A stretch of DNA of 63,765 nucleotides, counting the filler. It is 9 parts of 9 records of this genome, joined end to end, with 100 filler letters (N's around TTAATTAATTAA, not from the genome) between each part and the next. Parts side by side here need not be neighbours in the genome. Positions count along the whole stretch, not along the records: positions 22,926 to 31,368 come from SRR31156797_72225; 8 more parts are not named here. One strand, given 5' to 3'. Position numbers and translations under genes: made by a program. The notes beneath the pieces were generated by a model. It had not been told where the DNA came from and did not search any database. It worked only from the letters and a program-made list of their open reading frames with translations. This document shows positions 1 to 63,765 of this stretch, in pieces; position 1 is the first letter of the stretch; each line of letters starts with the position of its first letter.

Positions 1-760
1 CGTTCTTTCCGGCGATCAGCCTGAGCCCCTCGAGGATAAGCCAGGGCTCGGTCAGGGTGAAACGGTCCGTCAGAGGGGCGATAACCGCGGCCCGCCCGCC
101 CGTTCCTATAACCGCGGCGTCTCCGCCCAGTTCCCCGCGCATCCTGTCGATCAGCTTCTCCACCAGACCCGTATAACCCAGCACGACCCCGGACTGAATG
201 GACTTGATGGTATTGGTCCCGATGGCCCTTTTCGGTGGTTCCAGCCAGACCTGGGGCAGCTGCGCCGTATGCTCGGAGAGAGCTGCGGCCGCCGCATTGA
301 CCCCCGGCGCGATGGAGACGCCCAGGATCTCTCCCGGTTCCCGGATGGCCGTAAAGGTCAGGGCCGTTCCGAAATCGACGACGATGCAGTTTCCCTGGAT
401 GCGGTTATACGCCGCCACCGAGTTGCAGACGATATCCGTTCCCAGTTCCGCCGGATTCTCGATCAGGATCTTCAGCCCCGTTTTTACCCCGGGCCCCACG
501 ATCAGGGGCTCGAAGCCGGCCATTCCCTGAATCATGTCCCTGATCTTTTCCGTCAGTCCCGGAACCACCGAACTGATAACGGCCTGGGAGATGGAGGAGC
601 GCTCGATCCCCCCCTCCTTGAGAAGGTCCCTCACAAGGACCCCGTACTCGTCGGGCATCTTCGAGACATCCGTGCTGATGCGCCAGTGGTTCCTCCAGCT
701 CTCGCCGTCATGGAGCCCCATGACGATGTTCGTGTTTCCTATATCAACCGCAAGAAGCAT
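1..760 (-). CDS. coaX: Type III pantothenate kinase (3' end runs off the window; missing from the ORF track)
   Basis: Manual minus-strand translation from ATG at 760 gives MLLAVDIGNTNIVMG, an internal IVVDFGTALT motif and C-terminal EPWLILEGL. The start overlaps the stop of the S-component gene. Confidence 0.92.
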   Translation of the reverse strand, partial: MLLAVDIGNTNIVMGLHDGESWRNHWRISTDVSKMPDEYGVLVRDLLKEGGIERSSISQAVISSVVPGLTEKIRDMIQGMAGFEPLIVGPGVKTGLKILIENPAELGTDIVCNSVAAYNRIQGNCIVVDFGTALTFTAIREPGEILGVSIAPGVNAAAAALSEHTAQLPQVWLEPPKRAIGTNTIKSIQSGVVLGYTGLVEKLIDRMRGELGGDAAVIGTGGRAAVIAPLTDRFTLTEPWLILEGLRLIAGKN

Positions 761-1341
761 TACTCATCGTCCTCCAGCTCATCCAGCCTGGACTTCCTTC
801 CCTTGCGCTCCACCGCATGCCAGGAGAGGATAACGGCCGTGGCGATCACGGCGGCGGCGCCGGCTTCGGGCAGACCGTTGGCCGTGGTGATGGCGATGAC
901 CAGGGGCCAGGGGATGGCACCGGCCAGGGCCAGGGCACCCAGAACCAGAAGGGTATTGGTCAGGCTTCCCGCGATGGCGGCCAGAACCGTGGAGAGGCCC
1001 ATCAGCTTTCCGCGGAAGGCCACGAATACCAGCCAGCTGACCAGGCCGATGATGATCCTGGGGAGCACGGAGATCAGCGGGTTCACAAAGAATACGTCCA
1101 CCGGTCCCGTGGGAGCGACGGCGGCCTGGATGAGGCTGAACAGACCGAAGATGAGTCCGGTTATCATACCGACCACCGGTCCCTCCAGAATCGCCCCGAT
1201 GATAACCGGGACGTGCATGACCGTCAAAGAAGCGCCTGAAAACCAGGGGATGAAACCGAGCCTGGTAGCTCCCAGCACGATGGAAACGGCGGCCATGACC
1301 CCGGTGATAACAATCTTTCTCGTTCGTCCTGTATCCGACAT
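760..1341 (-). CDS. panT: ECF transporter S component, probably pantothenate-specific (PanT-like)
   Basis: 193 aa hydrophobic protein with LGFIP...LTVMHVPVIIGAILEGP and NPLISVLPR motifs; adjacent to coaX. Confidence 0.8.
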   Translation of the reverse strand: MSDTGRTRKIVITGVMAAVSIVLGATRLGFIPWFSGASLTVMHVPVIIGAILEGPVVGMITGLIFGLFSLIQAAVAPTGPVDVFFVNPLISVLPRIIIGLVSWLVFVAFRGKLMGLSTVLAAIAGSLTNTLLVLGALALAGAIPWPLVIAITTANGLPEAGAAAVIATAVILSWHAVERKGRKSRLDELEDDE

Positions 1342-1382
1342 AAAAAAACCTCCTGAAATAACTCTATTCTCATATCCGATGT

Positions 1383-2213
1383 CTATATAAGGATTCTTCT
1401 GATCGTCATCAGAACAACCGCAATAACCGTAATGCCCAGGGCCAGGCTGTCGTCCCCGGTCCAGGAATACTCCTCCATCCGGCTCCTCTCCCGACCGGGT
1501 TCGTAACAGCGGGCCTCCATAGCCTCCACAAGGATCTCCGCCCTCTCCAGAGCCGCCGTGAACAGGGGGACGAGCAGGGGCAGATAGAGCCGCATCTTCT
1601 TCACGGGCCCCGTCTTCCAGGTTCCGAAGGATGCCCCCCGGGATGCCTGGGCCTTGGTGATATGCTCAGCCTCCATGGCCAGAAGGGGGATGAAGCGGAA
1701 GGTGATGGTGATGACCAGCGCCGCGTCATGGGAGAATCCTCTCCTTCCGAAGGGACGGAGGAGGAGCTCTGTCCCGTGGCTGATCTGTGAGACGCTGCTG
1801 ACCGAGGTAAAAAGGGTGAAGAGCAGGAAGAGACAGAAGAAACGACTGAAAATCCTGGCTGAGAAGAGCAGATCCTCCCTGTATATCCCGAAGCGCCCCA
1901 GAGAGAAGAGCGCGCCGCCGTCGTGGGCCCTGGGGATGAAGAAGACCTGGATGGCCACGATCAGGATCAGAAAGGGCAGCACGGGACGGACCCCGCGCAG
2001 CAGGGAACGCAGCCTCAGACCCGCCAGACGGGCGAAGAGGGCTATCAGCAGAAAGAGCAGGGGCATCTCCGGAAAGAGGGGGCTGATAAACACGGAAACC
2101 GTAAGGAGGAGGAGAGATCCTATCTTCAAAGCCGGATTGAGCCTGTGCACCCGGGTGTCCAGAGGCCTGTAGCTGCCGAAGGAGAAGTTCTGCAGGAGTT
2201 CGAAATCGTTCAT
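1383..2213 (-). CDS. ecfT: ECF transporter transmembrane T component
   Basis: VHRLNP at the N-terminus, RFIPLL, and both Arg motifs (AQASRG, MEARCY). Confidence 0.92.
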   Translation of the reverse strand: MNDFELLQNFSFGSYRPLDTRVHRLNPALKIGSLLLLTVSVFISPLFPEMPLLFLLIALFARLAGLRLRSLLRGVRPVLPFLILIVAIQVFFIPRAHDGGALFSLGRFGIYREDLLFSARIFSRFFCLFLLFTLFTSVSSVSQISHGTELLLRPFGRRGFSHDAALVITITFRFIPLLAMEAEHITKAQASRGASFGTWKTGPVKKMRLYLPLLVPLFTAALERAEILVEAMEARCYEPGRERSRMEEYSWTGDDSLALGITVIAVVLMTIRRILI

Positions 2214-3961
2214 GCGCCCCCCTCGGACACGGGGATCCCCCGTCCCAGCGCATCGGCCAGATCCTGCGGGGTAAGGGGAAGGTCGGCGGGATCGCAGCCC
2301 GCCCTGAGGGCGATCCTGGCGGCCAGGGGATATTCCAGTCCCAGATCCTCGGGATTCAGGGTACTGAAAAAACCGGAGGGAGCTCCGTCATAGACGATAC
2401 GCCCCTCGGCGAAAACGGCGAATCGGTCGGGTGCCAGCCGCAGAGCCTGCTCCACGCTGTGGGTCACTGTGACCAGGGTGGTCCCCTTCTCCCTGAGGGA
2501 GAGGAGCATATCCTCCAACTGGCGGGCCGAGAAGGGATCCAGACCGGCGGAGGGCTCGTCCAGAAGAAGGATCTCCGGCTCCATGGCCAGTATGCCCGCC
2601 AGGGCGGCCTTTCTTTTCCGGCCGCCGCTGAGGGCCCTGACCGGCACATCCTTGAACTCCCTGTAAGAGAGTCCGGCCGTTTCCATGGCGTCCCTCACAC
2701 GCAGGGCCAGCGCCCGCCCCTCCAGTCCCTGCATACGGGGGCCGAAGGCCACGTCGTCCCCGGTCAGGGGGGCGAAGAGCTGCTTCTCGGGCTGCTGCAT
2801 TACCAGGGCGACCCGGGTCCTCAGGGCCGTCAGATCGCAGCCCTTGTCCAGAGGATTCTCTCCCAGTATGGAGATCTCCCCCTTATCGGGCAGAAGGAGA
2901 CCGTTCAGCAGCTGCAGAAAGGTGGATTTCCCCGAGCCCGTCCTTCCCAGGACGGCAAGGGATTCCCCCCGGCGGAGGGAGAAGTCCACATCCCTCAGGG
3001 CGATCACGGGATCGTCGCTCTTCACCGAATAGCTTCGCCCCGCGCCGCTTAGACGGATAAGCTCTTCCCCGGCGACGGTCTCAGTCCCGTCGGCCGCGAC
3101 GGATGGGGTCTCCACCGGGACGGGACGGCAGCGAAGACCGGTTCCGTCCAGCCGGGAGATCAGTTCCTCTTCGTTTGTTCCGGCTGTGAAGGATGTCCCC
3201 GGCAGAGCCTTCTCCAGGAGAACACCCAACTCAGCGGCGGGAGGGAGGCACAGGTTCCAGCCTTCCAGAACCGAATCGGGTTCAAGGAAGATCTCCCGTC
3301 CCCCCTGGCGGACGAGCTTTCCCTCGTGTAGGACCAGGATATTATCGGCCCGGGCGGCCTGTTCCATGAAATGGGTGATTCTTATAATGGTGTAGCCCCG
3401 GGCGTGGAGATCATCCAGCAGCCGGTCCAGACGGATGCGCCCCAGGGGATTGAGCATGGACTCCGCTTCATCGAGGATTAAACAACGCGATCCCATGGCC
3501 ATGACCCCGGCCAGGGCCAGACGCTGCTGCTGGCCGGCCGAGAGCTGATGGGTTCCCCTGAGGGAGAGGGGGGAAAGGGAAAGGGAGTTCAGGGCGCTCT
3601 CCACCCGGCCGCGGATCTCCGCGCTGTCCAGGGCCAGGTTCTCGGGACCGAAGGCCGTATCCTCACGGACTACGGTGGCGACGATCTGTGTGGAAGGGTT
3701 CTGAAAGACCAGCCCCGCCCTCTTGCGGATGGCCCTGTGCTCGGAAGGGTCGGCCGTGCTCCGGCCGTCCACGTGTATCCGTCCCCCGTCGGGAATCAGC
3801 AATCCCGTTATCAGACGGGAGAGGGTGCTCTTCCCCGAACCGTTCCCCCCTATGACCGCCGTATAGCTGCCGGCGGGGATGGACAGAGTGATCCCGGAGA
3901 GGGCCCGGTTCCGGCCCCGGGGATAGGAGTAGGAGACGTCCTTTAGTTCAACAATACCCAC
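2210..3961 (-). CDS. ecfA: Fused double ECF ATPase (EcfA-EcfA')
   Basis: Two ABC domains (GGNGSGKST / LSAGQ / ILDE and GRTGSGKST / LSGGR / LLDEP). The likely start is GTG at 3961 with GGAGG 7 nt upstream; the ORF track uses ATG 3982. Confidence 0.9.
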   Translation of the reverse strand: MGIVELKDVSYSYPRGRNRALSGITLSIPAGSYTAVIGGNGSGKSTLSRLITGLLIPDGGRIHVDGRSTADPSEHRAIRKRAGLVFQNPSTQIVATVVREDTAFGPENLALDSAEIRGRVESALNSLSLSPLSLRGTHQLSAGQQQRLALAGVMAMGSRCLILDEAESMLNPLGRIRLDRLLDDLHARGYTIIRITHFMEQAARADNILVLHEGKLVRQGGREIFLEPDSVLEGWNLCLPPAAELGVLLEKALPGTSFTAGTNEEELISRLDGTGLRCRPVPVETPSVAADGTETVAGEELIRLSGAGRSYSVKSDDPVIALRDVDFSLRRGESLAVLGRTGSGKSTFLQLLNGLLLPDKGEISILGENPLDKGCDLTALRTRVALVMQQPEKQLFAPLTGDDVAFGPRMQGLEGRALALRVRDAMETAGLSYREFKDVPVRALSGGRKRKAALAGILAMEPEILLLDEPSAGLDPFSARQLEDMLLSLREKGTTLVTVTHSVEQALRLAPDRFAVFAEGRIVYDGAPSGFFSTLNPEDLGLEYPLAARIALRAGCDPADLPLTPQDLADALGRGIPVSEGGA

Positions 3962-4025
3962 GTCGCATCCTCCGGAATTCATACCGGCCGGACGGAGAGG
4001 AGGGGGACATTAATCTGTGTTTCAT
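3948..4025 (-). CDS. Candidate 25-aa leader peptide MKHRLMSPSSPSGRYEFRRMRRGYC overlapping the ecfA start
   Basis: GAGGTG Shine-Dalgarno 7 nt before ATG at 4025; TGA at 3948-3950 lies inside the first codons of ecfA. Confidence 0.35.
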   Translation of the reverse strand: MKHRLMSPSSPSGRYEFRRMRRGYC

Positions 4026-4039
4026 ATGTGTTCACCTCA

Positions 4040-4068
4040 ACGTCCCGGTCCTTAACGGATCCAGGCGC
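4040..4068 (-). ncRNA. pan RNA motif-like hairpin with two bulged A residues in the 5' UTR of the ecfA-ecfT-panT-coaX operon
   Basis: GCG-CCUGG-A-UCC-[GUUAA]-GGA-CCGGG-A-CGU folds into one stem with a bulged A on each strand, the described hallmark of pan RNAs; lies upstream of pantothenate genes. Confidence 0.7.
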
Positions 4069-4080
4069 ACCGGTACTATT

Positions 4081-4109
4081 AAGATATCAGGAGGGACGGG
4101 GCGGGTCAA
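4081..4109 (-). promoter_or_regulatory. sigma70 promoter for the ECF-coaX operon
   Basis: TTGACC-N17-TATCTT with an extended TG, just upstream of the pan hairpin. Confidence 0.6.
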
Positions 4110-4124
4110 GAAGGTCAGACGCCG

Positions 4125-4154
4125 TTGACGCTGAATATCGTGAGGGCGTACAAT
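4125..4154 (+). promoter_or_regulatory. sigma70 promoter, probably giving a leaderless mRNA for the sulfatase maturase
   Basis: TTGACG-N18-TACAAT; ATG follows 6 nt after the -10 box; no Shine-Dalgarno. Confidence 0.6.
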
Positions 4155-4160
4155 CCCCGT

Positions 4161-5273
4161 ATGAAACCATTTACCCTGCTGATCAAACCGGCCTCGGCCG
4201 ACTGCAACCTCCGCTGCAGTTACTGCTTCTACCTCGACCATATCTGCGAGGGCCGCAGCACCAGGATGAACGACAAAACCCTGGAGGCCATGATCCGATC
4301 CTATATGAAGACCTCCCAGCCCCAGTACTCCCTGGCCTTTCAGGGGGGGGAACCGACCCTTATGGGCGTGGATTTTTTCAGAAAGGTGGTGGAGCTGGAG
4401 AAGAAGCACGCTCCCCCCGGAGCCTCCATAGCCAACGCCGTTCAGACGAACGGCACCCTGATCAACGACGAGATGGCCGCTTTCTTCGGGGAGTACAACT
4501 TCCTTATGGGCGTCAGTATGGACGGCCCGCCGGAGATCCATGACCACTACCGGAAAACCGCGGGCAAAGAGGGCAGCCATCACCTGGTGCAGAGGGGACT
4601 GGATAAGCTGAAGAAACACAATGTGGAATACAATATACTTGTCCTGGTCAACGATCTTGTCAGCCGCGATCCGGGGCTGATCTATGACTACTTTTACAAT
4701 AAAGGCGAGAGATTCCTGCAGTTCATCCCCTGTGTGGAGTTTGGGGAGGACGGCGTGACGCCCCTCTCCTACTCGGTGGCCCCCGAAGCCTGGGGAGACT
4801 TCCTGATCGGGATATTCGACCGCTGGTATGAAAACCGCTACCAGGTCTCCATCAGGATGTTCGACTCCCTCCTGAACAAGATGGTCCTGGGGTTCCCCAC
4901 CACCTGCGATATGGACAGGAACTGCTGCCAGTACTTCGTCGTGGAGTACGACGGCTCGGTCTATCCCTGCGATTTCTTCGTCCGGGACGATCTGAAGCTG
5001 GGCAATGTCAAATCCGGCGGCTGGGATTCCTTCCTGAAGCACAAGACATACAGGGATTTCGGTGCCGGGAAGCTCCGGTTCGATCCGGCCTGCCGCGACT
5101 GCAGCTGGCTGGAATACTGCCAGGGAGACTGCCAGAAGAATCGTCCGGGGAGCGGGAACCGCGGCCTCTCCCATCTCTGTCCCGGATTGAAGAAGTTCTA
5201 CGCCCATGCCATGCCCCGCCTCAGGACCATGGCGGATCAGATAATCATGGACCGATCCCGCAGCAGGATGTAG
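4161..5273 (+). CDS. Anaerobic sulfatase maturase (anSME/AslB/ChuR family radical SAM-SPASM)
   Basis: IKPASADCNLRCSYCFY, FQGGEPTL, QTNGTL, YPCDFFV and a C-terminal SPASM cysteine set. Start taken as ATG 4161. Confidence 0.9.
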   Translation: MKPFTLLIKPASADCNLRCSYCFYLDHICEGRSTRMNDKTLEAMIRSYMKTSQPQYSLAFQGGEPTLMGVDFFRKVVELEKKHAPPGASIANAVQTNGTLINDEMAAFFGEYNFLMGVSMDGPPEIHDHYRKTAGKEGSHHLVQRGLDKLKKHNVEYNILVLVNDLVSRDPGLIYDYFYNKGERFLQFIPCVEFGEDGVTPLSYSVAPEAWGDFLIGIFDRWYENRYQVSIRMFDSLLNKMVLGFPTTCDMDRNCCQYFVVEYDGSVYPCDFFVRDDLKLGNVKSGGWDSFLKHKTYRDFGAGKLRFDPACRDCSWLEYCQGDCQKNRPGSGNRGLSHLCPGLKKFYAHAMPRLRTMADQIIMDRSRSRM

Positions 5274-5444
5274 TATCCCGGAAAAAGCATGGCCCCGAAT
5301 GCTTTCGGTGCCTCTCCCGTAATGGATTTTTTATATCCGAAAGGCTATACTGCCCTTTAATTAAAAGAAAGAACTGAGGGACCTCTCAGCCGGCGGGGGC
5401 AGCCGCCCCCTGAGAAGTCCCCTGAACGAAGGAGTATCTCGCGC

Positions 5445-6368
5445 ATGAAACTGCAAGACAAGCCCCTGCTTATTCTGGACGGGGCCTGCGGAACCAGCAT
5501 CCAGAACATGACCCTGTCTCCCGAAACCTGGGACGGCCGGGAGGGCTGTAACGAGTACCTCTGCCTGAGGGCTCCGGACAAGATCATAGAAATGCACCGA
5601 GAATTCCTGGAGGCCGGTGCGGATATCATCGAAACCAACAGCTTCGGCGGAACCTCTATCGTTCTGGGTGAATACGGCCTGGAAGACCGGGTCAGGGAGA
5701 TCAATCTGGCCGCGGCCGATTGCGCCCGGAAGGCGGTGGAACAGCACGGTTCAGGCTGGGTGGCCGGCTCGGTGGGACCGGGGACCAAGCTCCCCTCCCT
5801 GGGGCACATCGACGTGGACGACCTGGCCGCCGCCTACAGAGAACAGATCGAGGCCCTGGCCGACGGCGGAGTCGATCTGCTGATTCTGGAGACGGCCCAG
5901 GACATTCTTCAAATCAAAACCGTACTGATCAGCGCCTTCGAAGTTCTGGAAGAGAAAAAGAAGGATATCCCCGTCATGTGTTCGGTCACCATCGAGAGTA
6001 CGGGCACCATGCTGGCGGGTACGGACATAGCCGCCGCGGCGGCTGTGATAGAGCCCTTCCCCGTCTTCTCTTTCGGCCTCAACTGCGCCACCGGACCTGA
6101 GGATATGCTCAGCTCCATCCGCTGGCTGAGCCACAACTGGCCCGGGCGGCTGTCCTGCCTGCCCAACCAGGGGCTGCCCGAGATCATAGAGGGCGTCACC
6201 ACCTACCCCATGACCCCGGAACACTACGCCCGGGAGATGAAGAGTTTTGTGGAAGAGTGGGGCATTTCCCTGGCCGGAGGCTGCTGCGGCACCACCCCGG
6301 CCCATATCGCCGAACTGAAGAAAAAACTGACCGGATCAACCCCCGCCGGCAGGGAGGTAAACGCATGA
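5445..6368 (+). CDS. metH: Methionine synthase, homocysteine-binding (Hcy S-methyltransferase) module of a split MetH
   Basis: LDGACGT, ETNSFG, GLNCATGP and GGCCGTTPAHI zinc ligands. Confidence 0.88.
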   Translation: MKLQDKPLLILDGACGTSIQNMTLSPETWDGREGCNEYLCLRAPDKIIEMHREFLEAGADIIETNSFGGTSIVLGEYGLEDRVREINLAAADCARKAVEQHGSGWVAGSVGPGTKLPSLGHIDVDDLAAAYREQIEALADGGVDLLILETAQDILQIKTVLISAFEVLEEKKKDIPVMCSVTIESTGTMLAGTDIAAAAAVIEPFPVFSFGLNCATGPEDMLSSIRWLSHNWPGRLSCLPNQGLPEIIEGVTTYPMTPEHYAREMKSFVEEWGISLAGGCCGTTPAHIAELKKKLTGSTPAGREVNA

Positions 6369-6702
6369 GACCCAGTATAGCCAGCCTCTATGAATCGGTG
6401 GAGCTCGTCCAGCCTATCCGCCCCCTGATCATCGGGGAGCGCTGCAACGCCAACGGCTCGAAGAAGTTCCGCGAGTGCCTTCTGGCAGACGACTACGAGA
6501 CCTGCCTCTCCATGGCCCGGGCCCAGGAGGCCGTGGGAGCCCATGTGATTGACCTCTGCACCGCCTACGCGGGACGGGACGAGATGAAGGATATGACCAC
6601 CCTGGTGACCTCCTTCGCCTCCTCCCTGAAAACGCCGCTGATGATAGACTCCACCACCCCCGAGGTGATAGAGCGGGCCCTGAAGATCTATCCGGGCCGC
6701 TG
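6365..6702 (+). CDS. metH: Methionine synthase, pterin-binding module onward (truncated at contig end)
   Basis: LIIGERCNANGSKKFRE and PLMIDST; ATGA overlap with the upstream module. Confidence 0.85.
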
Positions 6703-6802
6703 NNNNNNNNNNNNNNNNNNNNNNNNNNNNNNNNNNNNNNNNNNNNTTAATTAATTAANNNNNNNNNNNNNNNNNNNNNNNNNNNNNNNNNNNNNNNNNN
6801 NN
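6703..6802. other. Artificial contig spacer
   Basis: 44 N + TTAATTAATTAA (stops in all six frames) + 44 N. Confidence 0.99.
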
Positions 6803-7480
6803 AAGGTTTTCCATTCTCGCCTTGGCAATCTCGGGTCTCCAGTTTTCCGTGGCGATCTTTGTGAAGTTGGCCTTGTCGGCGGAGCTCATGGGAGCGGGTC
6901 CCACGACGACCAGCTTGCCGGCGTCGATAAAAGGCTTCAGCACGGACATGGCGCCGTCGAAGAAAAAGTTGGCGTTATTGTCGGTGGGGGATCCGGCGAA
7001 CAGGGTGATGTACTTGGGTTCTGAAGCGTTAGCAAGGTCGAGGCCTGCGGCTATGCCTTCGCCCTGGAACTGGCCGACCTTAAAGTTGTCGAAGGTGATG
7101 TAGTAGTCGTAATCGCCGGAATTGGTGATCAGACGGTCGTAGGCGATAACCTCGATCCCGTCACGGGCGGCGTCTGCCACGACCGAGCCGACGCCCTCGT
7201 TAACGGAACCGACGACCAGAAGCTTGGCGCCCTTGGTTATAAAGTCATCGATCTGCTGATTCTGCTTGGACTGATCGGCATCCCCGAAGGAAACCTCGGC
7301 GACATATCCCATCTTCTCTGCCTGGGATTTGAGTTCGGCACCGTCCTGCTGCCATCTCTCGACATGTGTCTCGGGCATGGCCAGGCCGACATCGAGCCCG
7401 CCCTCGCTCTGTCCGTTCGCAAACAGGCTGCCACTGAACATAAGCGCTGCCGTCAGTGTTGCCAGAAGAATTTTTTTCAT
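6803..7480 (-). CDS. chvE: Sugar ABC transporter substrate-binding protein, ChvE/XylF family (3' truncated)
   Basis: Signal peptide ending FANGQSE; AMPETHVERWQQDG, IAYDRLI, FDNFKVG, GSPTDNNA. Confidence 0.8.
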
Positions 7481-7515
7481 TCTCAATACTCCTTTGAATA
7501 TGTGTTAATGAAAAA

Positions 7516-7580
7516 ATTGTATCTCCCCGATCATGCATCGCGAAACAGGAAAGATCTGCAATAATCTGTTCATTTCTGTT
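7516..7580 (-). promoter_or_regulatory. Activator-dependent promoter with three phased CAGA repeats (candidate YesN-type response regulator site)
   Basis: Minus strand AACAGAAATG AACAGATTAT TGCAGATCTT has an exact 10-bp period and lies upstream of a TACAAT -10 box (7516-7521). Confidence 0.5.
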
Positions 7581-7651
7581 ATTCTAAAGGGATAAGGAGG
7601 AGAGGACAGGACGATCCTTATGTCAGGATTGTACGGATCCGCAGGATAGTA

Positions 7652-8695
7652 CTATTCTGTCCCGATATTCCTGTAAACGTCCTCTCGGGAGTGGAAACCG
7701 TCCCTGATGATCGTCTCGTCCATCTGATCCTTGAAGACGGCGATGGGGATCTCCACATAGTAGGGGATTCCCTCTTCGGTTCCATTATCGAAGATCCTGT
7801 CGGGTTCGGGAAACCGCCCCCTCCCGAAGGCCACGGCCAGCTCGGCCGCCCGTGACGCCAGGCCGGGAATGGGCTTGTAAACGGTCATAAGCTGCGTCCC
7901 TTCCACCACTCTCTGACAGGAAAGGAGGTCAGCGTCCTGACCGACCACGGCTATCTTGCCGGCCAGCTGGCGCTCCGAAAGCAGCCGGATGGCCGCATCT
8001 GCGATCTGATCGTTCGCCGCCGAGATGGCGTCCACATGCTTTCCGCTCTCCAGGAAGGCCTCTATCTTCTCCAGAGCCTCGTCGAAGCTCCATTCATCCA
8101 GCCATATCTCCTCAATGATCCTGACGGCACCGGACTGGAGAGCCGGATTCAATACATCGTAAACCCCCGCGTTGACCTCATAGCTGTTATTGTCACGGAT
8201 CGATCCGTTAACGATAAGGTAGTCCCCCTCCGGAACCGTGTTCAGCAGGGCCTTGGAGAAGAGCCGGCCCACCTCCTTGTTGTCAAAGGAGATGTAACCC
8301 GAGATCGGCACTCCCATAATAGGACGGTCATAGGCGAGGACGGGGATCCCCTTGTCCTGCACCCTCTTGATGATCCCCGCGAGGATCTCCATATCCTGGG
8401 GGATGACGACGAGGACGTCTATGTCCTGATCCATCAGATACTGGATCTGCTGGACCTGCTCCCTCGCGTTTCCGGGAACCACCTGGACGTTGATCTCCGC
8501 TCCCAGGGCCCTGGCCTTGCTTGTGAATATCTTCTGATCCCGGTTCCACCTTTCCAGCAGATAGGTGTCCGACACCGATGAGAATCCGATTTTAACAGGT
8601 TCCGACTCGGTCTTCACACTATTCTTTTCAGAGCAGGAAGCGGCGAGGGTGATCAGTAGGACGACTACGGGAAAATACTGAAAAGCCTTTCTCAT
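7652..8695 (-). CDS. XylF-like sugar-binding lipoprotein
   Basis: Lipobox-like LAASC; LERWNRD, LAYDRPI, GQDADL and MTVYKPI motifs. Confidence 0.85.
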   Translation of the reverse strand: MRKAFQYFPVVVLLITLAASCSEKNSVKTESEPVKIGFSSVSDTYLLERWNRDQKIFTSKARALGAEINVQVVPGNAREQVQQIQYLMDQDIDVLVVIPQDMEILAGIIKRVQDKGIPVLAYDRPIMGVPISGYISFDNKEVGRLFSKALLNTVPEGDYLIVNGSIRDNNSYEVNAGVYDVLNPALQSGAVRIIEEIWLDEWSFDEALEKIEAFLESGKHVDAISAANDQIADAAIRLLSERQLAGKIAVVGQDADLLSCQRVVEGTQLMTVYKPIPGLASRAAELAVAFGRGRFPEPDRIFDNGTEEGIPYYVEIPIAVFKDQMDETIIRDGFHSREDVYRNIGTE

Positions 8696-8762
8696 GGATG
8701 TTCCTTTCTTTTACAGGCATGCCTTTCATCGGCATGGGCGGATACGACAGTTAAAGATTCTA

Positions 8763-10220
8763 TCACAGTTCCGAAGGGGAGAGATTCTTAATTTTCCGGA
8801 AAATTCGACTGAAGTAATTGGGATCCTGATAGCCCGTTCTGTAGGCTACCTCCTTGACGCTGAGACGCCTCTCCTTCAGCAGCTCCTCGGCCCTGTCGAT
8901 GCGGTAGCGGTTCAGGTAGTTCACAAAGGTCGTGTCAAGCTGATCCGAGAAGAGGTGGCTGAGATAACCGGTCGAGATAGAGCAGGCGTCCGCCACCGAA
9001 CCGAGGTAGATGGGTTCGCTGAAATGGGAGTGGATATAGGAAAGGGCCTTCCGCAGGGGAGGCGGCAGCTCCCCGGCCTTCTGTTCGGAGAGGTTCGCCA
9101 GAAGCCTGTTCAATCCCATGGGAGTCCATTGCTCCCAGGCGTCCTCCCCGCTGAGAACCGAGATCTCTTCCACGGCCGAGGATTCCTCGGGGAGCTCATC
9201 GGGGGAGCCATACCAGTCCAGTGTCTCGCGAAAGAGAGTGAAGGCTTCGATGAGCTTTCCCCTGGCGATGGGGAAATCATAGCGGGAGAGCAGATGAAGG
9301 CAGTAGCGTTTGTAGCCGTCTGCGAAGGGACTCTTCTCGCCTCGCTTCAGATTGCCCCGCAGCTGCTCGAGCTGTTCCATCTCCCAGCTCCTGGCGGAGA
9401 GATCCCGCTCCGAGCGGAAGGGTTCCAGGGCCTCCCTGTAGGAGTGGGCCAACTCATCATAAGGATAGATGCCCCCGTCGCCGACAAGGGGAGATTCACC
9501 GGATCGGGCTTCTTCCAGAAGACTCTTCAGGAACTGATAAACAGCGCTCAAATCCTGCTCTTCGGGAAAAAGGAAGAGCTGTCTCTGCCCGATAGACGCC
9601 GCGTAGCAGCGATACCGGTAGTTCAGTTTGTTCTTCAGAGTCTGCCGCTCTTCCGGATCCCCCCCCTCGACGATATAGAAAGCGGCTCTGTCCGCCTGAA
9701 ACCCGGCGCCGCGCTTAAACTCTTCCCACTCCTCCTTCTCAAGAGCGCCCCTGCTCAAGCGGATCAGAGCAAGCTGTTCCATCCGCTTCATGTCGTCCTG
9801 ATTCCGGCCGGCCCGGGAGAAAGAGCGGCTCCTGTTCTCCTTCCGCTTATCCAGAAGCTGCCTGACCTTGTCCAGTTCTTCCAGAAAAGCCCTCCGGGAT
9901 ACGGGTTTCACCAGATAGCTGAAGATTCCCAGACGAATCGCTTCCTGAGCGATATCGAAGCGCTCATAGGCCGTGGCGAGGATGAAAACCGTACCCGGAT
10001 AGTGCTGCCGGATCTGCCGGATGGTCTCGATGCCGTCTATTCCGGGCATCTGGATATCCATGAACACCACATCCGGTTTATGGTCGTCGCAAAGCTCAAT
10101 GGCGTCATAGCCGGAACGGGCTGTGGCGCAAAGCTCGAAATCCCGGGCATCCCGGGTCACGATCAGCGAAAAACTCTCAAGAACCGGTTCTTCATCATCA
10201 ACGATCATGACTTTATACAT
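8763..10220 (-). CDS. Two-component response regulator, REC + AraC HTH (YesN family)
   Basis: IVDDE, FMDIQMPGIDG, YLVKP and C-terminal GYQDPNYFSRIFRK. Confidence 0.92.
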   Translation of the reverse strand: MYKVMIVDDEEPVLESFSLIVTRDARDFELCATARSGYDAIELCDDHKPDVVFMDIQMPGIDGIETIRQIRQHYPGTVFILATAYERFDIAQEAIRLGIFSYLVKPVSRRAFLEELDKVRQLLDKRKENRSRSFSRAGRNQDDMKRMEQLALIRLSRGALEKEEWEEFKRGAGFQADRAAFYIVEGGDPEERQTLKNKLNYRYRCYAASIGQRQLFLFPEEQDLSAVYQFLKSLLEEARSGESPLVGDGGIYPYDELAHSYREALEPFRSERDLSARSWEMEQLEQLRGNLKRGEKSPFADGYKRYCLHLLSRYDFPIARGKLIEAFTLFRETLDWYGSPDELPEESSAVEEISVLSGEDAWEQWTPMGLNRLLANLSEQKAGELPPPLRKALSYIHSHFSEPIYLGSVADACSISTGYLSHLFSDQLDTTFVNYLNRYRIDRAEELLKERRLSVKEVAYRTGYQDPNYFSRIFRKIKNLSPSEL

Positions 10221-11689
10221 GGCTCAACCTCTCTGTCGATTCTGATAACGACCTCCGTCCCCTCGTCCTCAGCGGTGATGATGTCGATGACATCCTCCGT
10301 ATCGGGATAGAAAAAATAGCAGCGCTGAATAACATTCTCCAGCCCCATGACCTTGGAGGTGATGCTGTACTCTCCCGTATGGGGCTGCAATAGCCTCCCG
10401 ACGGTTTTTTCGGGGATCCCCGACCCATTGTCTTTTACGGAGATAAGCAGATAGCGATCCTGGGAGAAGATCCGGACCGAAACGATCCCTTCCCGGGGAC
10501 TGTCCTTAAAGGCATGGACCACCGAATTCTCAACAAGGGGCTGAATCACCATGGCCGGAACCTCGCAGCTGTCCAGAAGCCCGTCTTCCACATCCAGCAC
10601 AAAGCGCCTCGTCCTGGGGAAGCGGATACGGAGAATATCCAGATAGGAACGGAGCCCGTCGATCTCATGCCGAAGGGGGATAAAGAACTGCTGGTCCTTG
10701 AGATTGTGACGGAAGAGATTGGCAAGGTTCTCCATAAAGCCCGCCGTCCTCTCGGCGTCCTCGATATAGGCCAGCTGGACACCGGTGTTCAGGGTATTGA
10801 AAAGGAAGTGAGGGTTCATCTGGGCCTGCATGGTATAGAGTTCCATCCTCTTGAGCATCTGCTCCATCTCCATATTTCTCAGCCGGGCGTTCATCATGTC
10901 CCGCTCCATCTGCTTCTGATTCTGAAGCTCGCTGATATAGTGATGGATGCTGTGCTTCATCTCATTGAAGGCCTCGGCCACCTGATTGACCTCGTTCACC
11001 GAGTTCAGATGAACGTCAGCCGGAGAGAAATCCCCCCGGGACAGCTTCCCGGCCAGCTCTGCCAGGCTGTACATGGGGCTGGTAATCCGGTCCATGGTCA
11101 GCATGATCAGGGAGAAAGCGAAGCCCGCCCCCAGAAGCATCAGAAGGAAGTTGAACACATGCATCCTGCGAAACAGGTCTATGAAGGCCCTGTAATCCAC
11201 GGTGCCCTGCCGGAATCCGTACAGGGAAGCGTAATCGATCCTTTCGTTAATGAAACTCAAAAGAGACTGCATCTCCTCGTAGCGGATGGTATAGGCTTCT
11301 ATATTCCTTCCCCGCTTGAGCTCGATGATCTGATCTATCTGCTCCAGATAGGCCTCGATCAAAAATATGACTTCCCGCTTGATCTGTTTCACCTGGTCTG
11401 TCGACCTCGGACGATCGGAGGGCAAGTCGCTGCGCAGGTTTTGGGTCAGGATAAGAAGCCTGGAGAGGGATTTTGATGAGCGGGTGGAAAGGAACTCGAG
11501 CAGAGGCTCCTGAATTTCGGTCAGCTGCTTCTGGATTTCCTGCAGCTGCAGCTCATCATCGAACTGCCTGTCCGCCATGGTCTGGAGTTCCATGGAGAAT
11601 CCCATGATAAAGCCGAGGGCCAGAACGGTCACCATCAGGCTGATGGTGAAATAGAGGACGATGCGCGAACGCAGGGAGTTGCCTATCAT
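10205..11689 (-). CDS. Sensor histidine kinase, YesM/LytS family
   Basis: Two TM segments, HAMP, QAQMNPHFLFNTLN, QPLVENS and DNGSG. Confidence 0.92.
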   Translation of the reverse strand: MIGNSLRSRIVLYFTISLMVTVLALGFIMGFSMELQTMADRQFDDELQLQEIQKQLTEIQEPLLEFLSTRSSKSLSRLLILTQNLRSDLPSDRPRSTDQVKQIKREVIFLIEAYLEQIDQIIELKRGRNIEAYTIRYEEMQSLLSFINERIDYASLYGFRQGTVDYRAFIDLFRRMHVFNFLLMLLGAGFAFSLIMLTMDRITSPMYSLAELAGKLSRGDFSPADVHLNSVNEVNQVAEAFNEMKHSIHHYISELQNQKQMERDMMNARLRNMEMEQMLKRMELYTMQAQMNPHFLFNTLNTGVQLAYIEDAERTAGFMENLANLFRHNLKDQQFFIPLRHEIDGLRSYLDILRIRFPRTRRFVLDVEDGLLDSCEVPAMVIQPLVENSVVHAFKDSPREGIVSVRIFSQDRYLLISVKDNGSGIPEKTVGRLLQPHTGEYSITSKVMGLENVIQRCYFFYPDTEDVIDIITAEDEGTEVVIRIDREVEPCIKS

Positions 11690-12333
11690 TTGGAATCCTT
11701 CCCGGTGATGATATAGGCGTCCACATTGGAAAATACCGAAGAGCTGCCCGTCTCGGCTATCTCATAGAGGGTCTGCACCACCTGAATCCCTATTCTGTAG
11801 GAATTGGGAACGACCGCTCCCCCCAGAACGCCCTTATCGATGTAGTCCCTTATGGTAGGATCGTCTCCAAATCCTATGATCTCCATCTTCCCCACAAGAT
11901 TCCTGTCTACGATCACCTGAAGGGCCGCCATCGTATCATTCGGATCGGTCAGAATGAGAAGGTTCGTTTCCGGATGATCCCTCAGAACGGCGTTAACCCT
12001 CATCTCCGCATCCAGGGGGTTGGAATTGGTTTCGTCGTAGAAGACGGAATACTCCCGGCCTTCCAGGGCCAGACGGAATCCCAGTTCCAGGGTCTGCCGG
12101 TCCGCCAGCAGGCCGGGATTCTTCTCGCTGTAGAAGAAGGCGATCCGCGGCTCTACGCTCCGGCGTCTCTGAACCAGGTCCGCAATGATCTGCCCCACGT
12201 CGTAGCTGTTGGTCCCGACCATATAGAGGGTAGGATCGGTGGGGATAAGATGCTCGATCATAACCAGGGGAAAGGAGGAGTCGACCACCTCCCGGATCCT
12301 GTCCTGTACGACCTCCTGGTCGCCCAGGGGATA
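11686..12333 (-). CDS. Periplasmic sugar-binding sensor protein, XylFII-like (5' truncated)
   Basis: Peripla_BP-like VGTNSYDVG and IIGFGDD; stop overlaps the kinase start; frame appears open to the contig edge. Confidence 0.75.
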   Translation of the reverse strand, partial: YPLGDQEVVQDRIREVVDSSFPLVMIEHLIPTDPTLYMVGTNSYDVGQIIADLVQRRRSVEPRIAFFYSEKNPGLLADRQTLELGFRLALEGREYSVFYDETNSNPLDAEMRVNAVLRDHPETNLLILTDPNDTMAALQVIVDRNLVGKMEIIGFGDDPTIRDYIDKGVLGGAVVPNSYRIGIQVVQTLYEIAETGSSSVFSNVDAYIITGKDSK

Positions 12334-12433
12334 NNNNNNNNNNNNNNNNNNNNNNNNNNNNNNNNNNNNNNNNNNNNTTAATTAATTAANNNNNNNNNNN
12401 NNNNNNNNNNNNNNNNNNNNNNNNNNNNNNNNN
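12334..12433. other. Artificial contig spacer
   Basis: N44-TTAATTAATTAA-N44. Confidence 0.99.
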
Positions 12434-13641
12434 ATCAGTCTCCGGCAGAGGAGGAAGGCCAGGAGCATCAGGGCGCCGGCCGCTAAAAAGGGCAGAACCG
12501 GAGTCAGGGTGTAGAGTTCCGCCGCGAGGGCTCCCGCCGGAACGGAGAACAGACCGAAGAAGAAGTGCCCCGCCGACAGCTGGCGCGCCCTCTTGCCGTC
12601 TTCCAGGTGGTCGGCCCAGAGGCTGTCCAGGAGAGGCCGTATCATGGCCAGGCCCACCGCGTCCAGGACGATGGAACTCCAGAGGAGAAGGGAACCGAAG
12701 CGGACGGATATGACAAGCATGAAGAGGGAGAGGCCGTTCACTATGAACCCCGTAGCCAGGGATCCATTCCTTCCCGCCGCTGTAATCCTGGGGAGGACAA
12801 GGAGGAGGATGAACATGCTGATCAGCGAGCTGATCACCGGGACGAGGGAGAGGAGCGCTTCTTTGACGCCTGCTTCATTTTTGAGAAAGACAAAATAGAA
12901 GAGGGGCTTGAAGATCAGAAAGAACTGGTTTATCCCCTGAAGGCAGAACACGATCCGTCCCTTCCGGCTCCTGAGAATGTAAAGCAGCGCGTCCCTGAAT
13001 CCGCTGAGAGCGCCGCCGCGGGAGCGCTCGGGATGCTCGTCGGGTTCGTTCCAGGCGAAATGCCTGATGACGAACATGAGCGCCATGACGAGCCCTCCCA
13101 GAAGATAGAGGCGCTGCATGCCCGTTACCAGACCCGAATGGCTGACGAGGAGGCCCGCCAGAGGGGCGAATATCCCGCAGCAGAGGACCATGAAGTGGAG
13201 GCCGCTGTAGTTTCTCAAGCGCTGGCGTGAGTCGGCGTCCTCGGTCATCAGGCAGCTGAAGGATACGAAGACGACCTTATTGCTTCCGTTGAGCACGGCG
13301 GCGAGCAGAAAGAGGAGGACGCTGTCGCTGAACGCCCAGACCAAGCATGCCCCTCCCCAGGACAGCATATCGAAGAAAAGGGTCGTCCTTTTTCTGCCGA
13401 AGCGGTCCGTGATGATCCCAGAGAAGAGGGACGCGCTTATCTGGGTGATCACCAGGACCGTCTGCACCAGCCCTATCTGCCGTTCCGTCAGGCCCCGGGC
13501 CTGCATATAGAGGGTGGCGTAGACCAGGATCATATTGTAGCTGACCGCCCAGAAGGGTTCGGTAAAGAACACGACCCTCCCGTTATGGCTCATGCCCCTG
13601 AGACCGGGCAGCTTTCCGGTATTCTTTATCAGTTTGATCAT
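12434..13641 (-). CDS. MFS transporter (3' end at contig edge)
   Basis: About 12 TM segments; motif A GIITDRFGRKR. Confidence 0.88.
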
Positions 13642-13789
13642 ACTCGTCCCCCTATCCTCCGGATGGATTGTATCAGTACTTCCGGGGCTATGATAGAGCG
13701 GTATGCGCTGAAAGCCGGTAGGGGCATCTCTCTTGCCGGCGTGATCTCTTCACTCTGCTGGCGATCCCGGTTATTGAGCGGACAGGAGG

Positions 13790-14287
13790 TCACTTCAGGG
13801 GCAAAAGGGTGTGGACGGTTTTGACCGTCTCACCGTCAGGGCGGTCTGAATCGCTGCAGCTGAGAATCACGGGATAGCTTTTCCCGGCCTCCAGGGGGAT
13901 GTCGTATTCGTCCACCCTCGGTAGGGGCAGGGCAAAGGTCACTTCCGTCATCCCGTCGCTCTGACGCCCGGCCAGAACCTGAATGTCCTGGCTGCCTCCC
14001 AGCTCCATATCGTTCTCATGCGACAGCGCGTCCGTGCCGAAGTGGTCTTCCCCCATGGCGATGCCCATCATATCGTCTACCCATACCACAAGGACATCCG
14101 CTTCCCGGAGATCCGCCTGGGCTCCCAGCGCCAGAGAGATCCTTCCCCTGGAAGGGGCCTGTACGATAACGATCAGCCTGTCTCTGGATAGCTCCCAGCG
14201 GAAATCCAGTTCGGTCTCCCCGTTCTGAGCCGTAAGGCAGGGCAGAACGGAGAGGATCAGTATGGCTGTGAGAAGCGCTCTTTTCAT
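13790..14287 (-). CDS. Secreted DOMON-domain protein
   Basis: Signal peptide MKRALL...LTA; ISLALG...EADVLV, GEDHFG, DMELGG pattern typical of DOMON. Confidence 0.7.
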   Translation of the reverse strand: MKRALLTAILILSVLPCLTAQNGETELDFRWELSRDRLIVIVQAPSRGRISLALGAQADLREADVLVVWVDDMMGIAMGEDHFGTDALSHENDMELGGSQDIQVLAGRQSDGMTEVTFALPLPRVDEYDIPLEAGKSYPVILSCSDSDRPDGETVKTVHTLLPLK

Positions 14288-14572
14288 ATTCCTCATCTCC
14301 TGCGTTCTACCGGGATTCCCAGTGGAATCCCGATGATAATGGAAAAGGGTCCTGGAGTCTGGTGCGATGGAGCCTGACAGACTCGCAAGGGCCCGTTCCC
14401 TCTTTTCATCGGCAGCTTTTTCCCGTCCTCTGTGATTTCGCTCTCTTTTTTCTGGAAAAATACCCGATCCGGGTCGACAATGGGGGTGGAGTACCGTGGG
14501 GATTGGCAAAATCGGGACCATTCTTCAGCTTTGCGGCCTCCGGTGCGATCCCTATGGAAACAGGAGTCAACA

Positions 14573-15127
14573 ATGAATAAGAACCTGGCAGTATTGACGG
14601 CCGTGGGAAAAGACAGGATCGGAATCGTGGATGACCTGACCTCGGCTATCGAGGATCACCTTGGAAATATACTGGAAAGCCGCATGTCCGTTCTGGGAGG
14701 AGAGTTTGCCGTTATCATGCTGATCTCCGGACAGAAGAGGGCGCTCAGCAGCATCATCGGAGATCTGGACAGCCTGGAAGAGAACACGGGGCTGCGGATC
14801 GAGATAAAACCCACCGAGAGGCCTCAGATCGATAAGAACGGGATTCCCTATACCCTCAGCTGCGTCTCCCTGGACAGCCCGGGAATCATCCATACGGTGA
14901 CCCGTTACATCAGGCAGGAGGGGATCAATATCGAGAACCTGGAGACCGAGACCGCCTACGCTCCCTGGACGGGGGCTCCTCTTTTCAAGATGAAGGCCCA
15001 TGTGATCGTGCCCATGACCGTTTCCATACAGGAGGTAAGGGACGGCCTTAAGAACCTGGAACATGAGAAGGACCTTGACATCAGTTTCAAGGCCGTGACC
15101 GGGAAGAGCGGCGTCGGAAGCATATGA
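14573..15127 (+). CDS. gcvR: Glycine cleavage system regulator-like double ACT-domain protein
   Basis: TAVGKDRIGIV...NILESRMSVLGGEFA and DSPGIIH...INIENL; AGGAG Shine-Dalgarno before ATG 14573. Confidence 0.8.
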   Translation: MNKNLAVLTAVGKDRIGIVDDLTSAIEDHLGNILESRMSVLGGEFAVIMLISGQKRALSSIIGDLDSLEENTGLRIEIKPTERPQIDKNGIPYTLSCVSLDSPGIIHTVTRYIRQEGINIENLETETAYAPWTGAPLFKMKAHVIVPMTVSIQEVRDGLKNLEHEKDLDISFKAVTGKSGVGSI

Positions 15128-16086
15128 GGCATGATTCGGGTTCCGCCGACAGCCGGCACTACCTCTTTTTCCTGGATAAGAAGATGCTTATCGACGGGGA
15201 AAGGATCCTCCGCATAGGGAGGGACGCCTCCTGCGAGATCGTCCTGGACGAAAGGACCGTTTCCCGGGTTCACGCTGAGATCAGAAGGGAGGGGGATCAG
15301 GTCCGGCTGGTGGATCTGGAGAGCACCAACGGCATACAGGTGAACTACCGGGCCGTGAAGGATCATATCCTCAAGAACGAGGATCGCATCACGGTGGGGC
15401 CCTTTATCCTGGTGTACAGGGTTCTGGACGCAGAGAAGGGGATGCCCGTGCGGTCGGAGGAGAATCTGCTCTCCGAGACCCTGGTGATGGAGAGTAAGAT
15501 CGCCTCCATCCTCCAGAGCATTGAGGACGAGGAGATCAAGAACCAGCTTTTCGAGCTCAAGCACATCATCAACCGCTCCAAGGAGAAGCTCTCCCGGATG
15601 GCCCATATCGACCGCCTGACCCTTCTCTACAACCGCCGCTATTTCGACGACGCCCTGGCACGGGAGTCGGAGCGGGCCAGACGCTACGACCAGTCCCTCT
15701 GTCTGCTCCTGCTGGATATCGACTTCTTCAAGAAGGTGAACGACGTTCACGGCCATCAGAAAGGGGACCAGGTTCTCAGCGAGATCGCTTCGGTCATCAG
15801 CGACAATATCCGTATGAACGATATCGCCGCCCGATACGGCGGTGAGGAGATGGCGGTCATCCTGCCGGAGACGGTGATGGACAGCGCCTTGAGCTGTGCG
15901 GAGAAACTGCGCGCCGCCATTGAGACGGAATCGGAGGAGCGCTGCGGGCTGAAGATCACCGTCAGCGTCGGCGTTTCGGCCTATCTCCCCGGAGAGAAGG
16001 CGGTGGAGGAGCTGATCGGCCGGGCCGACGGCGCCCTCTACGACGCCAAGCAGAACGGCCGGAACCGGGTGGCCTACTCCTCCTGA
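15124..16086 (+). CDS. FHA-domain diguanylate cyclase
   Basis: FHA residues IGR / VSRVH / STNG; GGDEF domain with RYGGEEM and an RxxD I-site (RMND). Confidence 0.9.
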   Translation: MRHDSGSADSRHYLFFLDKKMLIDGERILRIGRDASCEIVLDERTVSRVHAEIRREGDQVRLVDLESTNGIQVNYRAVKDHILKNEDRITVGPFILVYRVLDAEKGMPVRSEENLLSETLVMESKIASILQSIEDEEIKNQLFELKHIINRSKEKLSRMAHIDRLTLLYNRRYFDDALARESERARRYDQSLCLLLLDIDFFKKVNDVHGHQKGDQVLSEIASVISDNIRMNDIAARYGGEEMAVILPETVMDSALSCAEKLRAAIETESEERCGLKITVSVGVSAYLPGEKAVEELIGRADGALYDAKQNGRNRVAYSS

Positions 16087-16613
16087 TCCCGGTCACCGCC
16101 GGGGAGGGGGTACGCGCCTGGGGCATCGTGACCGGCAGGCTGGTCCGGGGCCTTCGAGCCCGCCGCGCCTGACGGATCGCTCCCGTCCGGAGGCGGTTCT
16201 CCTGGGATCAGCAGGGAGGGCCTCCCCGCTTTCTTCCGGATGTAATCGATCCCCTTGTGGATGGCCTGGGTCCGGACCATTCTGATCTCGAGGGATCTTT
16301 TTCCAGGCAGATCCATCAGCCACAGTCCCGCCAGTATGGTCAGCAGCCCCTGTCCGGGGATGAAAAGCATAACCACCCCCATCGCGAGAAAGACAAGGCC
16401 CAGGCTGTTTTTTATCAGATGAAAGAGGATCCCGACGACGCCCTTCCGGAAACGGTAGCCACCCTCCCTTACGAAATAGTCACGGGGAATGCGGATAAGC
16501 AGGACCGGGAGAAGGATGAGGGTTCCGAAAAAGGTAATGAGGGAGAGGCCTCCCAGCAGAACGATGGGAGTGCCCGACAGGGCGGCTGGGAGATCAGAGA
16601 ACCAGGAGCCCAT
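16074..16613 (-). CDS. PGPGW-family membrane protein
   Basis: MLFIPGQGLLTILAGLWLMDLPGK motif. Confidence 0.8.
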   Translation of the reverse strand: MGSWFSDLPAALSGTPIVLLGGLSLITFFGTLILLPVLLIRIPRDYFVREGGYRFRKGVVGILFHLIKNSLGLVFLAMGVVMLFIPGQGLLTILAGLWLMDLPGKRSLEIRMVRTQAIHKGIDYIRKKAGRPSLLIPGEPPPDGSDPSGAAGSKAPDQPAGHDAPGAYPLPGGDRDQEE

Positions 16614-18747
16614 AATCGCTCAAGTCTCTGAATACGGATGAGGAGAGAAAGCCGTCCCCGTCGATGCCCATATGGGCCGCCAGCAAATCGAAATCGTCGA
16701 TAAGGAAGGGCTCCTTTTCCGGAAGGCTGCGTTCCAGCAGGCTCATGGCAAACTCGGCTTCCCGCTGAGAGAGGGGGAGCTCTTCCTGATAGTCGCTGCC
16801 CCTGAAGACAAGCCCCCGGGGGCTCTCCTCAGGAAGGGGCTCCAGCCAGAGCAGGCGGCTCCGGCCGTCCAGTTCCAGGCCCGCCGGAGAGTCCAGAAGC
16901 CTGCCTATCTCCCTGGCTCCCTTGTCGGGAACGGGGATGCGGAAGTCGAACCAGTGCTTCAGGGGCAGCTCCAGGCCCTTGCCCCGCATATAGTTGTACA
17001 GGGCCGTGTTCAGGCCCTTGCCGTAGGCATCCAGTTCCTCCGATTCCTGGCCGAACTGCAGGTCGTTCCGGGCGAAGCCCCTGTGCTCGGGCCCCGTGAT
17101 CCTGACCCCGAAGGCCTCGGGATTGAGTCCCACCGGGCTGTGGGCGGTCAGGGCGAAGCGGTGCCAGAAGGCGGACTGTACCAGGTCCCGGCTGAAGAGC
17201 TGTCTCACCACCTCCAGGGAGCTGATCAGTTCCCCGGCGCTCTGTCCGGGGAAGCCGTACATAAGATAGGCGTGTACCATGATCCCCGCATCCCGGAAGG
17301 CGGCGCAGACCCGGCTGACCTGGGTGACGTCCACCCCCTTGTCCATCAGCTTCAGCATCCTGTCTGAGGCCACCTCCAGGCCGCCGGATACGGCGATGCA
17401 GCCAGAACGGGCCAGGAGGCGGCAGAGGGCGGGGCTGAAGTTCTTTTCGAAGCGTATATTGGCCCACCAGCTTACGGCCGTCTTCCGGCGGATCAGCTCC
17501 AGGGCCAGCTCCTTGAGCAGGGCGGGGGGAGCGGCCTCGTCCACGAAGTGGAAGCTCCTTTTTCCCGTCTCGTTGACAAGCTGCTCCATCTGCTCCGCCA
17601 GCCGCGCTGCCGGGGCGGGGTCGAAGCGTCCGATATAGTCCAGGGAGGTATCGCAGAAGGCGCAGCGCTTCCAGTAGCAGCCGTGTGCCGCCATCATCTT
17701 GATCCAGGGGCCCTCGCTCCAGAGGCGGTGCATGGGATTCTCCCTGTCGGCAAGGCAGAGATAGGCGCCCATCCTCAGGTCCGAGTAGTCCGGGGCGGGC
17801 CGCTCCCGGTGGCGGATACGGGTCCCGTCGTCATGGAAAACCCATGCGTCCCGTTCCGGGAGGAAGCAGCGGATCCTGCGGGGCCGGTCCGGGTACTCAA
17901 GACTGAACGCCAGGGCCTCCAGGGCGTCCTCGCCGTCGTCCAGGGTGACCGAATCGAAGAACTCGGCCAGGCGGATGTCTTCCAGCTGACGGAGTTCGGT
18001 GTTGACGTAGCCGCCTCCCAGGGTCAGATGGGCATCCGGGCAGATCTTTCTCAGCGCAGCGGCGCCCCTCAGGGCCTCCAGCAGATTGCCGGGAAAGGGG
18101 ACGGAGAAGCCGACCAGATCGGGACGGAACTCCCCGCAGACCTCCTCCAGCAGCTCCCTGTGGATGCGGCTGACCGCCGATCCGTTCTCCTTCCCCTTCT
18201 CGTAAAGGGGATCGAAGGAAGGGGGGGAGAGGGCCAGGTGGTCGGCGTAGCGGCTGAAGCCGAAATCGGGATCGTTTACCTGTTTGTGGAAATCCGCCAG
18301 GTCCTCCAGGAAGAGGGTCGCCCTGAGGCGGGCCCTGTCGCTCGTATCGGCAGCTCCGCCGGGAAGGGAGGGGTCCGACTCCAGCGCGAGGAAGCGCTCC
18401 CCCTCGGGGAGGTAGCCGGGGCGGCAGAGGATATGGGCCAGCGCCGCATCCCTGCCCTGCAGAAAGTCCAGAACCGGATTCAGGCACTCCCTGTACCGAT
18501 CCCTGAGCCGCCAGGTCCTCAGGAGCGCATCATTCTCCCTCAGGCAATCATGGGTTTCGGGAGAACACTCTCCGAAAACATATTGATCCAGTCCGTCCCG
18601 GCTGAAGAGCCTGAGAGAAACCTCCAGCCCCGTATCCGCCTGACGGACCCGGTGTCCCTTGCCCTTGAGCCAGGCCTTGAGGAAGGCCGTGGCGGGGTAG
18701 GGTGTGTTGAGCTGACAGAAAGGCGGGGTGATCAGGAGGATATTCAT
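16594..18747 (-). CDS. B12-binding domain radical SAM protein
   Basis: QLNTPYPA N-terminus, LGGGY, GCYWKRCAFC and FHFVDEA. Confidence 0.88.
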   Translation of the reverse strand: MNILLITPPFCQLNTPYPATAFLKAWLKGKGHRVRQADTGLEVSLRLFSRDGLDQYVFGECSPETHDCLRENDALLRTWRLRDRYRECLNPVLDFLQGRDAALAHILCRPGYLPEGERFLALESDPSLPGGAADTSDRARLRATLFLEDLADFHKQVNDPDFGFSRYADHLALSPPSFDPLYEKGKENGSAVSRIHRELLEEVCGEFRPDLVGFSVPFPGNLLEALRGAAALRKICPDAHLTLGGGYVNTELRQLEDIRLAEFFDSVTLDDGEDALEALAFSLEYPDRPRRIRCFLPERDAWVFHDDGTRIRHRERPAPDYSDLRMGAYLCLADRENPMHRLWSEGPWIKMMAAHGCYWKRCAFCDTSLDYIGRFDPAPAARLAEQMEQLVNETGKRSFHFVDEAAPPALLKELALELIRRKTAVSWWANIRFEKNFSPALCRLLARSGCIAVSGGLEVASDRMLKLMDKGVDVTQVSRVCAAFRDAGIMVHAYLMYGFPGQSAGELISSLEVVRQLFSRDLVQSAFWHRFALTAHSPVGLNPEAFGVRITGPEHRGFARNDLQFGQESEELDAYGKGLNTALYNYMRGKGLELPLKHWFDFRIPVPDKGAREIGRLLDSPAGLELDGRSRLLWLEPLPEESPRGLVFRGSDYQEELPLSQREAEFAMSLLERSLPEKEPFLIDDFDLLAAHMGIDGDGFLSSSVFRDLSDYGLLVL

Positions 18748-18762
18748 ACGGCGGCAAACGCT

Positions 18763-19269
18763 CTACTTGTTCAGGATCACGCCCACGCCGAGGCGCTGGT
18801 CCGTTCTGTCTTCGTTGAATACCGCCATATACTGAACGTAGCCGAACAGGACGGCCGCCCGTACTCCGGCGGCGAAGGCCGTGTCGGTGGTTATCTCGTC
18901 CCCGTCGGTCCTGTAGGTCTGGATGTCGGCGCCCGCCAGGGCGCTCAGGGTGACCATATTCAGAAGATTCACCTTGAGGTAGGCCTTGGGCAGATGCTCG
19001 GAAAGGCTCAGGGTATCGCCCATCGGGCCGTCGTCAAATGACCAGGCGTGTCCGTACTCGTATTCGGCGCCTATGGAGAGGGTGGGGAAGATCTTATATC
19101 CCACGCCCCCGAAGAAGGAGAAGCCCAGGGGAAAGGAGTCGGGGTTTCCGTCGTCCCCCAGAAAGACGCCGTTATAGCCGCCTCCCAGTTGAAAGTCTAT
19201 ATTGCCGGCCCAGGCGCCGCCGGCGGCGCAAAGAAGGATGAGCCCTATAAGTAATATTCTTTTCCTCAT
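18763..19269 (-). CDS. Putative small outer-membrane beta-barrel protein
   Basis: Signal peptide ending AWA, followed by alternating amphipathic Gly/aromatic-rich strands. Confidence 0.6.
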   Translation of the reverse strand: MRKRILLIGLILLCAAGGAWAGNIDFQLGGGYNGVFLGDDGNPDSFPLGFSFFGGVGYKIFPTLSIGAEYEYGHAWSFDDGPMGDTLSLSEHLPKAYLKVNLLNMVTLSALAGADIQTYRTDGDEITTDTAFAAGVRAAVLFGYVQYMAVFNEDRTDQRLGVGVILNK

Positions 19270-19273
19270 TATT

Positions 19274-20563
19274 CTACTCCTTTCTCTCCCTTTCGGGAAG
19301 ACCGCGGATTTTCCGGATTTTTCTGTCATAAGTATAGAGCATATCCCGCTCGAAATCCTCGTTATCGGGATAGCTGCGGCCGAACACGGGTTCCCAGAGA
19401 TCGGGATCCTCCATGCACATGTATTGAAAGACCTCGTCCTTCCAGGGAGCCAGACCCCGGCGGGCCGCCTTGAAGAGCTCCCGCTTGACCTCTAAGGGAT
19501 AGGACCACTTGCCCGCCGCATCCCTGAGGGGCATTTGCAGGATCTTGCTCCTGATGGGCCTCTCCCTGAGCATCTTGAGGACGGGCTTGATAAAGGTCAG
19601 GGTCCCGTATGAGACGGTCACCACTTCGTCGGGATGGAACAACGCGGTCATCCTGCCCGTCAGGTCGGCATAATCCTCTTCCCATCCCTCATACCAGACC
19701 ATGGGATGGAGGTGGAAGCCCACGGGAATACCCCGGTCCGCCGCCTTCCGGGCCGCCGCCAGGCGCTCATCCAGGCCGGAGGTCAGCCTCTCCTCCGAGG
19801 CGATGATCACCGGCGTGTTGAGAGACCAGGTGAGGAGCAGGTTATCGGGAATCTCCAGGCTCAGGAGTTCCTCCGTCCGGCTGGACTTGCTCTTCAGTTC
19901 CAGGATGACGTTGGGGGTCTGACCGGCGAAGGCGAAGAGCTTCTCCAGAAGCCCTTCCCTGTTCCCCCACATCAGGGAGTCGGAGGACTGGCCCGTACCT
20001 ATATGGTAGAGCCTGTCCGGGTCGAGCTCCAGCTGTCCCAGCTTCTCTGCCAAGTCCCGGTGAAAGAGGACCTGGTTGTCCGAGTAGAAGGACTGGATGG
20101 AGCAGTAGGAGCAGTCGAAGCCGCAGCCTATCACAGCGTCCAGGGTCTTCAGATTGCAGCAGCGGGTCCTGGGAGAGGCAACGGGGCAGTCTCCCAGAAT
20201 CTGACGGTCGTCATCCACCTCCCTGAATCCCGGCGGCTTGATGCTGATCGATTCGGGGGAAAAGCTTTTATAACTCTTCGGGTTCTCTTTCAGAGACTCC
20301 CAGCGCCCGGAAAGGCCCTTGAAGCGCTTGTCCTTTTCGTTGCGGTCGCCCGCTTTCAAAGGGGCCGCCGGCTCTCCCCAGAGGGTCTCCAGAGCCCCCT
20401 CGTCCCAGGTTTCCAGGTCCCGGGCTATCTGTATGATCTGTCTGATCTCCTGCGTGCTGAAGCGCCATAGCGCGCATAACTTTTCTACGAACTCCCTGTC
20501 CTCAGACGACAGGTTCAGGTATTCCCCAGAGCCCCTGAATCGTGCTAATTTATTATCCGTCAT
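19274..20563 (-). CDS. Spore photoproduct lyase (SplB)-family radical SAM protein with N-terminal extension
   Basis: GCGFDCSYC, IGTGQSSDSL, LELKSKS, WSLN, GFHLHP and YMCME. Confidence 0.8.
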   Translation of the reverse strand: MTDNKLARFRGSGEYLNLSSEDREFVEKLCALWRFSTQEIRQIIQIARDLETWDEGALETLWGEPAAPLKAGDRNEKDKRFKGLSGRWESLKENPKSYKSFSPESISIKPPGFREVDDDRQILGDCPVASPRTRCCNLKTLDAVIGCGFDCSYCSIQSFYSDNQVLFHRDLAEKLGQLELDPDRLYHIGTGQSSDSLMWGNREGLLEKLFAFAGQTPNVILELKSKSSRTEELLSLEIPDNLLLTWSLNTPVIIASEERLTSGLDERLAAARKAADRGIPVGFHLHPMVWYEGWEEDYADLTGRMTALFHPDEVVTVSYGTLTFIKPVLKMLRERPIRSKILQMPLRDAAGKWSYPLEVKRELFKAARRGLAPWKDEVFQYMCMEDPDLWEPVFGRSYPDNEDFERDMLYTYDRKIRKIRGLPERERKE

Positions 20564-20602
20564 TACCGATTAATTGTAGAAGAATTAAGGATCTTATCAT
20601 AG

Positions 20603-20974
20603 ATGAAATTAAGAATGTTTGACGGGATAGCGCTGGTTTTTTCTCTGTCCGTTTTTCTGCTGTTTTTTCTTTACGGCAGAAGCCTCAGCAAGGACGACGG
20701 CTATCTCCTTATCCAGGATTCAGAAGGGGAGTCGCTCTACTCCATGGCCGAGACCCGGGACGTTGTTGTCGAAGGCCCGGTGGGGGAGTCGGTTATCCAT
20801 ATCGAGGGCGGACACGCCTCCTTTACCCACAGCGACTGCCAGGATCAGCTCTGCGTCCATATGGGCGATATCGAGTCCAGCGGCGAGTGGGCCGCCTGTC
20901 TGCCCAATCAGGTGTTTATCATGATCGAAGGCGGGCCGGATGATGAGGAGGATGTCGATGCAGGGGTCTACTGA
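20603..20974 (+). CDS. NusG domain II-containing membrane-anchored protein
   Basis: N-terminal TM; GPVG...SDCQDQLCVHMG...ACLPNQV. Confidence 0.85.
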   Translation: MKLRMFDGIALVFSLSVFLLFFLYGRSLSKDDGYLLIQDSEGESLYSMAETRDVVVEGPVGESVIHIEGGHASFTHSDCQDQLCVHMGDIESSGEWAACLPNQVFIMIEGGPDDEEDVDAGVY

Positions 20975-22202
20975 CACGAAAAACCTGAACCGGATAGCCC
21001 TTCTCGGGGCCTTCAGCATGTTCCTCTCCACCGTGGAATATCTTTTCCCCCGTCCCATTCCCTTCATGCGCCTGGGCCTGGCGAACCTTCCCCTGCTGCT
21101 GGGATTGGAGGTCCTCTCCGCCCCCTCCTATATCCTTCTGGTGATCCTGAAGGTGCTGGGGCAGGCCCTGGTGAACGGAACCCTGGCCTCCTATGTCTTC
21201 CTCTTCTCTCTGAGCGGTTCCCTGGGAAGCGCCCTGATCATGTACTTCTGTTACAAGGGCCTGGGGAGGCGGATCTCCTTCGTGGGCATCTCCCTGATGG
21301 GGGCCCTGGCCAGCAATACCATGCAGATCGTTCTGTCGGTGATCTTTATCTTCGGCAGCTCCGCCTGGCGCATCCTGCCCCTCTTCCTGGGGATAGGTCT
21401 GGTTTCGGGACTCTTCATCGGGATCTTCGCCCAGCACTTCTCCGAGCGTTCCCTCTGGTGGGACGCCTTCCGCAGAAGCGGTCGGGGGGAAAGGGCGAAT
21501 CTGCCAGAGACCGAGCTTCCTTCCGGGGAGGATCAGGCCGTCTTCCATAAGAAGAAGAAAAGAAAGCGCAGAAAGAAAAGGCCCGACAGGCTGGCGTCCT
21601 TCCTGAACCCCTCCTTCCGTTTCTGGACCGGTCTGATTCTGATTCCGGGATACCTCTTTCTGGAGAATCCCCTGGCCAAACTGGGCCTGGTGGCCCTTTT
21701 CGCCTTTATGGCCGTGATGGCGGGCAAGAGGATCCGCTTCGGCTACTACATCATCCTGACCGCATCCATTACCTTCTTCCACATACTCACACCCCTGGGA
21801 CGCATCCTCTTCGAGATCGGCCCCCTGCGCATCACGTCGGGCGCCCTGGGTACGGGCGTGATGAAGGGCATGACCCTCTGCGGTCTTATCTTTATCTCCC
21901 TCTTCTCGGTGTCGGGGAGGCTGCGGCTTCCGGGGAAGCTGGGAGGGCTTCTGGCCCGGACCTTTTATTTCTTCGAGGAGATCCTGGAGGGAAAGACGAG
22001 GATCTCCCCCCGGGACTTTATCGGCTCTCTGGACCGCGTCCTTATCCAGCTCTTCCACCCGGAACAGCTGAATGAGTTCGAGGCCCCCGAAGCTTCCGGT
22101 GAGGTCCCCGTTTTCAGGGGTAAAAGGATCCCCAGTCTGATCTACTTCCTGCTTCTGACGGGAACGGTCTGGGGCAGCATGATCCGGGAGATCATACTCT
22201 GA
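20958..22202 (+). CDS. Gx transporter family (heptaprenyl diphosphate synthase component I-like) protein with an extra C-terminal membrane domain
   Basis: EYLFPRPIPFMRLGLAN, FSLSGS and GISLMGALASN; a basic linker then a second hydrophobic domain. Start at ATG 20958 after GAGGAGG. Confidence 0.8.
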   Translation: MQGSTDTKNLNRIALLGAFSMFLSTVEYLFPRPIPFMRLGLANLPLLLGLEVLSAPSYILLVILKVLGQALVNGTLASYVFLFSLSGSLGSALIMYFCYKGLGRRISFVGISLMGALASNTMQIVLSVIFIFGSSAWRILPLFLGIGLVSGLFIGIFAQHFSERSLWWDAFRRSGRGERANLPETELPSGEDQAVFHKKKKRKRRKKRPDRLASFLNPSFRFWTGLILIPGYLFLENPLAKLGLVALFAFMAVMAGKRIRFGYYIILTASITFFHILTPLGRILFEIGPLRITSGALGTGVMKGMTLCGLIFISLFSVSGRLRLPGKLGGLLARTFYFFEEILEGKTRISPRDFIGSLDRVLIQLFHPEQLNEFEAPEASGEVPVFRGKRIPSLIYFLLLTGTVWGSMIREIIL

Positions 22203-22207
22203 ACTAT

Positions 22208-22810
22208 GTGATTTCTCTGAGAGCGGGCTGGCTGGTCAGCGAGAAACCGGCGGGCCTGCTTTCGGTTCCGGGAAGGGGCCCTGAGAAGGCGGACTGTCTC
22301 CTCTCCCGCCTGGCCGAATCCTACCCGGAGATCCTGACGGTCCACCGCCTGGACCAGGCCACATCGGGCCTTCTGATCTGGGCCCTGAACAAAGAGACGC
22401 AGCGAAAGCTGAGCCGTCTAATCGAAGAGAGGAAGGTCCATAAGGAGTACGAGGCCCTGATCTGCGGCAGCCCGGGCGAAGACAAAGGGCTGATTGAGCT
22501 GAAGCAGCGTCTGGATGTGGACAACAGGCCCCTGCAGATCGTGGACGAAGAGCTGGGAAAGCAATCGGTTACCCGCTGGAGGGTATTGGAAAGGCGGCCC
22601 GACGGTCTGACCCGCATCCGCCTCTATCCCGAGACCGGGCGCACCCATCAGCTGCGCCTCCATATGGCGAGCAGGGGATGGCCTATTTTGGGGGACGGGC
22701 TTTACGGCGGCAAAACTGCACAGAGGATGATGCTGCACGCCTGCCGGATGGAACTTGCGGATCCATTGACAGCTGATAAGCTCTGTTTTCGTTCGAAGAT
22801 CCCCTTTTGA
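22208..22810 (+). CDS. rluA: RluA-family pseudouridine synthase
   Basis: KPAGLLS, HRLDQATSG, TGRTHQLRLH and PILGDGLYG. Confidence 0.88.
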   Translation: MISLRAGWLVSEKPAGLLSVPGRGPEKADCLLSRLAESYPEILTVHRLDQATSGLLIWALNKETQRKLSRLIEERKVHKEYEALICGSPGEDKGLIELKQRLDVDNRPLQIVDEELGKQSVTRWRVLERRPDGLTRIRLYPETGRTHQLRLHMASRGWPILGDGLYGGKTAQRMMLHACRMELADPLTADKLCFRSKIPF

Positions 22811-22825
22811 GTCCCTGTTCCGGCA

Positions 22826-22925
22826 NNNNNNNNNNNNNNNNNNNNNNNNNNNNNNNNNNNNNNNNNNNNTTAATTAATTAANNNNNNNNNNNNNNNNNNN
22901 NNNNNNNNNNNNNNNNNNNNNNNNN
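22826..22925. other. Artificial contig spacer
   Basis: N44-TTAATTAATTAA-N44. Confidence 0.99.
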
Positions 22926-22954
22926 CCTGATCCGGGTAATGCCGGCGAAGGGAA
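22926..22954 (+). ncRNA. TPP riboswitch, 3' half (cut by contig start)
   Basis: CCTGATCCGGGTAATGCCGGCGAAGGGAA matches the P4/P5 part of the THI box; directly upstream of thiB. Confidence 0.88.
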
Positions 22955-23005
22955 TAGGTCCTTGTCTTATCGCACCCCCTGGAATATATAACCAGGAGTA
23001 ATACC

Positions 23006-24070
23006 ATGAAGAAATCTATTTTCTTGCTTCTCTTTCCCCTCCTTCTTATGTTGGGAGCCTGCGAAAAAAAAACAAATGAATCCACAACCTTTGAAAAAAC
23101 AGCCGAAGTGCCCGAGGCTGTTGAAGCCGAAGCGAAGAGCCTGATCGTCTACTGCTACGACTCGTTCGCCTCCGAATGGGGCCCCGGCCCCGTTCTGGTC
23201 GAGAAATTTACAGAGCAGACAGGCATCGCCGTCGAACTGAAAGCTCCGGGAGACGCGGTGACCGTGCTCTCCAGGGTCATCCTCGATAAAGAGGCTCCCA
23301 CGGGAGATCTCCTGATCGGCCCCGATAACAACCTGTTGGCCCGTGCCCTTGCGGAGGGTGTGCTGGAGCCCTACGACGCCCCCGCGCTGAAGGATATCGC
23401 TCCCGAACTGAGATTCGACGAAACCAACAGCCTGATCCCCTTCGACTGGGGCTACTTCGCCATCTGCTACGATTCGGAGAAGCTGGAGAATCCTCCCTCC
23501 TCACTGGAAGATCTGACGAAGCCCGAATTCGCCAAATCCCTGGTCCTGATGGATCCCCGGACCTCCAGTCCCGGCATGGGCTTTCTGCTCTGGACCCGGG
23601 CCGTCTACGGGGACGACTACCTTGAGTACTGGCAGCGCCTGGCGCCCTCGGTCCTCACGGTTACCGAAAGCTGGAGCAACGGCTACGGCCTTTTCACCAG
23701 CGGGGAGGCCCCCCTGGTTCTCAGCTACTCCACCAGTCCCGTCTACCACAAGATGTGGGAGGAGACCGAGCGCTACAAGGCCCTGGAGTTCGCCGAGGGC
23801 AACTACCTGCAGGTGGAAGGTGTCGGCGTGATCAAGGGCGCCCCCAACCGGGATGCCGCACGAGCCTTCATCGACTACATGCTCTCTCCCGAAGGACAGG
23901 GCATCATCGCCTCCAGCAATATCATGATGCCCGCCGTGGGAAGCACCGAGCTCCCCGAGGCCTTCGACATGGCCTTTATCTCATCCAATCCCCGTCTCCT
24001 GGACAAAGAGGAGATCGCCGCCCACGGAGATGAGTGGGTTCAGGACTGGGTGGAGAACGCGGGGCTCTGA
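23006..24070 (+). CDS. thiB: Thiamine ABC transporter substrate-binding lipoprotein
   Basis: Lipobox LGAC; YDSFASEWGPGP, DPRTSSPG, LSYSTSP and YLQVE. Confidence 0.92.
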   Translation: MKKSIFLLLFPLLLMLGACEKKTNESTTFEKTAEVPEAVEAEAKSLIVYCYDSFASEWGPGPVLVEKFTEQTGIAVELKAPGDAVTVLSRVILDKEAPTGDLLIGPDNNLLARALAEGVLEPYDAPALKDIAPELRFDETNSLIPFDWGYFAICYDSEKLENPPSSLEDLTKPEFAKSLVLMDPRTSSPGMGFLLWTRAVYGDDYLEYWQRLAPSVLTVTESWSNGYGLFTSGEAPLVLSYSTSPVYHKMWEETERYKALEFAEGNYLQVEGVGVIKGAPNRDAARAFIDYMLSPEGQGIIASSNIMMPAVGSTELPEAFDMAFISSNPRLLDKEEIAAHGDEWVQDWVENAGL

Positions 24071-25758
24071 TGCCGAATACCAAGGGAAAGCTCCGGGGGG
24101 AGCTGCGCCTTCTCCCGGTCTTTCTGTTCCTGTCCCTGACCTTCTATCTCCCCGTATGCGTCCTCCTTGTAAGAGGGCTCCGGGGAGAGGACGGAGGATG
24201 GACCCTGGGCTGGTTGAGAGAGATATTGACCAGCCCTTATTACAGGCGCATCTTCGGGTTCACACTGAGCCAGGCCCTGATGAGCAGCCTGCTGTCCATC
24301 GTCGTGGCCCTCCCGGGCGCCTGGATCCTCTCCCATCTGAACTTTCCCGGCAAACGCTTCCTCAAGGCCCTGACCACCATACCGTTCATCCTGCCCTCCA
24401 TACTGGTGGTACTGGGGTTCATCCTCTTCTGGGGGCGCCAGGGCGTAGTGAACCGCACCCTTATGCTGCTGACCAGAGGGGACGAACCGGTCATTGACGT
24501 GCTCTACTCCTTCCGGGCCATCCTACTGGCCCATGTGTTCTACAACTTCCCCATTGCCCTGAGGCTGATCGGAGCCTGGTGGGAGGGGCTGGGGGGGAAC
24601 CAGCTGCAGGCGGCCCGGCTTCTGGGAGCTTCGGAGCGTAAAATTTTCAGGACCATAACCCTGCCCCAGCTGCTGCCGGGCATCCTGAGCGCCGGCAGCC
24701 TGATCTTCCTCTACTGTTTCATGAGCTTTGCGGTGGTCCTCGTTCTGGGAGGCGGACCGAGATGGTCGACCATGGAGGTGGAGGTATACCGCCTGATCAA
24801 GTACTCCCTGGATTTCGGACGAGGCGGGGCCCTGGCCCTGGTAGAGACGGCGGCGACCCTCTTCCTGAGCTGGTTCGTCATCCGCCGGGAAAGCGCCGCC
24901 ATTCAGCGGCAGAGCACCGGTCTGGAACGCCGGAACTGGACGATCCTCCCGCTCAGGGGCCGGCTCCTGATCCTGGCCTACCTTCTCTTCGTTCTGATCG
25001 TGATCATGGGCCCCATCATCACGGTCAGCTTCCATTCCTTCCTTGAGAAGATAAACAGAAGCGGCGACGCCCGGATCTCTCTTCGCTGGTACCGGGAGAT
25101 ACTGAGCGCTCCGGGGAGCCTGTCGGGAAACGCCCAACTCCTGTCCAGGGCCGTCAGGAACAGCCTCTTTCTGGGGCTGAGCACCGTGCTACTGACCCTG
25201 ACCCTGGGAGCCTACAGCGCCTGGCTGCTTTCCAGGGCCGGCTTCCGCTTCCCCGTGCTCACCGAAACCTTCCTCATGATGCCCATGGGGATCTCTTCGG
25301 TGGTCCTGGGAATGGGCTATCTCTGGCTGAGCCGGGGGAACAGACTCTCCCTGCTGCCGCCCAGGCTCTCCATCGTCCTGGCCCACAGCGTGATCGCCCT
25401 CCCCTTCGTGCTCAGGAGTCTCACCCCCGCCATGAAGCGGATAAGGCAGAGCCTCCTGGACGCCTCCCGGCTCATGGGGGCGGGAGGGGTAAAGCAGTTC
25501 CTTACGGTCGAACTGCCCCTGATCCGTCCCGGCCTGATCGCCGGGGCCGCCTTCGCCATGGCCATCTCCCTGGGAGAGATAAACGCCACCCTGATCCTGT
25601 CGGACGCGGGGGTGCCCACCATACCCATCGCCATCCTGAGGCTGATCGGGACCTATAAGTTCTCCAGCGCCTGCGCCCTGGGAACCATCCTTATCCTTAT
25701 ATGCCTGGGGGCGTTCCTTCTGATCGACGCCTTTGAAAGGCGGGAGGAGAATTCATGA
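24070..25758 (+). CDS. thiP: Thiamine ABC transporter permease (two BPD_transp domains)
   Basis: LAHVFYNFP, AARLLGA, FLYCFMSF and AISLGE; TGATG overlap with thiB. Confidence 0.9.
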   Translation: MPNTKGKLRGELRLLPVFLFLSLTFYLPVCVLLVRGLRGEDGGWTLGWLREILTSPYYRRIFGFTLSQALMSSLLSIVVALPGAWILSHLNFPGKRFLKALTTIPFILPSILVVLGFILFWGRQGVVNRTLMLLTRGDEPVIDVLYSFRAILLAHVFYNFPIALRLIGAWWEGLGGNQLQAARLLGASERKIFRTITLPQLLPGILSAGSLIFLYCFMSFAVVLVLGGGPRWSTMEVEVYRLIKYSLDFGRGGALALVETAATLFLSWFVIRRESAAIQRQSTGLERRNWTILPLRGRLLILAYLLFVLIVIMGPIITVSFHSFLEKINRSGDARISLRWYREILSAPGSLSGNAQLLSRAVRNSLFLGLSTVLLTLTLGAYSAWLLSRAGFRFPVLTETFLMMPMGISSVVLGMGYLWLSRGNRLSLLPPRLSIVLAHSVIALPFVLRSLTPAMKRIRQSLLDASRLMGAGGVKQFLTVELPLIRPGLIAGAAFAMAISLGEINATLILSDAGVPTIPIAILRLIGTYKFSSACALGTILILICLGAFLLIDAFERREENS

Positions 25759-26807
25759 AACTGGAAATCAAAGAGCTGGAACTGACCCTGGGGGAGTTCC
25801 GGCTGAACTGCGAACTCTCTCTCCCTTCGGGCCGCCTGATCACACTGCTCGGCCCCAGCGGATGCGGAAAGACCTCCCTTCTCAAATCGGTGGCGGGTCT
25901 TCACTCCCTTGACGACGGGCGCATTGTTCTGGGTGAGAGGGATATCAGCGCCCTCGATCCCCGGCAGAGGAAGATCGGCATGGTCTTTCAGGACTACGCC
26001 CTCTTCCCCCATATGTCGGTCAGGAAGAATATCTGTTACGGCATGTCCCTGAAGAGGGACGCCGCTCTGGCCCGCTGCCGCGAGCTGCTGGAGCTGGTGG
26101 AGCTCACGGGCTTTGATGAGAGGATGCCCGAGGAGCTGTCAGGGGGAGAGAAGCAGCGGGTGGCCCTGGCCCGGGCCCTGGCCTCGGAGCCGGATCTTCT
26201 CCTTCTGGACGAGCCCTTGAGCGCCCTGGACGCCAGGCTGCGCCGCATCCTTCGCCGTCAGATAAGGGAGATTCAAAACAAGACAGGCATCACGACCCTC
26301 TACGTTACCCATGACCAGGAGGAGGCCATGGCCATATCGGACTGGATCGTCCTGATGGACCGGGGCCGGGTCAGCCAGTGCGGCAGCCCGGAAGAGCTTT
26401 ACGCCCGCCCGGCCAACGCCTTTGCGGGTCGCTTTATCGGCAATGCCAACATGATCCCCGTTGACAGCTGCGAGTCGCTGCCCGACGGCGGCATACGCAT
26501 ATCCAGCGGATTGGGGGAGCACAGCCTTCCCCCCCGGGCCGCCGCTACCTCTCCGCAAGAGGGACAGAGCGGTGGCTTTCTCTACTTTCGCCCCGAGGAC
26601 TGCCGGCTGATTGAGTCTCCCGGCAGCGGCGGCATCGGAGGAGAGGGAGAGATCATCTACCGCGAATACGGCGGCGACTTCCAGATCCTGGAGCTCAGGT
26701 CGGGAGATGAGCTTGTGCGTATCAAGGCTCCCGCCGACCATCCCGTGTCCCGGGGACAGCGCCAGAGCTGGTCCGTCAGGCCGGAAGACTGCAGCTACCT
26801 GCTCTGA
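25755..26807 (+). CDS. thiQ: Thiamine ABC transporter ATPase
   Basis: GPSGCGKT, LSGGEKQR, LLDEP and VTHDQEEA. Confidence 0.85.
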   Translation: MKLEIKELELTLGEFRLNCELSLPSGRLITLLGPSGCGKTSLLKSVAGLHSLDDGRIVLGERDISALDPRQRKIGMVFQDYALFPHMSVRKNICYGMSLKRDAALARCRELLELVELTGFDERMPEELSGGEKQRVALARALASEPDLLLLDEPLSALDARLRRILRRQIREIQNKTGITTLYVTHDQEEAMAISDWIVLMDRGRVSQCGSPEELYARPANAFAGRFIGNANMIPVDSCESLPDGGIRISSGLGEHSLPPRAAATSPQEGQSGGFLYFRPEDCRLIESPGSGGIGGEGEIIYREYGGDFQILELRSGDELVRIKAPADHPVSRGQRQSWSVRPEDCSYLL

Positions 26808-26948
26808 GTGAGGCATGATGAGGTCCAGGATACTTACAGCTCAAACGATAGTACTGTAAGGACATGGCGGATCGATCATAGGAAGATGGTATAGAAATTG
26901 ACCGGAAGATGGCTTTGAAACATTGTTTTCAGAGCTGAAAGCGTTCCC

Positions 26949-27013
26949 TTGACAAACACTTTTCCTTCGTATTCAATGGAAATCATTAAAAAAATACTTT
27001 CAATTCTATTGAA
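26949..27013 (+). promoter_or_regulatory. BCCT promoter with a downstream operator-like palindrome
   Basis: TTGACA-N17-TTCAAT, then TTCAAT-TCT-ATTGAA at 26999-27013. Confidence 0.5.
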
Positions 27014-27034
27014 TGACTCTCAAGGAGAACTCAC

Positions 27035-28666
27035 ATCAACTCTCAAAGACTCAAAACGAAGTACCTGGATATCCATCCCATAGTCTTCTTTTGTTCCGCC
27101 ATCGCCATCATCGGCTTCGTCGTCCTTTCCGTATTCTTCAACAGCACAATCGGCGATTTCTTCCCGGCCCTGCTCAACGGTATATCAACCAATACGGGCT
27201 GGTTTTTCACCCTGATCATCAATATCGTCCTGCCCTTTATCCTCTATCTGATGTTCAGTCAGTACGGCAACATCAGGCTGGGGGGAGACGACGCGGAACC
27301 CGATTTCAGCACCCTCAGCTGGTTCTCCATGCTTTTTTCCGCGGGAATCGGTATAGGCCTTCTTTTCTACGGCGTGGCCGAGCCCATGTTCCATTACCTC
27401 TACCGCCCCATCCCCTCGGACAGTCCCGCCGAGGCTGCCCGGGTCGCCATGCAGTTCACCTTCATGCACTGGGGGCTCCAGCCCTGGGCCATCTACGCCC
27501 TGGTTTCCCTGGCCCTGGCCTTCTTCAGCTTCAATAAGAACCAGCCCCTTTCCATCCGCTCCATCTTCTATCCCCTTCTGGGAGACAGGATCTACGGCTT
27601 GTGGGGAAATGTGATCGATATCCTGGCCACGGTGGCCACCCTTTTCGGCGTCGCCACCTCCCTGGGATACGGGGTGCAGCAGATCAACGCCGGCCTGAAT
27701 CATCTTTTCGGCCTGGAGCAGAGCGCCGTGGTTCAGCTGGTTCTGATCGCCGGCATTACGGCCATTGCCACCGTATCGGTTGTGAAGGGTCTGGACGCGG
27801 GCATCCGCAAGCTCTCGGAACTGAATATCTGGCTGGCGGCCCTGCTGCTCCTTTTCGTTTTCGTCTGCGGGCCGACCCTCTTCATCCTGAACGGCTTCCT
27901 GGAAAATATCGGGGCCTATCTGCAGGACCTGCCCCGGCTCTCTACCTGGAACGAAACCCTGGAGAACACACACTGGCAGAACGGCTGGACCGTATTCTAC
28001 TGGGCCTGGTGGGTGTCCTGGTCTCCCTTTGTGGGGATGTTTATCGCACGCATATCACGGGGAAGAACCATAAGGGAATTCCTGATGGGCGTCCTGACCG
28101 TTCCCACGCTGGTCACCTTCCTCTGGCTGACCGTATTCGGCAACTCCGCCATCTACCTGGAGCTCTTCAAAGACCTGAACTTTGCCGAAAAAGTCACCGC
28201 CGATATCCCCCTGTCACTCTTCCTGTTGCTGGAGAATCTCCCCCTGGCCCAGGTGACGCCCATTCTGGGAGTTCTGGTCATCATTAGCTTCTTCGTCACC
28301 TCCTCCGACTCGGGCTCCATGGTCATCGATATCATCACCGCCGGCGGGAATCCCGACCCTCCCGTTCCCCAGCGTCTGTTCTGGGCGATCCTCGAGGGGG
28401 TCGTAGCGGGGGCGCTGCTCCTCAGCGGAGGCCTTCAGGCCCTTCAGTCCGCCGTCGTAGCCACGGGCCTTCCCTTCGGCGTGGTGCTCATCATCCTCTG
28501 CTTCAGCCTGAAGAAGGGACTGAACGAGTACACGGGAGCCCAGACCTTCAGCCTGAAACAGGGCAAAACCAAGGCCCGGCGCTTTGAGATCGGCAGCGCC
28601 GAAGTTCCACAGGTCGTCTTCGCCAAAAAGAAGAGGAACAGAAAACCGGAGGCGGAAGATGTATAG
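27035..28666 (+). CDS. BCCT family (betaine/choline/carnitine) transporter with a probable ATC start
   Basis: WFSMLFSAGIGIGL, HWGLQPW, WTVFYWAWW and TSSDS. The frame is open upstream of ATG 27251 and encodes the missing N-terminal TMs (YLDIHPIVFF...GWFF). Confidence 0.9.
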   Translation: MNSQRLKTKYLDIHPIVFFCSAIAIIGFVVLSVFFNSTIGDFFPALLNGISTNTGWFFTLIINIVLPFILYLMFSQYGNIRLGGDDAEPDFSTLSWFSMLFSAGIGIGLLFYGVAEPMFHYLYRPIPSDSPAEAARVAMQFTFMHWGLQPWAIYALVSLALAFFSFNKNQPLSIRSIFYPLLGDRIYGLWGNVIDILATVATLFGVATSLGYGVQQINAGLNHLFGLEQSAVVQLVLIAGITAIATVSVVKGLDAGIRKLSELNIWLAALLLLFVFVCGPTLFILNGFLENIGAYLQDLPRLSTWNETLENTHWQNGWTVFYWAWWVSWSPFVGMFIARISRGRTIREFLMGVLTVPTLVTFLWLTVFGNSAIYLELFKDLNFAEKVTADIPLSLFLLLENLPLAQVTPILGVLVIISFFVTSSDSGSMVIDIITAGGNPDPPVPQRLFWAILEGVVAGALLLSGGLQALQSAVVATGLPFGVVLIILCFSLKKGLNEYTGAQTFSLKQGKTKARRFEIGSAEVPQVVFAKKKRNRKPEAEDV

Positions 28667-29345
28667 TTCCATTAGTCAGAAATTCTCGGGAGGCTGCTTC
28701 CTTCTGGTCAGGAAAAAGAAAGACACCATATTCTTTCTGGGAACAGCCTTTCTGGTCAACGACAACGGCTACCTCCTGACCGCAAGCCATCTGCTGGAGA
28801 GGGATCATGAAAACCTGATGGTGGCGCTGCCCCAGAAGCCAGATGAGTTCACCCCCCTTTCCCTGGAGAGTTTCCCGGCCCTTCCGGTTGAGGTAAAACA
28901 GGCCGACAGGGTACACAACACGGCGCTGCTGAAGCTGGTCCGTCCCCTGGGCATCGATACCCCCGACCATCTGCTCAGTTCCGGAGACTCTGTCTCCCTG
29001 GGTAACAGCGTCCTCTGCCTCGGATTCCCCTTCGGTCACCAGGACCTCTACAACCTGGCTGTGATGCGGGGGATCGTCAGCTCCAAGCTGCGCCACAAGA
29101 ACGGAACCAATCTGATTATGATAGACTCGGTGCTCCACGACGGCATGGCGGGAGGCCCTATGGTGAGCAGGGATGAGGAGCGTGTTATCGGCATCCTGAC
29201 GGGCCGCTTCTCCCCGGACGAAGACGACGAAGAGTATCTGGCCGAGGGGCCGTCGCTCCCCGACTTCGAAACCAATTTCAGCTACGGGGTTTCCATCGAG
29301 TACGGCCTGTCCCTGCTTGAAAAAGAGGATCAGGAGATTATCTGA
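28659..29345 (+). CDS. Trypsin-like peptidase domain protein with a degenerate catalytic triad
   Basis: GTAFLV...YLLTASH, LGFPFG and GIVS are HtrA-like, but NTALLK replaces DxALLK and GMAGGP replaces GNSGGP. Confidence 0.82.
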   Translation: MYSSISQKFSGGCFLLVRKKKDTIFFLGTAFLVNDNGYLLTASHLLERDHENLMVALPQKPDEFTPLSLESFPALPVEVKQADRVHNTALLKLVRPLGIDTPDHLLSSGDSVSLGNSVLCLGFPFGHQDLYNLAVMRGIVSSKLRHKNGTNLIMIDSVLHDGMAGGPMVSRDEERVIGILTGRFSPDEDDEEYLAEGPSLPDFETNFSYGVSIEYGLSLLEKEDQEII

Positions 29346-29379
29346 AATAATACATTGACCGGGTAAAGATCGAAGCCTA

Positions 29380-29871
29380 TCAGGCCATGCCGTAGGGCAG
29401 ATGGGGCGTCATCATCCTCTTGGCCGCCAGCTCCACCGCGTCCACGATAGTCTGATAACCGGTGCAGCGGCACAGATTGCCCCTCATGGCCTTTCGAATG
29501 GCCTCCCTGTCGGGTTCGGGATTCTTGTGCAGCAGGTCCAGGGCCTGCATGATCATGCCCGGCGTACAGAAACCGCATTGCACCGCTCCCGCATCGATAA
29601 AGGCCTGCTGCAGGGGATGGAGGGATCCGTCCTCCCGGGCCAGGCCCTCGATGGTAAGGACCTCTCCCTCCAGAACCTTCTTCACAGGGGTACGGCAGGA
29701 GCGGACGGCCTTGTGATTGACCAGCACCGTACAGGCGCCGCAGGTCCCTTCCCCGCATCCGTTCTTGACCCCTGTCAGCTTCAGTTCCTGACGCAGATAG
29801 TTCAGGAGAGTCATCTGTTCCTGTGCGGGTGTCAGTTCATATTCTATTCCATTAACGGTGACGCGGCTCAT
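29380..29871 (-). CDS. (2Fe-2S)-binding small subunit, CoxS/XdhC family
   Basis: [18 protein letters not shown] and GNLCRCTGY. Confidence 0.92.
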
Positions 29872-31368
29872 TCCGGCTTCTCCTTTCGGGCGGTTTTCTT
29901 ATCGCTGGTCTTCCGATCCACCCCTTCCGTCTCTTTCAGTAGGCTCAGGTCCATGGGAAGGGAGGTGAAGCGCCGTCCCGTGGCGGCGTACAGGGCGTTG
30001 GCGATGGCCGGAGCGATGATCTCCAGGGCCGGTTCGCCGATCCCCTTCGTCCCCGTAGGCGACAGGGGATCGAAGTTCTCTATGATATGGGTCTCCATCT
30101 CGGGGACATCGGTCATCCTGGGAATCTTGTATTTCGAGAAGTTCAGAGAGAGGGCCCGCCCCTCTTCGTCGGTCAGGAACTTCTCGCTCAGGGCCATGCC
30201 CAGCCCCTGAACCACGCCGCCGTGAATCTGCCCCCTGACCAGGGGAGGGTTCACGGCCTTGCCTATATCATGGGAGGCCACGATGTTCAGAAGCCTGCAG
30301 CTTCCCTTGACCGGATCCACCTCCAGCTCCACCGCCTGGGAGCTGTAGACATAGGAGAAGTAGGCGTCTCCGTGTCCGTTCTCTTCATTCCAGGTCACCG
30401 GCGGCGCCTGAAAGCTGCCGAAGGCAAAGGGATACTCCCGGGCGAAGAACATCTTCTTCCCCGCCTCCTCCCAGCTCATGGACCTGTACGCCGTGCCGTA
30501 GATCCTCCCGTCCCGGAACTCTATCTGCTCCGGCTTCTCCGCGAGGTCGGGCTGGAGCACCCGGGACATGATGGACTTGAGCTTGTCGGCGGCATCCTTC
30601 AGGGCGCCCCCGCCCATCATGGTCCCCCGGGAGGCCACAGTGGTTCCCCCGTCGGGTATGGTGGCGGTGGAAGACTGCTGGTAGTGGATCTTCTCAACGG
30701 GAACCCCCAGCATCTCGGCGGCCATCATCATCATCGCCGCCGTGGAGCCCTGGCCGTTCTCAAAGACAGCCGTATCCACCAGGATAGAGCCGTCGAACTG
30801 CACATGAATGGTGGCGCAGCAGAAATCCATGCCCTCGGCCCCCAGGCTGCATCCCCTGTAGGAGGAGGCCATTCCGATGCCGTACAGCTTGCCCCCTTCC
30901 GGGGCCTTGCCGAAGGAGCTCTTCATCCTTTTCTCTTCGTATCCTATGGACGAGGCGGTCTTCTCCATAACCTCGACCAGACTGACCGTATGATCGTCCA
31001 GCTTCTGGCCCGTCACGGTCTCGCTGTCCTGTTTCACCGCGTTGATCCTGCGGATCTCCAGGGGGGAGATCCCCAGTTTATGGGCGGCCATATCCATGAT
31101 CTGCTCGAAGGCGAAGTTGGTCTGGGGCGAACCGAAGCCCCGCATAGCGCCGGAGAAAATGTTGTTCGTCGCCACGCCGTAAACGTCCGCCCGTATGTCC
31201 TTCAGCACATAGGGGCCGATGTTCTGGGCTGTGGAACGCCAGGTTGACCAGGGGGTGGTAGAGGTATAGGCCCCCGAATCGGCCAGGGTTCTGCTGATAA
31301 CCGAAACAAGACGCCCATCCTTCCGGAATCCGGCCTTGTACCACATCTTATAGGGATTCCGTTTGTAG
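29868..31368 (-). CDS. Xanthine dehydrogenase-family molybdopterin-binding subunit (5' truncated)
   Basis: GAMRGFGSPQ, GQG, TVASRG, GQIHGG and KGIGEP. Confidence 0.92.
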
Positions 31369-31468
31369 NNNNNNNNNNNNNNNNNNNNNNNNNNNNNNNN
31401 NNNNNNNNNNNNTTAATTAATTAANNNNNNNNNNNNNNNNNNNNNNNNNNNNNNNNNNNNNNNNNNNN
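31369..31468. other. Artificial contig spacer
   Basis: N44-TTAATTAATTAA-N44. Confidence 0.99.
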
Positions 31469-31469
31469 G

Positions 31470-33422
31470 CTGGAGGTTGAAGGAGGGGTAATTGGGGTCC
31501 TCAAGGTCGAAACTAAAATGCGCAAAATTGAGCCCGGCGGGGATGAAGAGTTTACCTACTTTAGCGACCAGGATGAACTTGTATTTGATTTGATTGCGAG
31601 ATGTGTGGCAATTGCCATCGAAAACTCCCGTTTGCTTGAATCCAAAAGGCTTTCTGAACAGATAAGCAAAAATCCGAACAACTTGCTGGTTGAGTTGCAC
31701 ACTTTTGTCAAGAGCCATTGGCAGGCCGAAAACACCCTGAAACAGGTGGCGGACCTGCTCAGGGGCAAACGCGACAACACCGCGACAATCATCGAAAACT
31801 ATGCCCGCTTGCTGGGAACTAATTTTTCAACCGACTCACTTAGGGCTATCCTCAACAATATTGGGCCGATGAAAGAATTGATGGCCGGCAGTGAAAAATT
31901 CTGCACACTCTACAACACTTTTGTTAATGCCATGACAGTACAGACGCCGGCTGACATATCCAGCTGCTGCTCAGCGAGTAACATACTGATGCTGAATGAT
32001 ATTGTGCGCGGTGGCGATGAGTATTTATACGAGGCCAGCACCTGCCTTAAAAACATCTATGATAGGATAGCTGCGATTTTCCGCAATGAGCCGTACCATG
32101 TGAACGAAACAACGCCTTATGCTGAGGCCATCGCCACTCTCAAGGATTCCCTCAATGTCGATTTGGAGGCTGTTTCCCAACCCGAAAGACAGATCATCAA
32201 ACGCATTCTCAAACATTGGTTGAAAGCTATTCAAAAGTCCCATCAGGCCTTTCGCAGGGTACAAAATCCCTATATTGCAGGACCGGCCATAAAGCCGATC
32301 AAGGGCGGACTTTTTTTCGGCCGAAGGGATATTTTTCAGTGGGTAGCGGAAACCATCATCAGCGGGGATCAAAAAAACATTCTACTGCTGCATGGCCAGA
32401 GACGAATGGGAAAGACCTCTATCCTATTGCAACTCAATGACGGTGAGATGGGAGCGCAACTGCGAAACAGGAAAGACAATCCCGTGCTCCCCGTATTCAT
32501 CGACCTGCAGGGTTGCGGGGATAATACCGCCACCTTCATTGCCTTCATCATATCCAGAACAGACCAGAAACTTCGAGATATGAAGTTTGTAAGCTACAAT
32601 ATTGATCCGCCAATTAAAGAAGAAATTGCGGCGTCTCCTTTTCAGACATTTAACGATTACATGGAAAGGGTCAATACCATCGTTAGCCCTAATTTGCTGG
32701 TATTGATGCTGGATGAATTCGAGCAAATCGATATTCTTGTAAAGAAAAAAAAGGTAGATACTGGAATCTATTCAACCCTGCGATTCCAAACCCATCTTTC
32801 AAATGTCACTTATATCCTTGCTGGCAGTCATTCGCTTGAAGAGTTGTCCGGAGAATATATTGAAAATTTCAACATTGCGCGTCACAAAGAGGTGGGGTTC
32901 ATGAACCACCGTGATGCCAACGATCTTATCAAGCAGCCTGTTCACGGCCAGGTCGTTTACGAGGAGATGGCCGCAAAGTACCTCGTCCGCATCACCAATG
33001 GTCATCCTTTTCTAATTCAGCAACTTTGCCACGGCATTATCGATGAGATGAACCGTCGTGGAGAAAGCAATTATATCACTTCCGGGAATGTGGATTTGGC
33101 CATAAAGCGTACTATAGAAGACAGTACCCATATCCATTTTTACGATACCTGGCGGCAATCAACAGAAAATGAATTAAAAATGATTAGGTATATCGCCAGC
33201 AATTTGAACAATCAATCAAAGGGAATGTCATGTACCACTCTTGAAGAGGAGTTGTTATTACCCACCGACGATGTTGATTCTACTTTAAAAAAGCTAAATA
33301 AACGCCACCTAATCTCGCACCTACCAACTGATGCGGCTACACCAGAACAACCCATGAAATATCAACCAACCATCCTCCTATTTTATCATTGGGTAAACCG
33401 GCATTTCCCGAATGCCAGATAA
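31470..33422 (+). CDS. GAF domain + STAND-type P-loop NTPase + winged-helix-like tail (5' truncated)
   Basis: The frame is open from the contig edge. VIGVLKVE...FSDQDELVFDLIARCVAIAIENSRL is a GAF end. NTPase motifs: NPYIAG...FFGR, Walker A GQRRMGKT, Walker B LMLDEFE, TNGHPFLIQ. Confidence 0.8.
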   Translation: MEVEGGVIGVLKVETKMRKIEPGGDEEFTYFSDQDELVFDLIARCVAIAIENSRLLESKRLSEQISKNPNNLLVELHTFVKSHWQAENTLKQVADLLRGKRDNTATIIENYARLLGTNFSTDSLRAILNNIGPMKELMAGSEKFCTLYNTFVNAMTVQTPADISSCCSASNILMLNDIVRGGDEYLYEASTCLKNIYDRIAAIFRNEPYHVNETTPYAEAIATLKDSLNVDLEAVSQPERQIIKRILKHWLKAIQKSHQAFRRVQNPYIAGPAIKPIKGGLFFGRRDIFQWVAETIISGDQKNILLLHGQRRMGKTSILLQLNDGEMGAQLRNRKDNPVLPVFIDLQGCGDNTATFIAFIISRTDQKLRDMKFVSYNIDPPIKEEIAASPFQTFNDYMERVNTIVSPNLLVLMLDEFEQIDILVKKKKVDTGIYSTLRFQTHLSNVTYILAGSHSLEELSGEYIENFNIARHKEVGFMNHRDANDLIKQPVHGQVVYEEMAAKYLVRITNGHPFLIQQLCHGIIDEMNRRGESNYITSGNVDLAIKRTIEDSTHIHFYDTWRQSTENELKMIRYIASNLNNQSKGMSCTTLEEELLLPTDDVDSTLKKLNKRHLISHLPTDAATPEQPMKYQPTILLFYHWVNRHFPNAR

Positions 33423-33434
33423 GGGGGCACTATA

Positions 33435-34817
33435 TTGCGTTTATTCATGACCATAATATATATTTTTCTACTATATATTTTTATCACCGGCCAAACACCG
33501 ATCCCTTCTACTACTACTGGCACTCCTGTGGTCACGGACCTTATTAAAGAGTATTTTGCCCTGATTACTGCTTTACTGGCGATTGTCAGTACAATTTTGG
33601 GCTTTATATATCAACGGCGTAATTTTAAGATAGAATCAGAAAAACAAAAGCTGGAAATAGAGAAACTAAAGCTGGAATTAGAAAAACTAAAAAAGCAGTT
33701 TGTACCCCAAATTGTAACTCTTCTAAACTGGTTAAAAAAAACGAAACAACATCCAGATTTACTTACAGCTCAGGTCGGTATCAAAAGTCCCTATATTTTA
33801 GGCCCACCAATTATCCATCCTCAAAATTTTCATGGCAGACACTCTGAAGCCGGAACTATTCTAACCCTTTGCACAGATGGCGACCAGTTACAGTCGGTGT
33901 CTATTGTAGGCGCGCCCAAGTCTGGTAAGACATCACTGTTAAACTATATTAAACACCCCAACACCTTAGGAGAATATAATCTTGCCAAAATCATACCCGT
34001 TTATTTAAATTTACAAGCTGAGCTTAAAAATCCAAGTGATTTTTATACCTATTTATTAAAGGAAACGGCCAAGGCCATTGAAAAATACGGCATAGCAACT
34101 GAACCCATCCCCTATCTGTCACAGGGTTTAGGAGTTGCTGATGCAAAGGCTTTTTTCGAAAATGCTACGAATCAATTTAGTTTCTTAATAATATTAGATA
34201 AATTCGAAAAAATAATAAAAAAGCAAAATTTTGAAGATACTTTTTTTGATAATTTGCGATCACTTTCCACCGAACTAGATATTGGTTGGATAACGACTTC
34301 CTATTGTCCTTTAGCTAAATTATTTGACGACGGAATATTATCCCCCTTTCAAAACGTCATTTTTAAAAATATTATCCTCGGCCCACTTTCCGAAAAAGAT
34401 GCTAGTGAATTAATTAAAAATCCAACTATTAAATGCGAGCATCAATTTTCTGAGAAAGATGTGGAGTATATTCTCAAGCTCGACAGATTAATGCCATTTG
34501 AAATTCAAGTTGCCTCATACGCCTTACATAAAGCCAAAAATGAAAATCCAAGAGATTCTGAAGTCTACAAAATAAATGCCCGCCAGGAATACAAAAGAAT
34601 AATGGAAAATCATTACCAACGCTGCTGGAGAAAACTGGATCCCAATGATCAAGCGATTCTTACATCCATAGCCAACGATAAATCCAACATAATGGGCAAG
34701 CGCAAACCGACAGTCATGGAATTAGTCAATTACGGCTATATCAAGAAAGAAAGAGATACATACCATATAGCAGGTGCTGTCTTTAAGAATTGGATTATAG
34801 AAAATCATTGTCGATAG
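33435..34817 (+). CDS. Membrane-anchored coiled-coil + STAND-type NTPase
   Basis: Signal-like and TM segments, KLEIEKL heptads, SPYILG...FHGR, GAPKSGKT, altered Walker B IILDKFE, LGPLSE and MPFEIQ. Start is TTG 33435 or ATG 33447. Confidence 0.78.
   Translation: MRLFMTIIYIFLLYIFITGQTPIPSTTTGTPVVTDLIKEYFALITALLAIVSTILGFIYQRRNFKIESEKQKLEIEKLKLELEKLKKQFVPQIVTLLNWLKKTKQHPDLLTAQVGIKSPYILGPPIIHPQNFHGRHSEAGTILTLCTDGDQLQSVSIVGAPKSGKTSLLNYIKHPNTLGEYNLAKIIPVYLNLQAELKNPSDFYTYLLKETAKAIEKYGIATEPIPYLSQGLGVADAKAFFENATNQFSFLIILDKFEKIIKKQNFEDTFFDNLRSLSTELDIGWITTSYCPLAKLFDDGILSPFQNVIFKNIILGPLSEKDASELIKNPTIKCEHQFSEKDVEYILKLDRLMPFEIQVASYALHKAKNENPRDSEVYKINARQEYKRIMENHYQRCWRKLDPNDQAILTSIANDKSNIMGKRKPTVMELVNYGYIKKERDTYHIAGAVFKNWIIENHCR
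33647..33688 (+). repeat. 2 x 21-bp coding tandem repeat (heptad duplication)
   Basis: AAAGCTGGAAATAGAGAAACT / AAAGCTGGAATTAGAAAAACT, 19/21 identical. Confidence 0.75.
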
Positions 34818-34942
34818 CCCCTAACAACTACAAAACTTGTGCACTGCTGATGAATAAAATCGATCTTCCGGTAGAGAGTGGACATGGTGATTCCTTCCAC
34901 TTCGCAGATACGACGGAAAGGCATCTTGTTGACGAGAAGACG
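34805..34942 (-). pseudogene. HTH-containing gene fragment truncated by the HUH element
   Basis: Reads RLLVNKMPFRRICEVEGITMSTLYRKIDFIHQQC, a helix-turn-helix-like segment, and begins exactly at the element's left edge. Confidence 0.4.
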
Positions 34943-34963
34943 GGGGCTATAAGGGGGCTATAA

Positions 34964-34987
34964 GGGACATCCATTAATATATAAGTT
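34964..34987 (+). repeat. Left 24-bp inverted repeat GGGACATCCATTAATATATAAGTT
   Basis: Exact reverse complement of 36033-36056. Confidence 0.95.
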
Positions 34988-35014
34988 GACAAGCCATACC
35001 GCTCTTTCTACACT
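34986..35014 (+). promoter_or_regulatory. sigma70 promoter of the transposase (leaderless)
   Basis: TTGACA-N17-TACACT with ATG 6 nt downstream; the -35 box overlaps the inner end of the left repeat. Confidence 0.7.
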
Positions 35015-35020
35015 TATTTC

Positions 35021-36034
35021 ATGCCACGCCAATCCCGCATAGACGCGCCGGGTGCTTTGCACCACATAATCATCCGTGGTATCGAGAGAAAACCCATTTT
35101 CAAGGACGATGAGGATCGGGATGCATTTCTCGAAAGAATTGAAAGGATCTTCACGGAATCCGCCACGCCCTGCTTTGCCTGGGCGTTGATGACCAATCAT
35201 GTCCATTTGTTAACCCAAACTGCAGATATCCCCCTCGCGGCCCTGATGCGTCGCCTGCTTACCGGGTACGCCATGGCCTTTAATCGAAGACACAGAAGAC
35301 ACGGCCAGCTATTCCAGAATCGGTACAAATCAATTCTTTGCCAGGAGGAAACTTACCTGCTTGAATTGACCCGTTACATCCATCTCAATCCGCTACGCGC
35401 AGGCATTGTTACGACTCTCAGCACATTGGATACGTATCCGTATACCGGACACAGTACAATCATGGGGCATAGTAGGGCGGAATGGCAAAACGATGCCAAA
35501 ATTTTGTCATTGTTTGCCAAGACCAGAAAAATGGCACGGCGGAAATACCGGGATTTTGTTGAAAAGGGGATTAACTTTGGTCGCAGGCCAGAGTTGGTTG
35601 GCGGCGGACTGATTCGCAGCCTGGGAGGTTGGAAAAAGGCGAAAATTCTTCTGAAAGGGCAGGAGAGAGTTAAAGGAGACGAACGAATTTTAGGAGACAC
35701 CGAGTTTGTCCAACAGGTTCTGGACCACTGCAATGAGGCATACTCCCGACGGCAGAGATATAACGCTCAAGGTCTGAATCTAACTTCTTTGTCTCAAAAG
35801 GTGGCCGACTATTTTGGCCTGCCGGCCAAACAACTGCTCGCTCCCGGCCGATATCCTGCCGTGGTAAAGGCCCGTAGCGTATTGTGTTATCTGGCTGTCA
35901 GGGAACTCGGCATTACGGGTACCGAGCTGGCTCGCAAGATTGGGGTCACCCAGCCTGCAGTCAGCTTGTCGGTAAAACGGGGTGCTGAAATAGTCGCCGA
36001 AAGAAAGCTCCGGATCGACGATTTCATCAATTAA
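35021..36034 (+). CDS. REP-associated tyrosine transposase-like protein (Y1_Tnp + C-terminal DnaA_C-like HTH)
   Basis: MPRQSR, HHIIIRG, MTNHVHLL (HUH), FNRRHRRHGQLFQNRY, YIHLNPLRAG; C-terminal ARSVLCYLA...ELARKIGVTQPAVS. Confidence 0.92.
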   Translation: MPRQSRIDAPGALHHIIIRGIERKPIFKDDEDRDAFLERIERIFTESATPCFAWALMTNHVHLLTQTADIPLAALMRRLLTGYAMAFNRRHRRHGQLFQNRYKSILCQEETYLLELTRYIHLNPLRAGIVTTLSTLDTYPYTGHSTIMGHSRAEWQNDAKILSLFAKTRKMARRKYRDFVEKGINFGRRPELVGGGLIRSLGGWKKAKILLKGQERVKGDERILGDTEFVQQVLDHCNEAYSRRQRYNAQGLNLTSLSQKVADYFGLPAKQLLAPGRYPAVVKARSVLCYLAVRELGITGTELARKIGVTQPAVSLSVKRGAEIVAERKLRIDDFIN

Positions 36035-36056
36035 CTTATATATTAATGGATGTCCC
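36033..36056 (-). repeat. Right 24-bp inverted repeat
   Basis: AACTTATATATTAATGGATGTCCC; overlaps the transposase stop codon. Confidence 0.95.
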
Positions 36057-36116
36057 CATAATTCCCCAGACCGGGAACTGGTCGACAGTTTGAATCCAAA
36101 TTCTTAGGAGGTTGTT

Positions 36117-36497
36117 ATGCCGTTTGTCAGAATTTATATAAAAAAGGGAACATCTATAGCATTTCGTCAGGAGATCAGTCAGTCTGTTCATCAGTCGCTG
36201 GTGAGCTGTTTCGGGATACCGGAAGATGATCTGTTTCAGGTCATCGAAGAGGTGGACGTGCAGAATTTGATCTTTCCGAAACAGTATATGGGCATCCCCC
36301 ATTCTGAAGATATGATCTATATTCAGATCACCGCAAAAGGGGGAAGAACAGCAGCAATGAAGCAGCAGCTTTACCGGTCGATTGCAGATGAAGCGTACCG
36401 CCGGACAGGTCAGAGTCAGGACGATATTATTTTGATTTTGCAGGAAAACACCGAAGTGGACTGGTCGTTCGGTCGGGGAATTGCTCAGCTGATTTAA
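36117..36497 (+). CDS. Tautomerase-family protein (4-OT/MSAD-like)
   Basis: N-terminal Met-Pro, IPEDDLFQ, GRT...K and DWSFGRG; AGGAGG Shine-Dalgarno. Confidence 0.9.
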   Translation: MPFVRIYIKKGTSIAFRQEISQSVHQSLVSCFGIPEDDLFQVIEEVDVQNLIFPKQYMGIPHSEDMIYIQITAKGGRTAAMKQQLYRSIADEAYRRTGQSQDDIILILQENTEVDWSFGRGIAQLI

Positions 36498-36641
36498 CCG
36501 GGAGAAAGATGGGACTTGAGATCGGGATGGCGATGCTGTATTTTAGATGCGACATCGAATGAATCACTATTGAGAGGTGCGGGATGCCGGGGATTGAGTC
36601 GTTGATTGTTTTTTTGGTTGCAATTGTGGTGTAATGGGGCA

Positions 36642-36741
36642 NNNNNNNNNNNNNNNNNNNNNNNNNNNNNNNNNNNNNNNNNNNNTTAATTAATTAANNN
36701 NNNNNNNNNNNNNNNNNNNNNNNNNNNNNNNNNNNNNNNNN
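36642..36741. other. Artificial contig spacer
   Basis: N44-TTAATTAATTAA-N44. Confidence 0.99.
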
Positions 36742-36904
36742 GCAGATCGTAGCGCTCCTTTACCGTTAGCGATTTCGATCGTTTCATCACCGACAGCAGG
36801 CGTTCCTGGAATTCCTCCACGACCGTCGCCGGGTCCGATGCCTGTGATTCCATGGAAGGAAAGAAAACGAAAAAACAGAATAAAATCAATAATGTGCGCG
36901 TCAT
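36742..36904 (-). CDS. MlaC/Ttg2D (HpnM-like) periplasmic lipid-binding protein, N-terminal fragment
   Basis: Signal peptide then PATVVEEFQERLLSVMK...ERY; divergent from mlaA. Confidence 0.6.
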
Positions 36905-37160
36905 GAAGCCAACTGCCCGGGGTTTCGGTTCAATTGAGAGAGACAATCGCCCGTCCTTTGATGCATTTTGATAAAACCCTAAGGGCATGGAGTCGATAAG
37001 ACAATGTTTACCTTAGGTAGCGATCATCGAATTCTGTCAATATGTTGGGGTCCATAGCCATTTGGCGGTTGCAGCGTTCCGAAAGTTCACTTAAAAACGT
37101 TGGCAAGCAGGATAACCGGAAAAACGTCCATAAGGGTGGGGAAGTAAACTGAAAATCCTG

Positions 37161-38081
37161 ATGACGAGATTAATCAGAACCCTGATGGTCTGTGCGCTAG
37201 CGCTCGGAATGGTTGGATTCGGCGTTTTCGGCGTCGGTTCATCGCGCGTGGCGTGGGCCGATGCGGTGCAGTACGCGGATGCTTCCGATATTGAAATTGC
37301 CCAGGCGGCTGGCGATGCGGAAAACGTCAACGATCCGATCGAACCCCTGAACCGATTCTTCTTCAGTATCAATGAAATCCTGCAGAAAGTGGTGCTGCGG
37401 CCGGCCACCGAGATTTATCGAATCTTCATCCCGCCGCCGGTGCGCGAAGCGATCGGGAACATGATCGACAATCTGCGCACGCCGGTCATTCTTGCCAACG
37501 ATATCCTGCAGGGCGAGGGTGAACGCGCCTGGATAACGACCCAGCGTTTCCTCGTGAACTCGACGATCGGGGTTGCCGGCGTCATGGATGTGGCCGACGA
37601 ATTGGGCATTCAGAAACACAAAGAGGATTTCGGCCAGACCCTCGCGGTGTGGGGTGTCGACGAAGGCTTTTATGTGGTCCTGCCGCTTTTCGGCCCGTCG
37701 AATCCGCGCGATGCGGTCGGCAAGCTTTTGGTCGACGGCTATTTCGATCCGCTCGGTCAATACCTGGGTAACACCCATCAGGATGCGGCCGAATACGCGC
37801 GCCTCAGTGTTGAGGCCGTCGATGAATACGGCGGTGTCGTCGACGAGTTGGATCAGATTCGGAAAACCTCGGTCGATTATTATGCCGCCGTTCGCAGCAT
37901 GTATCGCCAGAAACGGGCATCGGAAATCAGCAACGGCGAGGAAGTCGATCTTCCGCCGATCCCGGACCTAAGCTACGAACTCGATGAACCGCTGGACGAA
38001 GACGACGCCGCAGAAAAGAAACCGGCGATCGGCAAAACCGGCGATCAGTTGTCTGAGAGCGGCAGCCGAATCGGCCAATAG
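37161..38081 (+). CDS. mlaA: MlaA/VacJ family protein
   Basis: NDPIEPLNR, RFLVNSTIG, EDFGQTL and YVVLPLFGPSNPRD. Confidence 0.92.
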   Translation: MTRLIRTLMVCALALGMVGFGVFGVGSSRVAWADAVQYADASDIEIAQAAGDAENVNDPIEPLNRFFFSINEILQKVVLRPATEIYRIFIPPPVREAIGNMIDNLRTPVILANDILQGEGERAWITTQRFLVNSTIGVAGVMDVADELGIQKHKEDFGQTLAVWGVDEGFYVVLPLFGPSNPRDAVGKLLVDGYFDPLGQYLGNTHQDAAEYARLSVEAVDEYGGVVDELDQIRKTSVDYYAAVRSMYRQKRASEISNGEEVDLPPIPDLSYELDEPLDEDDAAEKKPAIGKTGDQLSESGSRIGQ

Positions 38082-38126
38082 CCGACTCTTTCGCAATCAA
38101 ATCCTGTTTTTTTGATTTCAGAAAGC

Positions 38127-38158
38127 CCGCGATATGTCGTGGGCGTTGCGGTTTTTTT
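38127..38158 (+). terminator. Probable intrinsic terminator after mlaA
   Basis: CCGCGAT...GTTGCGG stem followed by T7. Confidence 0.5.
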
Positions 38159-38370
38159 CCAATCGAAATCATTATTTGGCAGGAACGAAAAGCTTTGCCG
38201 GGGCGGTTTGAAATATTCGTTTATTTCTGTTTTGTTCTCCCAATACCCATTGACCAAGATCAGGTATTATGAGACCTTAATTCAAGCCGGTGCCATGGTG
38301 GGCTGGCGCTTAAATGGCTCGACACGTTGTGGGCCGAAACGTCGTATTGCTTCTGCTGGAGGATATGGCC

Positions 38371-38386
38371 TGTGAACACGTTCACA
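38371..38386. promoter_or_regulatory. CRP/FNR-family box upstream of rpoH
   Basis: TGTGA-ACACGT-TCACA is a perfect TGTGA-N6-TCACA. Confidence 0.55.
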
Positions 38387-38537
38387 CTTTCTCCCGTCTA
38401 AAGCTCTTATAAGGGTAGCGTCCGCCGGTTTTCGCGGCCGCTCGATTTCGGCAACGGCATTGGATCCGTTGCCACAAAAATGACCCGATTCACGTTCATA
38501 CGACCGAAACACGTGATCTCGAAGGGAGACAAATTTG

Positions 38538-39407
38538 ATGCCCAGTCTTTCGCTGCCTGTCGTTCCATCCGAAAACGGCCTTTCACGGTATTTCCGCGAG
38601 ATCTGGCAATTCCCGATTCTCGAGGCCGAAGAGGAATACATGCTGGCGCAACGCCTGCGTGAGCACGGCGACATCGAAGCCGCGCATAAGCTGGTGACAA
38701 GCCATTTGCGCCTGGTCGCGAAGATGGCAATGAAATACCGTGGCTACGGATTGCCGGTCGCCGACCTTATGGCCGAGGGCAACATCGGACTGATGAAGGC
38801 GGTCAAGAAATTCGAACCCGAACGCGGATTCCGCCTGGCAACCTACGCCATCTGGTGGATCAAGGCGGCGATGACCGAATATGTCCTGCGGTCCTGGTCG
38901 CTGGTCCGCATGGGCACGATGGCTGCCCAGAAGAAAATGTTCTTCAACCTGCGGCGCCTGAAGACCCGCCTGGATATTCTCGATAGCGGCGAACTTTCCC
39001 CGGACGAGGCGCGCGCCCTGGCCGAAGGCCTCGACGTTTCCGAAAAGGAAATCGTCGACATGAACCGGCGAATCTCGTCGCGCGACACCTCCCTGAACAC
39101 GCCGATCGGCGACGACGAGGGCATGGAGTTTCAGGATACCCTGGTCGACGATTCGCCGTCGCCCGAAACAATCGCGATCAATAGCCACGACGCGGCCTAC
39201 CGCCGCGGGCTCTTGAAAGGCGCCATGGATGTCTTGAACGACCGCGAGAAGCATATCTTCATCGAGCGCCGTCTGAAGGATGACCCGATTACGCTCGAAC
39301 AATTGGGCGTTCATTACGGGATCAGCCGCGAGCGGGTTCGCCAACTCGAGGCCCGCGCCTTCGACAAGGTCAGCAAGGCGGTGCGCGCGGCGGCCGAAGC
39401 GGCCTGA
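38538..39407 (+). CDS. rpoH: RNA polymerase sigma-32 factor
   Basis: SHLRLVAK, YRGYGLP, RLATYAIWWI, RpoH box QKKMFFNLR, ISRERVRQLE. Confidence 0.92.
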   Translation: MPSLSLPVVPSENGLSRYFREIWQFPILEAEEEYMLAQRLREHGDIEAAHKLVTSHLRLVAKMAMKYRGYGLPVADLMAEGNIGLMKAVKKFEPERGFRLATYAIWWIKAAMTEYVLRSWSLVRMGTMAAQKKMFFNLRRLKTRLDILDSGELSPDEARALAEGLDVSEKEIVDMNRRISSRDTSLNTPIGDDEGMEFQDTLVDDSPSPETIAINSHDAAYRRGLLKGAMDVLNDREKHIFIERRLKDDPITLEQLGVHYGISRERVRQLEARAFDKVSKAVRAAAEAA

Positions 39408-39454
39408 CCCCGTAGGGGCCCATCCACGGAAAACCCGTTCAACCGCGAACGAAT

Positions 39455-39490
39455 GGACGGCCGATACCGGATTTCCGGCGTCGGCCGTTC
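39455..39490 (+). terminator. GC-rich hairpin after rpoH
   Basis: GGACGGCCGA..CCGG / CCGG..TCGGCCGTTC stem; weak U tract. Confidence 0.45.
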
Positions 39491-39739
39491 CTGCGTTTGC
39501 AGACTGCGATCGACCCGGCCCCGGAGGTTCGTCCGCCGGTTCGGTGCGTCAAAATTTCGCCATATTCTTTTCGATGATTGCCATTGGCAGGGCTCGCCGC
39601 ACAGCGAAGTTTCGGCGTTGGTTTTGTCTTCTTGACATCCGCGATTACGCCAATAAGCTCCGCTCCGGGCGATTTCGGCTATTTCGGCGCGGCTTTCGCC
39701 GTGTCGGTTTCCGTTTCCGTTGGGAGGGACGAACGAATA

Positions 39740-40681
39740 ATGATCACGCTTGACCGGCTAACGAAACAGTTTGGTCCCATACGTGCCGTCGACGACGTTT
39801 CCTTGACCATAAACCGTGGCGAAGTGCTGGGTTTCCTCGGCCCGAACGGGGCGGGCAAAACCACCACCATGCGCATGATCACCGGCTTCCTGCCACCTTC
39901 AGGCGGCTCGGCGGTGGTCGGCGGCTACGATGTCGCCAGCAATCCCATCAGGGTCCGCCAACAGATCGGTTATCTGCCCGAAGGGGCACCGCTGTATGGC
40001 GACATGACCCCGGCCCGTTTTCTCGATTTCGTCGCCGGTATGAGGGGGTTCGCCAACGGCCAACGGCAAAAACAGGTGGCGTGGGCGGTCGAAACCCTGG
40101 CCCTGGGCGAAGTCCTGCACCGGCCGATCGATACCCTGTCGAAGGGGTTCAAGCGGCGGGTCGGATTGGCTCAGTCCATTCTGCACGATCCCGATGTGCT
40201 GATTCTCGATGAACCGACCGACGGCCTCGACCCGAACCAGAAGCACCAGGTCCGCGATCTGATCCGCGGGATGGCGAAGGAAAAGGCGGTGGTCATTTCG
40301 ACCCATATCCTCGAGGAAGTCGAAGCCGTGTGCACGCGGGCGGTGGTGATTTCGAAAGGCCGGGTCGTATTCGACGGAACGCCCCGCGAATTCCAGCGCC
40401 GGTCGCGCCGACACAATTCGGTGGCCATCCGGCTGGCGCCCGAATCGGCGACTCGGCTGGCACAGGAGATTTCCCAATTGGCCGGCGTCAAGGCGGTGGA
40501 ACGCGGCGACGAACAGGGCGGTTTCGCGACACTGATCGTCATCCCGTCGGACGGCCACCAGATTCTCCACGACCTGGGCCAATGCGTGAACGCCAGCGGC
40601 CTTCCGATCGAAGAGATCTATGCCGAACGCGGCGATCTTTCGGAAGTCTTCCGCGATTTGACGATGGGGGCCGAGGGGTAA
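39740..40681 (+). CDS. ABC transporter ATPase (GldA-like)
   Basis: GPNGAGKTT, LSKGFKRR, LDEPTDGLDP and STHIL. Confidence 0.9.
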   Translation: MITLDRLTKQFGPIRAVDDVSLTINRGEVLGFLGPNGAGKTTTMRMITGFLPPSGGSAVVGGYDVASNPIRVRQQIGYLPEGAPLYGDMTPARFLDFVAGMRGFANGQRQKQVAWAVETLALGEVLHRPIDTLSKGFKRRVGLAQSILHDPDVLILDEPTDGLDPNQKHQVRDLIRGMAKEKAVVISTHILEEVEAVCTRAVVISKGRVVFDGTPREFQRRSRRHNSVAIRLAPESATRLAQEISQLAGVKAVERGDEQGGFATLIVIPSDGHQILHDLGQCVNASGLPIEEIYAERGDLSEVFRDLTMGAEG

Positions 40682-40685
40682 GGTT

Positions 40686-41420
40686 ATGCAAAACGTCATG
40701 TCCATATTCCGGCGCGAATTCGGCGCCTATTTCTCGACCCCGCTGGCTTACGTTTTCATCGTCATCTTTCTGGCGCTCAGCGGATCGTTCACGTTTTTCC
40801 TGGGCTACTTTTTCGAACGCGGCCAGGCCGACCTGCAGCCGTTTTTCTCGTTTCATCCGTGGCTGTATCTGATCTTCGTGCCGGCCGTTTCGATGCGGCT
40901 TTGGGCCGAGGAGCGCAAGTCGGGAACCATCGAGCTTCTGATGACCCTGCCGATCTCGACGACGCAGGCCGTCCTCGGCAAGTTTTTGGCCGCTTGGGCG
41001 TTCGTCGCCATTGCCGTTCTGCTGACCTTTCCGTTCTGGTTGACGGTCAACTATCTGGGCAGCCCGGATAACGGCGTCATCCTCGCCGGCTATATCGGCA
41101 GCCTGATCATGGCCGGGGCCTATCTGGCGATCGGCGCCTGCATTTCCGCCATCACCAAGAATCAGGTGATTGCCTTCATCCTGTCGGCACTGGTCTGTTT
41201 CCTGTTCATCACCAGCGGGCTCGAGATCGTCATCGCGTTTTTCCGCGGGTGGGCGCCGGCGAGCATCGTCGATTTAGTCGCGGGCATGAGCTTTCTCTCC
41301 CATTTTTCGGCGATCACGACCGGCGTCATCGACCTTCGCGACATCATCTTCTTCGGTTCTTTGATTTCGGTCTGCCTTTTCATCAACGTCCTTCTCGTTG
41401 ATGGCCGCAAGGGAGCGTGA
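40686..41420 (+). CDS. ABC-2 permease (GldF-like)
   Basis: YFSTPLAY and SMRLWAEERKSGTIELL. Confidence 0.9.
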   Translation: MQNVMSIFRREFGAYFSTPLAYVFIVIFLALSGSFTFFLGYFFERGQADLQPFFSFHPWLYLIFVPAVSMRLWAEERKSGTIELLMTLPISTTQAVLGKFLAAWAFVAIAVLLTFPFWLTVNYLGSPDNGVILAGYIGSLIMAGAYLAIGACISAITKNQVIAFILSALVCFLFITSGLEIVIAFFRGWAPASIVDLVAGMSFLSHFSAITTGVIDLRDIIFFGSLISVCLFINVLLVDGRKGA

Positions 41421-41429
41421 GGAACGACC

Positions 41430-42667
41430 ATGCAGAAAAACAACACCTTCGATCAAAACAGGTTGGCCATCATCGCCGGCGGGTTGGCGATCGTTCTGTT
41501 CCTCGCCATCAACGTGCTGTCTGAAACGACCCTGACGTCGGCTCGATTGGACCTGACCGAGAATCGCCTTTTCACCCTTTCCGACGGTACCCGCGAAGTC
41601 CTGACTTCCATCGACGAACCGCTGACCTTGCGGCTGTACGCATCGCGCTCGTTGGCCGAAGCGGCACCGGCCTACGGCGATTTCATCAATCGGGTGCGCG
41701 AAGTCCTGGAGCACTATTCCGACATCTCCGGCGGCAAGATCCGCCTCCAGGTGCTCAATCCGGAACCCTATTCGGTCGAGGAGGACGAAGCGGTCGCTTA
41801 TGGCCTGCAGGGCATCCAGTTGGATTCCGGCGGCGAACTGGTCTATTTCGGTCTGGCCGCGACCAACAGCACCGACGATCAGGAAATCATCCCCTTCTTC
41901 GACAACCAGCGCGAACGCTATCTCGAATACGACCTGACGCGTATGGTCTTCAATCTGGCCAACCCGAAGAAAAAGACCGTCGGACTGATGGCTTTCATCC
42001 CGATCGATGCCGACCCCATGCGGGAATACAAACCCTGGGCCATCATCGAACAGATGGAGCAGTTCTTCGAGATCACGGCGATCGGCCGAAGCGTCGAACG
42101 AATCCCCGACGACCTCGACCTGTTGATGATCGTGCATCCGAAGGCCGTGCCCGACAAAACCCTTTACGCCATCGAGCAGTTCATTCTGCGGGGCGGCCGG
42201 GCGATGATCTTCGTCGATCCGCATTCCGAGGTCGAAGCCGAGATGGCGATGGCGACCCGGCAGCCGCCGGGAAACACCGGATCCGACCTTGCCAAGCTGT
42301 TCGAAACCTGGGGTGTCGATTTCACGCCGGAAAAATTCGTCGGTGACCGGCAGGCGGCGACGCGGGTCGAAGTGCCCGGCAGAGGCCGTTCGGTCATTGC
42401 CGACTATGTCTCGTGGATCGGCCTCGACGAAAGTCATTTCAACCCGGACGATGTCACCACAAGCGATCTCAAGCGGGTTTTCATGGCCGCCGCCGGCTAT
42501 ATCGCCAAGAAGAAGGACGCCGATATCGAAATCGTCCCGCTGATCCTCAGCGGCGAACGCTCCATGCGTATCGACGCGGCAAAGGTTCGTATGCGGCCCG
42601 ATCCGGCCGGTCTGTTGCGGGACTTCAAATCGGAAGCGACGCCGTTCACGCTGGCGGCCCGGGTTCG
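41430..42667 (+). CDS. ABC auxiliary component (GldG-like), 3' truncated
   Basis: RLDLTENRLFTLSDGT, LEYDLTR and FILRGGR. Confidence 0.88.
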
Positions 42668-42767
42668 NNNNNNNNNNNNNNNNNNNNNNNNNNNNNNNNN
42701 NNNNNNNNNNNTTAATTAATTAANNNNNNNNNNNNNNNNNNNNNNNNNNNNNNNNNNNNNNNNNNNN
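42668..42767. other. Artificial contig spacer
   Basis: N44-TTAATTAATTAA-N44. Confidence 0.99.
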
Positions 42768-43428
42768 CCTTCAGATGGATGTGTCCGATCAGGCCTTCCG
42801 CCGCCTCATAGCCTTCGGGATAGGGCCTTTCGGTACAGTACATGGCGTTACAGGGGTCCCAGAGGATCTTGAGGATATCCGTGTTCAGCTCCTTGATCAG
42901 CTTGGCCGCCAGGTAGTTGGAGGTCACCTGTCCGCCGTTGCAGTTCTCGGTCACGATCATGGTACCCATCTTCTCGGCATAGGCCACGGGCTCTCTGTAG
43001 AGCTCGACCTGGGCATCCCAGGCGCCGTTGGCGGTGACCCACTTCTCCGCGCCGTGGGAACCGAAGAGGATCATATCCTTCTTGGTACTCATGATGCGTA
43101 CGATGGGACACTCCAGCTCGTTGGCGATTTCGAAGCACCTTTTGTACTTCTCCATATGGGCGTTGTAGGCTTCGCTTCCCAGGGTCTCGGCCTTGGCGGG
43201 GATGCCGGCGAAGTTGTGGCGGGTCAGACAGCCGATCCTGATGCCGTACTTCTTCTGAAGCCTCTTGATCTCCTTGACCTCTTCGTCGCTCTGATCGCCG
43301 ATCTCCTTACCCCAGATAAACTGAAGGTCGCCGTACTCGAATCCGTGCTCCTGAAGGAACTTGAAAGACGTCTCAACATCCTGGCTGATCCCGTCTGTGA
43401 TGATACCTAATTTCAGTCCTGCCATCAT
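42768..43428 (-). CDS. Sugar phosphate isomerase/epimerase (xylose isomerase-like TIM barrel), 3' truncated
   Basis: GIITDGISQD, TEN, LWDPCN and HIHLK. Confidence 0.85.
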
Positions 43429-43453
43429 AATACTCCTTTGTTCTTAGCTTTGA

Positions 43454-44344
43454 TCAGCCCTTGACCTCGGTTCCCGCGATCTGCTCGAGGAACTTGACGA
43501 TGGACCAGTTGTCGCCTTCGGGGAACAGGGATTTTCCTGTCTGGAACATCTCGTAGGCCGCTGCGGCGGTGTACATGGCGCAGCCCGACTCCTTGGCCAG
43601 GTTCATGGATATGCCCATGTCCTTGTGCATAGTGGCGATGTGGCTTCCCGTCTTCTCGAACTTTCTCTGCAGGATCAGCTCGCCGCAGTTCTTCAGCAGG
43701 CCGCTTCCCACGCCGCTGGAGCAGAACACCTCGTACATGGTCCGGGGATCGGCGCCGGCCTTGGTTCCCAGCACCAGGGCCTCGAAGATGGCCGTGAAGC
43801 TGGATCCGATCAGGGCCTGGAGGGAGGCCTTGATGACCTGTCCCTGTCCGGGCTCGCTTCCCACGTGGAACAGATCCTTACCGACGGCGTTCAGCACGTC
43901 CTGGTTTCCTTCCCATACCTCGTCGGGAGCGGCGACCATCATGGTCAGGGTGCCGTTGTCGGCTCCGCCCTTTCCTCCGGATACGGGGCTGTCGATCAGA
44001 TTGATACCCTTTGCCTTTACGGGCTCTACGCACTCTTTGATTTCAGAGGGGTTGATGGTAGCGGTAACCAGGATGGTGGAACCGGGCTTCATGGCCTCCA
44101 GGAGTCCCCCCTCGCCCATGATGACGGACTGAACCTGCTTGCCGTTCATTACCATGACGAAGACGGCGTCGCAGCCCTCTCCGATCTCTTTGACTGAAGA
44201 AACGGGGGTACCGCCCATCTCCTTCAGGAGCGTCTTTCTTTCCTCTCTAAGGTCAAATCCCTTGGTGGAAAAACCTGCTTTCACAAGATTGCCGGCCAGA
44301 CCGATTCCCATGTCTCCCAATCCAACAACTCCAACGCTTCTCAT
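43454..44344 (-). CDS. NAD(P)-dependent beta-hydroxyacid dehydrogenase (GarR/LtnD/HIBADH family)
   Basis: VGLGDMG, DSPVSGG, catalytic Lys in GQVIK, MHKDM. Confidence 0.9.
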   Translation of the reverse strand: MRSVGVVGLGDMGIGLAGNLVKAGFSTKGFDLREERKTLLKEMGGTPVSSVKEIGEGCDAVFVMVMNGKQVQSVIMGEGGLLEAMKPGSTILVTATINPSEIKECVEPVKAKGINLIDSPVSGGKGGADNGTLTMMVAAPDEVWEGNQDVLNAVGKDLFHVGSEPGQGQVIKASLQALIGSSFTAIFEALVLGTKAGADPRTMYEVFCSSGVGSGLLKNCGELILQRKFEKTGSHIATMHKDMGISMNLAKESGCAMYTAAAAYEMFQTGKSLFPEGDNWSIVKFLEQIAGTEVKG

Positions 44345-44473
44345 AACAAAGTCTCCTATAAACTTTTGCCCAAAAGGTCTTCAATTTCTTAATTTATTCA
44401 AACCGTCCGCTCCCGTGAACCGCGGCGCACGGACGATTAATACAGATTCAATATACCATTACTATTTAACGAT

Positions 44474-45754
44474 TTACTGTCCGTAAAACAGGGTGGGAAG
44501 CCATACGGTCATGGCCGGTACGAAACAGATCAGAAGGAGCACCAGCAGGTTGCCCAGCAGAAAGGGGATCGCCCCCTTGAAGATCCTGCTGATCTCCAGC
44601 TTGCTGATGGCCGCCGCCACGTTCAGACAGGTTCCCACAGGCGGTGTTACCGCGCCGACCGCCAGGCCCGTGATCAGCAGGGAGCCGAACTGCACAGGCG
44701 AGATTCCCACGGCCATAACGGCGGGCAGGAACACCGGGGTGATCAGCAGGATAGCCGGGGACACATCGATGAAGGTTCCCGCCACCAGGATGATGGCCAT
44801 GATGGTGGTCAGCAGCATGGTGGGGGCCATATCGAAACCGATGACCCAGCCCGCTATCTGCTGGGGCACCCCTTCCAGGGCCAGGATCCAGATATAGAGC
44901 TGGGAGATGGCGATGATGATCATGATGGACGAACAGGTCTTGATGGCGGCCAGGAAGAGGCCCGGCAGCTTCTTCAGCTTGATCCCCTTGAAGACGAACA
45001 GCCCCACGATCAGGGAGTACATGACGCCCATGGCCGCCGATTCATTGGCCGTGGCGATGCCGACGACAACGGTACCCACGACGAACAGGGGCATGATCAG
45101 GGCCACCAGGGAGGTCCGCACGGTCCTGGCGACGAACTCCCAGGAGTAGGTGAAATCCTCGGTGGGATAGTCCTTCCTGTAGGAGATCACGATATTGATC
45201 ACCAGCTGGAAGAGACCGATCATGATACCCGGTATGGCGCCGCCCAGGAAGAGCCGGCCCACCGACTGCTCAGCCGTCACGCAGTAGAGCACCATAGGGA
45301 CGCTGGGGGGGATGATCATACCCATGGTGGAGGACGCGACGGTTATGCCGGAGGCGAACTCCACGGGGTAGCCCCTGTTTTCCATCTCGGGGATCAGGAT
45401 GGCGCCCACAGAAGCCGTATCGGAGGAGGAGGAGCCGGAGATCCCGCCGAAGATCATACTGGCGAAGACGTTGATGCAGCCCAGGCCGCCCTTCAGCTTT
45501 CCGAATATGAGGTTGCTGAAGTCGATGATGCGCCGGGTGATCCCGCTGTCGTTCATCAGCTGTCCCATCAATATAAACAGGGGCAGAGCGATCATGCTCT
45601 CGCTGTTGAATCCGGAGAAGATCCTCTGAGGCAGGATGTTCAGCAGCTCGGGATGAAAGGTAAAGAAATAAAACAGTGCCGAAAGCCCCAGGGAAAAGGC
45701 AATGGGAATGCCCATGACCAGCAGCACGGCTAGTGAACCTAATAAGAGAATCAT
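44474..45754 (-). CDS. dctM: TRAP transporter large permease
   Basis: ALPLFILMG, GISGS, IIPPS and TPPVG. Confidence 0.93.
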   Translation of the reverse strand: MILLLGSLAVLLVMGIPIAFSLGLSALFYFFTFHPELLNILPQRIFSGFNSESMIALPLFILMGQLMNDSGITRRIIDFSNLIFGKLKGGLGCINVFASMIFGGISGSSSSDTASVGAILIPEMENRGYPVEFASGITVASSTMGMIIPPSVPMVLYCVTAEQSVGRLFLGGAIPGIMIGLFQLVINIVISYRKDYPTEDFTYSWEFVARTVRTSLVALIMPLFVVGTVVVGIATANESAAMGVMYSLIVGLFVFKGIKLKKLPGLFLAAIKTCSSIMIIIAISQLYIWILALEGVPQQIAGWVIGFDMAPTMLLTTIMAIILVAGTFIDVSPAILLITPVFLPAVMAVGISPVQFGSLLITGLAVGAVTPPVGTCLNVAAAISKLEISRIFKGAIPFLLGNLLVLLLICFVPAMTVWLPTLFYGQ

Positions 45755-46359
45755 GCGTTGCGACCTCCCTTCTTTTCTTCTTTTTTACTTTCCGCTTCCA
45801 GGGCGAGGCGGTCCGCCTCGGCGGCCTCTTCCAGAAGCTCCTTGACCTCGATATCCGCATCGGCGGTTTCGAGGTGAAGCTCTTCGGGGTTCATATGGAT
45901 CAGCAGTATATTGAACAGGCAGTAGAACACGATCAGTCCGAATCCGATGGGGATGGTGATCGACTCCACGGCTCTCGATATCCCGGTTACTTGCGACTTG
46001 AATGTCTTGATGCTGTTCAGCCAGGGCAGGCTCTCTTTGAAAACGAAGTAGCTGAACATGGCGATCAGAAGATAGTTGATCGTCAGGACGACCTTTTTCC
46101 CGGTCAGGGGAAGCTTATCGATAAATACGGAGATCCGTATATGCTCTCTGTTGCGAACCATCACCGCGGCGCCCAGGGCGGAGCAGTAGGTAAAGAGCAT
46201 GGTAAAGGTCTCGGCGGTTCCCATAATCGATGTATTGAAAACGTAGCGCAGCACTACCTGATTGAAAACCATCAGAAAGATCAGGATAAACAGTATGCTC
46301 AGGACGGCTTCCACGGTCCTGGTAAAGATCCTGTCAAGTTTTCGAATCAAATCCATCAT
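45751..46359 (-). CDS. dctQ: TRAP transporter small permease
   Basis: QVVLRYVFN and EHIRI; four TM segments and an acidic tail. Confidence 0.9.
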   Translation of the reverse strand: MMDLIRKLDRIFTRTVEAVLSILFILIFLMVFNQVVLRYVFNTSIMGTAETFTMLFTYCSALGAAVMVRNREHIRISVFIDKLPLTGKKVVLTINYLLIAMFSYFVFKESLPWLNSIKTFKSQVTGISRAVESITIPIGFGLIVFYCLFNILLIHMNPEELHLETADADIEVKELLEEAAEADRLALEAESKKEEKKGGRNA

Positions 46360-46383
46360 AACAATTCCTTTTTTTAATATGAT

Positions 46384-46415
46384 GCCGCATCTGTTGCTGT
46401 GGGCGCAGATGCGGC
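46384..46415. other. Stable hairpin between dctP and dctQ
   Basis: GCCGCATCTG / CAGATGCGGC 10-bp stem, with a second GCCGCC/GGCGGC stem nearby; typical of differential mRNA stabilisation. Confidence 0.5.
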
Positions 46416-46469
46416 CGGTTGATGCGTTGAAGGCCGCCGTAAGATTGGTCAGGCGGCGCATTCAAATGA

Positions 46470-47513
46470 TTACTTTCTCACCTCGGCGATTACAGCCTGG
46501 GCTTCCTTGATGTCGTCCCAGCTGAAGTATCCGGCGTCTACGAACTCATCCCAGAGGGGAGCGCAGGCCTCTTCCCACTGGGCGGCCAGTTCGGGATGCT
46601 CGGAGATATCGATGGCGGCCTCGACGGAAGGCATGGCGCTTACGTTCTTGACGGCCTGCTGAGCGGCCTCTTTCTCCATGCTGTCCCAGTAAGCCATGGC
46701 TTCCTTGGATACCTCGTTGAAGATCACCTGCAGATCGGCGGGGAGGGACTCGTACCAGGCCATGTTAACCATAAAGGGGTCGGCGCCGGCCATGTAGTTG
46801 AGCGCGGAGTAGTACTTGGCGACCTCGCCCATCTTGGCGGCTTCGATATTGGAGGGAGAGTTGTCCGCTCCGTCCAGGGCGCCCTGCTTCATAGCCATGT
46901 AAACCTCGGACCACGCCATCTCCTGGGGAGACGCGTCGAACAGTCTGTAGAAGCTGAGAATAGGGGCCTGACCGGGGGAACGGACCTTGATTCCCTTCAG
47001 GTCCGCGGGCTTCTGAACCAGTCTGGTGTTGTTGATCATAGAGCGGAAACCGGTGAATCCGACGGCGGGGATATAGATGCCCTTAACAGAGCCGTTCTCA
47101 CACATCTTGCCAGCCATTTCGCTGGCATTGAAGTGGATCATCTCTTCATAGGTCTGGAAAAGGAAGGGCAGGTTGTAGATCATGAACTGGGTGTTCAGGT
47201 TCTCATAGAATGCCCCGCGGAATCCCTGGATAGCGCCTGTGACGCACATCTCGAACATCTCCTTTTCGGTTCCCAGAACGCCGCTATGATAGATCTCTAC
47301 CTGGATTCTGCCGTCCGAACGTTTTTCCAGCTCTTCTTTGAGAAACTGCATGGACTTGGTCCTGCTGTGGTTCTCAGGCTGCTGGTTGCCGTACTTGAAG
47401 AGGTACGTGGTCTCCTCGCTTCCTCCGTCCTGCTTGCCTTCAGCAAAAACGCCAGTGGCGCATAGGGCACCGACCAGAAGCAGTAAAACCAGTTTCTTCA
47501 TTAAACTTTTCAT
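46470..47513 (-). CDS. dctP: TRAP transporter substrate-binding protein
   Basis: Signal peptide; GFRS, DLKGIKVR, EVYMAMKQGALDGADN. Confidence 0.93.
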   Translation of the reverse strand: MKSLMKKLVLLLLVGALCATGVFAEGKQDGGSEETTYLFKYGNQQPENHSRTKSMQFLKEELEKRSDGRIQVEIYHSGVLGTEKEMFEMCVTGAIQGFRGAFYENLNTQFMIYNLPFLFQTYEEMIHFNASEMAGKMCENGSVKGIYIPAVGFTGFRSMINNTRLVQKPADLKGIKVRSPGQAPILSFYRLFDASPQEMAWSEVYMAMKQGALDGADNSPSNIEAAKMGEVAKYYSALNYMAGADPFMVNMAWYESLPADLQVIFNEVSKEAMAYWDSMEKEAAQQAVKNVSAMPSVEAAIDISEHPELAAQWEEACAPLWDEFVDAGYFSWDDIKEAQAVIAEVRK

Positions 47514-47708
47514 GTAATCCTCCTTGAAAAATCTAAACAAACTTTAAACCCGCTTTTTCGGCCCCCGCTTCCCCTAAACTGATTATTTTTTCCTCTATTT
47601 TGATATTCCACAGATTTCATGCTATATTTTGTTGAAAACGGATGGAATAGAATTGTTATTTTTTTATCCATTTGGAATGGTTATTTAATTATCTAAAAGA
47701 GGCCATAA

Positions 47709-48596
47709 ATGAAACTGTACTGGGAAGATGAGATATCAGGCTCCGGGTATAAATACTATATTCTGAAAAGGCAGACCCCTACCCTCCGCCCCTTCCTCGG
47801 CGCCCACAGCCATGACTACGCCGAGATATTCTATGTGGAGCGCGGGGGATTCACCCATATAGTCAACGAAAGGGTCAAGGAGGTGCAGAAGGGGGACATT
47901 CTCTTCATCCCCCCCGAGTGCGCCAGGCATCAGATCACCGACTACGACAAGAGCATATCCCTTCTGCAGATCCTCTTCCCCCAGTCCTCCTACAACTTTA
48001 TCAACGGCCGCTACAGGCTTCCGGGCTGGCCGGAATTGTGGAATGCGGATAGCAGCGAGCCCTTCAAAATGTCCCTTACAGAGCAACAGTGGTTCGAAAA
48101 TAACTTTAACAGGCTGTTGATTTCCGACAACTCCCTCTTCGAAATTGAGCGTTTTCTCCTTAACCTCTTCTCCCTAATTGGCGACACACAAAAGAAATCC
48201 GCAACAAACGCCCAGGAGAACTGGCTGGACAAGGCCCGTAAGGAGATTCAGGAACCGGAGAATTTCAAGATCGGCGTCCAGGCGTTCATATCCCTCTGCG
48301 GCCGTTCGCACGAGCATGTGGAAAGGGAGCTGAAGAAGAGGACCAATCAGACCATCACGGACGTGGTCAACTCCGCCCGCATGGCCTGGGCCTCCTATAT
48401 GCTGATCTTCTCGGACGTGGACATCATGGATATAGCCGACGGCTGCGGTTTCAACAGCGTCAGCTACTTCTACAAGCTCTTTCACAACTACTTCAATATC
48501 TCCCCCAGCAGGTACAGGAAGACCCTGAAGGGACATGCCGATGTCAATTCCAGCGGCGACTTCCGGAACTATATGGATAACCTTCCCCTTCAGTGA
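47709..48596 (+). CDS. AraC-family regulator with cupin domain (ChbR/RhaS-like), divergent from the TRAP operon
   Basis: HSHDYAE; CGFNSVSYFYKLF...SPSRYR. Confidence 0.9.
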   Translation: MKLYWEDEISGSGYKYYILKRQTPTLRPFLGAHSHDYAEIFYVERGGFTHIVNERVKEVQKGDILFIPPECARHQITDYDKSISLLQILFPQSSYNFINGRYRLPGWPELWNADSSEPFKMSLTEQQWFENNFNRLLISDNSLFEIERFLLNLFSLIGDTQKKSATNAQENWLDKARKEIQEPENFKIGVQAFISLCGRSHEHVERELKKRTNQTITDVVNSARMAWASYMLIFSDVDIMDIADGCGFNSVSYFYKLFHNYFNISPSRYRKTLKGHADVNSSGDFRNYMDNLPLQ

Positions 48597-48747
48597 TCCG
48601 GACGGCCGGACAGGATTATTTTGTATACAAAACATAAGCGGACGCCTGTTTCGAAAGGACAGGATTCAGCCGTTTTCTCAATCATGGCAGAATAAACATA
48701 TAATTATCGTTTGCTGCCATTTCAATAATGGTTTACAATCTTGAACC

Positions 48748-49731
48748 ATGAAACAGGTCGTTGAGTTCATCCTATTTCCCCGATTCAGTGAAACCTCCAT
48801 CTCAGGAGCGCTGGAGATTTTCAACACGGCGAACCAGATCCTCAGGGAGGAGAGCCGCCGTTCCAGGGGCTATCGTTTCCGCTTCACAGGCCTCAGCAAG
48901 GGGATCATCAGCAGCGAGTCGGGACTGGCCATCAGGGCGGAGGCGGATATACGTGACAACCCGCCCTCGGACATCCTGCTCATCCCCGGAGGACCGGGGG
49001 TCAGGAACGTCCTGAAGAACAGGGAGCTGATGGACTATGTGCGCGGGAAGTCGAAGGAGACCTACAGGATCATGGCCATCAGCCGGGGGATCCTCATTCC
49101 CGCGGCGGCGGGCATACTGGACGGCAGGAGAGCGGCCGCCCACTGGCAGCTCCAGTCCCAGATCAGAAACGAATTCCCAGAGGTCATCATGGATACGGAG
49201 AGCCTCTATGCCCAGGATGACAACATCTGGACCAGCGCGGGGATCAGCTGCGCCATGGATATGACCCTGGCCATCCTGGAGGAGGACTTTAACTTCTCCC
49301 TGGCCCTTGAGGTCTCGCGTCAGCTGGTGCTCTACTATAAAAGGCGGGACAACCAGGCCCTCTATATATCCCCCTGGCGCTTCAGAACGGACATAAGAGA
49401 ACACTTCGAGGACTGGAACATCTGGCTGAAGGATCATATCCACGAGGCCCTGACGGTGGACCGGATGGCCGAGGCCGCCGCTATGAGCCCGAGGAACTTC
49501 GCCCGGGTATTCGTCAGGGACATGGGCATCAGCCCCTCCAAGTATCTGGAGGAGATGCGCCTGGACAAGGTGAGGAACCGGCTGATGGAGGGCGAAGAGT
49601 CTCTGCAGTCCATCGCCGAGGAGTGCGGCCTGGGAAGCGAGGAGCGCCTCAGACGGGCCTTCATCCGTCTCTACGGTCTCTCGCCCGCCCAGTTTCGGAT
49701 CTACTTCCTCCCCGAACAGGAAAGGGATTAA
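48748..49731 (+). CDS. GlxA/FtrA-family regulator (DJ-1/PfpI + AraC)
   Basis: LLIPGG, AHW, WTSAG and MSPRNFARVF. Confidence 0.9.
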   Translation: MKQVVEFILFPRFSETSISGALEIFNTANQILREESRRSRGYRFRFTGLSKGIISSESGLAIRAEADIRDNPPSDILLIPGGPGVRNVLKNRELMDYVRGKSKETYRIMAISRGILIPAAAGILDGRRAAAHWQLQSQIRNEFPEVIMDTESLYAQDDNIWTSAGISCAMDMTLAILEEDFNFSLALEVSRQLVLYYKRRDNQALYISPWRFRTDIREHFEDWNIWLKDHIHEALTVDRMAEAAAMSPRNFARVFVRDMGISPSKYLEEMRLDKVRNRLMEGEESLQSIAEECGLGSEERLRRAFIRLYGLSPAQFRIYFLPEQERD

Positions 49732-49749
49732 ACTGACCGCCCTGAGGGC

Positions 49750-50256
49750 TCAGTACTTGTCCCTATGGATCCGTGAGGCTTCGTAGCGGTCCTGTTCCCG
49801 GTTCCCCTTGCCCTCTTCCGGATAACCCAGGGGGATAATGCAGAAGGGGACGACCTTATCGGGAAGATCGAAAATCCTTCGGACATACGCGATGCGATCC
49901 TCTTCGGGGGCTATGCCCAGCCAGACGGCGCCCAGCCCCTCTTCCACGGCCTGAAGCAGTAGGTTCTGAGCGCAGGCGCTCATATCCATCTCCCAGTTCT
50001 GGGGAAACATCAGCCCCGTCATGTTCCCCAGAAGCACGACGGAGACGGGAGCAGCAGCTATGGATTTGGCATAGGGAGAGACCTCCGAAAGCTCTTTCAG
50101 GAGATCCTCATCTTGAACGGTTATGAACTCCCAGGGTCGCTGGTTGCCGGCCGAAGGGGCCTGCATGGCGGCGCGGAGCACTCTGTCCAGGATCTCGGGC
50201 TCAACAGCCTTATCCTGAAAATGTCTGACGCTGCGTCTTGTAAATATAGTATTCAA
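49750..50256 (-). CDS. Nitroreductase family protein
   Basis: RRSVR, APSAGNQRPW and GLGAVWLG. Confidence 0.92.
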   Translation of the reverse strand: MNTIFTRRSVRHFQDKAVEPEILDRVLRAAMQAPSAGNQRPWEFITVQDEDLLKELSEVSPYAKSIAAAPVSVVLLGNMTGLMFPQNWEMDMSACAQNLLLQAVEEGLGAVWLGIAPEEDRIAYVRRIFDLPDKVVPFCIIPLGYPEEGKGNREQDRYEASRIHRDKY

Positions 50257-50326
50257 TGGTATCTCCCATTTAATTTGACGTTTATCAAAATATACTAATA
50301 ACCGGGAGAAAGGGGAAATAAATATA

Positions 50327-50548
50327 TCAGCCGTGTTCGGCTATCACCAGATAGGCTCTCTGCTTCTCATGGGGATAGAGCTCCTCGGGCATCATCTCCT
50401 TGCCTATGGCAGTGGCAACCATATAGCGGGCGCAGTTCAGATTGTTGTTCCGGCAGTACTGCAGCTTCAGCTCTTCCACCTTGTCGGGCGCGCTGTTCAG
50501 CTTATCGTTGAAAAAAGGGCAGCCCCCGATAAATTCGCATTCTCCCAT
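50327..50548 (-). CDS. Small four-cysteine protein of unknown function
   Basis: C-x5-CPFF...YC-x6-CARY...LYP; GAGG Shine-Dalgarno. Confidence 0.75.
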   Translation of the reverse strand: MGECEFIGGCPFFNDKLNSAPDKVEELKLQYCRNNNLNCARYMVATAIGKEMMPEELYPHEKQRAYLVIAEHG

Positions 50549-50693
50549 GAATAGACCTCATCCTTTCCAGACATTTTGTAATCATCGTCTATTGTCAATA
50601 AGACCCCGCCCTTTGGTCAAGGACTTTTTTCGGCAGAACGGAGGAAAATGATCTAGAATTCATAATGGATCAGGATGATGCAAGGAGGCACAG

Positions 50694-51065
50694 ATGAAAA
50701 GCAGAAACATGGACATTCTCATTCGCCTGGAAGAGCTGGGATTTCTAGTTCTGACGATTTTTCTGTTCAGTCAGCTGCCCTATCCCTGGTGGCTCTTCCC
50801 TCTCCTCCTGGTCATCCCGGATATCAGCATCCTGGGATATATGGTAAACGAGGTCGTGGGCGCCTATGTCTATAACTTCACCCATCACAAGGCCATAGCC
50901 GTACTCTTCTACCTGGCGGGGATTCTGCTGGCCAGCTCCCTTCTGGCCCTTATCGGCCTGATACTCTTCGCCCACTCCAGCCTGGACAGGCTGCTGGGCA
51001 TGGGCCTCAGGCACAGGAAAGGATTCAGGGAGACCCATCTCGGTCCCCTGGGAGGCAAGAAGTAA
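50694..51065 (+). CDS. DUF4260 family membrane protein
   Basis: RLEE, PDISILGY, YNFTH, HSSLDRLLG and FRETHLG. Confidence 0.85.
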   Translation: MKSRNMDILIRLEELGFLVLTIFLFSQLPYPWWLFPLLLVIPDISILGYMVNEVVGAYVYNFTHHKAIAVLFYLAGILLASSLLALIGLILFAHSSLDRLLGMGLRHRKGFRETHLGPLGGKK

Positions 51066-51729
51066 TTATACAAGGTCCGGAGCGCCCGTCAGCACGGCGC
51101 GGTATTTCCTTTCCAGAAAGAGGAGTTCTCCCCCGGCGGCCTCGGCCGTCTTGTCCTCCACCCGGACGCTGACGCGGGAAGCGGAGGTCCCCGCCCGGCG
51201 GGCGATCTCCCTCGTGCGCTCCACCAGGGCCTGCAGGCAGAGCTCTTCCGCCTCTTCAAGGCTCTCCTTCTCGGGCAGGCCCTCCAGACCCTGAACCGCG
51301 TACATCCCCGCCGAATTGGGAACGACCCGGGCCTCGGATGCCACCGAAACCTCGCTTGTGACGGCTCCGACGGCATTGGCCACATCCCCGTTCTCAGGGA
51401 GCAGCAGTCTGCCCCCCAGCCGGTCGACCGCATCCTTCAGGATCAGGGAGGCGGGCGCCCCCAGTCCGATAACGGGAATCTGCAGTTTCGGCGTCAGGGT
51501 CATGCGGCGGTTTCCCCGTCCCAGTACGGCGGCGGAGAAGCTCCGGTCCCGGCTATCGGGAAAGAGGCTCTGAAGGACGGTGTCACCCAGTATCTCGGAG
51601 ACCTGCTTTTCAAGACGGTCCATCACGGCGTCGCGGGGCTCTGACTGCAGGTCCAGGACAAGATCGAAATAGGCGCTCAGATCCGGTGCGGCCCAGAGCT
51701 CCATCCTTCCCTGCATATGATAGAGATCC
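51066..51729 (-). CDS. Hydantoinase/oxoprolinase-family protein, C-terminal fragment
   Basis: PVIGLGAPA...PENGDVANAVGA. Confidence 0.75.
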
Positions 51730-51829
51730 NNNNNNNNNNNNNNNNNNNNNNNNNNNNNNNNNNNNNNNNNNNNTTAATTAATTAANNNNNNNNNNNNNNN
51801 NNNNNNNNNNNNNNNNNNNNNNNNNNNNN
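51730..51829. other. Artificial contig spacer
   Basis: N44-TTAATTAATTAA-N44. Confidence 0.99.
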
Positions 51830-51877
51830 GTCAGATTAAAACGTTCTGACTTAAAAAAACAGTTGAGGATGATTGCG

Positions 51878-52756
51878 ATGAAATATAAATTAATTGTAAC
51901 AGATGTAGATGGAACGCTACTTAATAACCAACATTCTATCTCTAGAGATACTCTTAGATCGATAAATCTAGCTCGTGAAAATGGTATGTTATTCACACTT
52001 GCTACAGGTAGAAATCACATCAATACCATTAGAACTGCACGAAGAGTTGGTGTCAAAACTCCTATTGTTTGCAATGATGGTGCTCTTGTTATTGATCTGG
52101 GAACAAATAAAGTTATCTATGAAGAGAGAATTCCTGAAAATTGCGCAAAGGGTATTCTTGAAGTACTGAATAAATTTGATTTTCAGTACTCTATGCATTT
52201 TATGCATGCATCTATTATTAATAAAAAACTAAAATTTCCTATTAAAAAACTTATCCAAAGATATGGTTTTAATCTGGGAATGTTAAAAGCGAGTATTCAA
52301 TTAACAAAAGAAAAAAAGTATTTCACACATATGAGTAGTGATGATATTTCTAATTTTATGAATGAAAATGACGATTATCCATTCAAAATTAGTGTATTTG
52401 ATAATGAAGCTAACCCGGATAGATTTGAAGAAGCAATAAGAGAGATAAATGAGCAGTTTGATGAAGATATTGAGATTTCTATGGTTACAAGTTTCGGATT
52501 TGAACTTGTGCCAAAGGATATATCAAAAGCAGAAGGATTAAAAAAACTGTGTAAATATCTTGAAGTTTATCCTGATCAGGTTGTTGCATTCGGTGATAAT
52601 TATAATGATGCAGCTATGATTAAGTTTGCCGGTATGGGAGTCGCTATGGGTAATGCGAAAGAAAAGATAAAATTTATCGCTGATGTTATAACTGATTCTA
52701 ATGATCATAACGGTATAGGAAAAGTCATCGATAAATTAGTGTTAACTAAAATTTAA
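51878..52756 (+). CDS. Cof-type HAD-IIB hydrolase
   Basis: DVDGTL, LATGR, SKAEG, FGDNYND and AMGNA. Confidence 0.92.
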   Translation: MKYKLIVTDVDGTLLNNQHSISRDTLRSINLARENGMLFTLATGRNHINTIRTARRVGVKTPIVCNDGALVIDLGTNKVIYEERIPENCAKGILEVLNKFDFQYSMHFMHASIINKKLKFPIKKLIQRYGFNLGMLKASIQLTKEKKYFTHMSSDDISNFMNENDDYPFKISVFDNEANPDRFEEAIREINEQFDEDIEISMVTSFGFELVPKDISKAEGLKKLCKYLEVYPDQVVAFGDNYNDAAMIKFAGMGVAMGNAKEKIKFIADVITDSNDHNGIGKVIDKLVLTKI

Positions 52757-52760
52757 AACA

Positions 52761-52803
52761 TAAAATAAGAGCACTTCTCACTGAGAGAAGTGCTCTTATT
52801 TTA
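52761..52803. terminator. Bidirectional intrinsic terminator
   Basis: Perfect 19-bp inverted repeat TAAAATAAGAGCACTTCTC / GAGAAGTGCTCTTATTTTA between convergent genes. Confidence 0.85.
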
Positions 52804-52820
52804 GTTAACTAAAAATTTTA

Positions 52821-54083
52821 TTATTTTCTCTTTTCATTAAGTTTTAAATAAACCCTATCAATAAACTCCTGATTTTCCTCAAACATCTCATTTTGAAGAT
52901 AAAATCTGCTAAAACTAGCCATTAATTTTGTTGAGTATTTTTTCGTCAACATATCAATAAACCTAGATTCTATATGCTTAATTGCTTTATTTCCCATTTC
53001 ATCATATAGTCCTATTTTCAACTCAATTATCTCTTCAGAAACTTCTGAAGCACTTGATTTTTCAAGAGCCTCTTTTAAGTAACCTAAAGCATCATTTTTC
53101 TCATCCAAAAATACAGAAATTTTAGCTATCTCATATAGCTCATACTCAGAAAGACAGACATTTTCCTCATCACTTAATATTTTTTTGATTTTAGTATACG
53201 TTTTTTTTATTTCTCTTCTTGGAATTCTCTGTTCTTTTTTTAATTCCAAAATTTTCAGTGTAGCTTTAATGAAATCAAGCCCTGCAGCTTTTTCTGTTAT
53301 CTTTTCATAATAAAACTCAGCTTCACTTAACCTATTTAGACTTTGATAATTTTCAGCCATTAGACTGAATACTTCATTTTTTCTTTGATAATCTCTAGCA
53401 GCAATTTTTACGTTATCCAGCAATTTGAGTGACTCTTTGTACTCTTTTAACTCTTTAAATCCCTTAGCAAAATTAAATAACATTAGATTTTTAGAATCAG
53501 TTTTAATTTTATCCAAAAATGGTCGTAAACGGAAATATAGAATATCAAGTTCATTATATCTTTCGATGTTAAGATAACACTCTGATAATTTCTCTCCTAT
53601 TAAACTGATCTCTTTAATTTGCTTATTCGTTAGAAAATACTCTAAAGCTTTTTCAAAATAGAAAGCTGATGAAATAAATTCATTATTTTCATATAACCTC
53701 TCACCTATTTCAAAATAAATTAATGCCTTATTTTGACTGGTGTTTTGAATTATTTCACTCTCTAACTCTTTTAGTTCAGCAAGAAACTTATCACTGTACA
53801 CTTTTTCCTTAATCAATTTAATGATTTGTTCAGCTTTTCCAGACATTTCCTCTTCTGTCTCAACAAAAAAATCCTCTAGTTTGATTTCAATATTTTTTCC
53901 CTTTAATAAATTATTGAAATTTTTTGTTATTTCCTCAGCCTTGTTTCGTGTGATTTTACGTCTGTTCTGCTCAACCATCCCAATGTAACTTCTAGAAATG
54001 TGCTCTCCTGCGAGTTCATATTGCTTAATTCCGTATTTCTTTCTAAGCTGCATGAGTTTATCTCCACTGGTGTTATAACTCAT
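52821..54083 (-). CDS. XRE-HTH + TPR-repeat transcriptional regulator
   Basis: LRKKYGIKQYELAG..ISRSYIGMVE HTH, followed by helical TPR-like repeats. Confidence 0.8.
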   Translation of the reverse strand: MSYNTSGDKLMQLRKKYGIKQYELAGEHISRSYIGMVEQNRRKITRNKAEEITKNFNNLLKGKNIEIKLEDFFVETEEEMSGKAEQIIKLIKEKVYSDKFLAELKELESEIIQNTSQNKALIYFEIGERLYENNEFISSAFYFEKALEYFLTNKQIKEISLIGEKLSECYLNIERYNELDILYFRLRPFLDKIKTDSKNLMLFNFAKGFKELKEYKESLKLLDNVKIAARDYQRKNEVFSLMAENYQSLNRLSEAEFYYEKITEKAAGLDFIKATLKILELKKEQRIPRREIKKTYTKIKKILSDEENVCLSEYELYEIAKISVFLDEKNDALGYLKEALEKSSASEVSEEIIELKIGLYDEMGNKAIKHIESRFIDMLTKKYSTKLMASFSRFYLQNEMFEENQEFIDRVYLKLNEKRK

Positions 54084-54304
54084 ATGTTCCCCTCCATTAT
54101 TCTGCTTAACTTCTCTTCAATGTTCTCCCTTTACTTTTGTGTTAACATAATCACATTGTTTTTCTTTTTTCCCTATTAATATATAATACTAAATTTTTCC
54201 ATAGCTTTCAAGACAATTATTAAATTAAATCAAGATTTTATTTATTTATCTCTTTTTCATAGCGTCAATTTAAATTTACATACAACTTAGTCACAGAAAG
54301 TCAT

Positions 54305-54337
54305 AAAAAATGCACACCTATAAGCGAAGGTGTGCAT
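54305..54337 (-). terminator. Intrinsic terminator of the tmcAL-hydrolase-MFS operon
   Basis: ATGCACACCT / AGGTGTGCAT stem with a T tract on the minus strand. Confidence 0.75.
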
Positions 54338-54377
54338 ATAAAATGACTTTTTTTATTAAATTAATTACTTAAAATGT

Positions 54378-55685
54378 TCAACTGTTTCTTTTCTCATTAT
54401 ACAATGAATAAAAATATGCCGAAGTCACAAAGAAAATCATAGAAAAAATACATGTCAAGTATACTCCGCTCTTTGTTACTTTGTCAATTTTAAATTTAAA
54501 AGATACCAAAATTAATGGTAAAATGGCAATTGAAACTAAAAATGACATTTTAAGAAAGAAACCTTGTATTCCAAAATAAATCCCTTCAAGTTTCGTATTA
54601 TACTTCTCTGAATTCATAACAACTATCTCACTTAGCATTGCTGGCGGGAATATAAACGCTGCTCCTGCTACAGGAATTCCCATTAAAGCAAATATAACAA
54701 ATCCAAACCATGCAGGGAATATTTTACCTACTCCAAACATCATTAATGAAAATACAGCTAACATTATTAAATTTATTATCATAATTTTTCTATATCCAAA
54801 TTTTTCTGATAATTTATTCACAGGGTAAAAACAAGCTCCTGATGTCAGGAATAAAAGTGCTGATGCAATTGTAATCTGATCTTTACCCATTCCCATTAAA
54901 TCCTCTACATAATAGTTTATAGAAGCTCTCAAAGTATTAAATCCTATAAAGAAAAATAATAATCCAAGAAGATAGTAAATAAAATCTTTATCACTAAATG
55001 CTAACTTTAAAGAATCCTTAAAATTACCGGGCTCTTTATGAGGATGAGAATAATCTTTCTCTTTTAATCCGAAAGCCATCGTATATGTACTAATTAATGC
55101 AAATACCGTTAATGTAATTACCATTAACCTAACACCCAGTTCAGTATCTCCTTTTCCTAATACACTAATAAGTTTAGCAGGTATAATCATTCCAACGGCT
55201 GAATATATCAATCTAAATACTGATTGCCATGTTGATAAATTAAGTCTATCTTCTTTCGTATGTCCTATCTCAGGTATAAGAGCATTATAAGGCCCCCCGA
55301 CGAAAGTGTAAAAAGTAAAGAAGAGTGAACCAATAACTGCTAAATATATAAATGTCATTGTTTCTGATGTTTTAATAGGATAGAAAAATGCTATTGTTGC
55401 AAGTCCCAATGGAAGTCCTCCAAATAGTATAAAAGGAATTCTTTTCCCCCATTTCGAATCAAAACTATCTGACCAATACCCTACTAAAGGATCCATAATC
55501 ATATCTACAAATCTGGATATAACTAATGCCAACGATATAAGAACCGCCGCCATAATAGGTTTTAATCCTGAGTTTTCAGGTGGCAGATAATAATATAACA
55601 CCCATTGTGCAAATATTTGATCGATTACTGCGTAACCTACACCAAGTCCGTATAGAACCTGTATTCTTTTGGTTAATTTCTTCAT
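54378..55685 (-). CDS. MFS transporter, GPH/MelB-like
   Basis: DMIMDPLVGYWSD..SKWGKRIPF, PYNALIPE and EGIYFG. Confidence 0.9.
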   Translation of the reverse strand: MKKLTKRIQVLYGLGVGYAVIDQIFAQWVLYYYLPPENSGLKPIMAAVLISLALVISRFVDMIMDPLVGYWSDSFDSKWGKRIPFILFGGLPLGLATIAFFYPIKTSETMTFIYLAVIGSLFFTFYTFVGGPYNALIPEIGHTKEDRLNLSTWQSVFRLIYSAVGMIIPAKLISVLGKGDTELGVRLMVITLTVFALISTYTMAFGLKEKDYSHPHKEPGNFKDSLKLAFSDKDFIYYLLGLLFFFIGFNTLRASINYYVEDLMGMGKDQITIASALLFLTSGACFYPVNKLSEKFGYRKIMIINLIMLAVFSLMMFGVGKIFPAWFGFVIFALMGIPVAGAAFIFPPAMLSEIVVMNSEKYNTKLEGIYFGIQGFFLKMSFLVSIAILPLILVSFKFKIDKVTKSGVYLTCIFSMIFFVTSAYFYSLYNEKRNS

Positions 55686-55727
55686 TCTTCCTCCTAATGT
55701 TAATCTTTTCAATTATAGTCCAAAAAA

Positions 55728-56660
55728 TTAGTTTCTCATAAATATATCTACGGTCTCAGCGTACTCAGCTTTATTATCTCTATAAACAATAACGTGCTTC
55801 CCCTTTTCAAACAAATGAAGAAAGATATTGTTTTTTCCTTTTAACTCCATTAGTTCTTTCTTAAGTATCTCATATGGTGTTGTTGTGTCTTCAACTGATT
55901 GTAGTATAAGTGTTTTTATATCTGTTTTTTGAAGCAAATAAGCTAATTTTAATTTATAAAGCTTTCCTCTCACTACAAAGTTAAATGCAATAGGTGCAAT
56001 TATTTTGAAATGATGAGTATAAAATTTATTTCCTGCTGCTTTTAATATCATTTCCCGTGAATTACTAAGAGGACTGTCTAAGATCATTTTTTCCACTACT
56101 ACATCCATATTTTGCAGTTTATGATTATATCTATAAACAGCCAGAACCGATCCAAGGGCTCCCATTGAAAATCCATATAAAACAAATGTTTTTTTATTAA
56201 AATTATTTCTCATATATTTAATCGCTGAAAAAATATCCTCTGAATATACAAAGCCTAATTTGGTTAAACCTTTGTCAGAAGCACCGGAATTTCTCATATT
56301 AACAAGCAATAATGAATAATCCTTCGTATATCCCTTCTCCTTCAAAAGCTCAAGATACTCAAGTAAAATCAGTCTATTCGTTCCACGTCCGTGAATTAGA
56401 ACCATAGCTTTATTAGAATTTTTATTCTCAGACGGTATATGCCAAGCAGTTAATTTTTTATTTCCTGAATAAAAAAAACACTCCTGATAATCCATTCCAT
56501 AAGTAGCAGGAGTTGAAACGTCATTTATTCCATACTTTTCCATTCTACGTGAACAAGCATATACATCCTCATCTCTGATATGCTTCGTGTACATTATTTT
56601 ATACAGTGCATATAGCCCAGTTCCTACTATTATTAATATAATTAATGCTATAAATATCAT
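55728..56660 (-). CDS. Membrane-anchored alpha/beta hydrolase
   Basis: N-terminal TM, IHG, nucleophile elbow GFSMG, plus Asp and His positions. Confidence 0.88.
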   Translation of the reverse strand: MIFIALIILIIVGTGLYALYKIMYTKHIRDEDVYACSRRMEKYGINDVSTPATYGMDYQECFFYSGNKKLTAWHIPSENKNSNKAMVLIHGRGTNRLILLEYLELLKEKGYTKDYSLLLVNMRNSGASDKGLTKLGFVYSEDIFSAIKYMRNNFNKKTFVLYGFSMGALGSVLAVYRYNHKLQNMDVVVEKMILDSPLSNSREMILKAAGNKFYTHHFKIIAPIAFNFVVRGKLYKLKLAYLLQKTDIKTLILQSVEDTTTPYEILKKELMELKGKNNIFLHLFEKGKHVIVYRDNKAEYAETVDIFMRN

Positions 56661-57838
56661 AAATTTGCCACCACCGGTCTTTTAGGTTCATCATATGGGT
56701 TCTTTATCTTATAAATTGAATCTGTCATCATTTCATACTCTACAACTTTTCGTTGCTCAGCTGTAAAATCAGCGCTAATATTTTTAAAAGTTGTTACCAT
56801 AGGAACTTCCATCTCTTTTTTAATTTTACTCATGTACTCTCTGCCTTTTTTATTAAAAGCCAGAACTCTGATATAACTTAACTCTTTTCTCATCTCTTCC
56901 ACAAACTCTTTTTTGGTATTCAATAATATATGCGTCAATACTCTTTTTACCCTTGCATTGGTATATCGTTTCGTTAGAAGCATATTATAAAATTCACTAA
57001 AGTCTTTTGATTTTATACACGCTTCATGGAGTCTGTTTTCAAATCCTACTTCAATATCTTGGATATTCAACAGTTCATCTTTATTTGTTAATATTCTATA
57101 TTTTATTAAGTCGTAATATTTACCAAGAGATATTATTCTGTTCTCATCCATCTCTTGTTTAATCAACTTATAACTCTCTACAGGAACCGATTTTTCTATA
57201 TTACTAATCTCATTATTTATTATATAATTTCTAATATTTGTAGCAGATGTTATATTCTCTACTATCTCTTCTGAATAAAATCCTGCTTTCTCTCTTTTAA
57301 TAGTTTTGAACTTAATTTGATAATCTTTTTTTAATGCAGCTTTGATATATTCCAATCCCAATATATTGTTGGGTGATAGGAGATTTTTTTCTCCTGTAAT
57401 CTCAGTCAATACTTTATTTGCTGCATTTGGATATGATATTCCCTGTTTCATCTCTTTTTTAATTTTATTATTAAATTCATCACTTAGCTGAAGTTTAGCT
57501 ATCTCCTTAAGCTTGTTAATATCGCCTGATTCAGAGCCGAATGCTATGTCACTTGCTTTCATATGTTCAAGTATCATTACAGCTCCCTCAGCAAATATCT
57601 CCGCACTTTGATTTGAGTAAAATGTAGGCAACTCAATCACCAGATCAACTCCGTTGTTCAGGGCCATCTCTGCTCTTTTCCATTTATTAATAACTGCAGG
57701 TTCACCTCTCTGTAGAAAGTTACCACTCATAACAGCTATACTCACATCAGCATCTGTTTTTTGCATAGATTTCTGTAAATGCAGTTTATGTCCGTTATGA
57801 AATGGGTTGTATTCAACGATTAATCCTGTTGCTTTCAT
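56657..57838 (-). CDS. tmcAL: tRNA(Met) cytidine acetate ligase (HIGH nucleotidyltransferase)
   Basis: VEYNPFHNGH, MSGNFLQRGEP, FGSESG, PNNILGLEY and SATNIR. Confidence 0.92.
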   Translation of the reverse strand: MKATGLIVEYNPFHNGHKLHLQKSMQKTDADVSIAVMSGNFLQRGEPAVINKWKRAEMALNNGVDLVIELPTFYSNQSAEIFAEGAVMILEHMKASDIAFGSESGDINKLKEIAKLQLSDEFNNKIKKEMKQGISYPNAANKVLTEITGEKNLLSPNNILGLEYIKAALKKDYQIKFKTIKREKAGFYSEEIVENITSATNIRNYIINNEISNIEKSVPVESYKLIKQEMDENRIISLGKYYDLIKYRILTNKDELLNIQDIEVGFENRLHEACIKSKDFSEFYNMLLTKRYTNARVKRVLTHILLNTKKEFVEEMRKELSYIRVLAFNKKGREYMSKIKKEMEVPMVTTFKNISADFTAEQRKVVEYEMMTDSIYKIKNPYDEPKRPVVANL

Positions 57839-58285
57839 AAATGTATCCTCTTTCTTTATCCAAAATTCTTTCCTTGTAAGTCATATTCACAACTATGCTA
57901 GTCTACATTATAACACTCAAGTTTTATATTTTCAAATTGAAAATACAGAAAAATATTTTGGCAGCTAATTCATTGCAAAAATATTTTTTTATTTTGTTCT
58001 TGAATTAATTATGCTCATAGTATATAATACTAACTAGTATTATATCAAACTTAACACTGTTCACATATACTTAAATAAATTTTTAGAAAAAGAACCAATT
58101 TGATTTTAAAAAATATATACTTAGAAAAACAATTTAGAATATTTTCATTATTTTTCTTAACAAAGTTGCAAAGAGGGATTTTTTTAAGCAATTCAAAACA
58201 GAAGCGTTTTTGAATTAAAAAATCACACTGAAGCACTGCAAGAGTATTTTTTAGCTCAAAATCAAAAAGATTCAATTTGATTTTA

Positions 58286-58385
58286 NNNNNNNNNNNNNNN
58301 NNNNNNNNNNNNNNNNNNNNNNNNNNNNNTTAATTAATTAANNNNNNNNNNNNNNNNNNNNNNNNNNNNNNNNNNNNNNNNNNNN
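58286..58385. other. Artificial contig spacer
   Basis: N44-TTAATTAATTAA-N44. Confidence 0.99.
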
Positions 58386-58925
58386 GATAAACCCGGCGGT
58401 CACAAGGCCGATGGCGGTGTCCTTGAGTGCCTGGGGCACCGTGTTTAAAATGATCCGCTCCCGGACCCCCGCAAACAGGATCAGGGCAAGAGCGAATCCT
58501 GCCCCCATGAAGGTTGCGTTGATCAGGGCCGTTACAAAAGCATACTCCTCGTTGATGTTCATGAGGCAGGCCCCCATCACGGCACAGTTGGTGGTGATAA
58601 GGGGCAGGAAAATCCCCAGTCCCGCATAGAGGGAGGGCACGCTCTTTTTCATGAACATCTCCACGAACTGCACAAGGGACGCGATGATCAGGATGAACAC
58701 CAGGGTCCTCAGGAACTCGATGTTGCAGGGCTTGAGCAGGAAATGGTCCGCGATCCAGGTGGCGGCGGCGGCCATGACCAGGACGAATATCACCGCCATG
58801 GACATGCCCAGGGCCGTGTCCATGGATTTGGAGGTGCCAAGATAGGGACAGCTGCCCAGGCCCTGGGCAAGGAGAATATTGTTTACAAAGATGGCGCTGA
58901 CCGCCATCACGATATATGTTTCCAT
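58386..58925 (-). CDS. rnfA: Rnf complex subunit A (3' truncated)
   Basis: FVNNILL..LGSCPYLG and GIFLPLITTNCAVMG. Confidence 0.93.
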
Positions 58926-58979
58926 CTTTATCTTCTCTTTCCGGTTTTCCGTTATTCCGGTTTTTCGGTCTTTCGGGAT

Positions 58980-59576
58980 CTATTTTTTCACAGGCACAAG
59001 GTTCATGAACGCCAGGAGCAGTCCCAGGGTCACAAACGCCCCCGGCGCCTTGACCATGACCCCAAAGGGCACGAAAGCGTCTCCGAACACCTGCATCCCC
59101 AGGAAGGTCCCGTTCCCCAGCACTTCCCGGAACGCCCCGATGAGGGAGAGGGAAAGGGTGAATCCAAGCCCCATGCCCAGGCCGTCCGCCAGGGACAAAA
59201 GCACGGGATTCTTGCTGGCAAAGGCTTCCGCCCGGCCCAGCACCACGCAGTTCACGACGATCAGGGGAATGAAGATCCCAAGCTTGAGATACAGGGGATA
59301 GACATAGGCCTGCATGATGAATTCCACCATGGTCACAAAAGTGGCGATGATGATGATGAAACAGGCAATCCTGATCTTCGGTGGGATCACGTTCCGGAGA
59401 AGGGAAACCAGGAAATTGGAGCCCGCCAGCACAAAGGTGGTGGCAAGGCCCATGCCGATTCCGTTTTCCACGGTCATGGTTACCGCAAGGACCGGGCACA
59501 GGCCCAGCACCAGGCGGAAGGGAGGAATCTCACGCCACAGCCCCTTGGCGAACTCCCCGGCGATTGACTTACTCAT
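58980..59576 (-). CDS. rnfE: Rnf complex subunit E
   Basis: LGLCPVLAVT and FIPLIVVNCVVLGRAE. Confidence 0.94.
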   Translation of the reverse strand: MSKSIAGEFAKGLWREIPPFRLVLGLCPVLAVTMTVENGIGMGLATTFVLAGSNFLVSLLRNVIPPKIRIACFIIIIATFVTMVEFIMQAYVYPLYLKLGIFIPLIVVNCVVLGRAEAFASKNPVLLSLADGLGMGLGFTLSLSLIGAFREVLGNGTFLGMQVFGDAFVPFGVMVKAPGAFVTLGLLLAFMNLVPVKK

Positions 59577-60171
59577 GGCTTTCCTCCTTTGCTTCCATCT
59601 TTGTTGCGAGAAGTTTCTCTTTCAACTCCCCGTAGATCTTCCCGGCCTCGTTAGCGGCCCCGCACACGGCACGGGAGGTGATGGTGGCGCCGGAGATGGC
59701 GTCCACGTCGCCGCCGTCGTTACGAACCTTGAAATCGCTCTCCACCGGCTCTCCTTTGAACTGGTCCACAAAATCGGGGGACTCCTTGGCCTTGGAGCCG
59801 ATGCCCGGTGTTTCGCTGTGGGTGGTCACCCCCATGCCGATGATCCGGCCGGAGGAGAGGGAAAGCCCCACCATCACGCCCACATCCCCGGAATACCCTT
59901 TTCCAAAGGTTTCAAAGGCCGCCATGGGCTCGCCGTCGATCTCGCCGGGAAATACGGTGAGCTTCCCGCCCCGGTAATCCACCTTGAAACGCCGGTCCAT
60001 GGGATCCACCTCTGACCCGTCCATGATATGTCTCACCACGGGCTCCTTCTGGAACTTAAGCTGCTGATATTCGATCTTCTCCATGGTCACGACCCGGATA
60101 CCCGCCAGGATGCCCGCGGAGGACCCCGACAGCAGGGTCAGGACCACAACCATCTGAATTATATTTTTCAT
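59569..60171 (-). CDS. rnfG: Rnf complex subunit G
   Basis: GYSG, HSETPGIG and the FMN attachment motif DAISGATITS. Confidence 0.93.
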   Translation of the reverse strand: MKNIIQMVVVLTLLSGSSAGILAGIRVVTMEKIEYQQLKFQKEPVVRHIMDGSEVDPMDRRFKVDYRGGKLTVFPGEIDGEPMAAFETFGKGYSGDVGVMVGLSLSSGRIIGMGVTTHSETPGIGSKAKESPDFVDQFKGEPVESDFKVRNDGGDVDAISGATITSRAVCGAANEAGKIYGELKEKLLATKMEAKEESHE

Positions 60172-60179
60172 TTTACTCC

Positions 60180-61124
60180 TTACGCCCCCAACGCTTTCGG
60201 CCTGATACGGTCCAGGAGGGGACTTGCCAGGTTCATGATCAGCACCGCGAAGATCACCCCGTCCACATACACGCCCCGGTTCCTGATCAGCACGGTGAGA
60301 ACGCCGCCGCCCAGTCCGTACAGAAGCATGGCAAGGGTGTTCACCGGGGAGGAGGAATCCTCCGTGGCCAGGAAAAACGCACCGAACAAGGTGTATCCGG
60401 TGAATAGATGGAACATGGGACCGGCATAGGCCCCGGGGGATGCCAGCTGGAACAGGAAGGCCGTCACGGCCACCCCGGCCAGGAATGAAAGGCTGATGGC
60501 CCAATGGATGATGCCCCGGACCATGAGCAGGAGACCGCCGGCCACAAGGCCGATGCCGCACACCGTACCGATACCGCCCGCCTGCCTGCCCGTTAAAAGA
60601 TCGGCCAGGGCATAGTTCTCGGCCAGATCCGAACCGAAATATTTCACCAGGGCCAGGGGCGCCATCAGGTCAAAATCCGCAACCATGTTCCGGTAGGCCA
60701 TGTCGAAATCCAGGTAATCCGGCCAGGAAACCAGCAGGACCGCCATGCCCAGGGCCACGGGACAGAAGGGATTTCCCCCCATGCCGCCGTAGATCATCTT
60801 GCCTAGGATCACACAGAGGAAGGTGCCGGTAAGGACCACCCACCAGGGGGTGGTGGCCGGAAGCACCATGGCCGTAAGCAATCCGATCAGGGCCGAATTA
60901 TAGTCCGTCACCGTGTTCCGCCTGCCGGTGACGTAGCAGAACAGAAACTCCCATCCCATGGCCGTGGCCACGGAAAAAGCGGTCACGGCAAGGGCCGGCA
61001 TCCCGTAAATCATGATTCCGGGGACAAGGGCCAAAAGGGCCGCACCAATGATCCACAGACTCCGCTGGGGAATGGTGCAGGCACTGCGATAAAACGGGGC
61101 GTGGGTTACGCGTAATCGGGTCAT
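60180..61124 (-). CDS. rnfD: Rnf complex subunit D (lacks the canonical flavinylation motif)
   Basis: GKMIYGGMGGNPF, GAFFLAT and FAVLIMN. Confidence 0.9.
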   Translation of the reverse strand: MTRLRVTHAPFYRSACTIPQRSLWIIGAALLALVPGIMIYGMPALAVTAFSVATAMGWEFLFCYVTGRRNTVTDYNSALIGLLTAMVLPATTPWWVVLTGTFLCVILGKMIYGGMGGNPFCPVALGMAVLLVSWPDYLDFDMAYRNMVADFDLMAPLALVKYFGSDLAENYALADLLTGRQAGGIGTVCGIGLVAGGLLLMVRGIIHWAISLSFLAGVAVTAFLFQLASPGAYAGPMFHLFTGYTLFGAFFLATEDSSSPVNTLAMLLYGLGGGVLTVLIRNRGVYVDGVIFAVLIMNLASPLLDRIRPKALGA

Positions 61125-62425
61125 CGGACGCCTCCTTCATCAATAAGTTCCTGTTTCATGGCTCTCAGTTTCATTTTTCCAAGTTTGATGCGCTGGAGAA
61201 TGGGAATCTTGGACACGCAGATATGGGTGCACAGTCCGCACTCCAGGCAGGATTCCAGGTTGAAATGATCGCTTGCCTGGACGTAGTTTCCCTTGGTGAG
61301 ATGGCGCACCAGCAGGTTCACCGGAATGGATGCCGGACAGACCCGAACGCATTTTCCACAGTTGATGCAGCCGTAATCGCTGTTTTCGAGGATATCTTCC
61401 CCGGCAGACACCAGAATCGCGTCCATGTAAGGGGACACGGTATAGTCCGGGTCGTGGATCGCAACACCCGTCAAGGGACCGCCGGCGATCAGGTAATCAC
61501 CATCCGCCAATTTTTCATTGAAAAGTGACAGAATATGGCTGATGGGGGTTCCAATGCGCACCTTCACGAGAATAGTGGTACCGCTTTTCAGGACCACGCT
61601 GAGGGTCTTATCGAAAATCCCCTGCTCTTTTACGGGAATTCTTCCCATGGCCGCGGCCGTTTCCGCGGAAACAAAGGCCAGGCCCTCCCGGGTGAGGGGG
61701 GTGGCTGCGGGGACGGCACGCCCCAGGATCTTTTTGGCAATGAGCCGGGGGGATCCGGATGGATACCGCCCGGAGACAGAGAACACCCTGTCGCCCAGCC
61801 CCCTGGCGCAACCAGTCAGGGCCTCCGGAACCGCCACAGTGACTTTTTCCGCCCCGGACAGTTTCTTCAGCAACCCTATGCCGGAGACGATCCGCGCCCT
61901 GTCGTGCTTCATGGCATACTGGTTGGAGATAACCGAAAGATCCTTTTCCCCGCCGCAGATCACAAGTTCATGGATGGCGGGAAGATCCCCCTTCAGGGGA
62001 AGCAGCCGCAAACGCCCGGGAAGCTGGGAAATGAATTTATGGGAGGACTCCCGGTCCATATTTTCCGGCTCAAAAAGGGAATCGTCCAGCACCTCCTCTT
62101 CCCCGGGCGCAATGGTCACCCGGACCAGTTTTCGTCCCAGGGGCCCGGTGTAAAGCCCCACCCCGGTCACGGTGCCCGTGACGGTGGAGAGAAGAAAGAG
62201 ATCGCCCTGTTCAAACAGCCTGAGCCGCTCGCCGGTCCTGACCTGAACGCCCTTTTTAAGGAGCGTTTTCTTCTTTGCCACAAGCCCGGCCTGGACCGGG
62301 GTGCACCCGGCCAGCAAACTCACCTCTTCAGGCAGGGGAATCCGGACCGGCTCGGCCTGGGATTCATCCAGCCGGGTATAGTTAAGGCGCAAGGCCGAAT
62401 AACCAAAAAACAAATTATTTATCAT
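61121..62425 (-). CDS. rnfC: Rnf complex subunit C, divergent
   Basis: RYPSG, VRIGTP, GGPLTG and two 4Fe-4S motifs (CINCGKCVRVCP, CLECGLCTHIC). Confidence 0.88.
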   Translation of the reverse strand: MINNLFFGYSALRLNYTRLDESQAEPVRIPLPEEVSLLAGCTPVQAGLVAKKKTLLKKGVQVRTGERLRLFEQGDLFLLSTVTGTVTGVGLYTGPLGRKLVRVTIAPGEEEVLDDSLFEPENMDRESSHKFISQLPGRLRLLPLKGDLPAIHELVICGGEKDLSVISNQYAMKHDRARIVSGIGLLKKLSGAEKVTVAVPEALTGCARGLGDRVFSVSGRYPSGSPRLIAKKILGRAVPAATPLTREGLAFVSAETAAAMGRIPVKEQGIFDKTLSVVLKSGTTILVKVRIGTPISHILSLFNEKLADGDYLIAGGPLTGVAIHDPDYTVSPYMDAILVSAGEDILENSDYGCINCGKCVRVCPASIPVNLLVRHLTKGNYVQASDHFNLESCLECGLCTHICVSKIPILQRIKLGKMKLRAMKQELIDEGGVR

Positions 62426-62444
62426 CTTTTCCGCAACTCCCCTC

Positions 62445-62819
62445 TTATCTTGAACGATGGCACTCGGCACACGCCACGGGCCCCGCGCCTTCATCCTCGT
62501 GGCACTGGATACACTGGGAGTGCAGGGCATCGGTCATGCCGGGGAGATCTTCGTCACCATCATCCCCGTGACATTGACGACAATCGTAAACATCATCCTC
62601 TTCGATATTGTGATGGCAGCTCAGGCAGTCCTGCCCATAGCCATCGTCCGATGCGTGAACATCGTGGGTAAACACCACGTTTCCGGCGCTGCCCTTGTAT
62701 ACGATTCGAACCGGTTCCTCAGGTTCCGCCATGGGGAACGCGGCATAGGCGATTCCCCCAACGGCAAGCAGCACAATTATAATCCTGAGAGCCGTACTGA
62801 GCTCCTTTGGTGAAGACAT
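62445..62819 (-). CDS. Tetraheme cytochrome c3-family protein
   Basis: N-terminal signal/TM, VFTHDVH, and four CxxCH motifs (CLSCH, CRQCH, CIQCH, CAECH). Confidence 0.9.
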   Translation of the reverse strand: MSSPKELSTALRIIIVLLAVGGIAYAAFPMAEPEEPVRIVYKGSAGNVVFTHDVHASDDGYGQDCLSCHHNIEEDDVYDCRQCHGDDGDEDLPGMTDALHSQCIQCHEDEGAGPVACAECHRSR

Positions 62820-62962
62820 CTTTTTCTAAAGCTTCCTTTTCAAAAATATTGTGTTTTTCTCCATCACCTTCCGGTCAACCCCAAAACCGCGTTGACGGAA
62901 GGTTGGTCCTGCCTGCAAACAAAACTGAAATGAAGATACGGTGCTTTTTTTCCGGGACATCT

Positions 62963-62978
62963 TACAACTTCCATGCCA
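62963..62978 (-). promoter_or_regulatory. Possible sigma54 promoter for cytochrome-rnfCDGEA
   Basis: TGGCATGGAAGTTGTA has correct -24/-12 spacing, but GT replaces GC at -12. Confidence 0.35.
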
Positions 62979-63261
62979 CCTCACAATAAAATCCGCAAAA
63001 TCAAAGCCGGACAAGGCTTTCGACCGGCATCCCTTGTCATCGAACGTCTGAAGTACCACCCCTGTCTGTCCTGAAAAAAAGACCCACAAAAGTGATTTTC
63101 CGGAAAACCGGACTCAGGCAAAAAAAATCGTAACCACAATGCGATCTTCATTTTTTTCTATTGACGAACCACGCCTCTTTTATGTATACAGACAGGCCTG
63201 CAAGCAAAACCATTTGAACATACCGGAACCGCTTTTAAAAAAACGACGAACCAAATTTTTT

Positions 63262-63319
63262 AACCGAAAAATAAGAGCAATCTTTTTTTTAACCGAAAAA
63301 TAAGAACGATCTTTTTTTT
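63262..63319 (+). repeat. 2 x 29-bp tandem repeat upstream of rnfB
   Basis: AACCGAAAAATAAGAGCAATCTTTTTTTT / AACCGAAAAATAAGAACGATCTTTTTTTT, 27/29 identical. Confidence 0.85.
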
Positions 63320-63339
63320 GATTGAAGAGGTAAATTACA

Positions 63340-63765
63340 ATGATAGCAAGTATCATCATCCCCATTTTGCTCGTGGGTATCCTTGGTGCCGGAATCGCCG
63401 TCTTTCTTGCCATGGCCGACAAGAAACTCGCCGTACCCACAGACCCCCTTGTTGAGGAAGTAACGTCCGTTCTCCCCATGGGCAACTGCGGCAACTGCGG
63501 TTTTGCAGGCTGTACCCAGTTTGCGGAAAAAGTGGTCAATGATCCGCAGGTGTCGCCCTCCCTGTGCACGCCCGGAGGAACGGAATGTGCCGAACAGATC
63601 GCCCGGATCACCGGGAAAGAGCCGGGAACCGTTGAAGTCAAGAAAGCGGCAGCCCGGTGCAGCGGATGCACGGATAAAAACTGCACCGCCAAGTATATCT
63701 ACAGCGGACTGACGGATTGCGATGCCGCGGCCAGGATGTTTGCCGGAGAAAAAAGCTGTGAATAC
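63340..63765 (+). CDS. rnfB: Rnf complex subunit B (runs off the window; missing from the ORF track)
   Basis: Manual translation gives MIASIIIPILLVGILG...DPLVEEVTSVLPMGNCGNCGFAGC...CTPGG...YSGLTDC...GEKSC. Confidence 0.9.
   Translation, partial: MIASIIIPILLVGILGAGIAVFLAMADKKLAVPTDPLVEEVTSVLPMGNCGNCGFAGCTQFAEKVVNDPQVSPSLCTPGGTECAEQIARITGKEPGTVEVKKAAARCSGCTDKNCTAKYIYSGLTDCDAAARMFAGEKSCEY

Follow-up and report, generated by a model that had tools for sequence, protein, structure and literature searches.

A BCCT-family transporter gene paired with the gene of an HtrA-fold pseudoprotease

In textbook accounts, BCCT carriers transport osmolytes as single components and are regulated through their own termini. 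Can such a carrier have a separate protein partner? The question is raised by a locus in the window, i.e., the whole stretch of 63,765 nt that was analysed, filler included. Within the part that comes from record SRR31156797_72225 (positions 22,926 to 31,368), a BCCT gene runs into the gene of a dead HtrA-fold protein, hereafter PP. The pairing, as first read from the sequence, was confirmed to be real. Next to the pair in the window, an ABC importer and a molybdenum hydroxylase are encoded. No description of a BCCT carrier paired with a pseudoprotease was found in the literature.

The gene pair and its products

The transporter gene lies on the plus strand at 27035..28666 (543 codons from ATC at 27035, stop TAG at 28664-28666). 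Its product matches Pfam PF02028 over profile positions 1-484 of 485 (653.8 bits, cut-off 27, E 1.8e-196) and exceeds the cut-off of TIGR00842 (547.5 bits against 407.55). The glycine betaine uptake equivalog NF047988 is the best-scoring model, yet its 586.7 bits stay under the cut-off of 650, and for this reason we infer a betaine-like substrate without assigning it. The transporter core was modelled with a pLDDT of about 90 (AF2).

The first-pass annotation had let the gene pair begin at 27035. This position is no canonical start since the codon there is ATC. From the in-frame stop at 27014 to position 27251, there is no ATG, GTG or TTG in frame, and no canonical start is found 5' of the conserved DIHP motif. 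A Shine-Dalgarno sequence, AAGGAG, was read directly at 27022..27027 (plus strand), 7 nt 5' of the ATC. Relatives from spirochaetes likewise have AAGGAG followed by ATC, ATT or ATA. Translation of the BCCT probably begins at this non-canonical codon. An Rfam scan of 26750-29450 returned zero RNA families at E <= 1, hence no known riboswitch is present in the 227-nt leader, and a promoter and terminator scan gave no signal exceeding shuffles.

The PP gene occupies 28659..29345 on the plus strand and encodes 228 aa. As the first-pass annotation had stated, the two genes share 8 nt at the BCCT stop: the ATG at 28659-28661 precedes the TAG at 28664-28666. Its Shine-Dalgarno sequence, GGAGG, was read directly within the BCCT coding sequence at 28648..28652 (plus strand), 6 nt 5' of the ATG. 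In each of the 74 loci examined, the PP ATG falls on the same place of the alignment, and the 8-nt overlap is seen again in 24 of these 74 complete loci. In the metatranscriptome run X4, near-identical short contigs occur only on 27212-27412 and 27782-27963, both parts of the BCCT gene, and none of them spans the BCCT/PP junction. From run X3, of unspecified library kind, comes a 344-nt contig that spans 28385-28728, across the gene junction.

PP was assigned to Pfam PF13365, Trypsin_2 (62.3 bits, cut-off 27.6, E 1.1e-16, residues 28-179). Its AF2 model has a pLDDT of 84.1, and Foldseek matched the model to HtrA protease domains (E about 1e-12, TM 0.66-0.71), among them MucD 8k2y (E 3e-13, TM 0.69). 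The trypsin/HtrA landmarks listed earlier (GTAF, LTASH, LGFPFG, GIVS, GGP and VIGI, together with HNTALLK and DGMAGGP) are all present. The reported lack of a signal peptide was borne out by the model, in which the N-terminus forms a helix and a barrel strand of the fold; PP is presumably cytoplasmic. No PDZ domain was detected with Pfam, and the 228 aa correspond to a single protease domain.

The catalytic positions were set by phmmer alignment to MucD, DegP and HtrA1. The equivalent of the catalytic His is retained as His44 (codon CAT, 28788..28790, plus strand) and is His in 74 of 81 family members. The replacement of the other two residues, already suspected from the motifs, was supported by the alignment. 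Asn87 (AAC, 28917..28919, plus strand) stands at the position of the catalytic Asp and aligns to the Asp of D-[IV]-A-[VL]-L-K; the family has Asn in 35/81 and Asp in 46/81 at this site. Ala164 (GCG, 29148..29150, plus strand) takes the place of the nucleophile Ser within G-M-A-G-G-P, where S1 peptidases have G-x-S-G-G-P. Around it, the oxyanion-hole loop keeps G162, G165 and P167 without exception in the family. By its sequence, PP is not equipped for catalysis of the standard kind.

Conservation of the pair and age of the triad loss

Linkage to BCCT genes proved to be conserved, as the two-gene proposal had implied. A same-strand BCCT gene lies upstream of PP in 78 of 80 genome loci. The two exceptions are uninformative because only 633 and 103 nt are available upstream. 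Such a recurrence puts the pairing far above chance. The linked loci span at least six phyla (Spirochaetota, Thermodesulfobacteriota, Pseudomonadota, Verrucomicrobiota, Acidobacteriota and Hydrogenedentes), and gene order and strand are constant in 78/78 informative loci, even when a binding-protein (SBP) gene is inserted. Five genomes were checked, and each has exactly one PP. In these genomes, the PP-linked BCCT is 63-77% identical to the window BCCT, while the other paralogues reach at most 46%. PP-linked BCCTs form a subclade of their own, and zero cases of PP without BCCT were seen in the genomes examined.

The inserted gene encodes an OpuAC-type binding protein (PF04069, E 2.5e-59). It lies between BCCT and PP in about half of the loci and recurs in 38 of them, and every other neighbour family is found in at most six. 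Two more genomes from an independent search also have the order BCCT-SBP-PP. The OpuAC-BCCT operons are without ABC permease or ATPase genes. The OpuAC gene is absent from the window's own locus. The idea of a two-part system thus fits the window but falls short for about half of the loci, which are three-part.

Pairwise identities of BCCT and PP are correlated (r = 0.87 over 67 gene pairs), as expected if the two genes move as a unit. Correlated divergence and linkage are also expected of any two genes in one mobile operon. A search of longer proteins for natural fusions of BCCT and PP gave none, which is weak evidence.

The triad is missing throughout the family. His-Asp-Ser occurs in 0/81 sequences, Asp or Asn is found at the catalytic-Asp position in 81/81, and the nucleophile position holds Arg in 26, Ala in 23, Thr in 14, Ile in 11, Ser in 3, Val in 2, and Cys and Gln in one each. 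Close homologs with GxSGGP, named in the first-pass annotation as a sign of recent decay, amount to a formal match only: each of the three Ser sequences has Asn in place of Asp. All BCCT-linked PPs fall within a single, all-dead clade of 99 rows (FastTree), and dN/dS values of 0.02-0.19 (16 pairs) indicate purifying selection. Recent decay of PP is ruled out by the 0/81 triads, the all-dead clade and dN/dS. On these comparisons, the triad was lost long ago and throughout the clade.

Relatives with an intact triad branch outside the dead clade. The nearest are cytoplasmic S1 proteases of about 225 aa from plasmids or candidate defence systems (PADLOC PDC-M35A and the protease domain of RT-Protease_XI). 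They match PP in length and in N- and C-terminal motifs, and the family profile finds them at E 1e-40 to 1e-61. Unlike PP, they keep His-Asp-Ser (GNSGGP), and the one intact relative whose neighbourhood was inspected lies on a small mobilizable Klebsiella plasmid that has no BCCT. The PDC-M35A match is read here as homology to the protease component and not as system membership; no description of the make-up of PDC-M35 was found in the literature. Searched with P0083, one of the closest intact-triad relatives, a sample of 401 genomes from the phylum of G004 yielded only three matches, all of the PP clade.

The transporter tail and a proposed role of PP

What could a dead protease do for a transporter? 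At its cytoplasmic C-terminus, the BCCT has a tail of about 45 residues (28532..28663, plus strand; residues 500-543, TGAQTFSLK..RRFEIGSAEVPQVVFAKKKRNRK..), which alignments show to be conserved in sequence among the linked BCCTs. The basic stretch KKKRNRK noticed earlier is present in it. Residues 503-543 have a pLDDT below 50 and no secondary structure in the AF2 model.

Tail and PP occur together. Tail HMMs were built from the genome set and applied to an independent test set of 80 metagenome loci retrieved by BCCT alone. PP is present at five of these loci, and the HMMs match exactly those five (E 1e-21 to 1.8e-6). The tail is absent (E > 0.2) from 75/75 loci without PP, 66 of which have at least 700 nt downstream. 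Two BCCT relatives at 60-62% identity, one followed by an SBP gene only (L089) and one alone (L090), are without PP and also tail-less, which indicates that the transporter core does not strictly depend on the partner. The perfect co-occurrence of tail and PP in the metagenome loci indirectly supports a tie between PP and the transporter tail.

A pairing of the basic tail with an acidic loop of PP was also considered. The loop DEDDEE is indeed present in this PP, in a region (188-202) that is disordered in the model, but it is not a family feature: the consensus reads P-x-E-D-G-G-D-F. The loop-tail pairing is not supported, as the loop is not conserved across the family.

The following mechanism is proposed. 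BCCT and PP would form a dedicated two-part osmolyte-uptake module, three-part in many other lineages. The transporter would be an ordinary-looking secondary carrier of the betaine type with a tail that is disordered on its own. PP keeps the whole HtrA protease-domain fold and the oxyanion-loop glycines without a nucleophile, and its relic substrate groove may hold the tail like an uncuttable substrate. Both proteins would be made together through translational coupling at the 8-nt overlap. Tail capture would then control the activity or the stability of the BCCT, a reading to which we give an even chance. HtrA domains form trimers. BCCTs are trimers too, as described for BetP (PMC10710835), and a 3:3 BCCT:PP complex is a speculative extension. 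More tentatively, and with a probability that we place well short of even, the dead HtrA domain, perhaps as a trimer to match that of the BCCT, might be an obligate regulator of a third kind for BCCTs, which captures the tail as a pseudo-substrate and gates uptake, and the OpuAC lineages might have a tripartite, binding-protein-assisted BCCT. The retained His (74/81) and Asp/Asn (81/81) might point to some remaining chemistry and not to binding alone.

A disordered, basic tail is a typical entry point for degradation. The tail of the BCCT is both, and PP could be a stability or turnover factor, which either covers the tail and so shields the transporter from cytoplasmic or membrane proteases or acts as an adaptor that delivers the transporter to degradation when uptake must stop. 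The BCCT linkage and the tail/PP co-occurrence fit this explanation equally well, and small proteins that shield transporters from FtsH, or expose them, are listed in PMC10710835. No conserved protease gene lies nearby, however, and the present data do not separate turnover from gating; we regard this alternative as unlikely, although it is the strongest of those considered.

Somewhat less probable still is a sensor role, in which PP would detect a cytoplasmic signal (for instance K+, a metal ion or the osmolyte that has accumulated) and relay it to the transporter. A precedent is MamO of magnetotactic bacteria, an HtrA-fold pseudoprotease that gained ligand binding; it binds metal via a di-His motif (PMC4794232). 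Consensus His residues at H34, H44, H86, H104, H127 and H159 are common in the PP family, but no extra His is invariant, and the window PP has Asn34. A sensor role is compatible with the holding of the tail by PP and does not exclude it.

It is very improbable that PP is a protease of unusual mechanism (His/Asp with Thr, Ser or another nucleophile) that processes the BCCT tail or another substrate. The conserved His and Asp/Asn, the invariant oxyanion-loop glycines and the Thr (14) or Ser (3) at the nucleophile position of some members would suit such an enzyme, yet Arg, Ala, Ile or Val occupy this position in 62/81, no sequence has the full triad, and the three Ser members have Asn, not Asp. 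Least likely of all, PP would be left over from a protease module of plasmid or defence type and would simply travel with the BCCT on a mobile cassette, the two having unrelated functions: the matches to PADLOC PDC-M35A (E 4.6e-23, residues 12-191) and RT-Protease_XI, the intact relative on the Klebsiella plasmid and a phyletic pattern that implies horizontal transfer are set against 78/78 conservation of order and strand, the lack of PP without BCCT in the genomes examined, the tail-PP co-occurrence, the failure of the neighbouring BCCT, and of the SBP in L034, to match any PADLOC model, and flanks that are not conserved and show no recurrent family marking a mobile cassette.

Known systems and significance

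The control of the transporter through its tail, i.e., the preferred reading, can be compared with known systems. BetP and BetT belong to the same family as the window BCCT (PF02028, TIGR00842). The C-terminal domain of BetP is long and alpha-helical; unlike it, the window tail (503-543) has no predicted helix and a pLDDT below 50 (AF2). BetP/BetT-type carriers are described as single-component and regulated by their own C-terminal domain (PMC10710835). As in BetP, a C-terminal cytoplasmic extension is an obvious regulatory handle here (PMC10710835). In contrast to both, the window tail is subclade-specific and always goes with a separate pseudoprotease gene.

MamO resembles PP in having a degenerate, non-catalytic HtrA/trypsin-fold domain tied to a membrane transporter module (PMC4794232). 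It is described as fused to a TauE-like transporter domain and as part of the magnetosome system, with Thr at the nucleophile position and a Glu at the Gly193 position that blocks the oxyanion hole (PMC4794232). PP, in contrast, has a gene of its own and no signal peptide, the transporter next to it belongs to the BCCT family, and the residue that corresponds to Gly193, G162, never varies in the family of PP. The MamO model NF040961 gives 26.5 bits (E 2e-6) on PP, far under its cut-off of 800, and no fused domain is present. The periplasmic proteases HtrA, DegP, DegS and MucD resemble PP in the fold of the protease domain and in most structural motifs; PP differs from them in having no signal peptide, PDZ domain or catalytic Ser. 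The Do-family model TIGR02037 gives 38.9 bits, under its cut-off of 416.2.

In its three-gene form, the system has a periplasmic binding-protein gene in an operon with a secondary carrier, as in TRAP and TTT systems. Unlike in those, the carrier is a BCCT, and the binding protein feeds it only putatively. We know of no BCCT that depends on a binding protein, and none was found described in the literature. The three-gene OpuAC form raises the question of whether BCCT carriers can use a periplasmic binding protein.

The conservation of the pair and of the tail points to the dead-protease partner as an undescribed helper subunit for osmolyte uptake. Cultured hosts, such as Desulfoluna, Desulfofustis glycolicus, Thiorhodococcus and Halochromatium, make the system directly testable. 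If the proposal is true, the control of transporters would gain a new mode, through a conserved module that spreads horizontally and ties a dead protease to a specific transporter tail. Bacteria would then also offer a clear example of a pseudoenzyme taken on as a subunit by a transporter, and a tripartite, binding-protein-assisted BCCT would be a transporter architecture not described before.

The overlapping gene pair and the transporter start

The window consists of separate contig pieces, not of a single contig. An artificial linker (44 N, TTAATTAATTAA, 44 N) occurs at eight places (6703-6802, 12334-12433, 22826-22925, 31369-31468, 36642-36741, 42668-42767, 51730-51829 and 58286-58385), so that genes facing each other across a linker are not adjacent in the organism. 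The piece at 22926-31368 carries, on the plus strand, the genes for a BCCT transporter (27035-28666) and a 228-aa partner protein (PP; 28659-29345). Upstream, an ABC importer operon (23006-26807; solute-binding protein, fused permease, ATPase) is separated from the BCCT gene by a 227-nt spacer. Downstream, the genes for a molybdenum hydroxylase, i.e., the 2Fe-2S subunit (29380-29871) and the molybdopterin subunit (29868-31346, cut by the contig end), lie convergently on the minus strand. Given this spacer and the convergent genes, BCCT and PP form their own two-gene unit. The contig piece that follows encodes a 634-aa protein (31518-33422, plus strand) whose only match, a weak one, is to AAA_22 ATPases, and the G+C content there is 45%, compared to 57-62% for the contig 22926-31368; this protein may be a STAND-like NTPase that comes from another part of the genome.

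The BCCT gene encodes a complete carrier (PF02028, E 1.8e-196, profile positions 1-484 of 485), with a membrane core predicted by AF2 at a pLDDT of about 90. The score against TIGR00842 (547.5 bits) exceeds the cut-off of that model. Among the NCBIfam models, the glycine-betaine BCCT equivalog scores highest, but its 586.7 bits remain below the cut-off of 650. The reading frame is open from 27017, its first ATG, GTG or TTG occurs only at 27251, and a start there would delete the first two helices. The first-pass annotation had the gene begin at 27035. This coordinate is reasonable, as an ATC is found there 7 nt past AAGGAG and the arrangement recurs in spirochaete relatives, but the codon is non-canonical. 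In such cases, a strong AGGAG is followed at 6-8 nt by ATC, ATT or ATA, and no canonical codon precedes the conserved DIHP motif (loci L002, L003, L007, L008, L010, L011, L013, L017, L019, L022-L025, L027, L028, L030, L053 and L081-L083). The Desulfoluna-type relatives start with ATG. Judged from these sequences, translation of the BCCT gene appears to begin at a conserved codon of a non-canonical kind (ATC/ATT/ATA), which may impose translational control on the transporter and, via coupling, on PP.

Loss of catalysis and origin of the partner protein

The PP gene begins at ATG 28659, preceded by GGAGG, and overlaps the BCCT stop (TAG, 28664-28666) by 8 nt. Its product matches Trypsin_2 (Pfam, E 1.1e-16) and aligns with the protease domains of MucD, DegP and HtrA1; it contains no PDZ domain. 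The AF2 model is one HtrA-type protease domain (pLDDT 84.1, pTM 0.85), closest in Foldseek to HtrA-family domains (E ~1e-12, TM ~0.7). The N-terminus is modelled as a helix and a barrel strand, not a signal peptide, and disorder is confined to loop 188-202. In the alignment to the solved structures, His44 takes the position of the catalytic His, Asn87 that of Asp and Ala164 that of Ser. The Asp-to-Asn and Ser-to-Ala replacements described earlier are therefore borne out, all sequence motifs quoted for the pair are found in the translated products, and the overall observation of a BCCT gene coupled to a dead trypsin-fold protein is confirmed by the overlap, the Pfam match and the structure alignments.

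Relatives of PP were collected in several ways. A word-index search gave 62 of about 227 aa; once fragments and near-duplicates had been removed, 42 of them were aligned. When one genome per species was scanned, 92 PP-encoding stretches were found, and the best 80 of these 92 were analysed. They belong to Spirochaetota, Thermodesulfobacteriota, Chromatiaceae and other Gammaproteobacteria, Verrucomicrobiota, Acidobacteriota and Hydrogenedentes. Together with the window (81 sequences), the catalytic positions are occupied by H74/Y3/R2/F1/Q1 (His), D46/N35 (Asp) and R26/A23/T14/I11/S3/V2/C1/Q1 (Ser). None of the 81 combines His, Asp and Ser; the three Ser-bearing members carry Asn in place of Asp. 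Within the G-x-x-G-G-P loop, the glycines and the proline do not vary across the family.

Searching 1.84 billion representatives with the family profile gave just 44 clusters at E <= 1e-30. The top clusters are all dead, i.e., without an intact triad; further down, at E 1e-40 to 1e-61, come equally long relatives with an intact GNSGGP or GCSGGP. In a FastTree phylogeny of 150 rows, every BCCT-linked locus falls inside one wholly dead clade, which comprises 99 rows (local support 96). The intact proteins form a grade outside it, and two changes of the dead/intact label suffice on the tree. The triad loss is thus shared by the whole BCCT-linked clade. The dN/dS of PP is 0.02-0.19 in 16 close pairs. 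The single dead clade, the triad counts and the low dN/dS indicate that catalysis was lost long ago and essentially once, and that PP has been under strong selection since, which rules out a decaying gene. By its sequence, PP is a pseudoenzyme. A second small triad-dead group (rows P0090, P0099 and P0150, with F-D-N, N-G-V and E-G-N) lies beside the intact P0078, outside the BCCT-linked clade, and suggests an independent loss of catalysis.

As for its origin, PP matches the PADLOC candidate-defence component PDC-M35A over nearly its full length (E 4.6e-23) and also scores against the RT-Protease_XI protease domain; no PADLOC match was obtained for the BCCT and OpuAC (periplasmic binding) proteins. 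Intact relatives occur in records from Klebsiella, Salmonella, Acinetobacter, Mannheimia, Burkholderia and Pseudomonas. One intact relative, which carries a serine protease annotation, is encoded on the mobilizable 12.5-kb Klebsiella plasmid NZ_CP058136.1 (L164). Its gene shares an overlap with the end of the plasmid replication gene, and a gene for a 165-aa hypothetical protein comes next (both at 3573-4743). No BCCT gene is found near it on the plasmid. This two-gene unit may be the PADLOC candidate PDC-M35, on which a full-text search found no literature. PP likely derives from a small cytoplasmic protease, part of mobile-element modules, whose nucleophile was lost and which came to be associated with a single BCCT lineage.

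Linkage to BCCT carriers and their C-terminal tail

A same-strand BCCT gene lies immediately upstream of PP in 78 of the best 80 of 92 genome loci, and in the two exceptions the sequence extends just 633 and 103 nt upstream; the adjacency claimed for the pair is thus conserved. Gene spacing was analysed in 74 loci with both genes complete. In the 32 window-type loci (group A; Spirochaetota and Desulfoluna relatives), PP has Asn at the Asp position and the genes abut, with overlaps of 8 nt (24 loci) or 11 nt (one) or a spacer of 20-21 nt (seven). The remaining 42 (group B) retain Asp except in L055 and L056, and at the nucleophile position they mostly have Arg, Ile or Thr. An insert of 0.9-1.2 kb separates BCCT and PP in 36 of them and is missing in six. 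It is a gene for an OpuAC-type periplasmic binding protein (PF04069, E 2.5e-59), e.g., L034:5038-5958 and L046:4745-5971, with 36 further loci. ORF clustering of the 80 loci recovered only PP, BCCT and OpuAC (38 loci) as recurrent real families, the next occurring in six loci. OpuAC genes are here in an operon with a secondary carrier, without any ABC permease or ATPase gene, and also accompany the PP-less BCCTs of L088 and L089. The arrangement could represent a BCCT system assisted by a binding protein.

Five genomes encode one PP each; the linked BCCT is 63-77% identical to that of the window and the other BCCT paralogues at most 46%. The module is rare, with one occurrence among 301 sampled genomes from the phylum of genome G005 (G005 itself) and three among 401 from that of G004, where the two new ones are again BCCT-OpuAC-PP. 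Pairwise identities of BCCT and PP correlate with r = 0.87, which shows co-inheritance, not contact.

In a reverse test, 80 metagenome loci were fetched by BCCT alignment alone. PP was present in 3/3 loci with BCCTs 74-76% identical to that of the window. At 60-66% identity, BCCT-OpuAC-PP was found in 2/7, L084 and L086 having no downstream sequence. Within this range, L090 has BCCT alone, in L089 a membrane-protein gene in convergent orientation comes after BCCT-OpuAC, and the sequence of L088 stops 264 nt past OpuAC, with no PP seen up to there. PP was found in none of the 70 loci with BCCTs at most 56% identical.

The PP-linked BCCTs share a conserved tail past the last helix (residues 500-543 in the window). 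It reads approximately G-x-Q-T-F-S-V-K ... F-Q-I-E-S ... P-x-V-x-F-K-K-K in group A and G-Q-x-F-E-L ... P-T-F-G-R-R-R-F-W in group B; close relatives without PP terminate early, e.g., ...YVKKYGWDA. HMMs of both tail types, trained on the genome set only, were run on the 80 metagenome BCCT loci and matched exactly the five PP-linked carriers (L081-L083, E 1e-21 to 1e-23; L087, 2.8e-13; L085, 1.8e-6). The other 75 gave nothing better than E 0.2, with at least 700 nt of downstream sequence in 66 of them. AF2 leaves the window tail (503-543) unstructured (pLDDT < 50). A tail that is conserved yet predicted to be unstructured alone is what would be expected of a segment folding on a partner. Several Chromatiaceae tails run 40-80 residues past ...GRRQFW with low-complexity Pro/Ala/Gly-rich sequence (L046, L049, L054, L057, L058, L060, L062, L064 and L073), and some contain FQIEG, resembling the FQIES of group A.

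Proposed role of the pseudoprotease

Full-text searches of the openly accessible literature, judged by title and opening of the abstract, found no published pair of a BCCT and a trypsin-like protein, serine protease or pseudoprotease. They likewise yielded no BCCT with an OpuAC binding protein or an accessory protein for the C-terminal domain. In the portion available, a 2023 review of post-translational transporter control ascribes BetP regulation to the C-terminal domain only (PMC10710835). MamO is, from the accessible part of its description, the closest described analogue of PP, but has Glu at the Gly193 position, which is an invariant Gly in the PP family (PMC4794232).

PP is best explained as a dedicated non-catalytic transporter partner that would act via the BCCT C-terminal tail, a role supported at the level of comparative genomics. 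No natural BCCT-PP fusion was found among longer proteins. The tail would most likely sit in the relic substrate groove of PP, because no part of PP is better conserved than the geometry of the oxyanion loop, although catalysis no longer needs it. The outcome of this pairing could be gating, stabilisation or signal input. The pair would then represent a BCCT carrier with a dedicated pseudoprotease as its putative subunit.

Follow-up and report, generated by a model that had tools for sequence, protein, structure and literature searches.

Why would two NTPases of the same build be encoded back to back, one behind a GAF domain and the other behind a membrane helix? This question is raised by two genes in the window, that is, the whole 63,765-nucleotide stretch of DNA analyzed here, a chain of 9 contigs joined through runs of N and TTAATTAATTAA spacers. 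Probably, the pair works as a STAND/ORC-like NTPase switch that is split over two genes, of the nSTAND2-operon type, in which a GAF sensor is combined with a membrane output, with a likely role in conflict. The contig that carries the pair is 5,173 bp long, and the sensor gene runs off its 5' end. The GC content of this contig is 0.438, compared with 0.553-0.610 for seven of the other eight contigs and 0.296 for one; it may be mis-binned, that is, foreign to the genome of the window's other contigs, which we count against the main reading. The features of the locus are as follows.

31470..33422, + strand: sensor NTPase gene (gene 1), 650 codons and a stop codon, truncated on its 5' side where the contig ends and open in frame from the contig's first base
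31470..31631, + strand: C-terminal tail of the last GAF domain (residues 1-54), aligning to the end of GAF 3 of the relatives (custom GAF HMM, E 1.1e-18)
31632..32255, + strand: all-helical linker domain (residues 55-262), conserved in the sensor clade (AF2 helices 33-259; custom linker HMM, E 5.8e-73)
32256..33419, + strand: sensor NOD module, with NPYIAG..FFGR, Walker A GQRRMGKTS (32394-32420), Walker B LVLMLDEFE (32697-32723), a GHP motif and a winged helix
33423..33434, + strand: 12-nt spacer with a Shine-Dalgarno-like GGGGG run (33423-27) ahead of TTG, read from the sequence
33435..34817, + strand: partner (output) NTPase gene (gene 2), 460 codons, TTG start, from the ORF call
33438..33488, + strand: signal-peptide-like or first hydrophobic helix (residues 2-18; hydropathy 2.06; AF2 helix 2-18)
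33549..33611, + strand: predicted transmembrane (TM) helix (residues 39-59; hydropathy 2.34), closing at a conserved G..YQRR boundary
33612..33698, + strand: charged coiled-coil-like helix (residues 60-88), running on from the TM helix without a break (AF2 single helix 31-88, pLDDT ~94)
33786..34814, + strand: partner NOD module, with SPYILG..FHGR, Walker A GAPKSGKTS (33909-33935), degenerate Walker B LIILDKFE (34185-34208), TTSYC, DRLMPFEIQ and a winged helix (AF2 pLDDT 87.4)
35021..36034, + strand: Y1 (IS200/RayT-like) transposase with a DnaA_C-like HTH, a neighbour outside the pair (Pfam Y1_Tnp, 43.4 bits)

The preliminary description of this DNA placed two co-oriented genes 12 nt apart, and the ORF calls (31470/31518-33422 and 33435-34817, both on the plus strand) agree: gene 1 stops with TAA at 33420-33422 and gene 2 starts with TTG at 33435, so that the intergenic gap is 12 nt. 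The start of gene 2 is shared by the homologues P0005-P0007 of its product (P0002), which begin at the same position with MRLF/MKSF. The mobile element reported to trail the pair is the Y1 transposase gene downstream. It scores 73.4 bits with NCBIfam REP_Tyr_transpos, under the cutoff of 80, and has at least 8,000 relatives, many sitting on contigs of 1-2 kb; among the matches listed, the closest named relative is from Desulfosarcina (74% identity).

The product of gene 1 (P0001) is missing ~550 N-terminal residues in the window, including two and a half GAF domains. Full-length relatives (1,168-1,226 aa, 37-43% identity) consist of three GAF domains and the NTPase, and the motif HPHH.G.[YF]D recurs in each GAF domain. 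Thus, the N-terminal GAF domain noticed earlier is real, but it amounts to the last ~50 residues of the third of three. The helical linker that follows (residues 55-262) has no Pfam match and no usable Atlas match and fits no known family. In the AF2 model (pLDDT 81.3), the NBD spans residues 286-475, the helical domain (HD) 480-550 and the winged-helix domain (WHD) 555-645; Walker A and Walker B are both intact. The gene being incomplete, the window copy may or may not be functional, a further point entered against the main reading.

In P0002, the only additions to the NTPase module are at the N-terminus, where, in line with the signal and TM segments described before, hydrophobic stretches at residues 1-19 and ~39-59 are followed by the charged helix 60-88. 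A Thr/Pro-rich stub (residues 19-38) separates the two hydrophobic helices, and residues 60-110 include 13 K/R and 7 D/E. A TM helix is found at the matching place in 12 of 12 TM-type partner orthologues, and in the orthologue from locus L001, the first segment has a signal-type end, ASA|Q. The partner gene is also richer in AT, as had been judged by eye (GC 0.32-0.40 versus 0.43-0.48), and neither protein has C-terminal repeats, in line with the first description.

The products of the two genes are paralogous NBD-helical-winged-helix NTPases. BLASTP aligns P0001 with P0002 at E 1e-16 (22% identity over 354 aa), and hhalign matches the two family alignments with a probability of 99.9 (E 1.5e-31, 365 columns), which substantiates the single scaffold proposed for both genes. 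The common motifs had been recognized correctly as well: NPYIAG...FFGR, GQRRMGKTS and LDEFE in gene 1 correspond to SPYILG...FHGR, GAPKSGKTS and LDKFE in gene 2. Both AF2 models show the NBD-HD-WHD layout, that is, a STAND/ORC-like NOD module with a P-loop NBD, a helical lid and a winged helix. The best structural matches to both proteins are two archaeal PF01637 (ATPase_2) proteins with the same NBD-lid-winged-helix layout, PAB2304 (2qen; Z 23.1 with P0002, 316 residues aligned) and SSO1545 (2fna; Z 20.5, 309 aligned), but the sequence identity is just 14-16%. Both are single-domain proteins of unknown function. Further matches include the TIR-NLR WRR4A (Z 17.9), archaeal ORC2 (17.9), ZAR1 (14.4), CED-4 (14.0), MalT (13.6) and Avs5 (12.6), as well as the NB-ARC modules of NRC2, NRC4, ZAR1 and Sr35; with P0001, the top Foldseek match, 2qen, is followed by ORC and plant NLRs. 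Given that classic STAND and ORC chains tie at Z 17.9, the position of the pair inside the superfamily is not fixed by structure.

At the sequence level, P0002 passes the Pfam thresholds of nSTAND1 (PF20703; 30.1 bits, GA 27.1) and nSTAND2 (PF20702; 26.6 bits, GA 24), the latter alignment spanning profile positions 114-275 of 279. P0001 has no match to either at E<=1 in the Pfam search; it matches AAA_22 (27.8 bits, GA 27) and, below the threshold, ATPase_2 (16.5 bits, GA 33.2), to which P0002 has no match. Full-length relatives of P0001 score 32.9-45.0 bits with nSTAND1, and relatives of the partner 65-89 bits with nSTAND2. Three full-length relatives of the sensor (P0130, P0131 and P0014) pass ATPase_2 (35.2-39.6 bits), so that the sensor clade borders this family. 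Of the searches suggested in the preliminary description, those with profiles and Foldseek returned nSTAND1 for P0002 and 2qen for P0001, and that against PADLOC-DB v2 models assigned the pair to no known PADLOC system: P0002 has no match, and P0001 just a 26-residue P-loop match to PDC-S01 (E 0.0019).

Are the two genes a unit? Our survey covered 155 fetched loci with 20 sensor-type ORFs, 18 of which have downstream DNA, and in all 18, the gene directly downstream encodes a partner-clade NTPase. In 17 related loci, the gaps between sensor and partner range from -22 to +36 nt, with the exception of L082 (-122), where the first possible start is over-extended. In the phylogenetic tree, the sensors group in a single clade (100/100) and the partners in a second (98/95), with mirrored subclades; the Mantel correlation between the two is 0.899, a value reached in 0 of 2,000 permutations. 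The sensor and partner lineages are thus co-inherited. In the wider family, 97 sensor-clade genes have downstream DNA, 83 of them with a partner-clade gene in it (68 within 300 nt), and complete copies of the pair are present in public MAG contigs (L001, L086 and others). The pairing on which the original proposal depended is therefore conserved, with adjacency, mirrored trees and a Mantel r of 0.90. Tandem duplication of NTPases is common, and L001 harbors a third NTPase copy that is a recent duplicate, as would be expected if the genes were mere tandem paralogues acting independently, coupled neither physically nor functionally. We deem this most improbable in view of the invariant adjacency with gaps near zero or overlapping, the mirrored topologies of anciently separated clades, and the complementary split of sensor and output domains between the two genes.

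The partner position is the holder of interchangeable outputs. Among the 18 loci, 12 partners have a TM helix plus coiled coil, three a TIR domain, and one each a Metallophos domain, an AAA_21/ABC-like domain and an unknown part. The TM and coiled-coil module sits at the N-terminus, TIR and Metallophos at the C-terminus; the swap is thus not like-for-like, which weighs against the main reading, and the lone membrane helix could serve as a mere tether. The outputs in the wider family include Pkinase, CHAT, Trans_reg_C (the OmpR-type DNA-binding domain) and a cyclase (Guanylate_cyc); neither GT4 nor HEPN was detected among the ORFs scanned. Taken with the 18 of 18 pairing and the co-inheritance, the swappable outputs uphold the earlier view of the sensor NTPase and its membrane partner as one module.

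The closest precedent for such a module is a mobile operon of two genes for nSTAND2 NTPases, the products of which are predicted to form a toroidal hetero-multimer (Kaur et al. 2021, eLife 10:e70394, PMC8195603). In the searchable text of that work, which offers a prediction without experiments, the effector modules, of which GT4 and HEPN are the commonest, sit on the subunit with eroded motifs, and a conserved arginine finger is described in both subunits. The window pair is a variant of this operon: both consist of neighbouring genes for two NTPases whose modules belong to one novel STAND-like family, both would yield a hetero-multimer, and both have a mobile, patchy genomic context. The operon's combination of eroded NTP-site motifs and variable effector modules in one subunit has a partial counterpart here, with outputs that vary among partners and an erosion that is incomplete in the window's clade. 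The differences lie in the outputs, which here are TM plus coiled coil, TIR, Metallophos and others rather than GT4 and HEPN, and in the intact motifs that most orthologous pairs retain in both subunits. The GAF-sensor/membrane-output form, the three-GAF sensor and the private linker are absent from the searchable text of Kaur et al. 2021, the gene-neighbourhood supplement of which may list such forms. The preliminary description allowed that the pair might coincide with a characterized system; it does have a close counterpart, but this is a computationally predicted one, with no PADLOC match. As far as the literature that we searched goes, bacterial split STAND systems, with sensing and execution on two paralogous NTPases, have so far been computational predictions only.

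The degenerate Walker B reported for gene 2 (DKFE) is present, but it is limited to the window's own small clade and does not characterize the system as a whole. P0002 has an intact Walker A, DK in place of DE in Walker B, and no glycine in the GxP motif, the degenerate positions being E256K, R291C and AG350-351DR. In the window's partner clade, the P-loop is kept and E256K/N and AG>DR are eroded, whereas R291C is confined to P0002. Among 133 motif-pattern matches from the 150 relatives examined, the Walker B position is E in 113 and K in 3; most partner orthologues keep DEFE, and in most pairs, both subunits have intact motifs. Motif loss is thus lineage-specific, and the Walker A lysine was lost independently in other partners (L001, P0153 and L005). 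A conserved arginine after Walker B (LRS; R275 in P0002, 89% of the partner clade; LR in P0001) is a candidate arginine finger. With the P-loop kept but the Walker B glutamate and the GxP glycine lost, the partner NTPase of the window clade probably still binds NTP without hydrolyzing it, and such loss of hydrolysis would leave control to the sensor.

The same substitutions could mark the window copy as a decaying or non-functional remnant. E256K, R291C and AG>DR all hit nucleotide-site motifs, the window's partner clade sits at the end of a long branch (0.94), the partner is AT-rich, the sensor is cut and a transposase lies next door. Nevertheless, we consider decay improbable: the cut in the sensor coincides exactly with the contig end and so reflects a limit of the assembly, not a lesion; the P0002 ORF is intact, with 47-76% identity to three full-length homologues and many columns without variation, among them the P-loop, D255 and the PFEIQ motif; confidence in the AF2 model is high; and an effector-bearing subunit that has lost catalytic residues is what would be expected of nSTAND2 operons as outlined in the text of PMC8195603.

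What, then, is the switch for? Judging from its domains and neighbours, the biological role is most likely a conflict or abortive-infection-type response. We infer such a role from the effector types and from two of the 18 neighbourhoods, that of L001, which adjoins GmrSD-like and type I R-M genes, and that of L003, located between HmaC and HmaB, beside a TIR-KAP NTPase. Possible, if rather unlikely, is that the same paired switch serves ordinary signal transduction, in which the GAF domains would sense a metabolite or second messenger that recruits or releases a membrane partner, the latter acting as a scaffold or localizer, not a killer. GAF domains are classical signalling modules. Most neighbourhoods are of the housekeeping kind (SelA, TsaD, GroEL, guanylate kinase and sugar kinases), and among 108 neighbour proteins, convincing PADLOC matches occur at L001 and L003 only, leaving 16 of 18 neighbourhoods with no clear PADLOC defence gene. 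P0002 has no tblastn match in the phage or plasmid collections searched, where P0001 has two remote plasmid matches only, and related pairs bear the signalling-type kinase, cyclase and OmpR-type outputs beside the conflict-type ones; the neighbourhoods, the tblastn results, the near-absence of PADLOC model matches for the two proteins and these outputs are all entered against the main reading. Against signalling stand the sister pairs in the same partner clade (97/90 support), which bear TIR and calcineurin-like phosphoesterase domains, and the CHAT outputs of the wider family, all typical conflict effectors according to the available text of Kaur et al. 2020/2021 (PMC7159879, PMC8195603), as do the two loci embedded in R-M/Hma/TIR-KAP islands. 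The phyletic spread, too, is very patchy and speaks against signalling: relatives occur in Chloroflexota, KSB1, Acidobacteriota and Verrucomicrobiota, and of the 401 genomes sampled within one class, just one has a full-length sensor match.

Other conflict systems resemble the pair in part. The iSTAND ternary systems (MoxR-vWA-iSTAND; Kaur et al. 2020, eLife 9:e52696, PMC7159879), to which the preliminary description drew a parallel, likewise feature, in the text available, an inactive STAND-type subunit, an N-terminal TM segment in a subset, and TIR or peptidase effectors. However, the partner here is only partly degenerate, and MoxR and vWA genes, which iSTAND systems need, were detected by the Pfam scan neither on the contig nor among 42 neighbour proteins of 12 pair loci, so that we reject this assignment. 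Avs and bNACHT proteins share the STAND-type NOD modules and swappable effectors, including TM ones, and activate by oligomerization; a figure legend in Lee et al. 2026 (Nature, PMC13581612) includes N-terminal TM effectors for STANDs of the Avs7/Dsr1 type. Unlike the window pair, these are, in the text of the same paper, single polypeptides with large C-terminal protein-sensing repeats, and GAF is not mentioned in its main text or in five of its six supplementary files that were searched.

Under the split-switch reading, gene 1 would be the sensor subunit, with three GAF domains in the full-length form, the clade's own helical linker and, as its active NTPase module, an NBD, a helical domain and a winged helix. 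Gene 2 would be the output subunit, a paralogous module to which only the signal-like segment, one membrane helix and the coiled coil are added, and these would hold the NTPase at the cytoplasmic face of the membrane. A small ligand would bind the GAF array and release the sensor NTPase module, which would then co-assemble with the partner module in an NTP-dependent manner and cluster the outputs; here, the membrane helices and coiled coils might bundle and perturb or open the membrane, and in sister systems, TIR or phosphoesterase domains would be brought together.

This logic is reminiscent of paired plant NLRs and sensor/helper networks (CHS3-CSA1, NRC helpers), where an NTPase with a sensing domain works with an executor NTPase that acts on membranes through N-terminal helices. 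As a tentative and rather doubtful extension by analogy, the pair might be a bacterial counterpart of these, with a three-GAF sensor licensing a hydrolysis-dead membrane executor, the helix and coiled coil forming a resistosome-like pore, the same chassis driving TIR or phosphoesterase in sister systems, and HPHH.G.[YF]D binding a small-molecule or metal alarm signal. In plants, CC domains form channels. The likeness is one of analogy, not membership: the plant pairs belong to another NTPase family, have LRRs and are encoded head-to-head as opposed to the co-directional, translationally close genes here, and, unlike in the CC-NLR resistosomes (ZAR1, NRC2/4, Sr35), the membrane part of the window pair is a predicted TM helix that exists before activation.

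With a GAF sensor of the small-molecule type in place of a giant protein-binding repeat, a minimal executor made of a helix and a coiled coil, and natural executor swaps (TIR, phosphoesterase), the pair is a clean, small test case. It could reveal how NTPase hetero-oligomers relay a signal between subunits, and could tell whether small-molecule sensing feeds STAND-type immunity and whether NLR-like membrane attack predates eukaryotes.

The window consists of nine contigs joined by eight spacers, each made of N runs flanking TTAATTAATTAA, and the NTPase pair resides on a contig of 5,173 bp (window positions 31469-36641, GC content 0.438) that carries four genes, all on the plus strand:

First contig base to 33422, plus strand: P0001, the sensor NTPase, 650 aa, reading frame open from the contig start
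33435-34817, plus strand: P0002, the partner NTPase, 460 aa, TTG start
35021-36034, plus strand: Y1 transposase with a DnaA_C-like helix-turn-helix
36117-36497, plus strand: cis-CaaD-like tautomerase, located 3' of the Y1 transposase

The GC content of seven of the eight other contigs is between 0.553 and 0.610, and that of the remaining one (51830-58285) is 0.296; the outlying values (0.438 and 0.296 vs 0.55-0.61) suggest either a mixed bin or foreign islands. The nearest named relatives of the Y1 transposase come from Desulfosarcina and Desulfobacteraceae (Desulfobacterales), a hint that the contig with the pair may belong to a different organism than the GC-rich contigs. The transposase belongs to a very large multi-copy family: no fewer than 8,000 close relatives were counted, many of them on contigs of 1-2 kb. 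The two NTPase genes are separated by 12 nt, with a G-rich run preceding the TTG start of the second gene, and a promoter/terminator scan found no terminator between them; promoter-like sites (15 vs 6.7 +/- 4.3 in shuffles) and terminator-like sites (4 vs 3.4) were not usefully above the shuffled sequences. The second gene is indeed more AT-rich than the first, as had been judged by eye (GC content 0.32-0.40 vs 0.43-0.48).

The preliminary description presented the two genes as encoding NTPases built on one scaffold, and the comparison of the products bears this out: P0001 and P0002 are paralogues that align in BLASTP over 354 residues (E 1e-16, 22% identity) and, in the profile-profile comparison of their family alignments, over 365 columns (E 1.5e-31). 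The motifs listed in that description can be read in both sequences, namely, NPYIAG...FFGR, GQRRMGKTS, LDEFE and GHPFLIQ followed by a C-terminal winged helix in P0001, and SPYILG...FHGR, GAPKSGKTS, LDKFE and RLMPFEIQ followed by a winged helix in P0002. The AF2 models are confident (pLDDT 87.4 for P0002 and 81.3 for P0001) and contain a nucleotide-binding domain (NBD), a helical lid and a winged helix in both proteins. Among solved structures, the archaeal PF01637 ATPases PAB2304 (Z 23.1 over 316 aligned residues) and SSO1545 (Z 20.5) match best, followed by the plant TIR-NLR WRR4A and archaeal ORC2, tied at Z 17.9, a wheat resistosome (17.3), ZAR1 (14.4), CED-4 (14.0), MalT (13.6) and Avs5 (12.6). 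A winged helix in third position is standard for the NOD fold, making it unnecessary to read this region as a transcription factor; the MarR/TrmB matches of one relative are weak and under threshold.

At the level of sequence profiles, P0002 passes the Pfam nSTAND1 (30.1 vs a threshold of 27.1 bits) and nSTAND2 (26.6 vs 24) models; P0001 is barely above the AAA_22 threshold, with its full-length relatives reaching that of ATPase_2 or nSTAND1. Searching solved structures by sequence returned nothing for P0001 and, for P0002, only weak matches to NRC2 (E 0.07); the NCBIfam search gave nothing meaningful for either protein. The partner NTPase family comprises 2,269 cluster representatives at E<=1e-3 and 34 at E<=1e-30, and in 25 of the latter, a hydrophobic segment precedes the P-loop.

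The N-terminal GAF domain that had been assigned to the first gene is present, but only its last ~50 residues are, since the contig begins inside the gene; with this correction, the description of a two-gene paralogous NTPase pair is confirmed. Relatives of P0001 with 37-43% identity are 1,168-1,226 aa long; in these, some 200 residues of helical linker, for which no usable match was found in the ESM Atlas, lie between three GAF domains and the NTPase. A conserved histidine-rich motif, HPHH.G.[YF]D, marks the GAF domains of these sensors: each of the 14 full-length sensors examined has 2-3 copies (L001 6973-10548, in one of the fetched loci, and 13 other genes, none of them in the window). This motif is a possible ligand or metal site and could not be matched to a known GAF ligand. 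The signal/TM segments noted in P0002 correspond to hydrophobic stretches at residues 1-19 and about 39-59, with a Thr/Pro-rich stub between them and a highly charged helix after the second; in the AF2 model, a helix spans residues 2-18, and a single continuous helix spans residues 31-88.

We searched the ORFs of 155 loci with P0001 relatives, from GTDB species genomes and JGI metagenomes, with home-made HMMs for the partner, the GAF region, the linker and the sensor NTPase, and classified as sensor-type those ORFs that combined the GAF region and/or the linker with the NTPase. Among the 20 such ORFs, 2 stop at a contig end, and a co-oriented partner-clade NTPase gene follows in all 18 with downstream DNA, showing that the two genes are conserved together. 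Complete pairs are encoded, for example, in L001 (6973-11942) and L086 (2816-7771). The distance between them varies from -22 to +36 nt (17 loci measured), except for the outlier L082, where the first possible start is over-extended. The sensors group in a single clade (support 100/100) and their partners in a separate one (98/95), with one extra ORF, from locus L027, nested within the latter. Because the sensor and partner subclades mirror each other in the tree and the respective distance matrices are strongly correlated (Mantel r 0.899; 0 of 2,000 permutations as high), the sensor and the partner are co-inherited as a unit, which by itself is not proof of interface co-evolution. In the wider family, a partner-clade gene is located downstream in 83 of the 97 sensor-clade loci with downstream DNA, in 68 of these within 300 nt.

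Twelve of the 18 pairs include a P0002-like partner, in which a single membrane helix follows a very short stub on the outside and leads into a coiled coil (30-90 residues) and the NTPase; judged by eye, the helix ends at a conserved boundary motif, G..[YF]Q.[RK]. P0002 and the partners from loci L001 and L077 additionally have a signal-like helix at the start and a stub rich in Ser, Thr and Pro. Inspection by eye of the N-termini of the 12 orthologues (window 33549-33620 in P0002) shows that the membrane helix is more than a hydrophobic stretch: an acidic residue at its outer end, a Ser/Ala/Thr-rich face and the G..[YF]Q.[RK] motif on the cytoplasmic side are all kept across distant orthologues. 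In the other 6 partners, the membrane helix is missing, and a C-terminal extension is found in its place:

Partners from loci L004, L096 and L060: TIR
Partner from locus L006: calcineurin-like phosphoesterase
Partner from locus L087: AAA_21/ABC-type ATPase
Partner from locus L005: unrecognised helical extension of 220 residues

In the tree, these six branch together as sister group to the partners of TM type (97/90), and their sensors branch accordingly (99/98). The sensors of the wider family contain HAMP-GAF, HEAT repeats, or C-terminal TPR with FGE/C-lectin, WD40, sortilin or PD40, and their partners consist of nSTAND2 alone (about 430 aa, 72-89 bits) or are fusions to output domains, namely, Pkinase, CHAT, Trans_reg_C or nucleotide cyclase. 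In locus L013 (7475-16501), a sensor-clade NTPase of 1,234 aa, with an additional small NTPase upstream, is followed by three partner-clade NTPases with CHAT, Trans_reg_C and nucleotide cyclase, respectively, an arrangement that looks like a single sensor feeding several outputs. Given this division of sensing domains and output modules, we assign input to the first gene and output to the second one. For the non-enzyme partners, the membrane helix with its coiled coil is the only candidate for the output.

The degenerate Walker B motif previously pointed out in the second protein (DKFE) is real in P0002, but the degeneration is lineage-specific, as becomes apparent when P0002 and three close homologues are set against 35 further sequences of the partner clade. 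The position of the Walker B glutamate is occupied by K, K, K and N in the four clade members vs glutamate in 89% of the others, and the conserved proline of the GxP-type motif is preceded by DR vs AG (89% and 97%). P0002 alone has a cysteine after the sensor-1 strand, where 86% of the others have arginine. The P0002 clade retains both the P-loop lysine and the aspartate of Walker B. Among the 133 pattern-matched sequences of the 150 best relatives, the residue following the Walker B aspartate is E in 113 and K in 3. The P-loop lysine was lost independently in other partners (those from L001 and L005, and P0153), and these scattered losses indicate that output subunits lose catalysis repeatedly but need not do so. 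The branch leading to the P0002 clade is long (0.94); the P0002 ORF is intact, its fold is predicted by AF2 with confidence, and many invariant columns are shared with the homologues. In L001 (10527-13064), the TM-bearing partner lacks the Walker A lysine (GITS), and the adjoining downstream recent duplicate, without a TM segment, keeps GKTS; this may be a three-subunit form of the system. With corrections such as that on Walker B, the interpretation initially offered, of a possible signaling or defence module joining a small-molecule sensor to a membrane tether or effector, is supported overall.

The three-GAF sensors are patchily distributed among Anaerolineae and other Chloroflexota, KSB1, Acidobacteriota and Verrucomicrobiota; in 401 genomes sampled from the class of the L001 genome, a full-length sensor match was detected in one, L001's own genome, and the NTPase part alone in 20 more. 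No tblastn match to P0002 was detected in the phage and plasmid collections, and P0001 had only two remote matches there, both in Acinetobacter plasmids. One of these, on plasmid NZ_MH220285.1 of Acinetobacter ursingii (199686-200717), matches the sensor NTPase module (26% identity, E 2e-16) and falls inside a gene annotated as N-6 DNA methylase. Only the pair itself is conserved among the pair loci, and the flanks vary from locus to locus. Among 108 neighbour proteins from 18 loci, clear PADLOC matches occur near the pair in two loci only: in L001, a GmrSD-like enzyme and type I S and M subunits are encoded upstream, and in L003 (4061-18634), the pair, directly followed by a TIR-KAP NTPase, lies between the HmaC and HmaB genes of an Hma-type system, with an ASCH-DUF7680 gene on the HmaC side. 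The remaining flanks consist of housekeeping genes. Most likely, the pair functions in conflict or abortive infection, given the TIR, phosphoesterase and CHAT outputs of the sister forms, the two defence-island contexts and the patchy distribution. Because kinase, cyclase and DNA-binding outputs are found in related pairs and most of the neighbourhoods are housekeeping, ordinary signaling is a serious rival to this role in conflict.

Overall, the reading with the best support is that of a STAND/ORC-like switch divided between two genes. The two NOD modules are paralogous and co-inherited and always lie next to each other; the first is combined with sensing domains, the second with output modules. 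STAND and ORC-type NTPases undergo NTP-dependent oligomerisation, and TIR domains are activated by proximity. By analogy with this established behaviour, ligand binding to the GAF array would free the NOD of the sensor to assemble with that of the partner, and this assembly would cluster and hence activate the output part. In the case of P0002, the membrane helices and coiled coils would bundle at the inner membrane face, likely resulting in membrane perturbation, and the sensor would hold the probably hydrolysis-deficient partner in check. Plant sensor/helper NLR pairs and CC-NLR resistosomes are comparable to the pair by analogy only, through shared NOD fold matches.

Among the described systems, the pair fits the two-gene nSTAND2 kind, known from computational prediction (Kaur et al. 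2021, eLife 10:e70394, PMC8195603). As described there, both proteins of the nSTAND2 operon share an nSTAND2 NTPase core with an arginine finger and are predicted by the authors to form a toroidal hetero-multimer, in which the subunit with eroded motifs bears variable effectors, mostly GT4 or HEPN. The present pair differs in having its own three-GAF sensor with a private helical linker, an output subunit with a membrane helix and a coiled coil, sister forms with TIR or phosphoesterase, and erosion of the output active site in some lineages only. The GAF or TM form was not found in the text or the searchable supplements of that paper (fig6-data1 excepted), where "GAF" occurs in the supplements only as residues within alignments, nor in the accessible parts of Kaur et al. 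2020 (PMC7159879) and Lee et al. 2026 (PMC13581612; five of the six supplementary files), nor in full-text literature searches, which likewise returned no paper on a GAF + TIR + STAND anti-phage system. The PADLOC models yielded no meaningful match for P0001 or P0002, and the pair is not PADLOC-listed. An iSTAND ternary system was rejected because MoxR and vWA genes are absent, and membership in Avs/bNACHT was rejected as well, there being neither a PADLOC match nor a C-terminal sensor. Within a kind of system known from computational prediction, the pair offers a clean division between sensor and executor.
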